Shown here piece by piece: positions 1 through 64,000 of a DNA stretch of 64,000 bases. The notes beneath the pieces were generated by a model. The model was not told the origin of the DNA. It made no database searches and was given only the letters and a program-made list of their open reading frames with translations. The DNA comes from Adineta vaga. Lineage: Eukaryota > Animalia > Rotifera. The stretch is taken from the NCBI GenBank assembly GCA_021613535.1, contig CP075497.1:12462001-12526000 (forward strand), in the 5' to 3' direction. Made by a program: the position numbers and the translations under genes. Positions within the stretch are counted from its first letter, which is position 1, and every line of letters starts with the position of its first letter.

Positions 1-643
1 CTAAATAAAAAAAAAAACGAAGAAGTAATAAATTAGTTCAGATTAAAATCTCTGTCAATTCATTAGTGACTAAATCCAAGGTTGAACAATGATGTAATCT
101 ATTTTTTCATCTCAAAGGAAAAGATAATCAATTGGTGACCTGGCATCAGAAGAGAGTGAGAGAGAGGAAAAGAAGGTCGAGAGATGTTCTCAACATAATG
201 AGAATTGTTCCTCGAGTAACGAATGATTATATCGATGAAATATTACATGAAGTAAAGTGTTACTTTTCATTTGATATTCAACATGATAACGAATTCAATT
301 TCGAAGAAGAAGAAGAAAAAAATACTCTCATTAGATCTGTTTGAGGGTCATCTTTTGAAAACAGATAAATCCTTTTCTCAATATTGATCATTTATTTACA
401 AAAGAAAAGTTTCTCATTAAATCATCGATTGTTTAATGAAAAGAAAACATCTTTGAAAAAAAGAATATTTACGTACATAGTTGACAATTATGTTCCAATT
501 TCATGTTGTGATATGTTCAAAATCATTATACTCGTTTCTTTCTCATTCAAATTGCGTGTCTACTCGAATAGAAAGAGAGAGAGAGAGAGAAGTCAAAGTA
601 TATGTTGAACTGTTCGACCGATCGGTGTAACAAACAAAGTGTG

Positions 644-672
644 AAAAGAAAAGAAAAGAAAAGAAAGAGAAG
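644..672. repeat. (GAAAA)n microsatellite
   Basis: GAAAAGAAAAGAAAAGAAAAGAAAG. Confidence 0.85.
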
Positions 673-2407
673 GAGACTTTTTTTGACCGATGTTAAATGA
701 AGGAGAAGAAAGAAATTTTTCAAAAATTCTTAGTGACTCGTTTAAACAATTGGCATCACGTTATTTTCTATGAATGTTAAATTGTACAGTTATTTCTAAT
801 GATAATCTTATTTGAAATAGGTTGGGGGAGTTAAGCTGATCATAATGGCATTGAATGAAAGAATAAATAAATCAGATTTCCCGTTAGATTGATGAATAAT
901 TCAACGAATTTTATTTATGATACCTTTGTTCTCATGAGAATATTACATAATGGATTTATCTTTACTTCAAAAAATCACAATTGTTTGAATCAATAACTAT
1001 ATAAACATTGTCTTTTCATCATTGTTATCATGATTTTCACTCTGTCAACTTTCATTCTGATCGATTATCTTGACAAGATAATTGAACTTGATTTCTATTA
1101 TCAAACATTGATCAATCTATGAAGAGAAATCCATCCGAAAGATTTCTTTCATCAATAAAGATAACTTTTCTATTATCTTCATACAAACTTTAATTTGAAT
1201 AACAACAAAGAAATCTTTCATATTATAATCATAGTAAACTCAACTCCTTTCTTTTTTTGGCAATAATTTTGTATGTTAAGATTATCAAATTGATTCAGTC
1301 TATTATCCTTAGAAACGGATATAATTAATTATATCGTGCTTTTCTCCTGACTATTCTTTATAAGTGACTGCACAATTCCAACGCTGTGATATTACATTTG
1401 ACGGTATGTCTTCAGATTTTAGTTTTCAGACATTGTCACTTGGCAACCCTATTCTGACTTTTCAATGTATCTGTTTGATCTCGAAATTATGAGCGAAAAT
1501 AGATGGGTGATTGCATGAAGTCATTAAGATGTTCGTCCGTTACTTTTGTAAAATTATTTTTCTTACTTTTTTCATTTAAATTCGTTCGATATTCGAATAA
1601 TTGAAAATGAAGAACTCAGGGTTCGTTTTCAATGTTTAATTTTCGTTTCTTAAGAAAATTGAAAGACAGATGACATTTATTTTATTTATTCGACATTGTA
1701 TCAACAAAAGAAGCAAAACAGACGAATAAATAGAAAAAATAAAATCATTATAAAACGCATTACTATTGAGATTTATTGAAAATAATAAATCTATATCATG
1801 TTATTGATTAAAATATTATTATGTAAATCTAAAAGATTCACGAGAATTGTTTTATCGATCTATTGAGAAAGAAAACTTGTGATACAACATGAAATATTTA
1901 CGATTCAGAACTTTTACGAATAAAAAATATCTTACAAATAATATCATTTTCTTTTTATCAATTTTATATATCGATTTCATTCGGCTAGACACCATAACAT
2001 ATAACAAAACTCTGATAAAACAGTGAATAAAATAAATGTATTTTTTATGACCTTATTTATTGAATATGATTATAAGAAATAATCTAACTACAAAAAAAAC
2101 GAAAACGACAATTGAATCTTCTTATTACAAAATAGACATGTTGATAGTGCCAATAGCAGTGGTAACGCTGAAGAACTGACTGCTTTTCTTCTGACGAGAC
2201 AGCGCTGTAGCGAGAAATTTTCAATCTCTACACAAATATTTTCGTTGCAAAACCTTATAAAATTTATAGTGAATTCAATTTAAAAAATTTGTTTTTATTT
2301 TTCATTTTATTTTATTAGCTTACACTTCCTAATATACAATGTTCGAATTATATTCATTGTCTCTTTAGAATATCTCATTTTATCTTAAACGACTAATTTT
2401 TTAAGAT

Positions 2408-4974
2408 ATGAAACAAATCCTGTTACTTTGGATATATTGTGGAACAGTTTCATTCGTGAATAGTGTACATTTTCTTGGTGGTACAATCACATATCGTCCA
2501 GTTAATGAATCAGCTACAGGATCACCTGTTGCTATTCTTATTACTCAAACTTATTCATGGACTTATACCAACATGAAATGTACGAACGGCTTAATTTCAT
2601 CAAATGGATATATACCAGATTATGAGGTGTTGCTTCTGAAACATTGGATTGTATAAGTAGTTGTGGTTCAACTTCTGCTGGATATTCTGCTATCGGTATT
2701 CTTCCTCGTTGTACGGATTTTTCAACTGTTGGAGATATTTCTGTTGGACAACGCACAGATATTGTTTATCTATATGAAAATGATGATTTTTTAGTGGCTT
2801 TCCAAGACACTGCATGGCGTGACTTAAAAACAAATCCTTCTGCTGCTTGGTCTATCGCAGCACGTATCAAGATAGAAAAGAGAGCAGATAATGGTCTTTA
2901 TAATAATGCACCTGTTACAACAATGATGTCTCCAATTAACATTCCGAGAAACGTACCAACAGTTATTCATGTTCCTGTTGGTGATGCTGATGGTGATAAT
3001 TTACGATGTCGATGGTCAACAAAAAGTGGTAGCGTTGATGAATGCGGAGATGTGTGTCCTCCAGGTTCACTTCCATCAGGAACACTGATCTTTCCTAATT
3101 GTACAATCATCATTACTGGTACGATCACCGACGCTTGGTATGCTGTGACACTTATGGTGAGATAAACTAAATATCTATCTGTTACAAATTAGTTTTATTG
3201 TCTATGTATAGGTAGAAGATTTCACTAGTGCATCAAGTACAACACCACTAAGTTCAGTGCCTGTTCAGTTTCTTGTTCATGTCGTTGCTCCACCAACATG
3301 TTCAACACCACCTGAAATCATTGGTATACCCGAAGAACAAGAATGTATAGCTGTTGGTCTTGGTCAAACATATCAATCACGAATCTATGCAGTGAATTAT
3401 TGTCCTTCGCCCGTTGTCATCGAAGATATTTCAACACTTTCATTTGCTGGTATGGTCAAAGGAAATCTCGTAAAAGTGAATTCATCACTCTATTATAAGA
3501 GTTTAACATGGTCACCTACCAGTGCACAGCTTGGTTATCAGGTGATGTGCACGATGGCTATTGACAGGTTGTGAATTATAAGACTTACCTGAAGAATAAT
3601 TACAGTTTGTGTCCGTTTTTGTAGCAAAGATTCACAATCAGCACAATATTGTTTCAAATTCTTCGTATCCGACAAGCCTATTTGTTCATGTCCAGGTGAA
3701 CCATGTCGTTCAACGACAACAACGTGAGTAATTCCGACGTAGTTTCTCAGTATATGATTGTATTTTGTTTAGAACAACGACAACATCAGCAACTTCCACT
3801 ACGGCAACCACTCAGTATGTTCATATATTTCTCCTTTAGTTTTTCTTAATTTCGTATATGTATTCGTTTCTTTTCTTCAGAACAACAACAACCAGGTTAA
3901 TAAAACTCTCCAAAAGATAATTTCTATACCTTCAAACATAATTTCCTTTTAGTACTTCAACATCATCAACGAGTGCAACAACTACGTACGTCTCTCCTGT
4001 TTTTTTTTATTTCTTTATATAAATGGACAATAATCTTATTCGTAGATCAACAACAAGTAGCACATCAGCCACGTATGTCTCTCCACACGTATTTCGTTCT
4101 GATAAATGTCCTATGTTCCGTTTAGTTCAACAACATCGATAACTTCATCGACAAGCACCTCGTATTTACTGTTTTCTATAAATTTGCTATAATATTAATC
4201 GGTTGTTATAATATTTCAGATCCACGTCAAGTTCAACATCAACTACGTAGGTTCAATGATAAATTGTTTGATCTCTAACGCATAAATAATGTTCTATTTA
4301 GTTCAACAACATCGACAACTTCATCAACAAGCACCTCGTATTTACTGTTTTCTATAAATTTGCTATAATATTAATCGGTTGTTATAATATTTTAGATTCA
4401 CGTCAAGTTCAACATCAACTACGTATGTTCAATGATAAACTGTTGAATCTCTAACGAATAAATAATATTCTGTTTAGTACGACAACGTCGACAACTTCAG
4501 CAACAAGTACAACGTAAGATTGCTTATAAATATTCTTCAATTAGAGATACAAATTTCTGTATTTTCATAGATCAACATCAACAACAAGCACAACAGGAAC
4601 AACAACACAACAACGTTTGTCTATTACATATAATTGACTGATATCTTTGTCAAGCATTTGTTTTTTTAATTTTAGTTAATAAAAACGATTGGCCTTGGCT
4701 TGAAACTATTCTTTCGATTTTGACTTTTATTGCTGTAGTTATATATTGTTTTTGTTGTTGTCGCTATTGTCAGTATGTTTCTTTCTGAAATTAAGAAAGA
4801 GAACGATAAAATGAATTATTATTTGTTCATTTTAGTGCACTTGGAAATCGTTTGTATGGATTTGAAAAACAAGGTAATCATGAAAAGTACCTCATTGATC
4901 GATGTGTTGATCCAAATTGTGATTATTCACACATACCAATTAGCGTTGATCAGTCATCGCTAAGTTGTTGGTAA
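2408..4974 (+). pseudogene. Type-I membrane protein, copy 1 (Sib/integrin-beta-like ectodomain, Thr/Ser micro-exon stalk, TM, short tail); 1-nt frameshift near 2625 (pseudogene or assembly error)
   Basis: Signal peptide, then HFLGGTITYRP, DADGDNLRCRW and PLSSVPVQF. About 15 GT-AG exons. TM WPWLETILSILTFIAVVIYCFCCCRYC (exon 4676-4772). Stop TAA at 4972-4974. TATGAGGT here versus TATGCAGGT in the paralog (one C missing). Confidence 0.8.
4126..4513 (+). repeat. Tandem 176-bp unit (36-nt exon + intron + 27-nt exon + intron), about 2.2 copies
   Basis: Units start at 4126, 4302 and 4478. The introns (GTATTTACTGTTTTCTATAAATTTGCTATAATATTAATCGG) are near-identical between units 1 and 2. Confidence 0.9.
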
Positions 4975-7390
4975 CATCAATTATATGATTTGAAGGTTAT
5001 ATCTCGTTTTTCTATTGTATCAGCTAAATTGTGTGATTTTATCGAAATAAACCTGCTATGGAAAAGATTTCCTAACTCTCATCATTAATATTTTAAGATA
5101 TAATTTTAGGTATGTTAAAGACACTTCTTTTTTTGAAGACATTCAATTAGAACAACGAGAAGTAAACCATAACGATTTCTAATACTTTAACACTTCTTCG
5201 AAAAATATGTTTCTTTTATTAAAAGTAAAATGAAAATTTAGTTAATCGAATAGTAATATTGAATTCATTCGAAAAGTGAAACCTAACTAACAAATTTGTG
5301 GTACAGAAAATAGCCGTATTAAATCGTTCAAATCGTATACGGAATGTTTCCAAAATCAATTATTGTTTGTGAAATTATTAAACAGTAGAACAATGACGAA
5401 ATTTATTCGAAATGAGAATATCCTATCCTATGTCGAATCGGAAAAGTTTTGCTTTTTTCCTACTATCTTTCAAACAATTTCGATCTTTTTCAGTGAAAAC
5501 AACTTGGAAATCATCATCTAAAGATCGAGATGGCGGCTTGTCCAAGGTAACGTACTCACGTTTTTGGTAATTTTCTATTCCAACTTTCACCTAACGACTG
5601 GATACTGCGCCTCAAAATTCAGCATACAAATGCATTTTATAAAACTCATTAGTAATCAGAAGTTTTACCTCAGTTGATTTCACTATATAGATTTTATAGA
5701 AAAAATATGTATGTGCGAAACGCACTCACAAAAAGGCGCTAATTTCTTTATGTGATATTAGAAACGGCAGGAATGGTTATGTTATAAAGACATTAATCTG
5801 GTGCAATTTTGCAGCAAAGAGTCCAAAGTATCGAATAGAAGAAGGAGTTTCCGAAAATGTTGGCCTGCTCTTGATATGTCAAGGAAATTCTACGGTAACA
5901 CACTTACTCAGTCTAATGACACGCTGAGAAAACTCTGTTTTGTACAAGCATGACAAGGGTAGATGGTTATCTAATCATGCCGAACTATAGATTAACCTTC
6001 GATATGTCTATGAATATTTGTATTTTTGCCAGACATACAGCAGTGCATTTTTGTTTTGCACTTATCTTACCTGATCTCGTTTGTTTCACCTTCAAAAAAT
6101 ACAATCTTCAACTTTAAAAACATTGAGTTATCGTCCACCGGACAAACTGAAACGATAGTCATCGAAATAGTTTTGAGAGTGATATGATTAATGAATATAA
6201 AAGATCATTTATTAAGACATTTTCATCTTGTTCAAGAAATCTATTTTGTATTTTAAATATTCATCAAATGTAAGTATCTTATCTAGAAGATAAATGATAA
6301 AAGAAAAAATATTCATAATTAATTAATTTCAACTTTTCAATGATCATCTAAAGTGAAAACAAAAGGATTCAAATATAAAATTAGTTATAATAATTCTAAA
6401 ATGAAAAAAGAGAATTACATTCGTTAGATCTCTAATTGAATATGTTCATAATCAACAAGAAATCTTTCTAATAAAGATTATCTTTTCAAAAAGAACAATT
6501 TTTCATTTGTCTTGAATCATCATTCATTCAAATAGAACAAGAATTGGGTTAATTATTTTTCTTGTCCTCTATTAAATTCATTCGATATTTGAATAATTCA
6601 AGGTGAAGAACTCAAAGTTCTTTTTTACTACGTTTTTTACATTGTTCACGAGGATTGGAAAGACCAATAAAAATTCAATTAACCAAAAGGATTTGTTCGA
6701 GATTGTATCAAGAAAAGAAGCACAACATTCGAAAATATTCGCAGAGTACATTACTATTGGTAACGTACTTTTCAAGAGGGTTCATTTGATTACGTCTATC
6801 AGATCAGTAAGTAAAACATAATTGAATCAACGTTCGATAAACTTTTAAAACAAGTAATTCTATGATTATGATTTCCTTTTATTTTCGAGAGAATTTATTC
6901 GATGGTTGATCTCAATGAAATTCTATCCAATGTTGAAACTACTCGTGTCCAAAAGATATGATTAAAACTCGAAATGTCCTTAGATCATTGATTCAATATT
7001 TTATTAGTATCTTACAAATTATATGGAATTCTAATTGATTTCATGTCAATTGTCTTTCAAGAGAAAACTATCAACAAAAACAAAATAATTCTATACAACA
7101 GTATGCACGATACTAGTGGCTTCTCTATGACTTTTTCAATTCAATTTCATCCAAGAGAAAGAATCTAATTATAAAAGTGTGCTGCCACAATGAATGAAAA
7201 ATAAGAATGTTAGAACTTCTCGAGAATCTTACAAATCACATATTCAATTACATAAAAGGCAAAACTATTTGTTTTGGTTGTTTATTTTATACAAATAAGA
7301 ACAATACATATCGAATATTTGATTTCGAATTTGTTTTTGTCAGTTTTATACTTTGTTCATCAGTGAATAGTTGATAATAGTTGATTCCCG

Positions 7391-10300
7391 ATGCGAAAGA
7401 TTTTGATCTTATACATTTATCTTGGCATCGTTTCATTTGTGAATACGGAACACTTCCTTGGTGGTACAATAACATATCGTCCAGTTAATGAATCAGCTAC
7501 AGGATCACCTGTTGCTATTCTTATTACTCAAACTTACTCATGGACTTATACCAACATGAAATGTACAAATGGTTTAATTTCAGGAAATGGATATATACCA
7601 GATTATGCAGGTGTTGCTTCTGAAACATTGGATTGCGTTAGCAGTTGTGGTTCGACTTCTGCTGGATATTCTTCTATCGGTGTTCGTCCTCGTTGTACGG
7701 ATTTTTCAACTGTTGGAGATATTTCTGTTGGACAACGCACAGATATTGTTTATCTATATGAAAATGATGATTTTTTAGTGGCTTTTCAAGACACTGCATG
7801 GCGTGACTTACAAACAAATCCTTCCGCTGCTTGGTCTATCGCAGCACGTATCAAGATAAAAAAGAGAGCAGATAATGGTCTTTATAATAATGCACCTGTC
7901 GCAACAATGATGTCTCCAATTAACATTCCGAGAAACGTACCAACAGTTATTCATGTTCCTGTTGGTGATGCTGATGGTGATAATTTACGATGTCGATGGT
8001 CAACAAAAAGTGGTAGCGTTGATGAATGCGGAGATGTGTGTCCTCCAGGTTCACTTCCATCAGGAACACTGATCTTTCCTAATTGTACAATCATCATTAC
8101 TGGTACGATCACCGACGCTTGGTATGCTGTGACACTTATGGTGAGATAAACTAAACATCTATCTGTTACAAAATAGTTTTGTTGTCTATGTATAGGTAGA
8201 AGATTTCACTAGTGCATCAAGTACAACACCACTAAGTTCAGTGCCTGTTCAATTTCTTGTTCATGTCGTTGCTCCACCAACATGTCCAACACCACCTGAA
8301 ATCATTGGTATACCCGAAGAACAAGAATGTATAGCTGTTGGTCTTGGGCAGACATATCAATCACAAGTCTATGCAGTGAATTATTGTCCTTCGCCCGTTG
8401 TCATCGAAGATATTTCAACACTTTCATTTGCTGGTATGGTCAAAGGAAATCTCGTAAAAGTGAATTCATCACTCTATTATAAGAGTTTAACATGGTCACC
8501 TACCAGTGCACAATTTGGTTATCAAGTGATGTGTACTATGGCTATTGACAGGTTGTGAATTATAAGACTTACCTGAAGAATAATTACAGTTTGTGTCCGT
8601 TTTTGTAGCAAAGATTCACAATCAGCACAATATTGTTTCAAATTCTTCGTATCCGACAAGCCTATTTGTTCATGTCCAGGTGAACCATGTCGTTCAACGA
8701 CAACAACGTGAGTAATTCCGACGTAGTTTCTCAATATATGATTGTATTTTTCTTAGAACAACATCAACATCTAGTACTACAACTACTACGACGACTACGT
8801 ACGTTTTCATATTATCTCTTTAATTTTTTTTCATTTTATAATTTTTTTTATTTTAAAGAGCGACAACTAGTACTAGCAGGTGAGAGATCATACTAAAAAT
8901 ATTCTTTCATAACTTTGAAGATAACCTCTCTGCAGTACTTCAACATCATCAACGAGTACCTCATCAACTAGTTCAACTAGTACATCATCTACCAGTACTA
9001 CATCGACGTATGTATCATCACTGTCGTTTTTCTGATTAATAAAAATGAATGTTTACACTATTTCAGGTCGACAACCAGTACGACATCAACGACGTAAGTT
9101 TTTCATCAAACTTATTTTCTTTTGAGAACTTCACTTTGTTCTTTTTTTCTAGTTCAACAACATCGACAACATCAACAACTAGCACTACGTAAAGAAACTT
9201 TTTATTTTCCTCTTTATAGTTACATAAATAAGTTATTGTAATATTTTAGATCAACAACAAGTACGACATCAACGACGTAAGTTCTCGATCAAATTTGTTC
9301 TCTCCCACATAATTTACATAATCGCTTTATCAGGTCAACAACGTCGACCACTTCAACAACAAGCACTACGTAAGTTCATGAGTAAATATTTTTTTATTAT
9401 TAAAAATCTTCATATTTCTATAGATCCACAACGACATCAACAACCAGCACAACATCTACAACTGCCACAACAACAACACGAAAACGTTTGTTTCTTTTTT
9501 AATCAGATCATTTATATTAATATCAAATTTAAATCTTTGATTTTAGCTGATCCAATCACTTGGCCTGTGATTGGAACTATCATTGGTGTTTTAAGTTTTG
9601 TTGCTTTAGCTTTAACTTGTTGTTTTTGTTGTCGTTATTGTTGGTATGTTCATTTTCGAATACCAATGATGACAAGCCAAATTGTTGTTTGTTTATTTTA
9701 GTTTACTTGGTAATCGTTTGTATGGATTTAAAAAAGACGGAGACAATGAATTCTATCATATTGATCATTGTGTGGATCCAGATTGCCATTGGATGGATGT
9801 ATTAATGTCAGTAGATGTATACACAGTTCCTCGAAAGAAATATTTTCAATTTCAAAGATTAAATGAAAGTCCAAACACATTATCAAGTTCAATGAGTGAT
9901 ACAAAAGATTGTTTTGTTGAAGATGCCGATGAAACAGAATTATTTGATTTAGGAAGAGATAGTTTTCTGTCCATGACTGAAGATCTTGATCGACCAACAC
10001 CAGCATCAATATCTGGTGTATCTGTTCGAAAAGTGAATCTTAATGAACGACCATCAAATTCAGGAAATAAGCATATAATTAAATCATCGAATAAGAATGA
10101 TGAATTACCAATTATTAAATTATTAAATGATGGAAATGTGAAAGTATCTCGATTAAAATCAACAAGAGGACCAAGAATATTAAGTACAGACTCGCATCAA
10201 CATAAGAATGACACAAGCAATCCTACAGATGAAGGACAATCGAAATCTCCAAGTACAGATTCTGTCAAATTTGTTCGGATCAATAATTTATTACCGAAAC

Positions 10301-10998
10301 GTAAAACTGATCCTTCTGTCGATCGAATGACGAGTGGTTCAATAAATAATGAGAAAACGAATGTACCAATTCATTTATCAGCAAATACGAAGACAGAAAA
10401 TATCACAGTAACACGTCTACCGACAGCTCAATCGTCAAAAAACCCACGTGATTCTTCATCATCTGGTATTCGTACAATTATCGCACCACGAGCTGTATCT
10501 CCAACAAATATCTCGATTTTTCCCGTATCGAGTACAATTGAAAATGACTCACGCAGTACAATTCGTGTTGATCGTATATCAACTGCTAAACAAAATCCAA
10601 GTTTACATAATGATAATGATCGTACGATCGCGAATAAATCAATTTCTCCGATATCAAATAAACCGAAAAATAAATCATCAACTTCAGTTCGTGTTATTCA
10701 CGCATCGTCGACAAAACCAAATGTAAATGCAGAAAAAGATACCGATCTTTTTACATCTAAAATTTCATTTTCTCCTGTATCGGATAAACCTAGAAGTGAA
10801 TCACAAAATTTAGTTCGTGTCTCTACTGAAAAACCAAGTGGAAATACAGAGAATGATATGGATGTAAAATCACCAACCGTTTCAATAACGTCGAAAAAGA
10901 GAAAACATAAAAGTCGTAGTAAAAATCGTGTTGAATCAAATGTTGTTGTTGAACGAGTTGCACGAGTTGATACTGCGAAATCTACAAAAGACACGTAA
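7391..10998 (+). CDS. Type-I membrane protein, copy 2 (Sib/integrin-beta-like ectodomain, mucin-like stalk, TM, Cys cluster, ~430-aa disordered cytoplasmic tail)
   Basis: Exons 7391-8140, 8196-8551, 8609-8707, micro-exons 8757-9485, TM exon from 9547 (WPVIGTIIGVLSFVALALTCCFCC), last exon 9702-10998. Splicing at canonical sites keeps the frame open. The family name comes from remembered motif resemblance only. Confidence 0.85.
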
Positions 10999-11185
10999 AA
11001 GAGTTTATTTCTTCTTATTCGTTTTCTTGTTATTGCATTTACAGTAAAACATTGTTTTATTTGGAAATTCTCGTAGAAACTGTGATTAACTTTTCTTTTT
11101 TTTAAATTTCTGTATCATATTTTTCATTAATAACTGTTTTTAGAGAATAAATTTTTTCCATTATTTGAATCAACTGTTGAAAACA

Positions 11186-11245
11186 GAGATGGGCACGGTT
11201 CGGTTCGGTTTTTAGCTAAATTAACCGTATTAAAAATACGGTATA
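11186..11245. mobile_element. Probable DNA-transposon/MITE terminus fragment
   Basis: CAGAGATGGGCACGGTTCGGTTCGG followed by ACCGTATT...AATACGGT, resembling hAT-type non-autonomous ends. No partner end was found. Confidence 0.3.
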
Positions 11246-11714
11246 GTCAGATGAATAAGAAATTGAGCACCATGCAGATTTTATAAATAATAATCCAAAT
11301 GTCGATTTAGCTTTTTTCTTTTTTCGTGTCAGTAGAATGTGAAATAAATAAATCACTGATATTCTTAATGTAGACCCATCACACAATAAAAGATTCTACA
11401 TTTGCTATTATGCTTTATCATGGAAAATTTAGAAGAGTTTTCTGTCATGTTTTATTAGTTTCAATTATTTTCAATCAAAAGACTTTTTAGAAAAAAGTTT
11501 GATTTAAAGGATTTCAATAGACTTAAAAGCCGAAAAGTGATGCGCTCTCAATGTCTATATAATGAACAAAATAAGTCTTTAGCAACGCAGATATTTTACT
11601 AAGAATTTATTAGTCAAAGCCCTAATTTTTTTTGATTTTGCTAAATACTTCAGACGATATTTCTGATACATCTTTCAAGCATTTTCATCAAAGCGACCTT
11701 GGCATATATGGAAC

Positions 11715-12916
11715 CTACTGATATAGAGGTCTTTTAATATGGACAAGGGCTGACTCCATCTTCTTCATAAAAACCATCTCTGCAGCCGATGCTGTATAAT
11801 TGAAAAGACTCGAAGCAGCATATAGACGTTGCGAAGCAGATCCAATTGTATTTTTTGCACCAGAAACAATAATATCAGATAGAGTAGAATTGATCATAAC
11901 TTCACCAGAAAATAAGGACGTACCAAGAAAATTATTAATTTCAGTATAAACATTAATTTCGCTTGATTCGCAAAGAAATTTAAGACCTTAAGCATAAGTA
12001 CTCGCAACTGTTCCTGCATCTATCGGCCATAGATGAGAAATATTCGTTGGGAAAGAAGCTGTTATCCATTCATTTGTAACGAATGGACTTGAGCATATCT
12101 AGTAAAAAAATACAATTTTGTCATTTGTTACACATACTCTTGAACTAAAACTCAGATTCAAATCTGTGAGCGAGTAAATTTCTGAATCGATATAGTAAAT
12201 AAAACTGTACCAATACGAGTGTTACTATTATCAAAATTTATTATCTCGACTGAGTTCAGATTTAGACCTAGATAGATCTAAACTAGGATTTTTCTTGTAC
12301 TTACTTAGCATTTCTTTTAAAACGTAAGAGAGATGGTGATCAATCTAACCCGTTACAGAAATAGAGATAACAGACAAAAGATTGTCAATCGCCTAAAAAA
12401 TCATCTTCTGTCTTACTAGACAGTAGTCTTTCTAACTGAACAAAAACAATAACCAAAGATAAATGTAGAAGAGGAAACTTCCTTCAAGTGAATATAAAAT
12501 CGTACAACTACTGACTCTTCACATTGACTATCGAACACTTCTTCATCGATTAAAGACATCAGATTCGAATCGAAGAACTCTGACGAAGAAATAGTTACCT
12601 GATGAAACGTGACATTCACTTGAACAAATGTAGAGTATTGAATGGATGTGGTCGAACAAGGACAGTGAAGAGTCAGTGGATATCTTTTTCTTAGAGACTG
12701 AAATGTTGCATAAGAAGGATCGTTGACTGTAACAGTTGTTGTTTGACGTTCCAAACCAGTGTATGCGGTTAAAACTAACAATATACCCAAGAAAAACGTA
12801 ATGTAGATCCAAGAAGAACAACGCTCGATTTGGATTGTTTTGTTATCCGAAGAACCCTGCTCAAATCTATTGAATTGGCAAATCCAATGTCGAAGCCGAT
12901 CAAAGAATAGAATCAT
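11715..12916 (-). pseudogene. Truncated member of a bdelloid-expanded membrane protein family (LxCPCS...FHQ-ICSSxFV...W motif)
   Basis: Exon 1 12916-12599 (TM, LHCPCS, FHQ|). Exon 2 from 12098 (ICSSPFVTNEW) has an in-frame TAA at 11990-11988 and ends early. Confidence 0.7.
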
Positions 12917-14524
12917 TTTGAATGTTTCACAATCTCCTAAATGAACTTTATTTTATCAGAAAATATATTATAAAGAAAACGTTTCTTTAAACTAGAGAAT
13001 AGAAAAATTCATTTTATTTCATATATTTTCCCGAAAAAGTGTAAGTTTGCCCTTAAAAATTGAATCAGTGAAGTGAAAACAGTCGTGACTATCACTAATA
13101 GATGGACAAATAACAATAATATTCGGAATATCATGTCTTACAAAGGTAGCTTTTTCCTTCCGTCTCTATTTCTTTATATCATGGGGGTTCTCTTCATTTG
13201 ACAAAATGATGAGCATAAAAATCAGCTTCTTTAATAAACAATAAGATAAATCACCAGTTCATCTAGTATAAATGTAAAAGCTGAACTCTCGTAATACCTT
13301 TCAATACATTTAAACAGACAATTTAATTTCTCATACTTCAACTTTTTTTCTAATTAAAAATAGTATCCATTAAAATCCAGTCCTTTTTAGTTTTCTTCGC
13401 AAATACTATAGATCATCTGTTGCTTCTTGTTTTATTCAGTTTGAATTCATCAATAAGATTTAGAAAAATGAAATTTATGTTAACAAATCACAGAATATTT
13501 TCATAATAATTCTGTTTTTTAACATTATAATGATCTCCGAAGAATTTTGAACTGATAATAATTTACTATAATATAATCTATTTTATTTATTATAGAGTTT
13601 ACATCAAGAATAACTTCAAAAACGTATTTTCTTTAATACTTAGAGTGAAATATTTTCAGTAAGAAGCTGAAAATAGTTAGTTAGTTAGTTAGTCATTATA
13701 TACACGTCACCATGTACTTTTTTAGTTCGACTGTCATTGGGTGCATATCTATTCTCAGATGAAATTGTAATTAGTTATTTTATACTGTTATTAACGTAAA
13801 AATCACTTCTGTTTTTCTTAAAATTCAATTTCCTTACAAGCTGCTGATGTTTCGTCAATTAATATTGAATTATTAGAATATGAGTGTTACGATCTGTGTT
13901 ATACAGGAGATATCCTATCTATTTCTTTCTTTTCTTTCCTTCTCTCTTTTCGTTCGTGTTTATGAATATGTGTGTGTCAGTCGATTTTTGTACTTTCGAC
14001 TCTCAACCTGATAAAATAAACAACAGAAAGGAGGACAGCCTATTAACAATGAGAAAAGAGTGAATGATAAACATAAATAACTCAAATATCTAATTTCATA
14101 GGATCGTAATTGATTTATCCTAACGAACGAGAACTGTTTGCAAACACTATGTTTATATATAAATATTTCCTAATTATTCTCACAAATCTACAATCTGATT
14201 AGGGAATTAGAAGTGTTATTGGTAATATCGATGCAACTGTCAATTTGATCATTAATAACGATACTCAATGTATATCGATAGAAACGTGATTAGAATAAAC
14301 AACGAATGTTTATAAAACAGGTGAATCTTATGAAGATGAGAGTATGTTTATCTTTTAGTCATTCTAAATCATCGATTAGCTAAAGAAACATTCCGAAAAT
14401 ATGAATAAATAAATCTCAAAAGACTATTATCGAAATATTTTCATAACTAAAACTTGCGCTTTGAAAATGAAGTTTTATTAACAAATAATCAATATAAAAT
14501 AGATTCAATCAATAAATAATAAAG

Positions 14525-15295
14525 TTAATGTTTAACATGTGTAGATGAGGGTTCCCAAACTCCAAGAGGTAAAACTTGTTGTTTCCAAGTTATATTAATA
14601 ACAATAGCAGCTGAACCATACCAAGCAACAGCTGCTGTTAGAATTCCAAACCATCCTCCAACATTTGTTACAACTGGTGTATTTGTTAAATTTCCAATAA
14701 TTAATAATAAAAATGTTATATTAAGTACTGTAAATAGAATAAATAAAAGTTTTGATGTTCGATAAGCCGCAACATTCATATAAAGTGTAAAAATAAACCA
14801 TGATAATAAAAATAAACCAGTTGCTTGTTTTGCTTTACCAGTTGAAGCTATTTCTGGTACAACTATATGAACATAAGCAGCAAATGACATCCAAAAACCT
14901 CCATAACTTGTAAATGCAGTTGCACCAAATGTATTATTAATACTAAATTCCCACATACCCGCAGCAAATTGTGCTAAACCACCATAAAATAAAGCAACAG
15001 GTAGAACAACTCCTTCTAATTTACTATCAATTAAATTTGAACCAGCATTAAATACTGAAAGCATAAATGTTGTTAATGCAAATCCACCAAGACCAAGTGC
15101 ACCAGGATTTCCAAGTGTTGTCGGAACGGGTGTCCTTTGTGATATGCCTCCAATACGATGTAATAATAATTCAAATTGTTCATTTGTTAATGATGGAGTA
15201 TTCTTTAAATCAGAATTATTCGATTTATTTAATAAATTCATATCAATCGTTGTATTTGTTGAAGTTTCGTCAGATTGATCAGCAACTTTCGCCAT
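14525..15295 (-). CDS. GPR1/FUN34/YaaH (SatP/Ady2) family acetate/monocarboxylate transporter
   Basis: Intronless, 256 aa, six hydrophobic segments. Family signatures NPGALGLGGFALTT, FYGGLAQFAAGMWEF, NTFGATAFTSYGGFW and GGWFGILTAAVAWY. Confidence 0.95.
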   Translation of the reverse strand: MAKVADQSDETSTNTTIDMNLLNKSNNSDLKNTPSLTNEQFELLLHRIGGISQRTPVPTTLGNPGALGLGGFALTTFMLSVFNAGSNLIDSKLEGVVLPVALFYGGLAQFAAGMWEFSINNTFGATAFTSYGGFWMSFAAYVHIVVPEIASTGKAKQATGLFLLSWFIFTLYMNVAAYRTSKLLFILFTVLNITFLLLIIGNLTNTPVVTNVGGWFGILTAAVAWYGSAAIVINITWKQQVLPLGVWEPSSTHVKH

Positions 15296-18214
15296 TGAAA
15301 CGGTTTTTGTTTGTGTGTCGAAATGTTTATTTTAACACTAGAACATTCGTCTTTATAGGTGGATGATGTGAATGCACGAAGAGAACAATCAACGATTCAC
15401 ATAAACAATCTCATTTACGACGTTAGAAAAAAAAACACAAAATATGTTATGTATGTATAGATTAAAAGGCAAAAACACACACCTTTAGAAAAAATCAATT
15501 CAATGAATATTTATTTTTTATCATTTTCATCTTAAAAACAATAATTATCTTTCATTTTTTTTGAAATTCTCAAAAATATGTTTATAATCGAAACCGAAAA
15601 GGTTAATGTACTAATTCAAAAATCACCGAAATGTATTCGTACAAATAACCTTTTTGGCGGCGTATCGTATAAGGTGTGTGTAGGTGTCATACTTTCGTCG
15701 ACATGCTCTATACGCGTGCTCTTTGTCTTTAATTTGCTACATTTCGATGTACTTTAATATCCTCTTTTGTTTTTCTTATATGAATAGATGAGATTATAAA
15801 CATGTATTTTGTATCAAAATTCAATGTGATTCTTGGAAGAAGGAAAAGAACAAAAAGAGAAATAATATCATCAGAAATGGTCCGTGTAGGAAATTCGTTT
15901 TTGTTGATATTAATATATTTTAAAAAACGAAATTTTATTATTATTAATATTTATTTGAATATTTCAAATATTTTTCTCTATTAATAACAACAATTGTTCG
16001 TTCAGTTTATATTTTGATCACATTGATATGTCTGCATGATTATACAATAATAAATACATGTACTTTACGTTTAATATCTTTCAAAGGTCAAATGTACCGA
16101 TATGAAAAGACATTAATCAATGTCTTCTCATTCAGTTTTGTTTTTTCTTACAATAAAATAAACAAAAAAGAAGTCTATACTTTCAAAACAACGATGATTA
16201 TCATCTCTTTCAATAACTGAAGTTTTTCATAGGTAATTTTATTTTATTAAAAATGACTTTATATAGGAAATCTTGAAGGTATCGATTCATTACATTGAGT
16301 TCATGTCACAATATTAGATGGATCGAATATAGACGATGAAAGGATAATAAGCAGATATAAACAAAACTACCATAAGATTTCAATTATCTGGAGTTTTAAT
16401 AGATCGAATTTGATGATGCCATTTGCAATTATCTTGAATCAACTAATCCAGGTTATATATCCTTTGATTTACTGCTGAGATATGATATACAGGTACTGTT
16501 CTTATCGCATCATTTCTTAACACATTCTTTTGAAATAATCGACTCAAGATTCCTTACTACGAGATATTTTCGGAAATATAAAATCTAACTAATCACTTAT
16601 TCTTCGAATATTAAGTGATAGAGTAACGTTGACTGTTTTTATCATTTAGCTGATTTCATGCAATGTAATTTTAAAAAAGTATCTGTTTTTGAATATGAAC
16701 ATTAGATATTATTTATATGAACAATTCTTTGTTAGTGCCTTATGGCAAATCTGACACGTTATTTTTAAAATCATTAAGCTTTCAATACAATAAAACAAAA
16801 GCGATGATGGAATCGACCGATATCAAACGTCTTGATTGGGCTCCTCTTCTAAAAATGCAGATAGACACAAATTACGTAAATAAAACTATTAAATAATTTA
16901 CCACATTGATCGAGATAGAACTCATAATAAACGTGCATAAGGACAGAAACAACATTGTTTGAATTTAAACCAAGAATTGTGACATCTTTTGTATTTCGAA
17001 TATGTTTGAGAAAGTTATATAATCCATCACGTTTTAGCTTCAATTGATCACAGAGATTATTGGTTATCGGCTCAATCATGACTTTATAGAATCATATTAA
17101 AAAAAGAACTCACAATAATTTGACAGAACAAACTCACTGGGATCGAGATGAGCATATTTGCCCAGAAAATGACGTATTTTTGAATTACATTTCACCATAT
17201 TATCTTGGTTTTTTTTTCGAGATTGTGCACTTTTTAATTTCATGCTGTCCGAGTAATCGACAGCGCTTGTATAATTAACGATGAGCGAGCAGACTTGTGA
17301 TCACTTTCACTCGTGCTCGAGCTTGGTGATGACAATTCGACAAGAACCATTTTTTTATTGGTGTCACTGAATGAGTCGATAGCTTAATATAGAAAATGAG
17401 ATGATTATTTATTATTCTACGAGAAAATACCACGATTAGGAATAACTAAATTATTATCACCAGCATCACTGAGCGACGTATCATTTGTTCTACAACAAAT
17501 ACGATTATAATCAGTTCAAAAAACAAAAAAATTACCCTTCACGTTGACTAATAGACGCCTTTGAACGATCCAATAGCTTCAATATAATATCAATATGAGA
17601 TTCACTTTCAAGATCGGACAGTAATGAAACAGACACTACTGTATTATCTTTTAAATCGACAAAAGACATCATCAGGTTATCTGGAACATTTAATTCTCGT
17701 CGAATATAATTCTCCAAAAGGTCATGTCGTTCATTTCTGCGAAACTTATATCGAAGCTGTTGTTCACCCATAGAAAAGTTTATAATTTGCATTAATGATA
17801 TAGATATAGGTACAAGTATAGAATGAGGACACCCTTCCCCTACACCCTCACGTCGTCGATGCTCTGTATGCAATATATTAATTAAATGTGGATGATGTCC
17901 CTATTCTAGACAAGCACCCTTTATCGATGCGTTGTTCTCATCTCATATTCTTTTAGTATTTGAATAATTTCACTTGTATGGCTATGGCTAAAACGGTTGA
18001 CGAATGAACGAATATAAAAAAAAAACTTAGTTTAGCAGTTGTTTTCACGATAAGTAACTGCAGATGTCGCAGGATTTTAAACATCCAATACGGATATTTA
18101 TTAGTCCTGTATCGTTAAAAGACATTATTCTTCATTACTACTAGTACACGATACAAATAAAGTGTGATCTTTAATAGTAAATCATTTGAATAATTCCTCA
18201 TAATCTGTAGCGAC

Positions 18215-18553
18215 GTAACAGTATCACCAAGTGCACTGAAATCGATATTTCAAGGGAAGAAAAATAAATGCAGAAACTTTGGATTTTATCCGAAAGTTAT
18301 TTGTACTGCAAAAAGTGTATGAGATAGAAGACACAAGGAAGTCCTAAGAAAATATTAGTATTTTTTCAATAATTTGGGAATATTTCGTCCAATCATCCTC
18401 ATTTTCGAACTCAAGCGAGATATTAATGAGATGATAGTGTATACAAAATCTCAGGGTATCGGATTAATCTTTCGAGAGTTATCGTGTAAACGAACGGTCG
18501 GACACACTAAATGATTTTAGTAGTATACTGTGTACTCACTTTTTGAGTACACA
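18215..18553 (+). mobile_element. Helentron/DINE-like non-autonomous element (putative)
   Basis: GAGTTATCGTGTAAACGAACGGTCGGACA motif followed by a terminal hairpin TGTGTACTCA-CTTT-TGAGTACACA at ~18529-18552. Confidence 0.45.
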
Positions 18554-19699
18554 AACAATGTGACAACCAATAAAAAGTGTCATTTGTACAGCAATTTAAC
18601 TTTTATAGGAACAAGATCAAAAGATGTAAGCTATAGTAGTCTTAGAGAACTTTTCTTATATCCTTTTTTCTTTCCAATAATGGAAGAATATCGATATTTA
18701 TTTTTTCGAATTTTAACTACATTTGTTTAACATAGTTTATATAAATCAAAACTACGTGAATAATTGTATATATATTCATTTTTTCAATGTAAATCAAATA
18801 AATCATCTGTTACATATTTATATAAATTTATTACTGAATAAAACTTAAAAAACCATTCAATTTCTTTATTTTTAATCCAAACTATACGACCAGCACATTA
18901 TTCTTCTATACTCAATGAACTATTAGATGATATTCCATAACGTAATTAAGGGAGATCGGAGTCAATAGGAACTATGTAATATTAGTTATATCCGAGCAAA
19001 ATATAAATAACTTTTTGTTGTCTATTATTCAGGAGAACTCGAAGATAAAGATCTTGATAGGTATGCGTTGGAAGCCGATCGACTTTACATAATTCTGACC
19101 TTCGAAATTCACTAGTTAAGATGCATTAACCTGAATTGACAGGGAAGTTTTAAAAAAATATTTTCTATCTATATTTAAAATGAATATATTAAATTTTCAG
19201 TTAAAGCAAAAAGAATTAAATCTATATAAGCTCTTCTTCAATTGTTTTATTTATGATGTTAAATCAAAATGAAATAGTCGATTTTTCTGTGATGAGTTCA
19301 GATACTTTAGCTCCTTGTTGAGAAAATAAAGATGTATCCATATTTATATGATTTAGTATCTAAGAAAAACTTTATAAAGATTGTACTCGTGAATTTATTT
19401 CAAATAATCCAAAATCGTCTTCAATTCCAGATGGACTTTTAACATCACAAATACAAATTATGAATTTACACGGAAATAATATATAAACATCTTTGAAGAA
19501 TCAATCGATAAGAAAAATCTTTCAACATATTATCCAAGTTTATTGGATTAACTTTAAGAACATCAATTGATCATATTTTATATTATAGAAGAAAATTTTA
19601 ATTAAATCACTGAAGAAATTTTATCCCATAAAGTTTTTAATAAAATTCTTGCTAATTGAAAATGATTAGAATTATGAATATAATGAGGTTTTTCCAGAG

Positions 19700-22600
19700 G
19701 TATAAGAAGAATATTATCATGTCAGGTTTGATCTGAATCATTTTTCAAATATTCTTGAACTTTTTCTTGAAATATCATTGTTTGCAAATTTTTAATTGAA
19801 ATCCAATTTTATTTTGATCATCTTCATTTAATAACATTACATTTGAAAAGATTTGTGAAGTATCTGTAATAACATACGGAAGAACAAAAACCCATTTGGA
19901 AAGAAATTTAGATCGATTTTCATTAACAATTTCCTTTCTTATTGATTCAACACGATATTTATGATCTTCAAATGAAATCAATTTAAAATTGATAAATCCT
20001 TTTCTTAAAATTTACCACGTACAGGTGAAAGTAATTTGGCATAATTGAAATAAAAAGCAGCCGCACAACCTGTACCAACACTTGTACATTGCTTAAAGTA
20101 GATTTTCATAAAACGCAAAAATCAGTTAAAAAACTACGGAATGATATAGGTAAAATTTTCTCCAATCGATTTCACGTAAATAAAAATGTCACGAGTCGAC
20201 GCAGAATTAAATTCTAAGTTAAACAGACTTGTTTGTACGAACGGGAATTCATTTTTAGAAAAAAGTTTAGCAAAATACTATTATTTTTCGTGCTAGCTTC
20301 ACACCGATTGCTAATTCCCCTGCCCTTCAAAGTAAATAAATCAATACACACAGTGAGGCTATGCTGAGGGTGAATTTAGTCTATAAATATCTTATTCTCA
20401 TCCACAATCTCGTTCTCAATATATATAAAGATTTGAGTTTCATATTTTAGCTCCAAAGGGGCTGCGCTGTCAAGCTTTTAGTCTTATCACACTGGAATGT
20501 CTCTTGTTCATTATAAACTTACTGATGAATGTTCATCTAAGAATTGATTCATATCTTGAAAATGATGAGTATAACTTTTTGAAAGGATATTCATATCTAT
20601 TCAATAAAAAAAAAGTTTATTTCTTTCATCAGAAAAAAGGATTTGCATTTTACTTTTTAAATAAAAAATTAATTCTTTTAATTCGTTGTTGTTTAATTTG
20701 CATTTCATTTCAGATAAATTAAATGTTATATATGGAATTGTTTGAACAAAACGACAAGAAAAATATTGAATTGTATTGTTAAATAAAATGAATATGTCGC
20801 GAAATACATTTGTCTAAATTAATAAAAATAATTTTTTATTTTACTTGACAAGTTTTATTTTCAACATATTGAATAATTAATTTATTAATATTATTTGTTG
20901 GATCTTCATTACAAATAAATAAAACTTGATCAGTGATATTCAATAAATTTAATGTACTATTCGTGTCATTGATTTGATAACCTTCATTTTCTAATTGTTT
21001 TTTAAGTTCACTTTACGAAAAAATAGAAAAAACGAAATTTATTCAATTAAAAATCTTTTCAATAAGTTTACTTGATAAATATCATTGCAGATGGATTTTC
21101 TTGAATTTGATTTGAATAAAATAAACTAACACGATTATTTGCATTATTAAGTATCATTGATTCAATCTAAAATATAAAAAGAATTTTTATTTTTATATTA
21201 CAAAAAATATCAAAACTCACAAGAAAAGATAAATCTGGATCAGGAATTGTTTCATATCAATGATCAATTTCATCTTTTATTTGTTTCCATTATGGTTGAT
21301 AATCAGCATCTAATTATTCAAAACAAATATTTCATTATTTAAGAATATAGAGTGTCCAGAAAGTCATCAGAGTTGGCGGAGAATTTTGAATATTTTCATA
21401 ATTCTTCAACCAAATGAATTGAATTGAGGACAGGTAGCAGTTTTTGTTCATGACGGAAAAAGTCATTTGTGGGGATGAGCTCAGCATATTTTCCCTCAAT
21501 ACAAGACCAGTCGACTATGATGAGGATCTGATTATCATTCAAAGTAGCTTTATTATTGTGTTTTTGTGACTGGTTCAACAGCGAACGACAATTTCTTTCA
21601 TACTAATAATGTTGCATTACGTGTCAACTATGTTTCTTGATAAATAAAGAAAATATTATCGTACAGTATTGCATTATAGCTATGAGCAACAAATGTTTGT
21701 GCGTAGCTTATTTATATAGCGACGAAAAGTTTGCTGAGATCATCCTCACAAATGACGTTTTCCGTCATGAACAGAAACTGCTACCTATCCTCTACCTTCC
21801 GAACAAAATTCAATTCATTTGGTTGAAGTGTTATGAAAATATTCAAATTTTATCTAAAAAATATCTACATTTTAGAATTTCGTTTTTTCGCCTTTGTTTT
21901 CTGGTAGCCTTTGAATATCTTTCGACTCTGAAATCCAAAAGAATTCTTTGTTCTCCCCGAGGTTGGAATAGACTTGTGAAAAGCAAAACACACAATCAAT
22001 AGTATCAATTCCATCATTATCATTAAAATAAATCAATTTAATTGAATCTGATAAATGATTAAATTGAAGAATTCGTTGAAGCATTGAACAAAATCTTAAA
22101 TATTCATCATATTTTTGTGTTAATGATATTTGTCCAGATTTTGTTAATTGATCAAGTATTGATAAAATATATGGATATTCACCACAAAATAAATACTTTA
22201 AAAGAAACGAAAAAAACGACATAAATGAAGAAGATTGTTTTTTTTTGAATTTTATACTCGAATAATATTTCCATGAGAATCGAATTCATCAAAATAATAA
22301 TAAGTTCGACGTAAATAACGATTATATCGATACATTGGAGGTGATCGAAGAACTTCACTTGAAATAAACAAATACATTGAAAAAGATTTTTTTTCAAAGA
22401 AAATGTTACTTATTTGCCCATGCTAATTGAATTTTTTCATGATCATTTCTATCTTTAATTGTACCTTGCAGGATGATTTGATCAGATTCATTTGGTATAA
22501 TTGTATCAGGTGGACCAAAATCACATGAAGATGGTAGAATTAAAAAATAAACAGGTATCATTCTTATCTCTTTAATTGTTTTATCAGATTTTCTTTTAAT

Positions 22601-23540
22601 CTTCTCTGACTGATTTTTATAGATATAATAACAATCTTTTGACGTTTTTTTCATGGTATTTATACCAGTATGTCCATTCTCATGCGTTAATATTTGATCT
22701 TTTGATATAAAATAACATTTTTTTGTTGAATCATCATCTTTCTCAAATATCTTAATGATATGTTCATTCTCTCTAAGAAAAACGAAGATTTATTAAGAAA
22801 AGAAATGAAGATATTTACGAATGAATAGTTATTGAAGGGATATATTCATAATTCCATTGTCTAATATCATCTTTCAATTGAATTTTAATTAAAATCTGAA
22901 AAGGAAATTGATCTTCATAGATTTGAATTAATTCAATATCAGAAGATTCATTTGTTGATGGACTTTTTTCAAGAAAATCTTTTTCAATTCTTGTATGAAA
23001 TTTAACAGATATTATCTTTGGAAATAAATCACAATTAACTATTTCATTGAAAAGAAATTCAAGAAATAGATTATTTGCTAAAATGGATAAAATTTTCAGA
23101 AAGAAAAAAAACTAAGAAAAAGATCATCGTACTTGAACCAATTTGTCGATTAAGGTATGAGAAATAATAATTAAATAAAAGACCACTACCGATACTATTT
23201 CCATGAAGAATTAATGGAGAATGAGAAGACAAGTTTCTCTAAAGAGAAATTTAATACAAGTCAATGTGTTTATCTTTTAAATCTTCTTTGAAATGAATTC
23301 TTATATATATATTCAATCAGTAAAATACGAACTTAATGTTTATTACTTACAAAATATAACTGAGATTCAGAATTTGGATTATTGGACATCATTGAAGTAT
23401 TGCAATCAATCTGAAAATATATAGATTTATTAGTAAGTGAAAAGAAGAGAAGAGTCGAATGATTTATTTTTGGAATTAATAAAGAAAACCAAGTCAGATT
23501 TGATTGTGTCACTTTACCTATTGGCGTGTAATGTCATGAG
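19700..23540 (-). pseudogene. Decayed multi-exon gene of unknown product
   Basis: A chain of exon-like blocks with GT/AG ends (HTLIDKLVQ, DFGPPDTIIPNESDQ, RSPPMYRYNRY, GEYPYILSILDQL, YETIPDPDLSFL, QCTSVGTGCAAAFYFNY), interrupted by several stops and frameshifts. Boundaries are approximate. Confidence 0.5.
21346..21855. mobile_element. Non-autonomous TIR element (Tc1/mariner-like MITE) with ~120-bp inverted arms
   Basis: 21377-21495 is an imperfect reverse complement of 21725-21852; both ORF-track translations share NDxFRHEQKLLP. The left end TATAGAGTGTCCAGAAAGTC resembles Tc1 termini. The right end is truncated. Confidence 0.7.
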
Positions 23541-24294
23541 TAAAAAATACATCGCTTTTCTTTTCTGCAAGATAGAAATATATGAATCATCGAAGTTTCT
23601 TCTTCCGTTCTTGTTCTTTTCCTACTCTACGAATGTTACAAGACGCTTTATATTCAATGACAGTATTTACTTCAAACTTTCATTATTTCATTGAGGTTTA
23701 TACGAAAAACGATCTAATTCATCAAAAACATTCATTTTTAAACATATGACATTAAGAGCTGCTCATTTGTCTAAACAAATTTTCCTATGTGATTTTTAAA
23801 CAGAAATAAGATATCTATTTCGTAGATGAATTGATTCAAATTGTGACATGGAAATTCTTCAAAGTTAATTTTCATCAACTTTTGGACTTCGAACAGTAAT
23901 TTAAAATTGATTATTTTCTAATGAAATATTTCATATTCGCTGTTCGTAGTGATGAATAAATTGATCGTGCTGAAGTTAAAAGTTGATAGAATTCTTTGCG
24001 AATTTTCTCTGCTAAGAGACAATGTGTTTTCGGATCTAAGTAAAAGATTCATTTTTCGAAAATTTCGCGACAATCATCAAGATCAAATCGACTATAACCC
24101 GATAGATCAGAAAGAACTTCGATCAATTTCATCAATGGTAAACTAACACATATATTTTCAGCGAATGAAATTCAATGTTGTTGTTTTTTACAACTAGTAA
24201 TCAGTGTTAGTCAATAAATTGCTATAGTAGTAGTGTTCAATGCATATATTTCAAGTAAAAGAACAATCAAACAAAGAAGAAAAGAAAAAAGAAG

Positions 24295-27200
24295 TTAATT
24301 GTTAGTCCAAATTTCATCGACATGAAATTCTAACATTTCAAGTCCAGATAAATTTTGTACTTGATTCATATAATACAAAAGATCACTTGTTAAAAGACCA
24401 TGTTGTGGTCCTCCATCATTAGCAATTCTTAATTGACGTAAACGTTTTCCTAATAATTGTTTAAATATTGAATTGAGACGAGTAAAAAGTAAAATCAGAT
24501 CACTTGGCGATACAATACGTGCAACAGCATTATAAAATGCAGTTATATGACGAGTTACAAGTGTACGAAAACAATCACTAGGTACTGGAGCACGTACTTC
24601 ATAGGAAGATAATGTATCACCAAATGTACTTTCAATTATTGATATTAATTTACCATGAATTTCATCAATATGTTCAGAATATAATTTTGTTAATTGTTCA
24701 AATTGACGATTTGATGACATCGAAGAAATACTTGAACTTGATTCAGATGTAATCTTTTAAGAAAAAAATAGAGAAAATTATCCGAGGGAAAGTAGCAATG
24801 CGCTGTTGAGAGAAAAGCGGTTCCCATTTCCTCGCATCTTTATACTTCTCGATGGGTTCTGAAGATTTCAACTTACTAATAGATGATCAAATCTTGATTT
24901 AATTTTCGGTAAAGTAATTTTAACAAATTGTAAACATCGACAAGTAATTGCAAGAATTTTCGCTGAAATTGTTCGAATTTTTCCTAATCTAACAGCACCA
25001 GCACCTAAAACTAGTTGACATGTTTTAGAATTGAAAACATTTAATAATTCAATAAGACGATATTGAACATCATTGATTGATGACGAAGGTAATAATTGTG
25101 CACATGAACAATAATCAAGAACTAACATAAATAGATGAAGTGAACTATTAGATAACACAAATTGTTCATTATTTATTATTAAAATATCGGAATTTGTGGA
25201 ATTTATGATCGGTGTTTGAGAAAATAAATCATCAATAGAATTTTGAATTGAACGAGGAACAGGAACCTTTTATAAAAATGAAAATGAAAAGAAAAGAATA
25301 AAAAAAAATAAAATTCAAACTTGTTTCCATTGTTCATTATCTAATGTATCAGCCACACGTTGTTTTCTTTCATCATGAAAAGAATTTAAAAATTTACTTG
25401 TTTGAATTTGTAGAAAACTTTTCAATGGAAGTGACGAATATTTCTTTTCATATTCATTAAGATTTTGAATAAAATTTTCAATTAATTTAACCATTTGTGC
25501 ATATTCATCTAAAGATAAACGTTCGATTTGTACTTGATAACGTGTCGATTCTTGAATGAAAATATTAATTAAACGATCTTCAACTGAATCATATAAATTA
25601 TATAATAAAGAATTAGTGAAATTTTCTTGATGTTTTTGAAGAGATTCATTGATTAATTGATTTACATTGGATAAACGATGAAGTCCCTGTTCACTTAATG
25701 TTAACACATTTGTTATTGTTCGAAACCATAACGGATATGAACTTGTATAATTAGTTATTGATGATGGATATACATAACGAGTATTTAATGATGATTTCTC
25801 TTCAGTTTGACCAGATTGATCACTAAAATATCTCAAAATATTCAATTTTTATACAGAAGATTCGAAGCACAACTAAAATGTGGAACCTACATAGTATCAT
25901 GACCTACTGTAAGCCGTGGCGTAACTAGAATTTTGGCGGTGGTGGAGCTGATCTCAACCTGCCCTTCACCTTCTCCATTGGTTATCGCATTATCTGTAAG
26001 AAATCGAGCGGAGACAAAATTCATCGATTTAAAACTTTCTCTGAATTGAATTTCAGAAAATAGACGAAGATAGAAATGGGAGCGGATGTTTATAAGTTCT
26101 AAATAATGAATTTACGAACACGTATTTATATAATCTCAATGTAAGAAATCTTCTGAATATTTTTCTCTTCAGATTTCGAATTGTTTAAAAGAAAACCAAC
26201 CTATTCGTTTTGTTCGATAATTTCATTGATTTTTCTGAAATTGTATTTAAAGCTTTATCAATAATTTCATAAATAAACGATTCAAATTTCGAACGAATTT
26301 CTTCAAGATATTTTTCATCTTTAACTCGAATTAATCCAATAAGAATTGTTATAAATTTATCATCTTCAACAAATTCATTTGTTGATAAATTATCTAAATA
26401 CAAAAAAAAAACATTGAAAACATGTTCTCATTTCCTAATCAAAAAGCAAAACCTTGTAATAACTGATTTAATGTTTGTCCAAATTCTTGTCTCATTAAAT
26501 TAATATTTAATCGATAAAGTTCTTTTAATTGTGCATCAAAAAATCTTAATGATGAAAGATCATTTAATTGTGAAGAAATAATTTCACGTGTTTGATCAAT
26601 TAAATCTAAAGCCGATAAATAATCACTTGTAGATAATAACGATTGAACTTGAAGATGTGTTTGTTTAACAATAGATAAAGATTCTAAACGTTTTAGTAAT
26701 TCACGTTGATTTTGTCTTTGACGAAGTAAACGTGATAAACGAAGAAGAGTTAATAAGGATTGTGAATCATAATTTGATAATTGTTCACGAAGAGATAAGA
26801 TTGCATGTCGTGTTGTATTTAAAAATGATTGAATATCATCATGAGAACGAACTGCATCATGAAAACAATGAGATTTTGTCGATAAAGCACGACTAATTAA
26901 TAATTCAACTTCATCTAAATAATGATTATATTTATCTTGTAATAAACGTGCGGAAGAATTTATTGAATGTTTTGGAGAAGAATTTGGATTACTAAAACAA
27001 ATAGAAGAGTTTATGATACATCAGAATTCTTCTTCTATCTAAAACTCTCGAGGTAAATAAAGAACAAACCTAATTGAACCATTTGCATTTGTTTTATTAG
27101 TAGTTGATGAAGTTGATTGTCTTCGATGATTTCCTTCGGATTTCTCTGAACTAGTCGAAGTTGTTCTTGATTTTTCTTGTTCAAATTGAATTGGTGATAG

Positions 27201-27720
27201 AGGACGATTTGTTGGAATTATTCCTGGAAAAACTAAATTGAATGTTGATGAATCATTTAATGTAAATTGTGATGAAAGAAATAATTGTGGAATATTTATA
27301 ACTGGAGTTGTTTTTTCTAAAAGATTTGAATCATTATTTGTTTGTTGTTGTTGCTGTGATTGTTGTCCAACAAAACGTGGTCGACCATATTTTTCACTTT
27401 TACGTAAACTAATAAAATAGTTTTCAAAATCACTTAAATTAAAATCACCAAGACGTGATAAAGGTTCAGGTAAACGATCAATAAATGAATTTCCTTTTAA
27501 ATTGAAAAACAAACAATCAAAATATCCTTTTTGCAAGAAATTCAAAACACAAACCCCAAGTTTTTGTGAAAAATGTTGATATTTCCGCTCGTGTCTTTTT
27601 CGGATCATTGAGAACACACGATAAATTAGATTGAAATACTGGTGAAGTTATCGTAGTTTCTCCATCAGATATTTTCTTCCGATTATTTGTTGTTGATGAT
27701 GATCCCAAGAATTGGCTCAT
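24295..27720 (-). CDS. VPS54: Vacuolar protein sorting 54 (GARP complex subunit), about 7 exons
   Basis: N-terminal SCVLNDP...FFTKTWG; FNSKTCQLVLGAGA; YEVRAPVPSDCFR; C-terminal NDGGPQHGLLTSDL. An alternative in-frame ATG lies at 27735. Confidence 0.93.
25905..26100. mobile_element. MITE-like insertion in an enlarged Vps54 intron
   Basis: GC-richer block starting CCGTGGCGTAACTAGAATTTT (hAT-MITE-like end) within an unusually long intron. Confidence 0.35.
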
Positions 27721-27859
27721 CGTTAAACTAATCATAACAACATTGAATGAAAAGATATTTTTACAAATCTAAAGTAGATTTTTATACAATATATACATGA
27801 ACATTTCTCATATTAAACAAAGAAGAAGAAGAAAAAAAAAGACTAGTCTCATTATTCTA

Positions 27860-28842
27860 TTAATTATTATTTGTATTATTCGAATTTTGTTGTGTTGTTG
27901 TTGTTGTTGTTTGATCATTTGATTGTGATGAATCATTCGAAAGAACTTTTGGTTTAGGAATTTTTGATAAAATTTCTTTGATTTGTTTTCCTTCATGAGG
28001 TGAATCTGCATCATATGTTGTCATTAATTCATAATATTTAAGTAAATGTTTAACAACTTCATAAATTCTTTCAACATCAATTTGTGCATCAATCATATAT
28101 TGTTTTAAAAGTGCCATTTTATCACGATATGTTGCTGCAAGTAATAAACAAGCTAATGCAATTTCATAAGGAGGATAAAGAAGAGGTGCATCTGTTTTTA
28201 ATGAATCATTTATAATACGCCATGATGCTTCAAATAATTGTTGATCGATTTGAAATTCTCTTGTATACATATCTAATGAACGATATGGATGATAAACAAT
28301 TAAACAACAATCCATTATTTCAAGTAAATAAAATTCACATTCAAGAATATGTTTAATTTGATATGGATATTCATTTGGACCACCTAAACAAAAACATTGA
28401 AACTTTTATTCTTTTCAACGACAATAAAAACAATGAATTTTTTACCAAGAAGATGAACATATTTTTTATAAGTTGCAGCAGCTGCATTACAAACTCTTGG
28501 ATGATTTAATGTTGAGAATTCTTCAACTTTAGCTGCAAGAAATAAACAAGTTGGACAAAGTAACCATGGATCAATACTTTTCAATGGATATCGTGCATAA
28601 AATCGTTTTAAATAAACAATTCCTGTTGCAATGACTTGTTGACGAACTTTATATTGTTCACCAATATATTGAATAATATTTGAATAGAAAATTAAAATTT
28701 TTAAATAATCATCTTCAGTTATTGGTGAAGAATTATTGTTTATTGACCAAGAAGAAATATCTCGTAAACGAACAGATAATAATTCTTGACGATCAAATAA
28801 CCATTGATCAAATTGAGAACTTTTCCAATAAGATGAAGCCAT
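27860..28842 (-). CDS. CCNC: Cyclin C, copy 1 (2 exons)
   Basis: MASSYWKSSQFDQW, VRQQVIATGIVYLKRFYARYPLKSIDP, FLAAKVEEF, ECEFYLLEIMDCCLIVYHPYR. Intron at ~28385-28445. Confidence 0.96.
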
Positions 28843-28929
28843 GTGTTTTTTTTTTATCTAAAAAACAATAAATTATATTCACAATTATTTTGTATTTTAC
28901 AAAATATTCTTCGAAAAAGAAATGAAATT

Positions 28930-30247
28930 CTATTTAAATCCTTTATCAGCAAGTTCTTGACGAACACGATGTAAATATGTTGGATCAGGATAACCAAATC
29001 TAAAAGAAGAAAAAAATGAATTTCAGTAAAAAGAAAAGATATAAAAATACCGATCTGGTCCACCATAAAGATTTGTTTTATGATGAATATCATTCCATGT
29101 TATAACATTATCCATTCCTGTTGTCACAGATTTTCCAATTGTAAATATATGTTGATCATTAAATGCACGAATTAATAAATTTAAAATTTCTTTTCCTTCT
29201 TTTATATTTGGTAAATAAGCTTTTCGTACTGTTCCACTATAAGATGAACCGGGATTTGGATTTAATGAACTTTGAATTCCATGTTGAAATGAATATGTTA
29301 TTTCAATTGTTCCACCTTCATTCGGATCATATGAATATGATTCAAATCCTGGTAAAACGACTTGAATGAATCGTGTTGACATTTGACCATTTGATGGTTG
29401 AGGACCTGAAGAAATGAATAAAGAATATTTTAATAAAAGTATTTAAAAAAAACCTTTAGAAATTCCATAAACATATCCACAACTTGGACAAGATTGTTTT
29501 CCATTCGATTGAAACCATTGATCAATACAAGATTGATGAAAAGAATGACCACAGATTTCAAGTCGACGACAAGAAGAAGAATTTAACGGTTCAAGACATA
29601 TCATACAATCACCAAGTTCTTCATGTTGTTCTAAATCAATTCTTTTTATTAAAAGAAAAATTGAGAATATTTATTAAAACCTTCGTCATTCCATCGATGT
29701 TGATGATCAAATTGAGATATTTCATCATTATTACTAAATGTATTTGATGAAATTGTTATAGAATTATTTTTTAGTGATTTTTGTAATTCTTCAAATTTCT
29801 CTACCCATATTTGACATGTATAAAGAATATGTTGATCATTAACAGACATATCACGATAATTGATTTCATTTCCAAGATTTAATTGACGAAATTGACATAG
29901 AATACAACCTTGAGAAATACATTGAGAACAATGAAAATGATTTTTAGAACATGAAAATGGTTGTTCAATAACATTTAAATTATTACAACAAACTAAAATA
30001 GAAATGGAATATATTAATAAATATCTCGAACTCGAAGAATATCTTATTTACCTGAACATATTTTATAACTAAATATAAATTGTTCAGCAAATTTGTACCA
30101 ACAATTTGGACAAGTTGTTTGACAAATTGTATCGTTTAAAACACAATGATTACAAATAATATGTCCACAATTGAGTATTTTTCCACTGTTAATTATTGAT
30201 TGTGAACACCATTGACATATTCGATTGATTGAACGATTGGAATTCAT
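28930..30247 (-). CDS. Deltex-family E3 ubiquitin ligase (N-terminal RING-like + RING-H2 + DTC domain, no WWE), copy 1
   Basis: CMICLE...CGHSFHQSC...CPSC, GPQPSNGQM, AYLPN..EG, IFTIGKSVTTG, WNDIHHKT...GYPDPTYLHRVRQEL. Four exons. Confidence 0.92.
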
Positions 30248-31185
30248 CTGAAATACAAATTCATGATCGATAATTTTGTAATATAAAAGAAGATTCTCTT
30301 TTTTTCGACAAGACAAACTCAACTGAAAAAAAGATCGAAACATTTTCCTGATTGGGTATTTCACGGATTCATATACAACAATAGAAAAAAAGAGTATATT
30401 CATTCAACTGATCAACAACTAACGCCATCTATCGACAAACGATTCATTAAATAAGTCAAGTACGATATTTTAGGGTGGTTGTGATTGTAGTGAGGGTATT
30501 ACTCTTCTCTTGAATTAAAGTAATTGTTGTAATGTAAGTCTCGATCTTAGAACATAAAGTCATAAGAATATAGAAGAGACTTAAAGGAATTTAGATCAGA
30601 AAAAAGAGCAAAATATTCGATATCATAATTAATAAGATTTGTCGATCGAGAAAATAGCGATGTCTACGTTTTAATTTTCATTTTGGTTGTTGTTGTCAAC
30701 GAAGTTCACTAAACATATTTATACTAAACGCGAGAACAAACATTGTTGGTCAAACTATATGAAGTATCGATATATTAAATTTGATATTGGACTAGCAAAA
30801 CAAACAATTGCATCGACAACAACACCAATCGATGGTAATGTTAAATGAGAATTGACCATAGCAGAAATAATTATACAATGACCCATGTACCAATAGAAAC
30901 TCTTTTTCGTGTACAAAGTTGTTTAACTCGAAATGGATAATGAACATGAACCCAGCGATCAATTGTTATTGTAAATAAAAGCCAAGATGTACAACAGATA
31001 CAAAAATATTCAATAGACGGTGGATATGGATATAATCCAAGTTAATAACAACACCCATACCCTCTCTATTTATTCGTTCATTCATAAAAATCACATTGAA
31101 AATTTTTCAAATTTCATTAAAATACAAAAAAAAACTTCTATGATACTTATAATGATACATTTATTCTCATAAAAAAGATTATTCT

Positions 31186-34100
31186 TTAGTATATTTTTTG
31201 AAAAAGAAATCGTTGAATTTGTCTTTGATAACGTAGAATTGATTTTCGATATTCATTTTTATAAAATTTTGATGGTAAAACAAAAATAAGAAAAGTAATC
31301 ATTGGCGGAATAAATGAAAGGAAATAAACAAAAAGAAATAACCAAGAATCATTTGTTGAATTCATACATTTTGATAAATAAGAAATAATTAAACGTGGTA
31401 TTGCAAGAAAAAATAATATAACAGGTGCAGTTAATAAATGTTGATGTTCTCGAATTTGTTCACGTAACATATCTTTATAATGTCGAGTTTTATGAAAATG
31501 ACGTTTTTGACGAATTTTTGTTCCTATTAAAATAAATGTTGAAATAAAAATAATAATAAATGGAATAAAAAAATGAAGTGTATCAATTATTCGATTATAA
31601 ACTTGTAAATTGAATGGATAATTAACAATACACCAAATTTGTATTTTATTATTATCATTCTTATTTTCTTCACGAAATAAACGTCGATAAATTGGATCAT
31701 GTATTGATGTTATTGTAATTAATAATAGAAGAGAAATTAAAACAATTTTAGCTATTTGTTTACTTTTCTTTTTTATAAATCGTGTACCTTGAACAATAGT
31801 TATTGTTCTTTCTAAAGCTACACATGCATTTAACCATTGATCCATATAAAGACAAATTCGAAGAAGAAAATCTAATGAATAACATTGAATTTGTAGAAAG
31901 ATTTCATTTGATAATATTGAAATTTGTGTTGAAAGATAAATAAAATATTTTAATCCAAATAAAATGACTATTAAAATTGTTGTTATTGATGAACTAAATA
32001 AATAAATTCCACAACCAACTTCACAAACAAGTTTATTTTTAAATGTAATTAATGAAAGTATTCCATTGATTAATCCAATAATAAGAAATATAATTGTTAA
32101 TATAAAACTTGTTTTAATAATAAATCTTTGATGAAATATATTTAAATTTGGAATAATATGATAAGCTAATATTCCATCAAGTGATAAACCAAATTCACTT
32201 GTTGTAAACTGACAATGAGTTCCATAATAACATGAACGACAGATACAAATCGATCGTTTTGGACAATTGGGATCATCTTGAAAACATTGACCATCATTTT
32301 CACAATGATTTTTTCCAAAACAATTAAATTTCATTTCATGATCAAATTGAAAACAATTTGCTAAACGTTTATTTTGAAAATCGTAACATAAACAAAGATG
32401 AATATCATCATAAAAACATTGTAAATTAGGAGAAAATTTTTGACAAATTAAATGATAAGATTTGATTCGACGAAGAAGGTGAAGTTGAGCAAATGTTTCA
32501 TTAATTAGTTCATTAATTAATCGACAACGATCTGATGAATGAACTTGTTGATTTATTATTTTTGAATATTTATAAATTGATTGAATAACAGTTAAATAAT
32601 ATGTTTTATCTAATGTTTCAATAAAAGTTAAATGAAATGGTTTTGACCAATAAATTCGAATTGAATTTGTTGCTTCAGATATTGTTTGTAATGTTGTTAT
32701 TCGTTCTGGTGAATCTTTTTCAAGAATATCTTGAGTTCGATTAAGTGAAATAATTCTTATAAAATGAATAAAAATTGAATGAGATAAATCAATATTTTTA
32801 TCAAATATTAAATTTATTTGAGTATCAATTAATTCACAATGATTTCCACTAAAACCTTTTGAACAAATACAAAAATATTTATTATTTGTTGATAATATAA
32901 ACTCATCCGATACAATACATAAACCATGATTTTGACATGGAGATTTATCACATATTTGATTTCGAAGATAACAATGAGAACCAAAATAATTTTCTTTACA
33001 AATACATATTGATCGATTATTATTTAATAAACCAGTACATGAGGAATTTAATGAACATTTATAATTATATGAAATATTACAAAATATTCCAGACCATCCT
33101 TGATCACATTGACAAAATGTTTGTTTTATATTGAAATAATTTCGACATTTTCCATGAGAACATTTTTTATTTGAACAAATTTTTTCATCTTCAATTGGAA
33201 TATTTATAATAAATGCTAAACGATGAACTGGTAAGAAAGAGAATTTCACTGGATAAAAGTAACTTGTTCGATATGTAAGAGAATATTTTTCATAAATATC
33301 AATATGAATTGAATAAGTTCGATTGAAATCTTGTTTTGGTCGTGTTGAATAAAGTAAATAAATATTAAATTTAATTTTACAATCTCGAATAGATAAATAA
33401 GTAAATTGTTCATAAGAATGAATTGTTCGTTGATTTGTATTATCAATAAGCATAATTAAAATAAGAAATAAAGTTTGTTTTAATTGAACAGGAACATGAA
33501 ATCTCATAACTAAACTAATACGTTGATTTTGATATTGACATTGATTTCCATAATAAGTTGGTGGACAAAGACATGTACTTGTAGATAAATTTGATGATTT
33601 ATTTAACCAAATATGTAAATCAAGACCATGATGACAACGAGATTCATTAATAAGTGGAATTGGTTTATTATTATTTAAAGTTATTACATTAAATAATTCC
33701 TTTTCATGGATTTTATTTTCAGGTAATTCATAAAATTTATCTATTGTAAAAGAAATCAGTTCCTTTTTTTTACTTTTCGTATAATTACATAAGAATTTTT
33801 CAACATCAGAAGCATATACGATAGACGTATCTAAACACATATTTGGAGACATTGTTAATGATCGATTTTTATCACAAAATTGTTCATCATCTCCATATAA
33901 ACAATTTGGACGACCATTACATAATTCAATAAACTTTAGACATGTTGAAGAATAATTAGTTCTACAATAAAATCCTTTTTCTTTATATGTACCTGTCGAT
34001 AGACATAAACTAGATTCATCTGTACCACCAAGACAATCAACTATACCATCATTAATTTTGTTTATTGGTAAACACATAAATTCTGATGTATTTTTTGTTA

Positions 34101-35928
34101 CACATAATCGATAATCTAATGAACAATTGACCGGCGATGATGATAATGAAGGACAATTCATTTCATCTTCACCATAAAAACAATTCCAAAATCCATCACA
34201 ATGAGTATAAATATTATCACATTCCCATTGTTGACATTCAGTTTCATCTGTTTCATTTATTCCATTAATCATAATTGGATATAATTCTTGAATACCATCA
34301 CAAATTGTTTGAAATAATATTGTTCTTTTTGTAAAATTATCTGTTTTATGTTCATCTTCACAAAATGAATCTCCTTCTTTGTTACAATCACAATTTCCAT
34401 CTTCAATTGCTGATTGTGGAATAAATTGATTTGTAAAATAACAATTATAATATTTATGTTTAATTTGAGAAAATAATTGAAAATTTATATTTTCATGAAT
34501 ATTTTCATCATCATTATAAGGACAATCAGATATACCATTAATTAAACGATGAAATGAAATATATTTTGAAGAATTAACACATTGATATAAATTCGATTGA
34601 TTCAAAGGTAAATTAATTATTGGATTGATTTGTTTTAGTTTTTGAAATATATTGTTTATTGGTAATTGATATCGTGGTGTCCAAAGAGCTGTATGAGATA
34701 TTGTTAAATGATAAGATGCTTCGAAACACATTGTATTATTAATTGATATATTGTTAATTAAATAAAGTAATTCATGATGATTAAAAGATTGATTTGAACA
34801 TAAATAAGGTACAATAGAATTTTGATTTTTCTTATAAACTATATAAATATGTTGTAAGAACATAGGATTATTTGGAATATATAATATATCTGGACAATAT
34901 TTTATAATTGTTGGTATACATTCCTTATTTATAATTTGAATTGTTATTTTAGAATATTTTGAATTTAATAAACCTAAATAACATTGATAAGCAAACCAAC
35001 ATTGATCTGAAATTGAATTATCTTGAATTGAAAACATTGATTGTAATAATAAATAATTTCGTTTCTTATCACAAGAACTTGTTAAAAATATTTTTTCACA
35101 TATGACATCTTCTGATCCAAATACAGGTTGTTGTTTATAAGCTGACATAATAAAATTTAAAAGTGCAAACGTTTCATCTGATCGATCGATACAATCAAAA
35201 TTAGCTGGATTATCATGAATAAATTCATTTGGTATACAATATCCAAATCGACATTGATATTCATTTTGATTACATTCTATGAATTCAAGTTGCCAACAAT
35301 ATTCTTCATCAATTGAATTATCAAGACAATCAACTTTTCCATTACAAATTTCTGTCCAATCTAAACATGCAGATGAATAACCACGATTACATTTTAAATG
35401 TATATAACAAGTTAAATTAGTTGGATCATAAAAATAACTTCGATAATAACCATTAATTATTTCATATAATGATGAATAATTTTCATGATAATAATATAAT
35501 TCATATTGACACATTGATCCAAATCTTGGTAATGTACAATTATAAAGAATTTCTTTTTCTAATGATAAATCATTTGTTTGAAAATAAATTTCATATCTTT
35601 CAATAATATCAATTGGTATTGACCAGAAATATAAATCTTCATTTGTTATATTTTGTATTTTAAGATCACGAAAAGAAAATTTTTGTAATGAATCATCAAT
35701 TTCAATATGAAATTTTGAAGATGATTCACTCATACAATAAGATGAAATTTGTCGATTAAGATATGATTGATCCATATTTGAAGCAAGTCGAAAACAGCCA
35801 TATCCTATACCTATTTTATCATTATATTCATTTGAACTTACTTCATCTGTATAATAAAGATTCATTTGTGGTAAAGCAATGATACAATGAAGAAAAATTA
35901 AATCAAATAGATATTTTACATACATCAT
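31186..35928 (-). CDS. Intronless 1580-aa receptor: signal peptide, multiple LDL-receptor class A repeats, EGF-like repeats, rhodopsin-like 7TM domain
   Basis: LDLa motifs (CNGKVDCLDNSIDEEYC, CDGFWNCFYGEDEMNC), EGF motifs (CQCDQGWSGIFC, CICSKGFSGNHC) and a C-terminal 7TM with VALERT in the DRY position. Confidence 0.92.
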   Translation of the reverse strand: MMYVKYLFDLIFLHCIIALPQMNLYYTDEVSSNEYNDKIGIGYGCFRLASNMDQSYLNRQISSYCMSESSSKFHIEIDDSLQKFSFRDLKIQNITNEDLYFWSIPIDIIERYEIYFQTNDLSLEKEILYNCTLPRFGSMCQYELYYYHENYSSLYEIINGYYRSYFYDPTNLTCYIHLKCNRGYSSACLDWTEICNGKVDCLDNSIDEEYCWQLEFIECNQNEYQCRFGYCIPNEFIHDNPANFDCIDRSDETFALLNFIMSAYKQQPVFGSEDVICEKIFLTSSCDKKRNYLLLQSMFSIQDNSISDQCWFAYQCYLGLLNSKYSKITIQIINKECIPTIIKYCPDILYIPNNPMFLQHIYIVYKKNQNSIVPYLCSNQSFNHHELLYLINNISINNTMCFEASYHLTISHTALWTPRYQLPINNIFQKLKQINPIINLPLNQSNLYQCVNSSKYISFHRLINGISDCPYNDDENIHENINFQLFSQIKHKYYNCYFTNQFIPQSAIEDGNCDCNKEGDSFCEDEHKTDNFTKRTILFQTICDGIQELYPIMINGINETDETECQQWECDNIYTHCDGFWNCFYGEDEMNCPSLSSSPVNCSLDYRLCVTKNTSEFMCLPINKINDGIVDCLGGTDESSLCLSTGTYKEKGFYCRTNYSSTCLKFIELCNGRPNCLYGDDEQFCDKNRSLTMSPNMCLDTSIVYASDVEKFLCNYTKSKKKELISFTIDKFYELPENKIHEKELFNVITLNNNKPIPLINESRCHHGLDLHIWLNKSSNLSTSTCLCPPTYYGNQCQYQNQRISLVMRFHVPVQLKQTLFLILIMLIDNTNQRTIHSYEQFTYLSIRDCKIKFNIYLLYSTRPKQDFNRTYSIHIDIYEKYSLTYRTSYFYPVKFSFLPVHRLAFIINIPIEDEKICSNKKCSHGKCRNYFNIKQTFCQCDQGWSGIFCNISYNYKCSLNSSCTGLLNNNRSICICKENYFGSHCYLRNQICDKSPCQNHGLCIVSDEFILSTNNKYFCICSKGFSGNHCELIDTQINLIFDKNIDLSHSIFIHFIRIISLNRTQDILEKDSPERITTLQTISEATNSIRIYWSKPFHLTFIETLDKTYYLTVIQSIYKYSKIINQQVHSSDRCRLINELINETFAQLHLLRRIKSYHLICQKFSPNLQCFYDDIHLCLCYDFQNKRLANCFQFDHEMKFNCFGKNHCENDGQCFQDDPNCPKRSICICRSCYYGTHCQFTTSEFGLSLDGILAYHIIPNLNIFHQRFIIKTSFILTIIFLIIGLINGILSLITFKNKLVCEVGCGIYLFSSSITTILIVILFGLKYFIYLSTQISILSNEIFLQIQCYSLDFLLRICLYMDQWLNACVALERTITIVQGTRFIKKKSKQIAKIVLISLLLLITITSIHDPIYRRLFREENKNDNNKIQIWCIVNYPFNLQVYNRIIDTLHFFIPFIIIFISTFILIGTKIRQKRHFHKTRHYKDMLREQIREHQHLLTAPVILFFLAIPRLIISYLSKCMNSTNDSWLFLFVYFLSFIPPMITFLIFVLPSKFYKNEYRKSILRYQRQIQRFLFQKIY

Positions 35929-37640
35929 TTTCTTTTTTAGTTAAGGAATAAAATATTTTATGTTTATATCGATTTTATTTTAAATTCATTATAGATAAAA
36001 ACATTTTAATTCATTTGTTCCGTTTTAAGAAAATCCATATCTAATTATCAATATTTTATGAACAGATGTCTTTGTTTTATTTTATATTGATAGACGTAAT
36101 TATGTCGCACATATCCAACATTTTTAAGATGCACCTAAAGATCAAACAAGGCTATAAACATTTAGATGATCTAATTTTTGTCATTTGAAAATGCAAGATT
36201 AAAAAAGATTTCCTATTCTTCTAAATATTATATAAACTATCTTGTCTTTTACAATTATAGAAATCCACAGCGACGTAGATATGAAAAAGCTGATATTTTT
36301 TAGCTCATTTTGATTTTCTATTTTTTTCTGAGCTGAATCGGTCAGTTAAAAAGCGAGTTGCGCCGATTCGAAGTCTTGAAAAAACAAATAATTGCGTCTC
36401 CAAACTTGCGTATATGTACCACATATTTACATTCCTAATGAACTATTCAATCTTCATTGGTGTATTTATTGACGCTTGCAGAAAAATCATTCTTTCAAAT
36501 TCAAAAATATCAATTGAAGAAATTTTAAAAGTTTATAATGAAATAAATGAATGAAAGTCAGATGATAATCCGAGTGTTATGTGTACCATACAATGTGAAA
36601 GTTGCTAAGGATGGTAGTAATAAAAATCACTCATTAGTTATGTTTTTCGTTCGGTCACTCGTTCTGGCTATCTATTGGCAAAAGATGTTGAAAATAAGTA
36701 ACTGAGTAATTCTCATTTCCAGATATGTAGAAACTTCCGTAAAACGAGAAAGTTTCCCTTAATATTCAACTAAAAGAAGCTCTTTAAAGAAATAACAAGA
36801 GAGAAGAGACAACGATAAGTTTAAAACAAAGTTATTTAAAACTTTGAAGTTCCATTGGTTATCGACTGGTTCTGATAATTGCGGCACTTGTACATTCCGA
36901 AACCGATTTAAAACAACTGAACCAGGACGCATAATTTCGCAAGTTTCATAATGCTCGCACTTCTTGTAAAATAACCAGTTTTTATCTTTTTTGCTCATGA
37001 AATAATTATCTGGGGATTTCTCAGTACAACAATCAAATAAATATAAGGGAGGAGTGAAAATGGATCAAAAGAATAAAGAAAGTGAGAGAAAAACAAGAAA
37101 ACAAAGCATAACATGAGTACAACATAACTGACACGAAAAGTATTAATGTTCATACTTAGAAATAAAAAAATTCAAGCAAAATAATGAAAGAAGAATGGTA
37201 GATTAAAATTGAAACGATCACATTTATTATGTGCAAGTCGAAAAATGAATGACATTGGACAAGAATTGAAGATGCGAGTGAATTATTTTTCAATAGAATA
37301 ATTTCACACAAAGGCCAGAATCGCACTGATGAAAAAGGAAAATGAATATCTTTTTAAGTCAATGATCAATCACACCAAACATATAATTCACCAATGAGAA
37401 AGCAGAATAGCTTCTTTGATGTGCCATCCGGAATACTGGAAAAGAGTGATGATATTCAATTGAGTTGCTGGTACAAAGTATTTTTATCCTTGCTGAGTCG
37501 GTTGTTAAGAGTTTTAGCAGGCTTTGGCTACCGTAGCATCTATTAACTTACAAAAACACACATACAGAGTGTAACAGAAAATTAGCCTTCTCCCTTTACA
37601 ACCTAAGATCTGAAAGATATCACAAACTATTTTGTATTCA

Positions 37641-38488
37641 CCCATGTCGGCTTGTACGGCCCGAAACTCCAGTCATTCGCATCAAAACATGAAAGTAGCA
37701 TTCCGGCCGGATGTAGTCGGATTTTTCCTGCGTCCTTCCAATCATATCCTACTGGAAGCTACAGTACTGGCAAACTTGAAAGTTGAATACAAATTTTAAG
37801 CTTTACATGTATGAATCATTATTCTGTCGCATATTATTTCAACATACCACTAGGCCCCAATAACCATAAGTATAGTTGTACAGCAGGTCGATCAGGAGAA
37901 CTGTAATATGTATGATAAGAACCTTGCGAGACGTGAGATATCATTCATAATGATAGAAAAAGCGATATGCACGGCTGGTAGTTACACAAGTCTTCATATG
38001 TTGTTAATAATCGACTTTGTTGTATGTTTAAAATGGTAGATATGTCAATGTTCATGTGAGATGCTGATGATATGCTTGTCAAAATCATCTCAGAAATTGA
38101 TTTATCATCGATAATAGAAGAACGTCGTGACATATTGAATTAAGAAAAAAACCAAGTACTTGTATCTTTAATCTCAAAATAAAAAAAGATTGCTTTTCCA
38201 GTAACGAACAACGTGAAAATAGCTATATTAAGGAAGAAACAATAGAAAAAATATTGTTCTCTTCAAATAGAATACAGCTGATTATTTTGCTTTTACTTAT
38301 CTGTTGTAGCACTTGATAAAAACCGACTTGATTTGATGTTAAGAGTTAATATTTCCACAGTTTATAGCTAGAATTAACACAAAATCCATTTAAATAGGAG
38401 GAAAAGACAAAGGACAGATATCACGGTTAGTATATAGTTTGTTTTTATGTCGTAAAGGCCGTATACGGGCCGTATCGTTCGACCTGGG
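37641..38488. mobile_element. Putative non-autonomous TIR element with CCCA-type ends
   Basis: Left end CCCATGTCGGCTTGTACGGCCCG versus reverse complement of right end CCCAGGTCGAACGATACGGCCCG. No clear TSD. Confidence 0.4.
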
Positions 38489-39699
38489 TGGTAAATCTTC
38501 TATTCCATTTTCTTTTTCGTGCTCTTTAATCGGTACCCTTGTTGTGCTATCTGTATCTCTTTTCTTTATTCACATCTTTTATTAATAAAAAAGCGAGATA
38601 TATCAGTAATTTGTCAAAATACGACCCGAAAAACTTTTACAATTTTCAAACTTTTGTGAATCTAAAACCTCACACAGAAAATTTGATTCTATACATTTAT
38701 TTTAATTATTTTCTATGTTGCCTGAGATTCTCTGCAACAAATTATTATGAATATGATTCGATATGAGCGTCTGCTTATGCAGATTGTACTTGAATTTATT
38801 ACATATAAACGTATTTTTATATAAATGAAAGGTATACATTCAACTGTTCCTCATCAATTACCTTTCGACTCTGTGCAATTTGACTATTTTGATTCCAACC
38901 TCTGCAAGTCATCTTTTAAGCATGCTTCATGGATGTTTCTCAAGCAAATCAACTATATCACACATTTTGTTATTTAATCATGCACACCTACATTACTGAA
39001 CCGCTTCTGATTTTGAAGATCACTTTTAAGCATGTATCCACGCTTATTTTATGAAAACTGAACTATTTAATATTCTGACTCTAACGTGCCAATCAACTAA
39101 AATTCAAACTGTCACCATTTTGTTTAAATAAGTCGAAGTTCAATACATTAGCTATTAAAACCCGTTTCATGTAAAACGCGAAGCACATCACAAATCCTGT
39201 TAGAAGTATGAAAGTCAAATATAGCACTTTCTTCAATTTTCACACATATTGGTTGATGACTGCAGTTGATCCATTCATTATGCATTACAATTTTCTTTCC
39301 GTGTGTAAAAGCAAATATCTGCTAGATATCCTCATACATGTATATAGATAGACAACTATTATTGAATTCTGCGTTTGATAACTGAAATTTTTCATCTATC
39401 ACCATGACATATCCCAGCATGCATGTCTAAGATAGAACAACTTATACTATATAGTATTCTAAATGCACCGGTTTTCTAACAATTTCCACTCCAACTCTGT
39501 CTCCACTTCACTTCCGACCTGAAAAGTCTTAAACTTTGGGTTAGAGTATCATCTATCGTGAATGCACACACGTTCACGATAGTCAAAGGAATATAGTGTC
39601 GGAATGAATGCCTTACTCCTGTATCGCTCTCAATTCCGTGTAAGACGATCAGACTAGTGTGAAAATATAATAATAGATAGATACTCTGAAGATCGATCA

Positions 39700-39987
39700 A
39701 ATGAGTTTATCGAAATTGGGTTTAATTTCAACCAAATTCGTCTTCCACCTTCATTAGACTTTTCCCTGTGCATACGAAAATGTCATGGACAACTTGGTCA
39801 CGTTAGCCATCAAAGAACCACCTAGGTGAAATTTTATTCAGACACTCCCTTACTGGGGTGCTGATCCCTTATTGACCTTTTCCTGGACCCATGGAAGTAC
39901 CAGAGGAAGTTCGGTGACCGTAGTTAATACAGAGACTGAACGCATAACGAACAAACAGACGAATATTCTTCTTTATATACGTAGATG
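39700..39987 (-). mobile_element. Helitron-like non-autonomous element fragment (5' end)
   Basis: The minus strand begins ATCTACGTATATAAAGAAGAATATTCGTCTGTTTGTTCG, similar to the TC-start + TATATAAA + (TCTG/TTTG)n heads of animal non-autonomous Helitrons. The 3' end was not resolved. Confidence 0.45.
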
Positions 39988-40094
39988 ATATGATGTGCTA
40001 CCATAGTTTTCTACTCAACAGAAACTAAATATGTAATTTCGGGCATGGTATGAAATATCAGAGAAGAGGTAGTTCGTAAAAAATGGTAGTAGAC

Positions 40095-40234
40095 TGAGAT
40101 TTGGCATCTGCTCATTTAATGTTAACTGTGATCAAACAAATAGTTCTGGAATATTTATAAGTGGACTCGTTCTTTCTAAAAGATTCGAATCATTATTTCT
40201 TTGCTGTTGATGATGATCCCAAGAATTGGCTCAT
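40095..40234 (-). pseudogene. Vps54 relic (start codons fused to a diverged piece of exon 2)
   Basis: MSQFLGSSST joined to NNDSNLLERTSPLINIPELFV*SQLTLN, versus NNDSNLLEKTTPVINIPQLFLSSQFTLN in the intact gene. Confidence 0.85.
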
Positions 40235-40374
40235 CGTTAAACTAATCATAACAACATTGAATGAAAAGATATTTTTACAAATCTAAAGTAGATTTTTATA
40301 CAATATATACATGAACATTTCTCATATTAAACAAAGAAGAAGAAGAAAAAAAAAAGACTAGTCTCATTATTCTA

Positions 40375-41356
40375 TTAATTATTATTTGTATTATTCGAAT
40401 TTTGTTGTGTTGTTGTTGTTGTTTGATCATTTGATTGTAATGAATCATTCGAAAGAACTTTTGGTTTAGGAATTTTTGATAAAATTTCTTTGATTTGTTT
40501 TCCTTCATGAGGTGAATCTGCATCATATGTTGTCATTAATTCATAATATTTAAGTAAATGTTTAACAACTTCATAAATTCTTTCAACATCAATTTGTGCA
40601 TCAATCATGTATTGTTTTAAAAGTGCCATTTTATCACGATATGTTGCTGCAAGTAATAAACAAGCTAATGCAATTTCATAAGGAGGATAAAGAAGAGGTG
40701 CATCTGTTTTTAATGAATCATTTATAATACGCCATGATGCTTCAAATAATTGTTGATCGATTTGAAATTCTCTTGTATACATATCTAATGAACGATATGG
40801 ATGATAAACAATTAAACAACAATCCATTATTTCAAGTAAATAAAATTCACATTCAAGAATATGTTTTATCTGATATGGATATTCATTTGGACCACCTAAA
40901 CAAAATACATTGAAACTTTTATTTTTTTCAATAAGAATAAAAACAATGAATTTTTTTACCAAGAAGATGAACATATTTTTTGTAAGTTGCAGCAGCTGCA
41001 TTACAAACTCTTGGATGATTTAATGTTGAGAATTCTTCAACTTTAGCTGCAAGAAATAAACAAGTTGGACAAAGTAACCATGGATCAATACTTTTCAATG
41101 GATATCGTGCATAAAATCGTTTTAAATAAACAATTCCTGTTGCAATGACTTGTTGACGAACTTTATATTGTTCACCAATATATTGAATAATATTTGAATA
41201 GAAAATTAAAATTTTTAAATAATCATCTTCAGTTATTGGTGAAGAATTATTGTTTATTGACCAAGAAGAAATATCTCGTAAACGAACAGATAATAATTCT
41301 TGACGATCAAATAACCATTGATCAAATTGAGAACTTTTCCAATAAGATGAAGCCAT
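40375..41356 (-). CDS. CCNC: Cyclin C, copy 2
   Basis: Same exon structure as copy 1, frame intact after splicing. Visible differences are SLQ versus SSQ and one fewer Thr in the tail. Confidence 0.93.
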
Positions 41357-41440
41357 TTATTCTTTTATCTAAAAAACAATAAATTATATTCACAATTATT
41401 TTGTATTTTACAAAATATTCTTAGAAAAAGAAATGAAATT

Positions 41441-42759
41441 CTATTTAAATCCTTTATCAGCAAGTTCTTGACGAACACGATGTAAATATGTTGGATCAGG
41501 ATAACCAAATCTAAAAGAAGAAAAAAATGAATTTCAGTAAAAAGAAAAGATATAAAAATACCGATCTGGTCCACCATAAAGATTTGTTTTATGATGAATA
41601 TCATTCCATGTTATAACATTATCCATTCCTGTTGTCACAGATTTTCCAATTGTAAATATATGTTGATCATTAAATGCACGAATTAATAAATTTAAAATTT
41701 CTTTTCCTTCATTTATATTTGGTAAATAAGCTTTTCGTACTGTTCCACTATAAGATGAACCGGGATTTGGATTTAATGAACTTTGAATTCCATGTTGAAA
41801 TGAATATGTTATTTCAATTGTTCCACCTTCATTCGGATCATATGAATATGATTCAAATCCAGGTAAAACCACTTGAATGAATCGTGTTGACATTTGACCA
41901 TTTGATGGTTGAGGACCTGAAGGAATGAATAAAGAATATTTTAATAAAAGTATTTAAAAAAAAACCTTTAGAAATTCCATAAACATATCCACAACTTGGA
42001 CAAGATTGTTTTCCATTCGATTGAAACCATTGATCAATACAAGATTGATGAAAAGAATGACCACAGATTTCAAGTCGACGACAAGAAGAAGAATTTAACG
42101 GTTCAAGACATATCATACAATCACCAAGTTCTTCATGTTGTTCTAAATCAATTCTTTTTATTAAAAGAAAAATTGAGAATATTTATTAAAACCTTCGTCA
42201 TTCCATCGATGTTGATGATCAAATTGAGATATTTCATCATTATTACTAAATGTATTTGATGAAATTGTTATAGAATTATTTTTTAGTGATTTTTGTAATT
42301 CTTCAAATTTCTCTACCCATATTTGACATGTATAAAGAATATGTTGATCATTAACAGACATATCACGATAATTGATTTCATTTCCAAGATTTAATTGACG
42401 AAATTGACATAGAATACAACCTTGAGAAATACATTGAGAACAATGAAAATGATTTTTAGAACATGAAAATGGTTGTTCAATAACATTTAAATTATTACAA
42501 CAAACTAAAATAGAAATGGAATATATTAATAAATATCTCGAACTTGAAGAATATCTTATTTACCTGAACATATTTTATAACTAAATATAAATTGTTCAGC
42601 AAATTTGTACCAACAATTTGGACAAGTTGTTTGACAAATTGTATCGTTTAAAACACAATGATTACAAATAATATGTCCACAATTGAGTATTTTTCCACTG
42701 TTAATTATTGATTGTGAACACCATTGACATATTCGATTGATTGAACGATTGGAATTCAT
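41441..42759 (-). CDS. Deltex-family E3 ligase, copy 2
   Basis: Same structure as 28930-30247; NINEG versus NIKEG. Confidence 0.9.
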
Positions 42760-43269
42760 CTGAAATACAAATTCATGATCGATAATTTTGTAATATAAAA
42801 GAAGATTCTCTTTTTTTCGACAAGACAAACTCAACTGAAAAAAAGATCGAAACATTTTCCTGATTGGGTATTTCACGGATTCATATACAACAATAGAAAA
42901 AAAGAGTATATTCATTCAACTGATCAACAACTAACGCCATCTATCGACAAACGATTCATTAAATAAGTCAAGTATGAGTATGATATTTTAGAATAGACAG
43001 TACAGGTTTTGTTCGCTTGTCTAGCCATACGCTTCAATGATTATTTCAATAGTTAAGGTAAAAAATACAGAGGAATATTTGCCACAAAACTCGTAAATTC
43101 AAATTTTATGTTATAGTTTGTTAACAAAATTACTATGCGAAAGAACTTAGCGTTACTTATTTATTTCTTGTTTAAGAAAAATAAAAATTTATGAAAAGTC
43201 TTTGGCTTTAAATGTTCAAACACCGAGTTGATAGATGAATGTTTGTTACGACGGATGAACCCCTTCAGG

Positions 43270-45203
43270 CTATTTTTTCGTTTTAGATAAACGACTTTTG
43301 CGTGTCTAGAAAAATAAAGTTCAATATTTTCTCCTTATTGAATAAATAACTTACCGTGCACGACTGTTGTTGTTGTAATCTTTTAGGCTGACGTTTTCGT
43401 TGCGGTGGTAAAAAATCAGGAAGATTAGGTCGATCTTTATCTACAAATATTTTCATAGAAGATTTTTTTATCAGAAATGAATTCTTACGTTCAAATTCAA
43501 ATAATGATTCTGATTGACAAATTAAATCAGTTGGATATGCAACATGATCATCATCAACAAGAAATATTTGAAAAATTAAAATACTATAACGCAGATTATA
43601 ATCTTCGATGATGCCTTTTGGTTTGTTTGTTTTGAGAGTATAAAAATCTATTGAAAAACATTTATTTCAAAGATTATGTAATTCAAGTCTGAGTATTTAC
43701 CGTTACAATCAAGTTGATTTGGTGTATAAATTGGCCATTGTGTTATTTTCTTCAATGGACTTTGCCCTAATCGTCCCATGATTAAGTTTTTAAAACTAAA
43801 TAAAAATATCAATTGGTCGTTCTCAATTAGTCAAAAATATTTACCTAATCTGTTGATTATTTCGTATTGAATTGGTAATATCAAGTAATAATGAACCATG
43901 ATGAACTTTTGCATCTTTATCCGTAGTCCATAAAGGGTAAGGATGGCAGAAAAAAAGCTTATCAGGACCATATTGAGCTGTAATACGCGTAATACGCATC
44001 AATATTTTCATTGATATCAAATTTGAAGGTAATGCAAACATCTGAATGAGAATGGAAATAAAAGTATAAAATTCAATGAACTATTTACCTCGAACTTAAT
44101 ATAATTTTCGTCTTGTGTTGATACAAAACGAAGATCTTGTTCGAGATCACTCTTATATATAGCACGTTGGTAGGCAAGTAGTTTTGAACAGAATGCTAAT
44201 GTTTGATTTGTTTGGATTCCGTAAATACTGTTGATCAAATTTGAACGAATAATGTAATCCTTATATGAAAAAAACCTCAGTAGATATTATTTCTTTGGAA
44301 TGTGAATTAACCTACCGTTTTGACAAGAGTATCAATCTTAGCTTGATTTAGATTATTGGGCGTGCTCTCTTCTGATGAATGTATAAGTATTCGAGATAAC
44401 TCCTGGGTAAGCTGTTGCATTTGCGGTTGATCTAAATCTAAATAAATAATCTGAATAAAATAATATAAATATTATTATATACTGTACCATCAATTCGTTC
44501 ATCAACTAAATCATTTATTTCGTCACTGTTGGATGATACTGTATCGACTCCAGTTCGATCCGCAAAATCACATTGGTTATTCACTGTATTAGTTTCTGGT
44601 AAATGTATATTGTTCAAGTTCAGAAATGAATTCTACATTAAACCATTCTCGTTCCATTTGATCTATGTCATGAAAACAATTATATCAGACAGTACATAAT
44701 TTTTATTTAATTTACTTTCAGAGAGTTCATTAAAAAAATCAATATATTCGTGGCTGTTGCGTGTTGGGTCATTGCTTTGATTTATGTAGACAGAAGTCGC
44801 TTGTTCGACCACATCAGGTAATGTTTCAGTAATCGTTACTATTTCTGTTTGACCTAAATTTTGAAAAAGCGATCAAATAACAAAAAAATATCTTTTCCCA
44901 CTACTTTACCATTGTACGAGTCGCTAGGAACATCATCGATTTCATCACTACTGAGTGGGAATACATTAGCATTATCAGAACCTGCAAAAACGTTTCATAA
45001 ACTAGGTATGAAATGTACATGGATTTTTATATTTACGTAATGGTTTGTCTTCTTCTAAAAGATCATTAAGATAGTCCGATGGGGCAACTAAATAAAGAAA
45101 ATTATTAATACGGATATTTCATAACTATTGAAAGTATCATACCTTCTGTTGCATTATATTTAGTTGTAAACGATGAAAACAAGAATGGGTTTGGTGGTTC
45201 CAT
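43270..45203 (-). CDS. Multi-exon gene; putative divergent Rel-homology-domain (NF-kB-like) protein
   Basis: Starts MEPPNPF with an acidic N-terminus. Then QRAIYKSD, CHPYPL, ISFKNLIMGRL, DYNLRYSILIFQIFL and QSESLFE, followed by basic QRKRQPKR. Stop TAG at 43272-43270. The gene is solid; the family call is tentative. Confidence 0.65.
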
Positions 45204-45891
45204 CGATGAAAAAGTTTATTAATATAATACTAAAAGTATCGGCTTGTGTTAATGAAAAAAAAATGAATAATACTCTTCTTTATATACATGTAGGTTGCAA
45301 CACTCGGGTCGGTTTTTTTCTACAGTCTTGTTTTTATTCATGTTCTGTTTTTTTTTATGTGACAGGACAATAAGAAAGCAAATCCTACTACAATTCGTAC
45401 AGAGTGCGCCAACTGACAATCTTATATGCGATTATTACATCAATAGCTGATCGTAAACTAAAAATACAATTATGAATTCGTAAAAGAAAAAACGAAACAC
45501 TTTTTCGAAACATTACTATTCATATCTGTTTTTGCAATCAGTTAATAAGTTAAAGTTGATTTCAAGTACATTTTATGTATCTGATTAATTAAACTGTCAA
45601 AAACATGAAATACTTGTTTTCAATCATATTTTGTTGTATCTCTAATTGAATTTTCAATTCATTCATCTCTCTCGAAAATACCTTTATTTACTTCTAGAAA
45701 AATAATTGTCGGATTATTCAAATATTTGAAGAGAGATCTCTTACATTTTTTAGACACTCTTTATCTGTATTAAATTTCCTATTTTAAGATTTAATCTTCT
45801 AAGAAACTATTAAATTATAGTAGAATTAGACATGGATTTTATAAAGTAGAATAAAATGAACTACATCGAACATAAAAAAAGAACGCGTTAA

Positions 45892-46854
45892 TCATTTTTG
45901 ATGACGTGTTATATCCGGTCGATTTGTCATTGATATTGGTTGAATTTGCATTCCTCTTCTACAATGAAAGATTTTTGAAAATAATCGAATTAATTCTTCT
46001 CGATAAACTCGTGCTGTTAGAATATAAAGAAAAAATGTTGTTGCATAAGAAAAATGAAATAAAAATGAAACCATTGATAAAGCAAAGAAAAATTCCATTG
46101 TTGGAATAAAACCAAATGGTAATGTTAACATTAAATAAAAGATACACATTGGCATATTTAAGAAAATATAAATTAAAACTTGAAGAAATAACATTCGAGC
46201 TAATTGACCTTCTGTTCGACGATATCGAATTGTTACTTGAGGAATAATTCGTAATTGTGTTGTATTATAAATTGTTAATAAACCAAATAAAATCATTAAA
46301 ATGGGTGGAACACCAGCAAATAAAATAATTTGAACAAAATAAAATAATTGATTATAAAATGTTTCAGGACGAATTGTACATCCATATCCATCATCACGTA
46401 AGTCATTTAAAACAATTGTATTAATAAAAAATAATAAAATACATATAACAAGAATTATGATTATTCTTTGAGCATATTTTACATTACTTAAAGAACGAAT
46501 TTTTGCATTTGATGAACTTGCACAAAAACGATCAATTGATGCTAAAATTATGAAATATGGAGAGAGAAATGGACAAGTACTACCGATGTATTGAAGAATT
46601 TTACAGGAAAGATTAGAAATCGTTTGTCCATCAATGAAATAACCATTGGATAAGAGATATTGAATAACGAATAATGAATAAATGAAATTATTTGATGATA
46701 AAGCTAAGAAATATTTTGAACATGAATGATTTCGTAAATTTGGTCGTGTTAAAATAAAAATATTCAAACCATTTCCACATACACCCAAAATGATTATTAT
46801 TGGTAAAATTATTTGAGCTAATTTTACAGAAAGTTCTCCTAACAATTCAGACAT
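45892..46854 (-). CDS. Rhodopsin-like (class A) GPCR, intronless
   Basis: Seven TMs, GVCGNGLNIFIL, LASIDRF, FFLYILTARVYREEL. Confidence 0.93.
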   Translation of the reverse strand: MSELLGELSVKLAQIILPIIIILGVCGNGLNIFILTRPNLRNHSCSKYFLALSSNNFIYSLFVIQYLLSNGYFIDGQTISNLSCKILQYIGSTCPFLSPYFIILASIDRFCASSSNAKIRSLSNVKYAQRIIIILVICILLFFINTIVLNDLRDDGYGCTIRPETFYNQLFYFVQIILFAGVPPILMILFGLLTIYNTTQLRIIPQVTIRYRRTEGQLARMLFLQVLIYIFLNMPMCIFYLMLTLPFGFIPTMEFFFALSMVSFLFHFSYATTFFLYILTARVYREELIRLFSKIFHCRRGMQIQPISMTNRPDITRHQK

Positions 46855-47206
46855 TTATCAATCTCTTCAATGAAATCTTCTTCTTCCTTTTTATATATAT
46901 CTTCTCTTTCCTTAGGATAAGAGAGCACTCGTTTCTTTCTCTCAATAACAATGTCATCAACAGATTTGACACATTTCATTAAATAAATGAAATTTTGCTA
47001 AAAAAAGATTTTTTCTTATTATATTTTTCTGTCTGAAAATGAGGGAAGAAAATTGTTTCTTACCATCTGAAATCAATTAGATCGAAAAGATAAAAATCTG
47101 ATTTTCGAGACAGTTTTATTTGGAATCAAATCTTTTTTCAATTTATCAAATAAAACTACGAAAAAAAATCCTGCCAGATTTGTTTCATTTGTTGTTTACT
47201 TTTGGA

Positions 47207-49461
47207 ATGAAATCGTTTATTCAATTTCTTATCTTATCAATCATTTCAGTAGGAAAAATCTTTATTTTATAGAAAATAAAGTTCGTTTTTTCTTAGTTTG
47301 GATTGATTAGTGCTGATTTTAGTAGTGATGAAGATTTCGAAGAAAATTCACTTCCAGGTGAAAAGGAAAAAGTTAATTTTTCTTTTAAATAACTTTTTAT
47401 TTAGATGCATTATGTAATCAAATCTATGAAAGCGAAGGTAATGGACATATAATAACATATGGTGATGCATTAGAATATATAAAAAATCGAGAAATTCGAG
47501 ATGGATTTTGTGAATTTGATTTCACATCAGATTTCATGAAAATTTGTGAACAGAATTTTTTTATTGGACAAAAAAATTCAGTAAATCAAATTCAACAAGC
47601 TCAAATTAGTTTCTATGATGAATATGGAAATATTCTTTTAAATAATCAAGGAATTCCTTTACAATTTCTATCAAAAACACAAGCATTTGGACAAAGAATT
47701 CAATTAATCAATCAAAATTTTCCATATTCATATGCCAAATGTCGTTTACAATTACAACCAGATTGTAATTTTGATCCAAATACACTTTTCTTTCATTTTC
47801 CTCAATCATTATTAACATCTTCAAAAAGTAAGATCAATCAATTATTAAATACTAAATATACCATTCTTCTCAGTTGAATATCATCAGTAAGGAAGTACCG
47901 ATTAACCGGATGGTGCAGTACTCTTGACCAAAAAACAGATGAAATACTGCTTTTGAGGTTCTATTGATTTTTGGAGCTTTCTCGTACGTTTCGATCTGGA
48001 TAGAAAACAAAGTTCCGAGGACATCAGTCGCTCTCCGTCATTAAATGACTTTTCGATGAATAACGTATTGTCTATTCTAATTGTTAAGTATCAGCTTGTT
48101 ATGATGGAAAAATAACAAAAGGTGAAACTGATCAAGATTGTGGTGGTATTTGTGTTCCGATACGAAAATGTCCTGTTGATTCATCTTGTAAAAAGTCATC
48201 TGATTGTAAAAGTGGTTTCTGTGCTTCAAATGTTTGTTTACGTAAGAAGATTTCAACAATCTCTATTAAATTAATTTCTTTTCTTTTTTTAAGCTTCACA
48301 TTGTAATAATAGCTATCATGATAAAGGTGAAAGTGATGCTAACTGTGGTGGAACATGTTCATTGGGTTTAAAATGTAATGTAACTCAATCGTGTAACTAT
48401 TCCTCCGATTGTCAAAGTGATTTATGTTTAGCTGGAAAATGTTTACGTAAGAAATGGAATTTTATTGGAAATTTGAAATAAAAACTTTTCGTTTTAGCTT
48501 TGCATTGTATTAATTCACAAAAAGATGAAAATGAAACTGGATTGGATTGTGGAGGTGTTTGTAGTCCAGAAAAAAAATGTTGTAATTATATGAAATGTAA
48601 TAAATCTAGTGATTGTATTAGTAACAGTTGTATTAACAATATTTGTGGTATGTTTATGTTTTCATTTTGATTGATTCGACTTCGTTCGATTGAAATTAAT
48701 CTTGTATTAAAAGTGTTTTCACAAAAATATTGAATTGATTTCAAAATAAGTTTTTGCTTTTTTTTTTAGAACCAATCGATCGTTGTTCGAAAAATTGTTT
48801 AAATCATTGTAGACCATACCTTTTGATAACATTTGGTTCTGGTGAAAATCAATTTTCTAATGCAACAGCATCGACTTTTAATTTTAGTACTGCCCTTAAA
48901 AAAGGAAATGAAGAAAATACTTCAGGTGGACATTATTCTTTTCCAAATAAGCGATCAACTCCATATAGCGAAAAGTATAATTTTAAACAAGATCATACAT
49001 TCGATGATGTAAATGGATATTTCTATCTTGCTAATATTGATGAAAAAAACCAAACAATATTTAATTATACTATTGATGAACTTTGTATTGGATTATGTTA
49101 TGAATTTTCTGCTTATATGGCAGATTTTCATCCGAAATTGCGTGAAACACATATTTTACCAAACATCACTTTTCAAGTTCGAACGGATGATGTGCTTGCT
49201 GAAATCAAAATTGATGGTATAAATCAATACAACGAACCGACTTGGGCAAAATATGGTCTTTCATTTAATGCAACAACGTCTTCTGTCACTCTATTAATAA
49301 TTTGTGATGAGAAGAGTTCTGAAGGTAATGATTTACTTATTGATGATATTGAATTACGTACTTGTTCAAATGATCAATCACGTTCTTGTTTATTCGGTTC
49401 GTATAAAAACTAAATTTATTACAAATCAAAAATGAAATTCTTTTTAGATTGTTCGGATTAA
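47207..49461 (+). CDS. Secreted mosaic protein: three Cys-rich ETDxDCGG repeats plus a C-terminal beta-sandwich (DHT..NGY / GNDLLIDDI) domain
   Basis: Signal peptide MKSFIQFLILSIISFGLISA. Repeat exons ~48095-48241, ~48294-48446 and ~48498-48647. Large exon 48770-49396. Stop at 49459-49461. Confidence 0.8.
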
Positions 49462-49614
49462 TCAACACTTCCAAATCTTATCATTTTCTTTTCTTTTATT
49501 ATTGTTGTTGAATAAATAACTAAATAAAAAGAAAGATAAAGATTCGACGAAAGATTATTTCAATCGAAAATAATTCTCATTAATAAAGCGCAAAAGAAAA
49601 AAGTTTTTTCTTTA

Positions 49615-50451
49615 ATGAAAAGTGAAAATTCTCGTTTAAGTTTTCATTCAACTCAATCAGAAGAAACATATTTATCAAGAAAAACAAATTTTTGTGAACA
49701 AATTTTATTTTATGTTCCATTAATAATTTCTTTGATTCTTTTACTAAGTGGAATTCTTTTATTTATCTATATTGAACAAAAACATAATAGACATAATCAA
49801 GAAGAATTTCTATCTTTTCAAGATAATTCTTTCAAATCAATATTTAATGGTTCTATTTCATTTTTCAATTAATAAATAAAAATTCTTTTTCTTTTAGAAA
49901 CTTTTCTTCAACTTTCTTGTTCATTTGAAAAGAAAGAAACATTAAGTGAACTTGATTTTGTTTTAAATGAAAGTAATTGTGGTTCAAATCGTTCATCATT
50001 GATTTATTTCTCCTATACAAAACGAATTCATTTTAATCAAATGATTCATTTTGATAAACGAATGATTTATCCACCAAATTTTAATTTTAATTGGACATTT
50101 CTATCAGAAATCAATTCTATTTCATTTATTTCAATATTATTAGATCCACAATTTAATAATTGGGGTATTATTACAATTCTTCTTCATGAAATTCGCTATT
50201 TTTCATTAAATATTCGCAATGGATTAAGTATTTGTTTATATCATCCAGTAGAGAATTTAAAATTTACTTTACAACCAAAAATTCTCTTATTTTATAGAAC
50301 AAATCAATCTTATTTTATGATTTTAACAAAAACAACTTGTTATCATTCATCTCATTCATTTAGTTTATCCGAATATATTCAATTAATTCAATTAAAACTT
50401 ATTGCTACAACAAATTTTACGATTGAAAATTATTATTTCGATTTTCATTAA
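49615..50451 (+). CDS. Uncharacterised single-pass membrane protein (2 exons)
   Basis: N-terminal TM (ILFYVPLIISLILLLSGILLFIYI); an intron at ~49850-49897 joins the two ORFs. Confidence 0.65.
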
Positions 50452-50567
50452 TTTCCTACAAAAAAAAATGAAAATCTCCTATAAAATTGAGGAATGACAT
50501 CATCACGTTATTCGTTTATTCTCATGTTTTGTCTTTAATATGTGAATAGATCGGATTTGTATTGAAT

Positions 50568-50643
50568 AACCTATGTCAAGACAGTCTTGGCATAGGTTTA
50601 CCTACGTGTCTTGTGTTCATAGAATAGATGCGACATCTATCGA
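50568..50643. promoter_or_regulatory. Two adjacent palindromes upstream of the SAYSD1 cluster
   Basis: AACCTATGTCAAGAC-A-GTCTTGGCATAGGTT (50568-50598, one mismatch) and ATAGATG-CGA-CATCTAT (50624-50640). A regulatory role is inferred from position only. Confidence 0.35.
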
Positions 50644-50856
50644 AAGTTTGTTAAAACTTATAAATGATTAAATATGAAATCTTTTCGAAAGTTAATTGAT
50701 GAATTATTTGAATTGATAAAAAGAAAATCTGTTAGTTTTAATGATGTCAATTGAAAGATATTCGACTGGTTTATAGAAATCCAATAAAAGATTTGTTCTG
50801 CGAAAAACGTGCATTGCATTGCAAATCTGATCTGTCTGCTGATTTTCACTGATAAA

Positions 50857-51270
50857 ATGGAAGCAAAATTAGCTGAATTTCGTAAATCACATGTTCAGAA
50901 CAAACCTTTTATCAATTGGAATAAAATCACATCAATCTTTTCATTTTCAAATAAATTATCTCAAATTAAAATCGAGAAAGACGAAGAAAAGGAAGAAACA
51001 GGAACAACTTGGCAAATCATTTTCTTAAAATTTTGTATTTGGTTCATATTATTCTTGATATTTATTCGTATTGAATTTGGTGCCATTTATTTTATTCTTT
51101 CTCTTTTATATTTAATTTGGATAAATTTAAGTTCTCATCGTCGACGATCAAATGAATTAAGTGCTTATTCAGTTTTTAATCCTAATTTTGAAAAACTTCA
51201 AGGAACATTTTCTGCAGAAGATTATGACCGTCAATTAAGACGTGGTGGATCACCTTTAATTTCATCGTAA
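50857..51270 (+). CDS. SAYSD1: SAYSvFN domain-containing protein
   Basis: MEAKLAEFRK, IEFGAIYFILS, ELSAYSVFNPNFEKLQGTFSAE. Confidence 0.93.
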   Translation: MEAKLAEFRKSHVQNKPFINWNKITSIFSFSNKLSQIKIEKDEEKEETGTTWQIIFLKFCIWFILFLIFIRIEFGAIYFILSLLYLIWINLSSHRRRSNELSAYSVFNPNFEKLQGTFSAEDYDRQLRRGGSPLISS

Positions 51271-51294
51271 TTCTTCTTCGTCTTTTTTTTTCAG

Positions 51295-52247
51295 ATGATT
51301 TCTTCTTCAATAAAACGTTTTTGTAATTCATCAATAAAAAAATATCATTGGTCACCAATCATTGCTGATGAATATCTTGATTTACCTGATTTTCAATTAA
51401 TGATTGTTGCTCATATAAAAGATCGTCGTTTAACCAATGAAATTCTTGAATTAATCGATGAAATTTATCCATGGAATAATTCATTAAAACATATAAGAAG
51501 AATATCAAATTCAGATATTATTCTTTATCCTTCAACATTTTCTAAACCAATTGAAAAAGATTTATTTGATAAATATTTTGATATGGAAATAAAAGAAATA
51601 AATATTCCGAAAACACCTTGTTTATTTAAATGGCAATATGAGAAATGTATTCAACAAACTTGGACAAATTTAATCTTTCGACAAAATCCAATTCTTGAAC
51701 AATCAATTTTAAAGAAAAAATTAAATGAAAATGATGAAATTATTTTAAATTTACTTCAAGTTTGTTGAATAAAAGAATCTTTGAAAAGATATTTTGTTTG
51801 TCTTTTTAGAAAATTCAAGGTGATGATAAAGAAGTTCATTGTGCAATTATTGTTGATAATGACGGACAAATTCCATTAGTTGGAACACGAGATTATCGTC
51901 ATGAACATCCATTACAACATTCAACAATTGTTGCAATTGATTCTCTTTCGAAAAATTCATTTTATTTAAGAGAAAATCTTTTAGAAAAATTTCTTGAAAA
52001 ATCTCAACCGAAAAAATCTTATTTATTAAATGGTTGTTCGATTTATTTAACTTATGAACCTTGTATTATGTGTTCAATGGCTTTACTTCATTCAAGAATA
52101 TCAAATGTTTATTATTTATATCGAAATCAACAATATGGAGCTTTAGGATCAATTTATAAATTACATACTTCGAAAAAAACCAATCATCGATTTAATGTTT
52201 ATCAATTAGAAACGATTTCTAATGATGATGATGATGTAAATAATTGA
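51295..52247 (+). CDS. ADAT3: tRNA adenosine deaminase non-catalytic subunit (Tad3/ADAT3)
   Basis: Exons 51295-51759 and 51810-52247. HPLQHSTIVAID (catalytic Glu absent), EPCIMCSMALLHSRI, NHRFNVY. Confidence 0.92.
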
Positions 52248-52333
52248 AATAAAGATTTTGTTTTTGAAAAAAAAATTAGTAAATAAAAGAAAACAGACCG
52301 ATGTTCAAATGGATTTGTTTTAGATAAGAAACA

Positions 52334-54262
52334 ATGCGTTTATTAATAAATTGTATTCGTTATTCTCCAAATCTTTTTATCTCTCGTCAATTTCATTTAT
52401 CATTACGAAATGATAATTTATTAAAAAGTTTATATAATCATTTTCAATATGGAAGAAAAGCAAAACAATTAGCATTAGAACGTGGAATTGATTTAAATAA
52501 TTTAACTGCTGAACAACGAATTAAACTTCAATCAATTTTAAAATTAAAAAATACATTTCGTGTTGTTAATGTTGTTATGGGTTTAATGGGTGTTATTGCT
52601 TTAGTTGTTTGGTTAAAACGTCGTCAAAACAAGATTTCAATTGAAAGAGAAATTAATAAAGAATTTGAACCAATTTGGATGAATTTAAAATATTTTAAAC
52701 ATAAAGGTGCTTTAGTTAAATCTTATTTATTACCTGAACAAATTATTGGAAAATTAAATGAAATACAAAATTTTCAATTTAATTCAAATCAATGTATTTG
52801 TGCTTCATTTCCAAAATCAGGAACAACTTTAATACAAGAAATTGTTTATTTACTTCAAACGAATTTTGATTATCAATCAGCTAAACAAATTGATATTTCC
52901 GAAAGATTTGCTTTTATCGAATGGCCATCGGTTAATTTACAAAAATTACCTCAAAATCAAACTTTTTTCAAAACACATTTACCGCCAACATTCTTCAATC
53001 AATCATTTACAAAACCTAAAGTAATTTTTAAAATATTGTTTAGAAATATAAGAAAGAAAGAGAAAAGCGGATTCGAGGATCCACTTAGGAATGGACCAGT
53101 TTCAGTTAACCCTTCCAGAACCGTGACTCAACCAGCAACAGAAATCTAATGAGATATTATATTTAACATAAGCATAAAGTGTTTTTCAAGTCATTTTCGT
53201 CAAATCAATATATTCGAATGTCATATAAGATTACTTCTAACTTGATTCCGACATAGAATACTCAAAATATTTTATATATGAGCAAAAGGATACTGTCTAC
53301 TACACTTGTATTTGAGAACAGAACAGATGCTAGACAATCCCATGAGATTCATTATCTAAATAATCCTATTGGACTTATAATTCATATACAGAGATATTGC
53401 ACGAAGTTTTCTCTGTATCGTGACGAAAAGTACATCCTAAAAGGGTGAATTGGTGCATCTCTAGATCCGCTTCTCCCCTTCCCTTGCTAAATCTTATATA
53501 TTTGCAGGTTCTTTTTGAAAATATTCATTGAAAGATTTTGTTATATTTAGGTGGTTTATGTATATCGAAATCCGAAAGATGTAACTGTATCTTTATTTCA
53601 TTTTCTTCGTTCGATAAATATTGAACTGACATATTCGGGACCATGGAATCAATTTGTTCAATCTTTTCTTATTGATGAAGGTATTTCTCTTTTTTGCTTG
53701 ATAAAAATTTTAATTTTATTTTAGTTTATTATGGTCCTTGGTGGAAACATGTGAATGATTATCATGCAATGAATGATTCAATCTTTTGTATTTCTTATGA
53801 AGATTTAATAACAGTAAAGAATTTATTCTCCTATGAAATCAAATGAAAATATTTATTGTTGAAGGATTTTCGTGGAAGTGTTCGTCGATTAGCAAAATAT
53901 TTAGGAAAAGAAAAAGAATTAACAGAAGAACAATTAGATAAATTAGAGAAATGGTGTTCATTTGATTCAATGAGAAATAATCCGAAAGTTAATTATAATT
54001 GGTTTAGAGAATGGGGTTTTGTTAAAAAATCATTTGCATTTTTAAGAAAAGGTTTGATTCGATTGAATTATTATTTTTTTAAATGAAAGTTTCTTTAGGT
54101 CAAATTGGTGATTGGTTAAATCATTTTGATGCTCAACAATCGAAAGAATATGATCAAATGGTTTCTAGTCGTGTTTCTCCCTCTGTTCCTCCTTTTAATT
54201 ATGGAATTTCTCAGGAAAATCAACAGAAACTTTATGATTACGATTCTCAACAAAAGAAATAG
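52334..54262 (+). CDS. Cytosolic-type (SULT, SULT4A1-like) sulfotransferase with N-terminal presequence and TM extension, 5 exons
   Basis: SFPKSGTTLIQEIVYL, KTHLP, YRNPKDVTVS, YGPWWKHV, SYEDL, FLRKGQIGDWLNHF. Stop TAG at 54260-54262. Confidence 0.92.
53064..53475. mobile_element. MITE-like insertion in sulfotransferase intron 1
   Basis: Ends AAGCGGATTCGAG and CTAGATCCGCTT are imperfect inverted repeats bracketing ~410 bp inside a ~530-nt intron. Confidence 0.5.
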
Positions 54263-54293
54263 TTTTCTTTTGTTTGTTTGCTTTTTCTTTCAG

Positions 54294-57200
54294 ATGCAAA
54301 AAACCGAAATTCACTGGTCACCGAACGATCGAAATCAATTAGCTGAAATCGGAGCTGAGATCATAATTCATACATTTGATCGACCATTAAGTGGAGAAAG
54401 TGGAAAATGTGTTCTTGGAGGTACAAATAGAAAAACAACAAGTCTTAATTATCCATTACATGAAAAGAATTATTTTAAAGTTTGATTTATTTTCTTGTTC
54501 AAGATTATTTCATTCTGAAAATGAATATTTAGTGTTGTGCTTGGTGGCCATCACAAGAATTTCCGTATGTATTTGCAATTGGACAACCAAATGGAAGAAT
54601 TATTTTTGAAAAGTAATAAAAATGAATTTTTTGATTTTCTTTTCGATTATTTCGTTTTGTTTTAGTGTTAAAGATCGATCGGATCCATTGAGTCAAGGAA
54701 GAATAGGTTTGATTTCCTTGTTATTTGAAAAAAAAATGAATGAATTTTTTCACTTCTTATTTAAGTAATTGAATCGAAACAAAATCGAGCATGTGTCGCA
54801 TTAGAATGGAATTCTAAACATCCAAATTTAGTAAAAAAAATTCATTGAAAATCATTTAAAGAACTATTTGTCCTTCTTTTTCAAGCTTCTGTCAGGTTTT
54901 GATCGATTTCGTGGAGAAAATTGTTTAACAATCTGGGATATAAATCATAATGGTATGTCTTCACCAACCTTACAAAACGGAACAGGAGGAATTCCTTCAT
55001 CATCATCCGCAACAAATATTGAAGAATATAAACGATATGATGTGTTTATGTCAAATCAATTAGTTTGTAAACCAATATTTGACCAAGGTGCTCATGAACA
55101 ATGTCATTCATTATCTTGGTTTAAACCTAATGAAAAAATCTTTGCTGCTTGTACAACACAACATAATACCAGAACGATTAAAATTTATGATCAAAGAAGT
55201 AATTTGTTTATTCTTTCTTTTGCCTATGAATAGAATCGAATGATACAATTTCTTTTTACATTCAGTTTTGTTTTCGAGAAATGATTCGTTGTGAAAACCA
55301 TCAAATTGAATCTTTTGTTTAGTTGCTTCATCAAGTGTTTTATCATTTCCAACGAAAGGACCATTTAATTTATGTTGTGATTCAAGTGAACGATATTTAG
55401 CGTCGAGTAATGATGTAAGAAGATTTTTGAGATAGATTTCAAAGGAAATTTATTTCTTCGTTTTAGAGAACAGTTTATGTTTATGATAGTCGTTCACCTG
55501 AAAAAGCATTGATTGTTCGAGAAGAACATGAACCTATTGTGAAATTGTCATGGAGTCGAATTGGGTAAGAAGATTTTGTTTATTTAAAGAAAGAAAGAAA
55601 GAAAGAATAAACTTTTTTTTTTTTTATTAAGATCATCTCAACTTGGTTATTGTATTCGAGATTCACCAAAATTTCATGTTTTATCAGTATCAACAAATCC
55701 TAATCATGAAAATGATGTTTTTGTTCATCGAATTCTTCAATGTAAAATCAAAATTTGTTTTTTGATTTTTCTCTTCAATTTTCTCCTTTTTAGGTCCAAT
55801 TCAACGATATCGTATTGGTTTAGCTTCATTTGATTGGAATTATTTTGATGAACATCGTCTTGTTTTATTAAGTGGAAAAGAATATTTTGATTATGTTATT
55901 CCATCTCGATCAACAATTGTATTTTTATCAATAAGATATTCTCTCAAAAACATATCTATTTCTTTTTATTTAGAATTATTCTCCACGAAATGGACTTTTA
56001 TGGACAAATGGTCATGAAATGTATCCATCGATCATTCCTCAAGATCAAAATCAATTAACTTCGAAAGTTTTATTCACATATGATTTATCAAATATTCAAA
56101 ATGAAAGAAGAAATGTGCCACCAACACAATCGATATTGAATAATGAAGTATGAACAAAAACAAATCTTTCATAGAAAATTAGTGTTTTTTTAGTTAATTC
56201 AAATGGATTTAAGAACAATGACAAAAGAAACTCAATCAACAATCGAACAAATTCAAAGATGGATTAAAAGTAAAGATAATCTTTTTCAAATTATTTCTCA
56301 AATCATTTTATTCAATTTAGGTACGAATACAGCAAGAGATCCTTATCCATTTATTGGTGTTATTGAATCATTAAGAGGTTTAGAAAAAGAACAACTTTTT
56401 TTTTATTCTAAATTTTCCTAATGAATAATAGAAGCTCAACCATCATCAACAAGTACAATAGCACATCAATCTTGGTCATCACTTATTAATTCAATTCATA
56501 CAAAAACTGTTTATGAATCACCAGAAAGGTAAAGACATTTCTCTTTCCTAGTAGCGTATTCAGCTCAACAATACCGAGATCGATAAAAACTCTGACCTAT
56601 CGCAGAAAGTCTTGCCCATCTGTTTAAAAATCCTGTTTCTTTCCAATTCCAACTAAATAATTATGAACTTTATGAAATAGTTGATAATATATTGAAATAT
56701 TTTCTAAAATAGACAAATCGTTGGTCAATTATGTGGTTGGTCAAATATTGATACAAAATCTGGTGGATACAATCGAATGACATCATTATTAGAACAAGAA
56801 GAATATGAAAAAGTCGCAGCGATTTATGTCTTTCAAATGGATATTAATCGAGCTTTAGAAGTTCTTAATGAAGGACTTCAGAGAGGTGGAAGAGAAGATT
56901 TAGCCACATTAATTCTTGCTTTAATTAGTTCAGTTCGAGCAACATCTACAAATAATGATGATAAAACATTAATTAATGATTTTTCTTCAGTAAAAAAATC
57001 GTTTCATCGTCCATATGTACGATCAATGTTTGAATTTATTTTAACATCCGACGGAAACGATCTTCAATATGAATGTGTTCTAGTATGAAGAAGGTTTTTT
57101 GATTTCAATTTATATCATTTTTATTTTTAAAGGATGAACAATTAGATCTCAATGATAAAGTTGCATTTGCAGCGAGATATTTAAATGATCAACGTCTTTA

Positions 57201-58198
57201 TGAGAAATTAGAAAAATTAGCGGATGATAGTCGAGACAAAGGAGAATTACAAGGAATTCTTCTAACAGGTTGATTTTAAAGAAAAATTTACTTGTTTTTT
57301 TTCTAATAAATTTCTTTTCAAGGTTTAAGACAAACTGGATGTGAATTAATTCAAAAATATCTTGATCAAACGAGTGATATTCGTACAGCTGCCTTACTTG
57401 CTATTTATGTACCTGAAGATGTTCATCAAGAATGTCGATATGTTCAAGAATGGATTGAAGGTTTTCGACTTCTTCTTGATGAACTTCAAATGTGGAGTGA
57501 ACGCGCTGAATTCGACATCTATCGTAGTCATATTGCTGGTACAGCATTACATCGTCGACATATATTTGATCGTCAAACAAATTTCACTCATCATTTTTCA
57601 TGTATTTTTTGTCAAACTCCTCTTGATAATCATCCTGGAATATCTAATCAAACTCCAATGTCGGCTGGTTTATCATCAAATCCTAATTCAGCATCAATAC
57701 CGACAACACCAATCAGACCACAAACTCGAGGATCACAACAATCCATAACAAATCGTACATCTGGATCATCCTCATCTTCATATCCTCCAACACAAAATTC
57801 AGATTTAGTTCGAAATCAAATTTCCATTTTTTTCTTTCTTTCTAAAAACTTATTCTTATCATTTTAGTTAATGGTTTGCAATAAATGTCGTCAAGTTTTA
57901 CCACGTTGTTCAATATGTATGATGAGTTTAACAACATATATTGAAGATGCATCTTATGCTTATGAACCTTTACCAGGTGAATTTCCTTTTTTTGTTGAAT
58001 AATTTATATATATATTTTCTATTAAATTTCTTTTTAGATAAACATACATTAATGTCAAGTCAATGGTTTACATGGTGTCGTTTATGTCGTCATGGTGGAC
58101 ATGCTGAACATGTATCAAATTGGTTTGCAATGAATCAACAATGTCCAGTTGCGAAATGTTTCTGTCGATGTACATTGATCGATGGAATTGTTGATTAG
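54294..58198 (+). CDS. MIOS: GATOR2 complex protein Mios (WD40 + C-terminal zinc/RING), many exons
   Basis: MQKTEIHWSP start; GELQGILLTGL; LPRCSIC; C-terminal WFTWCRLCRHGGHAEHVSNWF..CPVAKCFCRC. Confidence 0.92.
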
Positions 58199-58548
58199 TA
58201 TTTTTTCTTTCAATAGAATAAAAAACAAAAAAAAATCACATTTTATTGAATAAAGCAATCGAACTGTCAATCAAATGAATATTTACATTATTTCTATATA
58301 CAAAAAAGAAAATTTCAACTTTTGTTAATTCATTAAGAAAAGATCGTTCTTCGAATATTTTCAATAACTTGACGAGGAAAAGTAAAAAGGAAAGTATTAA
58401 ATTATTCTAACATAAGATTTTTATTTAAAATAAAAAATAGAAATTCATAAAAGAAGAAAAGAACCGGATTATTTATTTAATAATCTCTTAGAAAGATGTT
58501 GAATAGGACGGAATACATCCTTAGATGTAAATAAAATCAAAACTAAAA

Positions 58549-60905
58549 TCACGTTTTAACGTCGTTGTATAAAAGTGCATTTCTCATACGTCGTTGAGCT
58601 CGAATTTCTTGAAAAGCTGTTGATGTTCCCGTTGTTGTTCCGTTCGGACTTAATAAACCAGCAGCAGCAGCAGCATTTTGATCTTTATTAAGTAAACCGA
58701 AAGCTTGTTTCATTTTCGCGGCTTCACCTGCTTGAAACCATTGTTTTGGTATCATGGAAAGAAGAATACCTGCACAGGAACATAAGATCGCAGTTATAAC
58801 TAATGCAGGATATGTTTTCTTTAATAAATAATGATCAATAACTAAATTTAATTAAATTTTTTTTTAAAGATAAATTATTAAAAAGAAAAAGAAGAAGAAT
58901 GTACTTGCAATGGATGGAATTACAAGAAGTACTGATGTGACATAAGGTAACGATGTATATTTAAATGGAATTGTTATTAATAGTAGATTTAAGACTTTCA
59001 AAAATAAGAAAAATTAATTTTTAAAGTAAAAGAAAAAGAAAATTTTCTTACTAAGTGAAGACGTCAATGTTAAAATTGGAAATAATGAATAAAATTGATA
59101 AATATCAATTGGTTCAAATTGTGTTACATGAAATAATAAAGCAAATGGCCAAAAAAGACATGTACCACATAAACATACATTAATCATTACTATTCGATAT
59201 TTCGAACTTTTTAAATCTTTAACAAAACCATTTATAAGAACCTTTACAAAAAGAAAATGAGATTTTCAAAATAAAAAAATAACCGAATGCTTTTACATCA
59301 AATGTTGTTTTCATTGAAACAGCACCAACAACCATTGTTAATCCAAGTAAAAATCGATTAAAATGAAATCCATCATTATGTGCCAAAGAAAGTAAACCCG
59401 ATAACGCAAGAATATGTGCAATTATCTAAATTTATTCTTAGAAATATTAGAAAACAAATAATAAAATTTAAAACAAACTTTATTTCCTATAAATTCTTCA
59501 TGTAAAAAAATCCATCCAAGTATTTGACGTAATGTAATTGTTATTGAATATAATATAATAATTTCAATTGGTAAAAGTATTGTCATAGAACGAAACATAA
59601 AATAACAAGAAAAATACCATAAAAAACATAGTAAACATGTTTTTAATAGATAATCAATTAATGTATTTGATGAAGAACTTTTTCCACCATCAAATATTTG
59701 ACCAAATTCTCTAAAGAAAATTATCGAAATGAATCAATACGTGGAATATGTCTTTCGTATCGCATCGTTTTTTAAAGAAAGATATGCCAATAGGCACAAG
59801 GGCGTATGTGTATTTGTTTGTTCTATCCTAATGTAAGAATATATAGTGAACATCATTATTTTCGGTATAGAAGAACTTCTAATACGTCCGTGACTTTATT
59901 CAATTTCTTCTGATCAAACTGGAAAAAAAAGATAATGAAGATTGAATCAGTTATTTTTAGTTTGAAACTTTTTCTTTTGTAGATCTTAATGTTTTTGATG
60001 TTCTGATAAAAATAGATTTTTTTTTTGATAAAAATTCATGATAATCTTGTCAGACAAATCGGAATAATAAGACAACAAAAAGTTCATCAAGGTCGAGTGT
60101 TTTTCTTTTTCTGTGATAAAATGAGAAAATCTTTTTTTCATGCTGGTTTTTACTCTTTTTTCTCTTCAGTGTTTTGATGCATATCTTTTTCGAGAGAGAA
60201 AAGTAACGATACGTAACATTTTTCTTCCGGTCTTCTTCTTTTTCTTCTTCTTCTTTCTCTAGTCATTGACGGATGTTCTGTCAACTAAGCTTATTTTATA
60301 CATTCCACGGATATGAATTTTTAATGAACCCTTTTGACAAACTTCTTCTTCTTTTTTCTTTTTTTAAGTTGAAAAGCAATGTTAATTGATAAAATGAATT
60401 ATTCTTACCTAAGAAAAGCTGCTCGAGCTCGATCACGTCGTAAACGTTGTTGATAAAGAATTAAATGAATAATTAAACAAGTTAGAAATAAGCAAACATT
60501 AAACATCCATACAGATGCAAAAAATGAACGAATTGAAAAGAGTTTTTCATTCGAATATTTTGTTTGATTAGAAGATAAACTTTTATTTGAAATTTCAACT
60601 TTTATTTTAACAAGTTCTTTTGCTAATTCAATTGTTATGATGAGAAGTAATGAAAATAATATTGTTAAAGTAACATATAATAAAAAAGATTTAATTCGTT
60701 TTTTATATTTTAATCGATTTGCTGTTGATGGTAATAAACGATTTAAATTTGAATTTTGTTCTTTACCAACAGATAAATGTTGAGATGCATGATTTGAGGG
60801 AAGTAATCCATTTAATAATGAATTCGTTATTGGAGATGTGGATAATTGTGAACTTGTACTTAAACGTGGACCACGAAGATTTTGAGCCTGAGACTGTTGT
60901 TGCAT
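58549..60905 (-). CDS. SLC35F3/F4-like drug/metabolite-superfamily transporter, multi-exon
   Basis: Spliced minus-strand exons read LGWIFLHEEFIGNKIIAHILALSGLLSLAHNDGFH and CLFWPFALLFHVTQFE; multiple TMs. Confidence 0.75.
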
Positions 60906-62136
60906 TGAGATAAATGAACTACGATTTGATCGATCTGGTTTTTTTTGTTCTTACTGCGTAATATAAAAATATAATTAGTCGTAATGGAGTTATTCTCAAA
61001 AAGAACAGAAGAGAAAAAGACAGAAGCAACATTTTCTTTCCTTTTCTTTCTCTGGTTTTTTTTCCTTCGTTTCAGTTGAGCTTTGATTCATTTCTTTAAA
61101 GTTATAATGAAAATCTTTGACTATCATTGTCAAAAGAAGTCTACTTCGAATAAAGACAGAAAAACACGGATGTTAAAAGTTTTCTTTTTCTTCTTACATA
61201 TTTTTTTACATATTCTTTAGTTAGTTGCTTTCTTAAGTAGTAAACAAGAACTAATTCTATTTTCTTCGTATCAATCGAATGATTTGCCTTTCGAACAAAC
61301 GAGAAACGTGAATTAAATCAATTTAATAAAAGAATTTCGTTCATGTCTTTGAATTGATAATGACTGAAAATGAATAAGAAATAAGAAAGGATTTTGCATA
61401 GTAGATAAGACGAAGAAAAAAAGAGATAATCTTTTCACGCAAGAAAAATTATCAATGATTAAATACGAAGAAATTAAAATTTTTCGGAAAGAAAAGAAGA
61501 TTTTTTTTTCTCCTCTAAATGAATTGATAAACAAAATAATCTCTTTTATTTCATATTTAATGAAGTTAATTATTAAATATTTCTATATAAAATCTATTCA
61601 TTGTATACCTGACATTGATTTTGTTATGTTTTTAAAAAAAAAGAGATGCTTTTATGTCCTTGAAGTTTATTTTCTATTTCTCTATATTATTTTTTCATGA
61701 AAGAAAATATCATTTGCCTTGCCTTTCTCTTCTTTTTTTAATGAAGTTTCTTTTATCTGAATGAGACATGAAATTATCCAATGAAGAGCATGTCTGTCCT
61801 CTCTCTTTTTTCTCTTCTCAATTTAATTATGCGATGTAATCTAATAGTATTGGTTGACGAGACTAACAACAAAATGAAATTGATTAAGGTCACTCTGACC
61901 GAAGTCAATATGACATATAGATTATTTCTTTGTGTCTCTCTCATTTCTTTTTTTTTCTTTTTGTGTTCAAATGAAAATGATAGAGAAAAAAAGAAGAGAA
62001 GAAGGAGGACGATGTGATTCGAGCGGCGTCATTCATTGCATAATATGTTAATAGAAGTCATCCATCGCTATTCATCGTGAACAAGTCATTTCCATAATTT
62101 GAAAAAGCAAATCTAACGACACATCGTCATACAACA

Positions 62137-63162
62137 ATGATCTTGATAACATATGAATTTCTGATTTGTTTTGTAAGTTTTAGTTTTGTTTTCAATTAAA
62201 GGAAAAATTTTATTTTTTTTTAAGTATTTGTCAATATTAATTATAATTGATTGTTCAACAACATCCTCATCAATTCTATTAAATCGTTTAAAAAAACATA
62301 AAACAATTACATTTCAATCAACATTGAGTTCACCAAAAGAATTAAATATTGAACAAAATATGAAGTTTAATTTAACATGTTCATTTTTATCAAATTTTCC
62401 TCAAATTGATATTTTTTGGCTTCATAATGGAACATTAATTCAATCATTTATTTCCAAAGTAATTCATTTTTATTTTTCTTTCGAACAAAAAAAGATTATT
62501 ATTCTTATTTTTAGTCAATTTCAAATGAAGAAGATTCTTTTCTTGCTGTTTCAATTGTTTCAACAATATCTATTGAAAAAATTCATTTTGATATGAATGG
62601 ATTTTATCAATGTATTGGAGTACATCAAGAAGTTTATGCTCAACAAACATTTTCTGTAAATATAAATCTAAACGGTAAAATTAAAAAAACAACAAAAAAA
62701 CAAGAATTCTATTTAAAATTTTTCATTAATAGATATTAGTTTAATACCAGTAAGTTTTTCTCGAGATGCATCTTTTGTTGGTAAGTCAAAACAAATCTAT
62801 GAATTCTAAATATAGTTCCGGAAATTGTTTTTCAATAGTTCATACGGTACAAGCATTATTTGAACCTCGTAATTCGATTTCCTTGCTTTGTCGTATAAGT
62901 GAATATAAAAAGAAAGAATGTCAAATACAATGGTTTGACCCAAATGAGGAATCTTTGGATATGCTCGGTGAAAATACAGATTTGGTGATTAAAAATGCAA
63001 CATTTGAACTTGATATGGGTTTATATACTTGTCAAATATGTTGTGCAAGTCAATGTCAAAAGTTAACTTCATTTATTTATCCAGTAAGATGTTTAAAAAA
63101 GTGAAGAAAAAAAAAGATTTTAATATTTTTATTTTTAGACTGAAGAAGATGAACAAAACTAA
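62137..63162 (+). CDS. Small secreted two-Ig-domain protein (ImpL2/ZIG-like)
   Basis: Signal peptide; FNLTC...IFWLHNG; DMNGFYQC; LLCRI...IQWFDP; DMGLYTCQ; ends TSFIYP-TEEDEQN*. No TM. Confidence 0.75.
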
Positions 63163-63429
63163 ACTTTATTTAATGTAATTATTTGTATCTAATTCCGTTT
63201 TGCTTTTGTATTATATATGAAATAAAAAAAAAGAACAGATTTAGATTAGAAAACATTTTTAATAAAAAAATTGGTTTAATGTCGACTTTGTTATTCAGCT
63301 ATTCAAATGAGAATATATCCTATTCTATGATGTTGAATCATTCTGTGGTGTATAGTACAGAATTGACATTCGATAAATCTTAGATTTTTTACGAACAGAA
63401 AACTATTAACATTAATAAATATGAAAAAC

Positions 63430-64000
63430 AAATATTCAAGATGAATTGAAACATCAATATGTGTTGTTTAATTTTGCACGCATCGCTTCTTTACCATCCG
63501 CTGTGATCATCATACTGTAACTTTAAATATTTCAAGTTATAATCTTCAACACAACAATGATTATTAAAGGCAGAATATTGTTTAAGACGATTGAGTTCAT
63601 CATTATTAAGAGTTATTGATAAATTTATTCGCCGCAATACCGACATCAAATCTTCACTTGTTAATAATTCGATGAATACTAATTCATTGTTTAGTTTCCA
63701 TAAAAAAAATTTCATAAATCTAAAATTATGTAATTGATTCATAGGAACTAATCGATATTTATTTTGGTAAATGAAAATTCAGATTATCTAGAATATCAGT
63801 TCATATGATATGAAAATACACAAATGTCTCCGATAAAGGTCGTGTTAACATCATACAGGCGATCAAAGACAATACGATATTCGCATTGAAAATTCTACAA
63901 CTATTGATTTCACTTTCGATTGTATACATTTCTACGAAAATATTTTTTTTAATTTACTGATCAATCGAAATTCACATCTTGTATCAATTATCAATGACTC
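63430..64000 (-). pseudogene. Degenerate coding remnant running off the window edge
   Basis: 83-aa ORF with LRRINLSITL and coding-like composition, flanked by stops. Product not identified. Confidence 0.25.

What the first reader, a model, noticed from the sequence alone, without database searches (positions are those of the whole stretch)
50857..58198. Candidate four-gene operon (SAYSD1-ADAT3-SULT-MIOS) resolved by spliced-leader trans-splicing
Seen: four unrelated conserved housekeeping genes on one strand with stop-to-ATG gaps of only 24 nt (51271-51294), 86 nt (52248-52333) and 31 nt (54263-54293). The two shortest gaps are almost pure polypyrimidine tract ending in TTTCAG directly abutting the ATG. 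The 86-nt gap has AATAAA just after the stop and TTTTAG 10 nt before the ATG. These acceptors have no plausible local cis donor, and the gaps leave no room for a promoter. Known: bdelloid rotifers have SL trans-splicing, and nematodes and tunicates use it to resolve operons. Inference: this is a polycistronic unit. The 24- and 31-nt gaps lack a poly(A) signal and resemble C. elegans SL1-type operons, where upstream 3'-end formation and downstream trans-splicing compete. I am not aware of rotifer operons being well characterised.
Basis: partly seen in the sequence, partly recalled or inferred. Interest (0 to 1): 0.9.

Follow-up and report, generated by a model that had tools for sequence, protein, structure and literature searches.

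The report
Conserved four-gene operon candidate, bdelloid rotifer
Four unrelated housekeeping genes lie head to tail with gaps of 24, 86 and 31 bases, each ending in a splice acceptor, and at least 12 bdelloid rotifer lineages keep this layout, which makes it a strong but RNA-unproven candidate for the first documented rotifer operon.

Summary
SAYSD1, an ADAT3-like deaminase, a sulfotransferase and MIOS lie on the + strand with stop-to-ATG gaps of 24, 86 and 31 nt. Each gap ends in a 3' splice acceptor 0 or 10 nt before the ATG.

The genome (100.8 Mb, 6 contigs, Adineta vaga-like) carries 42 copies of the published bdelloid spliced-leader exon, each followed by a GT donor.

The main new evidence is comparative. 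The same four-gene order occurs in A. ricciae, Rotaria and about ten further environmental bdelloid lineages. Gaps range from 0 to 93 nt. In two lineages the ADAT3 stop codon TAG is itself the acceptor AG, and the next ATG abuts it. All 32 downstream-gene junctions keep a YAG no more than 11 nt before the ATG. The first gene has none abutting in any of 12 lineages. The flanking genes differ between lineages.

Co-transcription and SL addition are therefore inferred, at about 0.7.

Held literature lists rotifer operons as not determined or not reported. The scan noted a second operon-like cluster in this window (s1-482783).

The parts
50739..50806 (+). Conserved non-coding block about 50-120 nt upstream of the SAYSD1 ATG. 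It holds a CCAAT-like box and is followed by a recurrent GCTGATC motif. It is the candidate shared promoter and 5' region of the unit.
   Evidence: Alignment A2 of 9 lineages. tblastx hits outside coding sequence to A. ricciae, Rotaria and L023. GCTGATC motif listed. The function is inferred, not tested.
50857..51270 (+). Gene 1, SAYSD1-like, single exon, 137 aa. No polypyrimidine+YAG acceptor near its ATG.
   Evidence: Pfam SAYSvFN 6.5e-28. Orthologues. Upstream context.
51271..51294 (+). Junction 1, 24 nt. It is a polypyrimidine tract plus CAG, with the AG at 51293-51294, abutting ATG 51295. No AATAAA or ATTAAA lies in it.
   Evidence: Conserved as YAG|ATG in 12 of 12 lineages with gaps of 7-85 nt.
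51295..52247 (+). Gene 2, ADAT3-like tRNA deaminase subunit. Exons 51295-51759 and 51810-52247, with a 50-nt intron. The catalytic HAE motif is replaced by HPL, and the PCxxC zinc motif is kept.
   Evidence: Pfam dCMP_cyt_deam_1 and MafB19-deam. Alignment A1 invariant columns. ADAT3-named relative P0125.
52248..52333 (+). Junction 2, 86 nt. AATAAA at 52248-52253 lies directly after the stop. A second AATAAA is at 52282-52287. The acceptor TTTTAG ends at 52323. A 10-nt leader follows, then ATG 52334.
   Evidence: TTTTAG|ATAA is conserved across lineages, with gaps of 0-93 nt.
52334..54262 (+). Gene 3, sulfotransferase with an N-terminal hydrophobic segment. Five exons: 52334-53020, 53551-53680, 53725-53813, 53865-54051, 54099-54262 (418 aa by my exon reading).
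   Evidence: Pfam Sulfotransfer_1 on three exons. tblastn of the A. ricciae orthologue P0135. Splice sites read.
54263..54293 (+). Junction 3, 31 nt. It is a polypyrimidine tract plus CAG, with the AG at 54292-54293, abutting ATG 54294.
   Evidence: YAG|ATG in 9 of 9 lineages, with gaps of 21-81 nt.
54294..58198 (+). Gene 4, MIOS (GATOR2 subunit), multi-exon. The first exon is 54294-54420 and the stop is TAG 58196-58198.
   Evidence: Pfam MIOS_a-sol 2e-11. Orthologue models carry MIOS_WD40, MIOS_a-sol and zinc_ribbon_16. Exon 1 peptide is 88-100% identical across lineages.
58199..58260 (+). Likely 3' end region of the unit. AATAAA at 58217-58222 and 58249-58254. The next gene is convergent on the minus strand.
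   Evidence: Minus-strand neighbour conserved in A. ricciae.

Best explanation
The four genes form one transcription unit, an operon of the metazoan spliced-leader type.

Transcription starts upstream of SAYSD1, and the conserved block at 50739-50806 is the candidate promoter. It runs through all four genes.

The three downstream mRNAs get their 5' ends by trans-splicing of the 22-23-nt bdelloid spliced leader onto the acceptors. These acceptors end at 51294, 52323 and 54293. The SL then supplies the whole, or nearly the whole, 5' UTR, and a purine at -3 of the ATG.

The upstream mRNAs are ended by cleavage and polyadenylation at or close to these acceptors. At junction 2 a canonical AATAAA sits right after the stop, leaving roughly a 50-nt intercistronic piece. 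At junctions 1 and 3 there is no room for this, so 3'-end formation and trans-splicing must act on nearly the same nucleotides. That resembles C. elegans SL1-type operons or Ciona operons.

Shown here: the anatomy, the SL RNA genes and the conservation. Inferred: co-transcription, SL use at these sites and the position of the 3' ends.
For: 1. Anatomy is as described and gene identities hold.

2. The genome has 42 copies of (T)GCTTATTACAACTTACCAAGAG followed by a GTAAAT donor. They have conserved upstream boxes and compensatory changes in the intron stem. This matches the published rotifer SL (PMC3795323 Table 1). [quoted passage not shown]

3. The same order and strand are found in these sources:
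- A. ricciae (L012)
- Rotaria sp. Silwood1 (L013-15)
- Logan contigs L018-20, L021-22 and L105
- ENA contigs L107 and L108
- JGI moss-metagenome contigs L023-L029

4. Gap ranges across lineages are 7-85 nt at junction 1, 0-93 nt at junction 2 and 21-81 nt at junction 3. In L018 and L021 the ADAT3 stop TAG is the acceptor AG and the sulfotransferase ATG follows with 0 nt between. In L108 junction 1 is 7 nt.

5. A YAG lies no more than 11 nt before the ATG at 32 of 32 downstream junctions, and abuts it at 25. This includes genomes of 41-49% GC, where a T-rich tract is not background. The first gene has no abutting PPT+YAG in any of 12 lineages.

6. Flanks are not conserved in the same way. The upstream neighbour is tandem in Adineta, inverted in Rotaria, L023 and L025, and a different gene in L018 and L021.

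7. The only conserved non-coding block lies upstream of gene 1.

8. Public gene models fuse SAYSD1 with ADAT3 in A. vaga (P0121) and A. steineri (P0099), a typical annotation symptom of operons.
Against: There is no RNA-level evidence. No RNA-derived contig of any bdelloid could be reached.

A crude scan of 264 kb did not show PPT+YAG|ATG to be enriched over control trinucleotides. The motif by itself is therefore not diagnostic, and I cannot say operons are common in this genome.

The early-branching bdelloid Didymodactylos carnosus has SAYSD1, a 572-nt gap, then the sulfotransferase. Its ADAT3 lies elsewhere and no MIOS is nearby. The unit is thus not universal in bdelloids.

Promoters inside upstream coding sequence cannot be excluded from DNA alone.
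Confidence: 0.7

Rival explanations
1. Four separate transcription units packed tightly. Each downstream gene has its own promoter embedded in the coding region of the gene before it. A short outron is transcribed and removed by SL trans-splicing. The acceptors are real SL acceptors, but there is no polycistronic precursor.
For: SL trans-splicing in bdelloids is reported for most mRNAs, not only for clustered genes. A non-clustered junction, D. carnosus with its 572-nt gap, also ends in TTTCAG|ATG. Internal promoters are known in C. elegans 'hybrid' operons (my own knowledge).
Against: Gaps of 0-27 nt are kept for the whole divergence of Adineta, Rotaria and other lineages while the flanks rearrange. 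This is what selection on a shared transcript predicts. Independent promoters would tolerate separation. No conserved non-coding promoter-like block exists except upstream of gene 1.
Confidence: 0.2
2. The acceptors are used in cis. Either a 5' UTR exon upstream of SAYSD1 is spliced alternatively onto 51295, 52324 or 54294, which is a shared promoter with alternative splicing and no SL. Or fusion proteins are made, as in the public SAYSD1-ADAT3 models.
For: Public annotations contain fused models. P0121 joins SAYSD1 residues 1-105 to ADAT3 exon 2. P0099 joins near the SAYSD1 C-terminus to ADAT3.
Against: The fused models delete conserved parts of both proteins. Every lineage keeps the upstream stop codon and a full-length downstream ORF whose conservation begins exactly at the ATG after the acceptor. 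No conserved GT donor is seen in the SAYSD1 5' region. P0121 is on record on only one contig, the genome.
Confidence: 0.06
3. Chance tight spacing in a compact AT-rich genome. The T-rich tracts and AGs are compositional, and the downstream genes are expressed by some other route such as reinitiation or very short leaders.
For: The genome is about 27-30% GC, so T-runs are common. The control-trinucleotide scan shows no enrichment of YAG|ATG.
Against: The YAG is kept at 32 of 32 junctions in lineages whose spacers differ in length and sequence, including genomes of 41-49% GC. It is absent before the first gene.
Confidence: 0.03

Closest known systems
C. elegans SL1-type operons and Ciona or Oikopleura operons, which have no intercistronic region
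   Same: The downstream gene's trans-splice acceptor lies within a few nucleotides of the end of the upstream gene. Examples here are junctions 1 and 3, and the 0-nt junction 2 in L018 and L021. There is no room for a separate promoter. The genes are functionally unrelated housekeeping genes.
   Different: The phylum and the SL RNA are different. Neither the poly(A) sites nor SL use has been mapped here. In two lineages the upstream stop codon itself supplies the acceptor AG. I cannot say from the held literature whether that arrangement has been described elsewhere.
C. elegans SL2-type operons
   Same: Junction 2 has AATAAA right after the stop and an acceptor 42-93 nt further on in most lineages. 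That is an intercistronic spacer of the same order as the roughly 100 nt in C. elegans.
   Different: No operon-specific second SL has been shown in rotifers. Published work reports one SL. Scan notes s1-482597 and s1-482613 propose a second class, which I did not test. No Ur-like element was identified.
Chaetognath operons (Paraspadella gotoi; PMC12460157)
   Same: Chaetognaths are a gnathiferan relative with SL trans-splicing and operons. Operons there are defined as same-strand genes less than 250 bp apart with SL evidence. The genes are enriched for housekeeping functions and there is no operon-specific SL.
   Different: In chaetognaths the SL and operon calls rest on RNA-seq and Iso-Seq. 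Here only DNA-level and comparative evidence exists.

Membership tests
Metazoan operon resolved by SL trans-splicing | Two or more same-strand genes with very short intercistronic distances | tested here: met
   Gaps of 24, 86 and 31 nt, and 0-93 nt in other lineages.
Metazoan operon resolved by SL trans-splicing | The organism has SL RNA genes and SL trans-splicing | tested here: met
   42 SL exon copies with a GT donor in G000. The literature supports SL use in bdelloids.
Metazoan operon resolved by SL trans-splicing | A 3' splice acceptor upstream of each downstream gene, with no cis donor | tested here: inconclusive
   Acceptors are present and conserved at 32 of 32 junctions. Absence of a cis donor is only suggested. 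Predicted fused models exist.
Metazoan operon resolved by SL trans-splicing | SL sequence found on the downstream mRNAs at those acceptors | not testable with these tools
No RNA-derived contigs were reachable.
Metazoan operon resolved by SL trans-splicing | A single promoter and a polycistronic precursor | not testable with these tools
   Only indirect evidence: the one conserved non-coding block lies upstream of gene 1, and gene 1 lacks an acceptor.
Metazoan operon resolved by SL trans-splicing | Gene order and strand conserved beyond the surrounding synteny | tested here: met
   The unit is intact in at least 12 lineages. The upstream neighbour is inverted or replaced. It is not intact in D. 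carnosus.
SL2-type (specialised SL) operon | A distinct SL used for downstream genes | not tested
   Only one SL exon sequence was searched. The second-class SL notes s1-482597 and s1-482613 were not checked.
ADAT3/Tad3 (non-catalytic subunit of the tRNA A34 deaminase) | CDA-fold deaminase domain with the zinc motif PCxxC kept and the catalytic Glu of HAE lost | tested here: met
   Pfam PF00383. H-P-L and E-P-C-x-M-C are invariant in A1. The ADAT3-named relative P0125 has E 1.5e-22. That loss of Glu defines ADAT3 is my own knowledge.
MIOS (GATOR2) | WD40 propeller, alpha-solenoid and C-terminal zinc ribbon | tested here: met
   PF21719 on a window exon. PF21720, PF21719 and PF17034 on orthologue models of the same locus.
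SAYSD1 | SAYSvFN domain | tested here: met
   PF10260, 6.5e-28, full-length profile match.

The most novel reading that the evidence does not exclude
Bdelloid rotifers have genuine SL-resolved operons. This one is ancient: it is shared by Adineta, Rotaria and more divergent lineages, and it is kept as a unit while its neighbours rearrange. Compaction goes as far as an upstream stop codon doubling as the trans-splice acceptor of the next gene. It would be the first documented operon in Rotifera, and a concrete locus for studying how 3'-end formation and trans-splicing share a few nucleotides.
Probability: 0.65. Interest if true: 0.75.

Novelty: new member of a known kind. Interest (0 to 1): 0.66.

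Why it matters
SL trans-splicing has been known in bdelloids since 2005. Operons have not followed: a 2008 comparative table lists them as 'ND' for Rotifera (PMC2481426). [quoted passage not shown] My searches of the held library found no later report.

A deeply conserved, sharply defined four-gene unit has three uses:
- It is a ready test locus for whether rotifers use operons.
- It bears on the debate over whether operons follow wherever SL trans-splicing exists.
- It explains a class of annotation errors in published bdelloid genomes, namely fused or N-terminally truncated gene models.

Tried and rejected
1. **Read laying.** No read evidence was obtained. I sent those letters to no database search tool afterwards. 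Local offline scripts did read window stretches that contain them, only against loci already fetched. They were masked.

2. **The look-up of encoding contigs with the window's SAYSD1.** Nothing is on record, and records of this genome appear to be withheld.

3. **Hunt for RNA-derived contigs.** I looked for full-length products of intron-containing genes from Logan. Only exon-sized ORFs turned up, meaning DNA. L018, L021 and L105 have an intronless ADAT3 but keep the sulfotransferase introns, so they are DNA too.

4. **P0123.** It looked like an ADAT3-sulfotransferase read-through ORF. It is an artefact of a gene caller reading TGA as sense, and the real gap is 65 nt. The same artefact lengthened the SAYSD1 call in L105, where the true gap is 63 nt, not 18.

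5. **Ohnologue test.** All four genes are single copy in G000, so there is no second copy of the cluster to compare.

6. **Genome-wide prevalence.** Only 200 kb could be fetched. The crude ORF-based scan gave no enrichment, so I make no claim on how common such units are.

7. **Spliced proteins.** These were never joined.

8. **The 2005 SL paper** is not held.
Full report
**Observation**

- SAYSD1 runs 50857-51270 and ends in TAA. Then come 24 nt, ttcttcttcgtctttttttttcag, abutting the ATG at 51295.
- The second gene has exons 51295-51759 and 51810-52247. It ends in TGA, followed at once by AATAAA (52248-52253). A TTTTAG ends at 52323, and the third ATG follows 10 nt later at 52334.
- The third gene ends in TAG at 54260-54262. 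Then come 31 nt of T-rich sequence ending in cag, abutting the ATG at 54294.
- The fourth gene ends at 58198. It is followed by two AATAAA motifs and a convergent minus-strand gene.

Pfam confirms SAYSvFN, a CDA-type deaminase, Sulfotransfer_1 and MIOS_a-sol. The deaminase is ADAT3-like. The catalytic HAE motif reads HPL, and the PCxxC zinc motif is invariant in an alignment of nine orthologues. An arthropod relative is named ADAT3.

**Organism and spliced leader**

The window is C6:12462001-12526000 of a 100.8-Mb, six-contig assembly. A public A. vaga protein model is identical to parts of genes 1 and 2.

The published rotifer SL is GGCTTATTACAACTTACCAAGAG (PMC3795323 Table 1). It occurs 42 times as TGCTTATTACAACTTACCAAGAG, against 0 for the reversed control. 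Each copy is followed by GTAAAT. Each also has an intron of about 80 nt with compensatory stem changes between copies, and a conserved upstream box. The machinery the interpretation needs is therefore present.

**RNA evidence: none obtained**

The look-up of sequencing runs listed probable RNA holders. The cap then blocked a retry. I worked beside those places and sent them to no database search. Three local scripts read window stretches that include them, offline. They were masked.

Exact-protein look-ups for this genome are withheld. No RNA-derived contig of another bdelloid was found. Searches were exon by exon by reference, or used intronless orthologue ORFs.

**Comparative evidence**

Orthologues of SAYSD1, ADAT3 and the sulfotransferase led to genomic contigs from many bdelloids. 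The order SAYSD1, ADAT3, sulfotransferase, MIOS on one strand is found in:
- A. ricciae (L012)
- Rotaria sp. Silwood1 (L013-15)
- three unnamed Logan lineages (L018-20, L021-22, L105)
- two ENA lineages of 49% and 41% GC (L107, L108)
- partial contigs from moss metagenomes (L023-L029)

Junctions under the standard code:

| Junction | Gaps (nt) | Acceptor |
|---|---|---|
| 1 | 24, 21, 13, 16, 12, 27, 14, 19, 18, 63, 85, 7 | YAG abutting the ATG in 12 of 12 |
| 2 | 86, 78, 71, 0, 0, 93, 64, 42, 39, 78, 14 | YAG 0-11 nt before the ATG in 11 of 11 |
| 3 | 31, 37, 81, 21, 24, 71, 53, 71, 22 | YAG abutting in 9 of 9 |

In L018 and L021 the ADAT3 reading frame ends ...TTT TAG. That TAG is the acceptor AG, and the sulfotransferase ATG follows with no nucleotide between. 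In L108 junction 1 is seven nucleotides, and the polypyrimidine tract lies inside the SAYSD1 coding sequence.

The public Rotaria model of ADAT3 starts at an internal ATG. The true ATG abuts a CAG 13 nt after the SAYSD1 stop.

By contrast, the first gene has no polypyrimidine+YAG abutting its ATG in any of 12 lineages. Two have a weak YAG at -7.

Conservation of each downstream protein begins exactly at the ATG behind the acceptor. This argues against hidden upstream coding exons.

**Boundaries of the unit**

The gene upstream of SAYSD1 (window 49615-50451) is tandem in the two Adineta species. It is inverted, head to head, in Rotaria, L023 and L025. It is replaced by other genes in L018 and L021.

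Downstream of MIOS the neighbour is convergent in the two Adineta species and in L021. The four genes therefore stay together while their surroundings change.

The only conserved non-coding block is at 50739-50806. It has a CCAAT-like box and is followed by a recurrent GCTGATC 15-30 nt before the ATG. I take it as the candidate promoter, by inference only.

**Limits**

Didymodactylos carnosus has SAYSD1, then 572 nt ending in TTTCAG|ATG, then the sulfotransferase. ADAT3 sits in another context and no MIOS is nearby. Two things follow. The unit was either assembled after that split or was broken there. And an acceptor abutting the ATG also occurs at a non-tight junction.

Within-genome statistics are weak. 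The excess over Markov shuffles largely reflects the lack of ORFs in shuffles. Control trinucleotides in 264 kb of real sequence show no excess of YAG|ATG. The argument therefore rests on conservation, not on motif counts. I make no claim about how common operons are in this genome.

**Mechanism**

Most likely (about 0.7), this is one promoter and one precursor. SL trans-splicing at 51294/51295, 52323/52324 and 54293/54294 creates the downstream 5' ends.

After splicing, the SL end ...AAGAG would sit directly before the ATG at junctions 1 and 3. That gives a purine at -3, where the genomic context has C (inference).

Upstream 3' ends differ by junction:
- Junction 2 has AATAAA overlapping or right after the stop in 7 of 11 lineages. 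This predicts cleavage about 15-25 nt later and a short spacer.
- Junctions 1 and 3 have no canonical signal in the gap. L105 is an exception, with AATAAA 17 nt before the AG. L029 is another, with one 24 nt before the AG.
- In seven lineages an AATAAA or ATTAAA lies 38-48 nt inside ADAT3. SAYSD1 mRNAs may therefore end at the acceptor or just inside ADAT3.

Rivals:
- Embedded independent promoters, about 0.2.
- Cis use of the acceptors or fusion proteins, about 0.06. The fused public models P0121 and P0099 delete conserved parts.
- Chance, about 0.03.

**Comparison and novelty**

The anatomy matches SL-resolved operons of nematodes, tunicates and chaetognaths. Membership features that DNA can test are met. 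The two RNA-level features could not be tested.

In the held literature rotifer operons are 'ND' (PMC2481426) or 'not reported' (PMC7986045). No later report was found.

I class it as a new member of a known kind, in a phylum where the kind has not been documented. The scan's first readers noted a second operon-like cluster in this window (s1-482783). One of its junctions has the same TTTTTTAG|ATAAAA...ATG form.

Noticed in passing
window 53056-53481 (sulfotransferase intron 1): A GC-richer insert of about 425 bp, bounded by 17-nt imperfect inverted repeats (GAAAGAGAAAAGCGGAT / ATCCGCTTCTCCCCTTC). It makes this intron about 530 nt, against about 45 nt for the corresponding intron in A. ricciae. 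Only one weak partial match exists elsewhere in the genome (C2:392227-392301, 79%).
   Followed up: partly
window 28117-28960 and 40629-41470, minus strand: Two near-identical stretches, a segmental duplication. Each carries an operon-like junction: stop TAG, about 85 nt, then TTTTTTAG|ATAAAA...ATG. This is the same form as junction 2 here. It overlaps the scan's other candidate operon, s1-482783.
   Followed up: partly
P0121 (A. vaga), P0099 (A. steineri), Rotaria Silwood1 model in L013-L015:10551: Public gene models are wrong at this locus. SAYSD1 and ADAT3 are fused in two Adineta annotations. The Rotaria ADAT3 model starts 37 codons too late, missing the ATG that abuts the acceptor.
   Followed up: yes
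L018:853-1743, L021:1749-2639, L105:6619-7527: ADAT3 has no intron in these three lineages. A. vaga, A. ricciae, Rotaria and L023-L026 have one of about 45-70 nt at the same position. This looks like lineage-specific intron loss.
   Followed up: partly
L104:585-1280, L105:6100-6600: Gene calls on some Logan contigs read TGA as a sense codon. This produces a false ADAT3-sulfotransferase read-through protein (P0123) and an over-long SAYSD1. L104 also has a TGA where the other lineages have Arg in the sulfotransferase, so it is possibly a decaying copy.
   Followed up: partly
G000 C1, C2, C4, C5, C6 (for example L001:1502-1680): SL RNA genes occur mostly as head-to-head pairs about 154 nt apart and in local arrays, notably C5 9.88-9.93 Mb and 10.91-10.93 Mb. 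A conserved GTGTA[GA]AGACA box lies about 50 nt upstream of the SL exon.
   Followed up: partly
window 50815-50850 and orthologous positions: A GCTGATC motif recurs 15-30 nt upstream of the SAYSD1 ATG in A. vaga, Rotaria, L023, L024, L025 and L107, with a variant (ATGATC) in L026. It is possibly an initiator or 5' UTR element.
   Followed up: no
L016:10001-13141 and L106:10001-12060 (Didymodactylos carnosus): In this early-branching bdelloid SAYSD1 and the sulfotransferase are adjacent but 572 nt apart. ADAT3 lies elsewhere, followed 174 nt later by a short-chain dehydrogenase on the same strand. Vps54 lies upstream of SAYSD1 there, and also in L108.
   Followed up: partly
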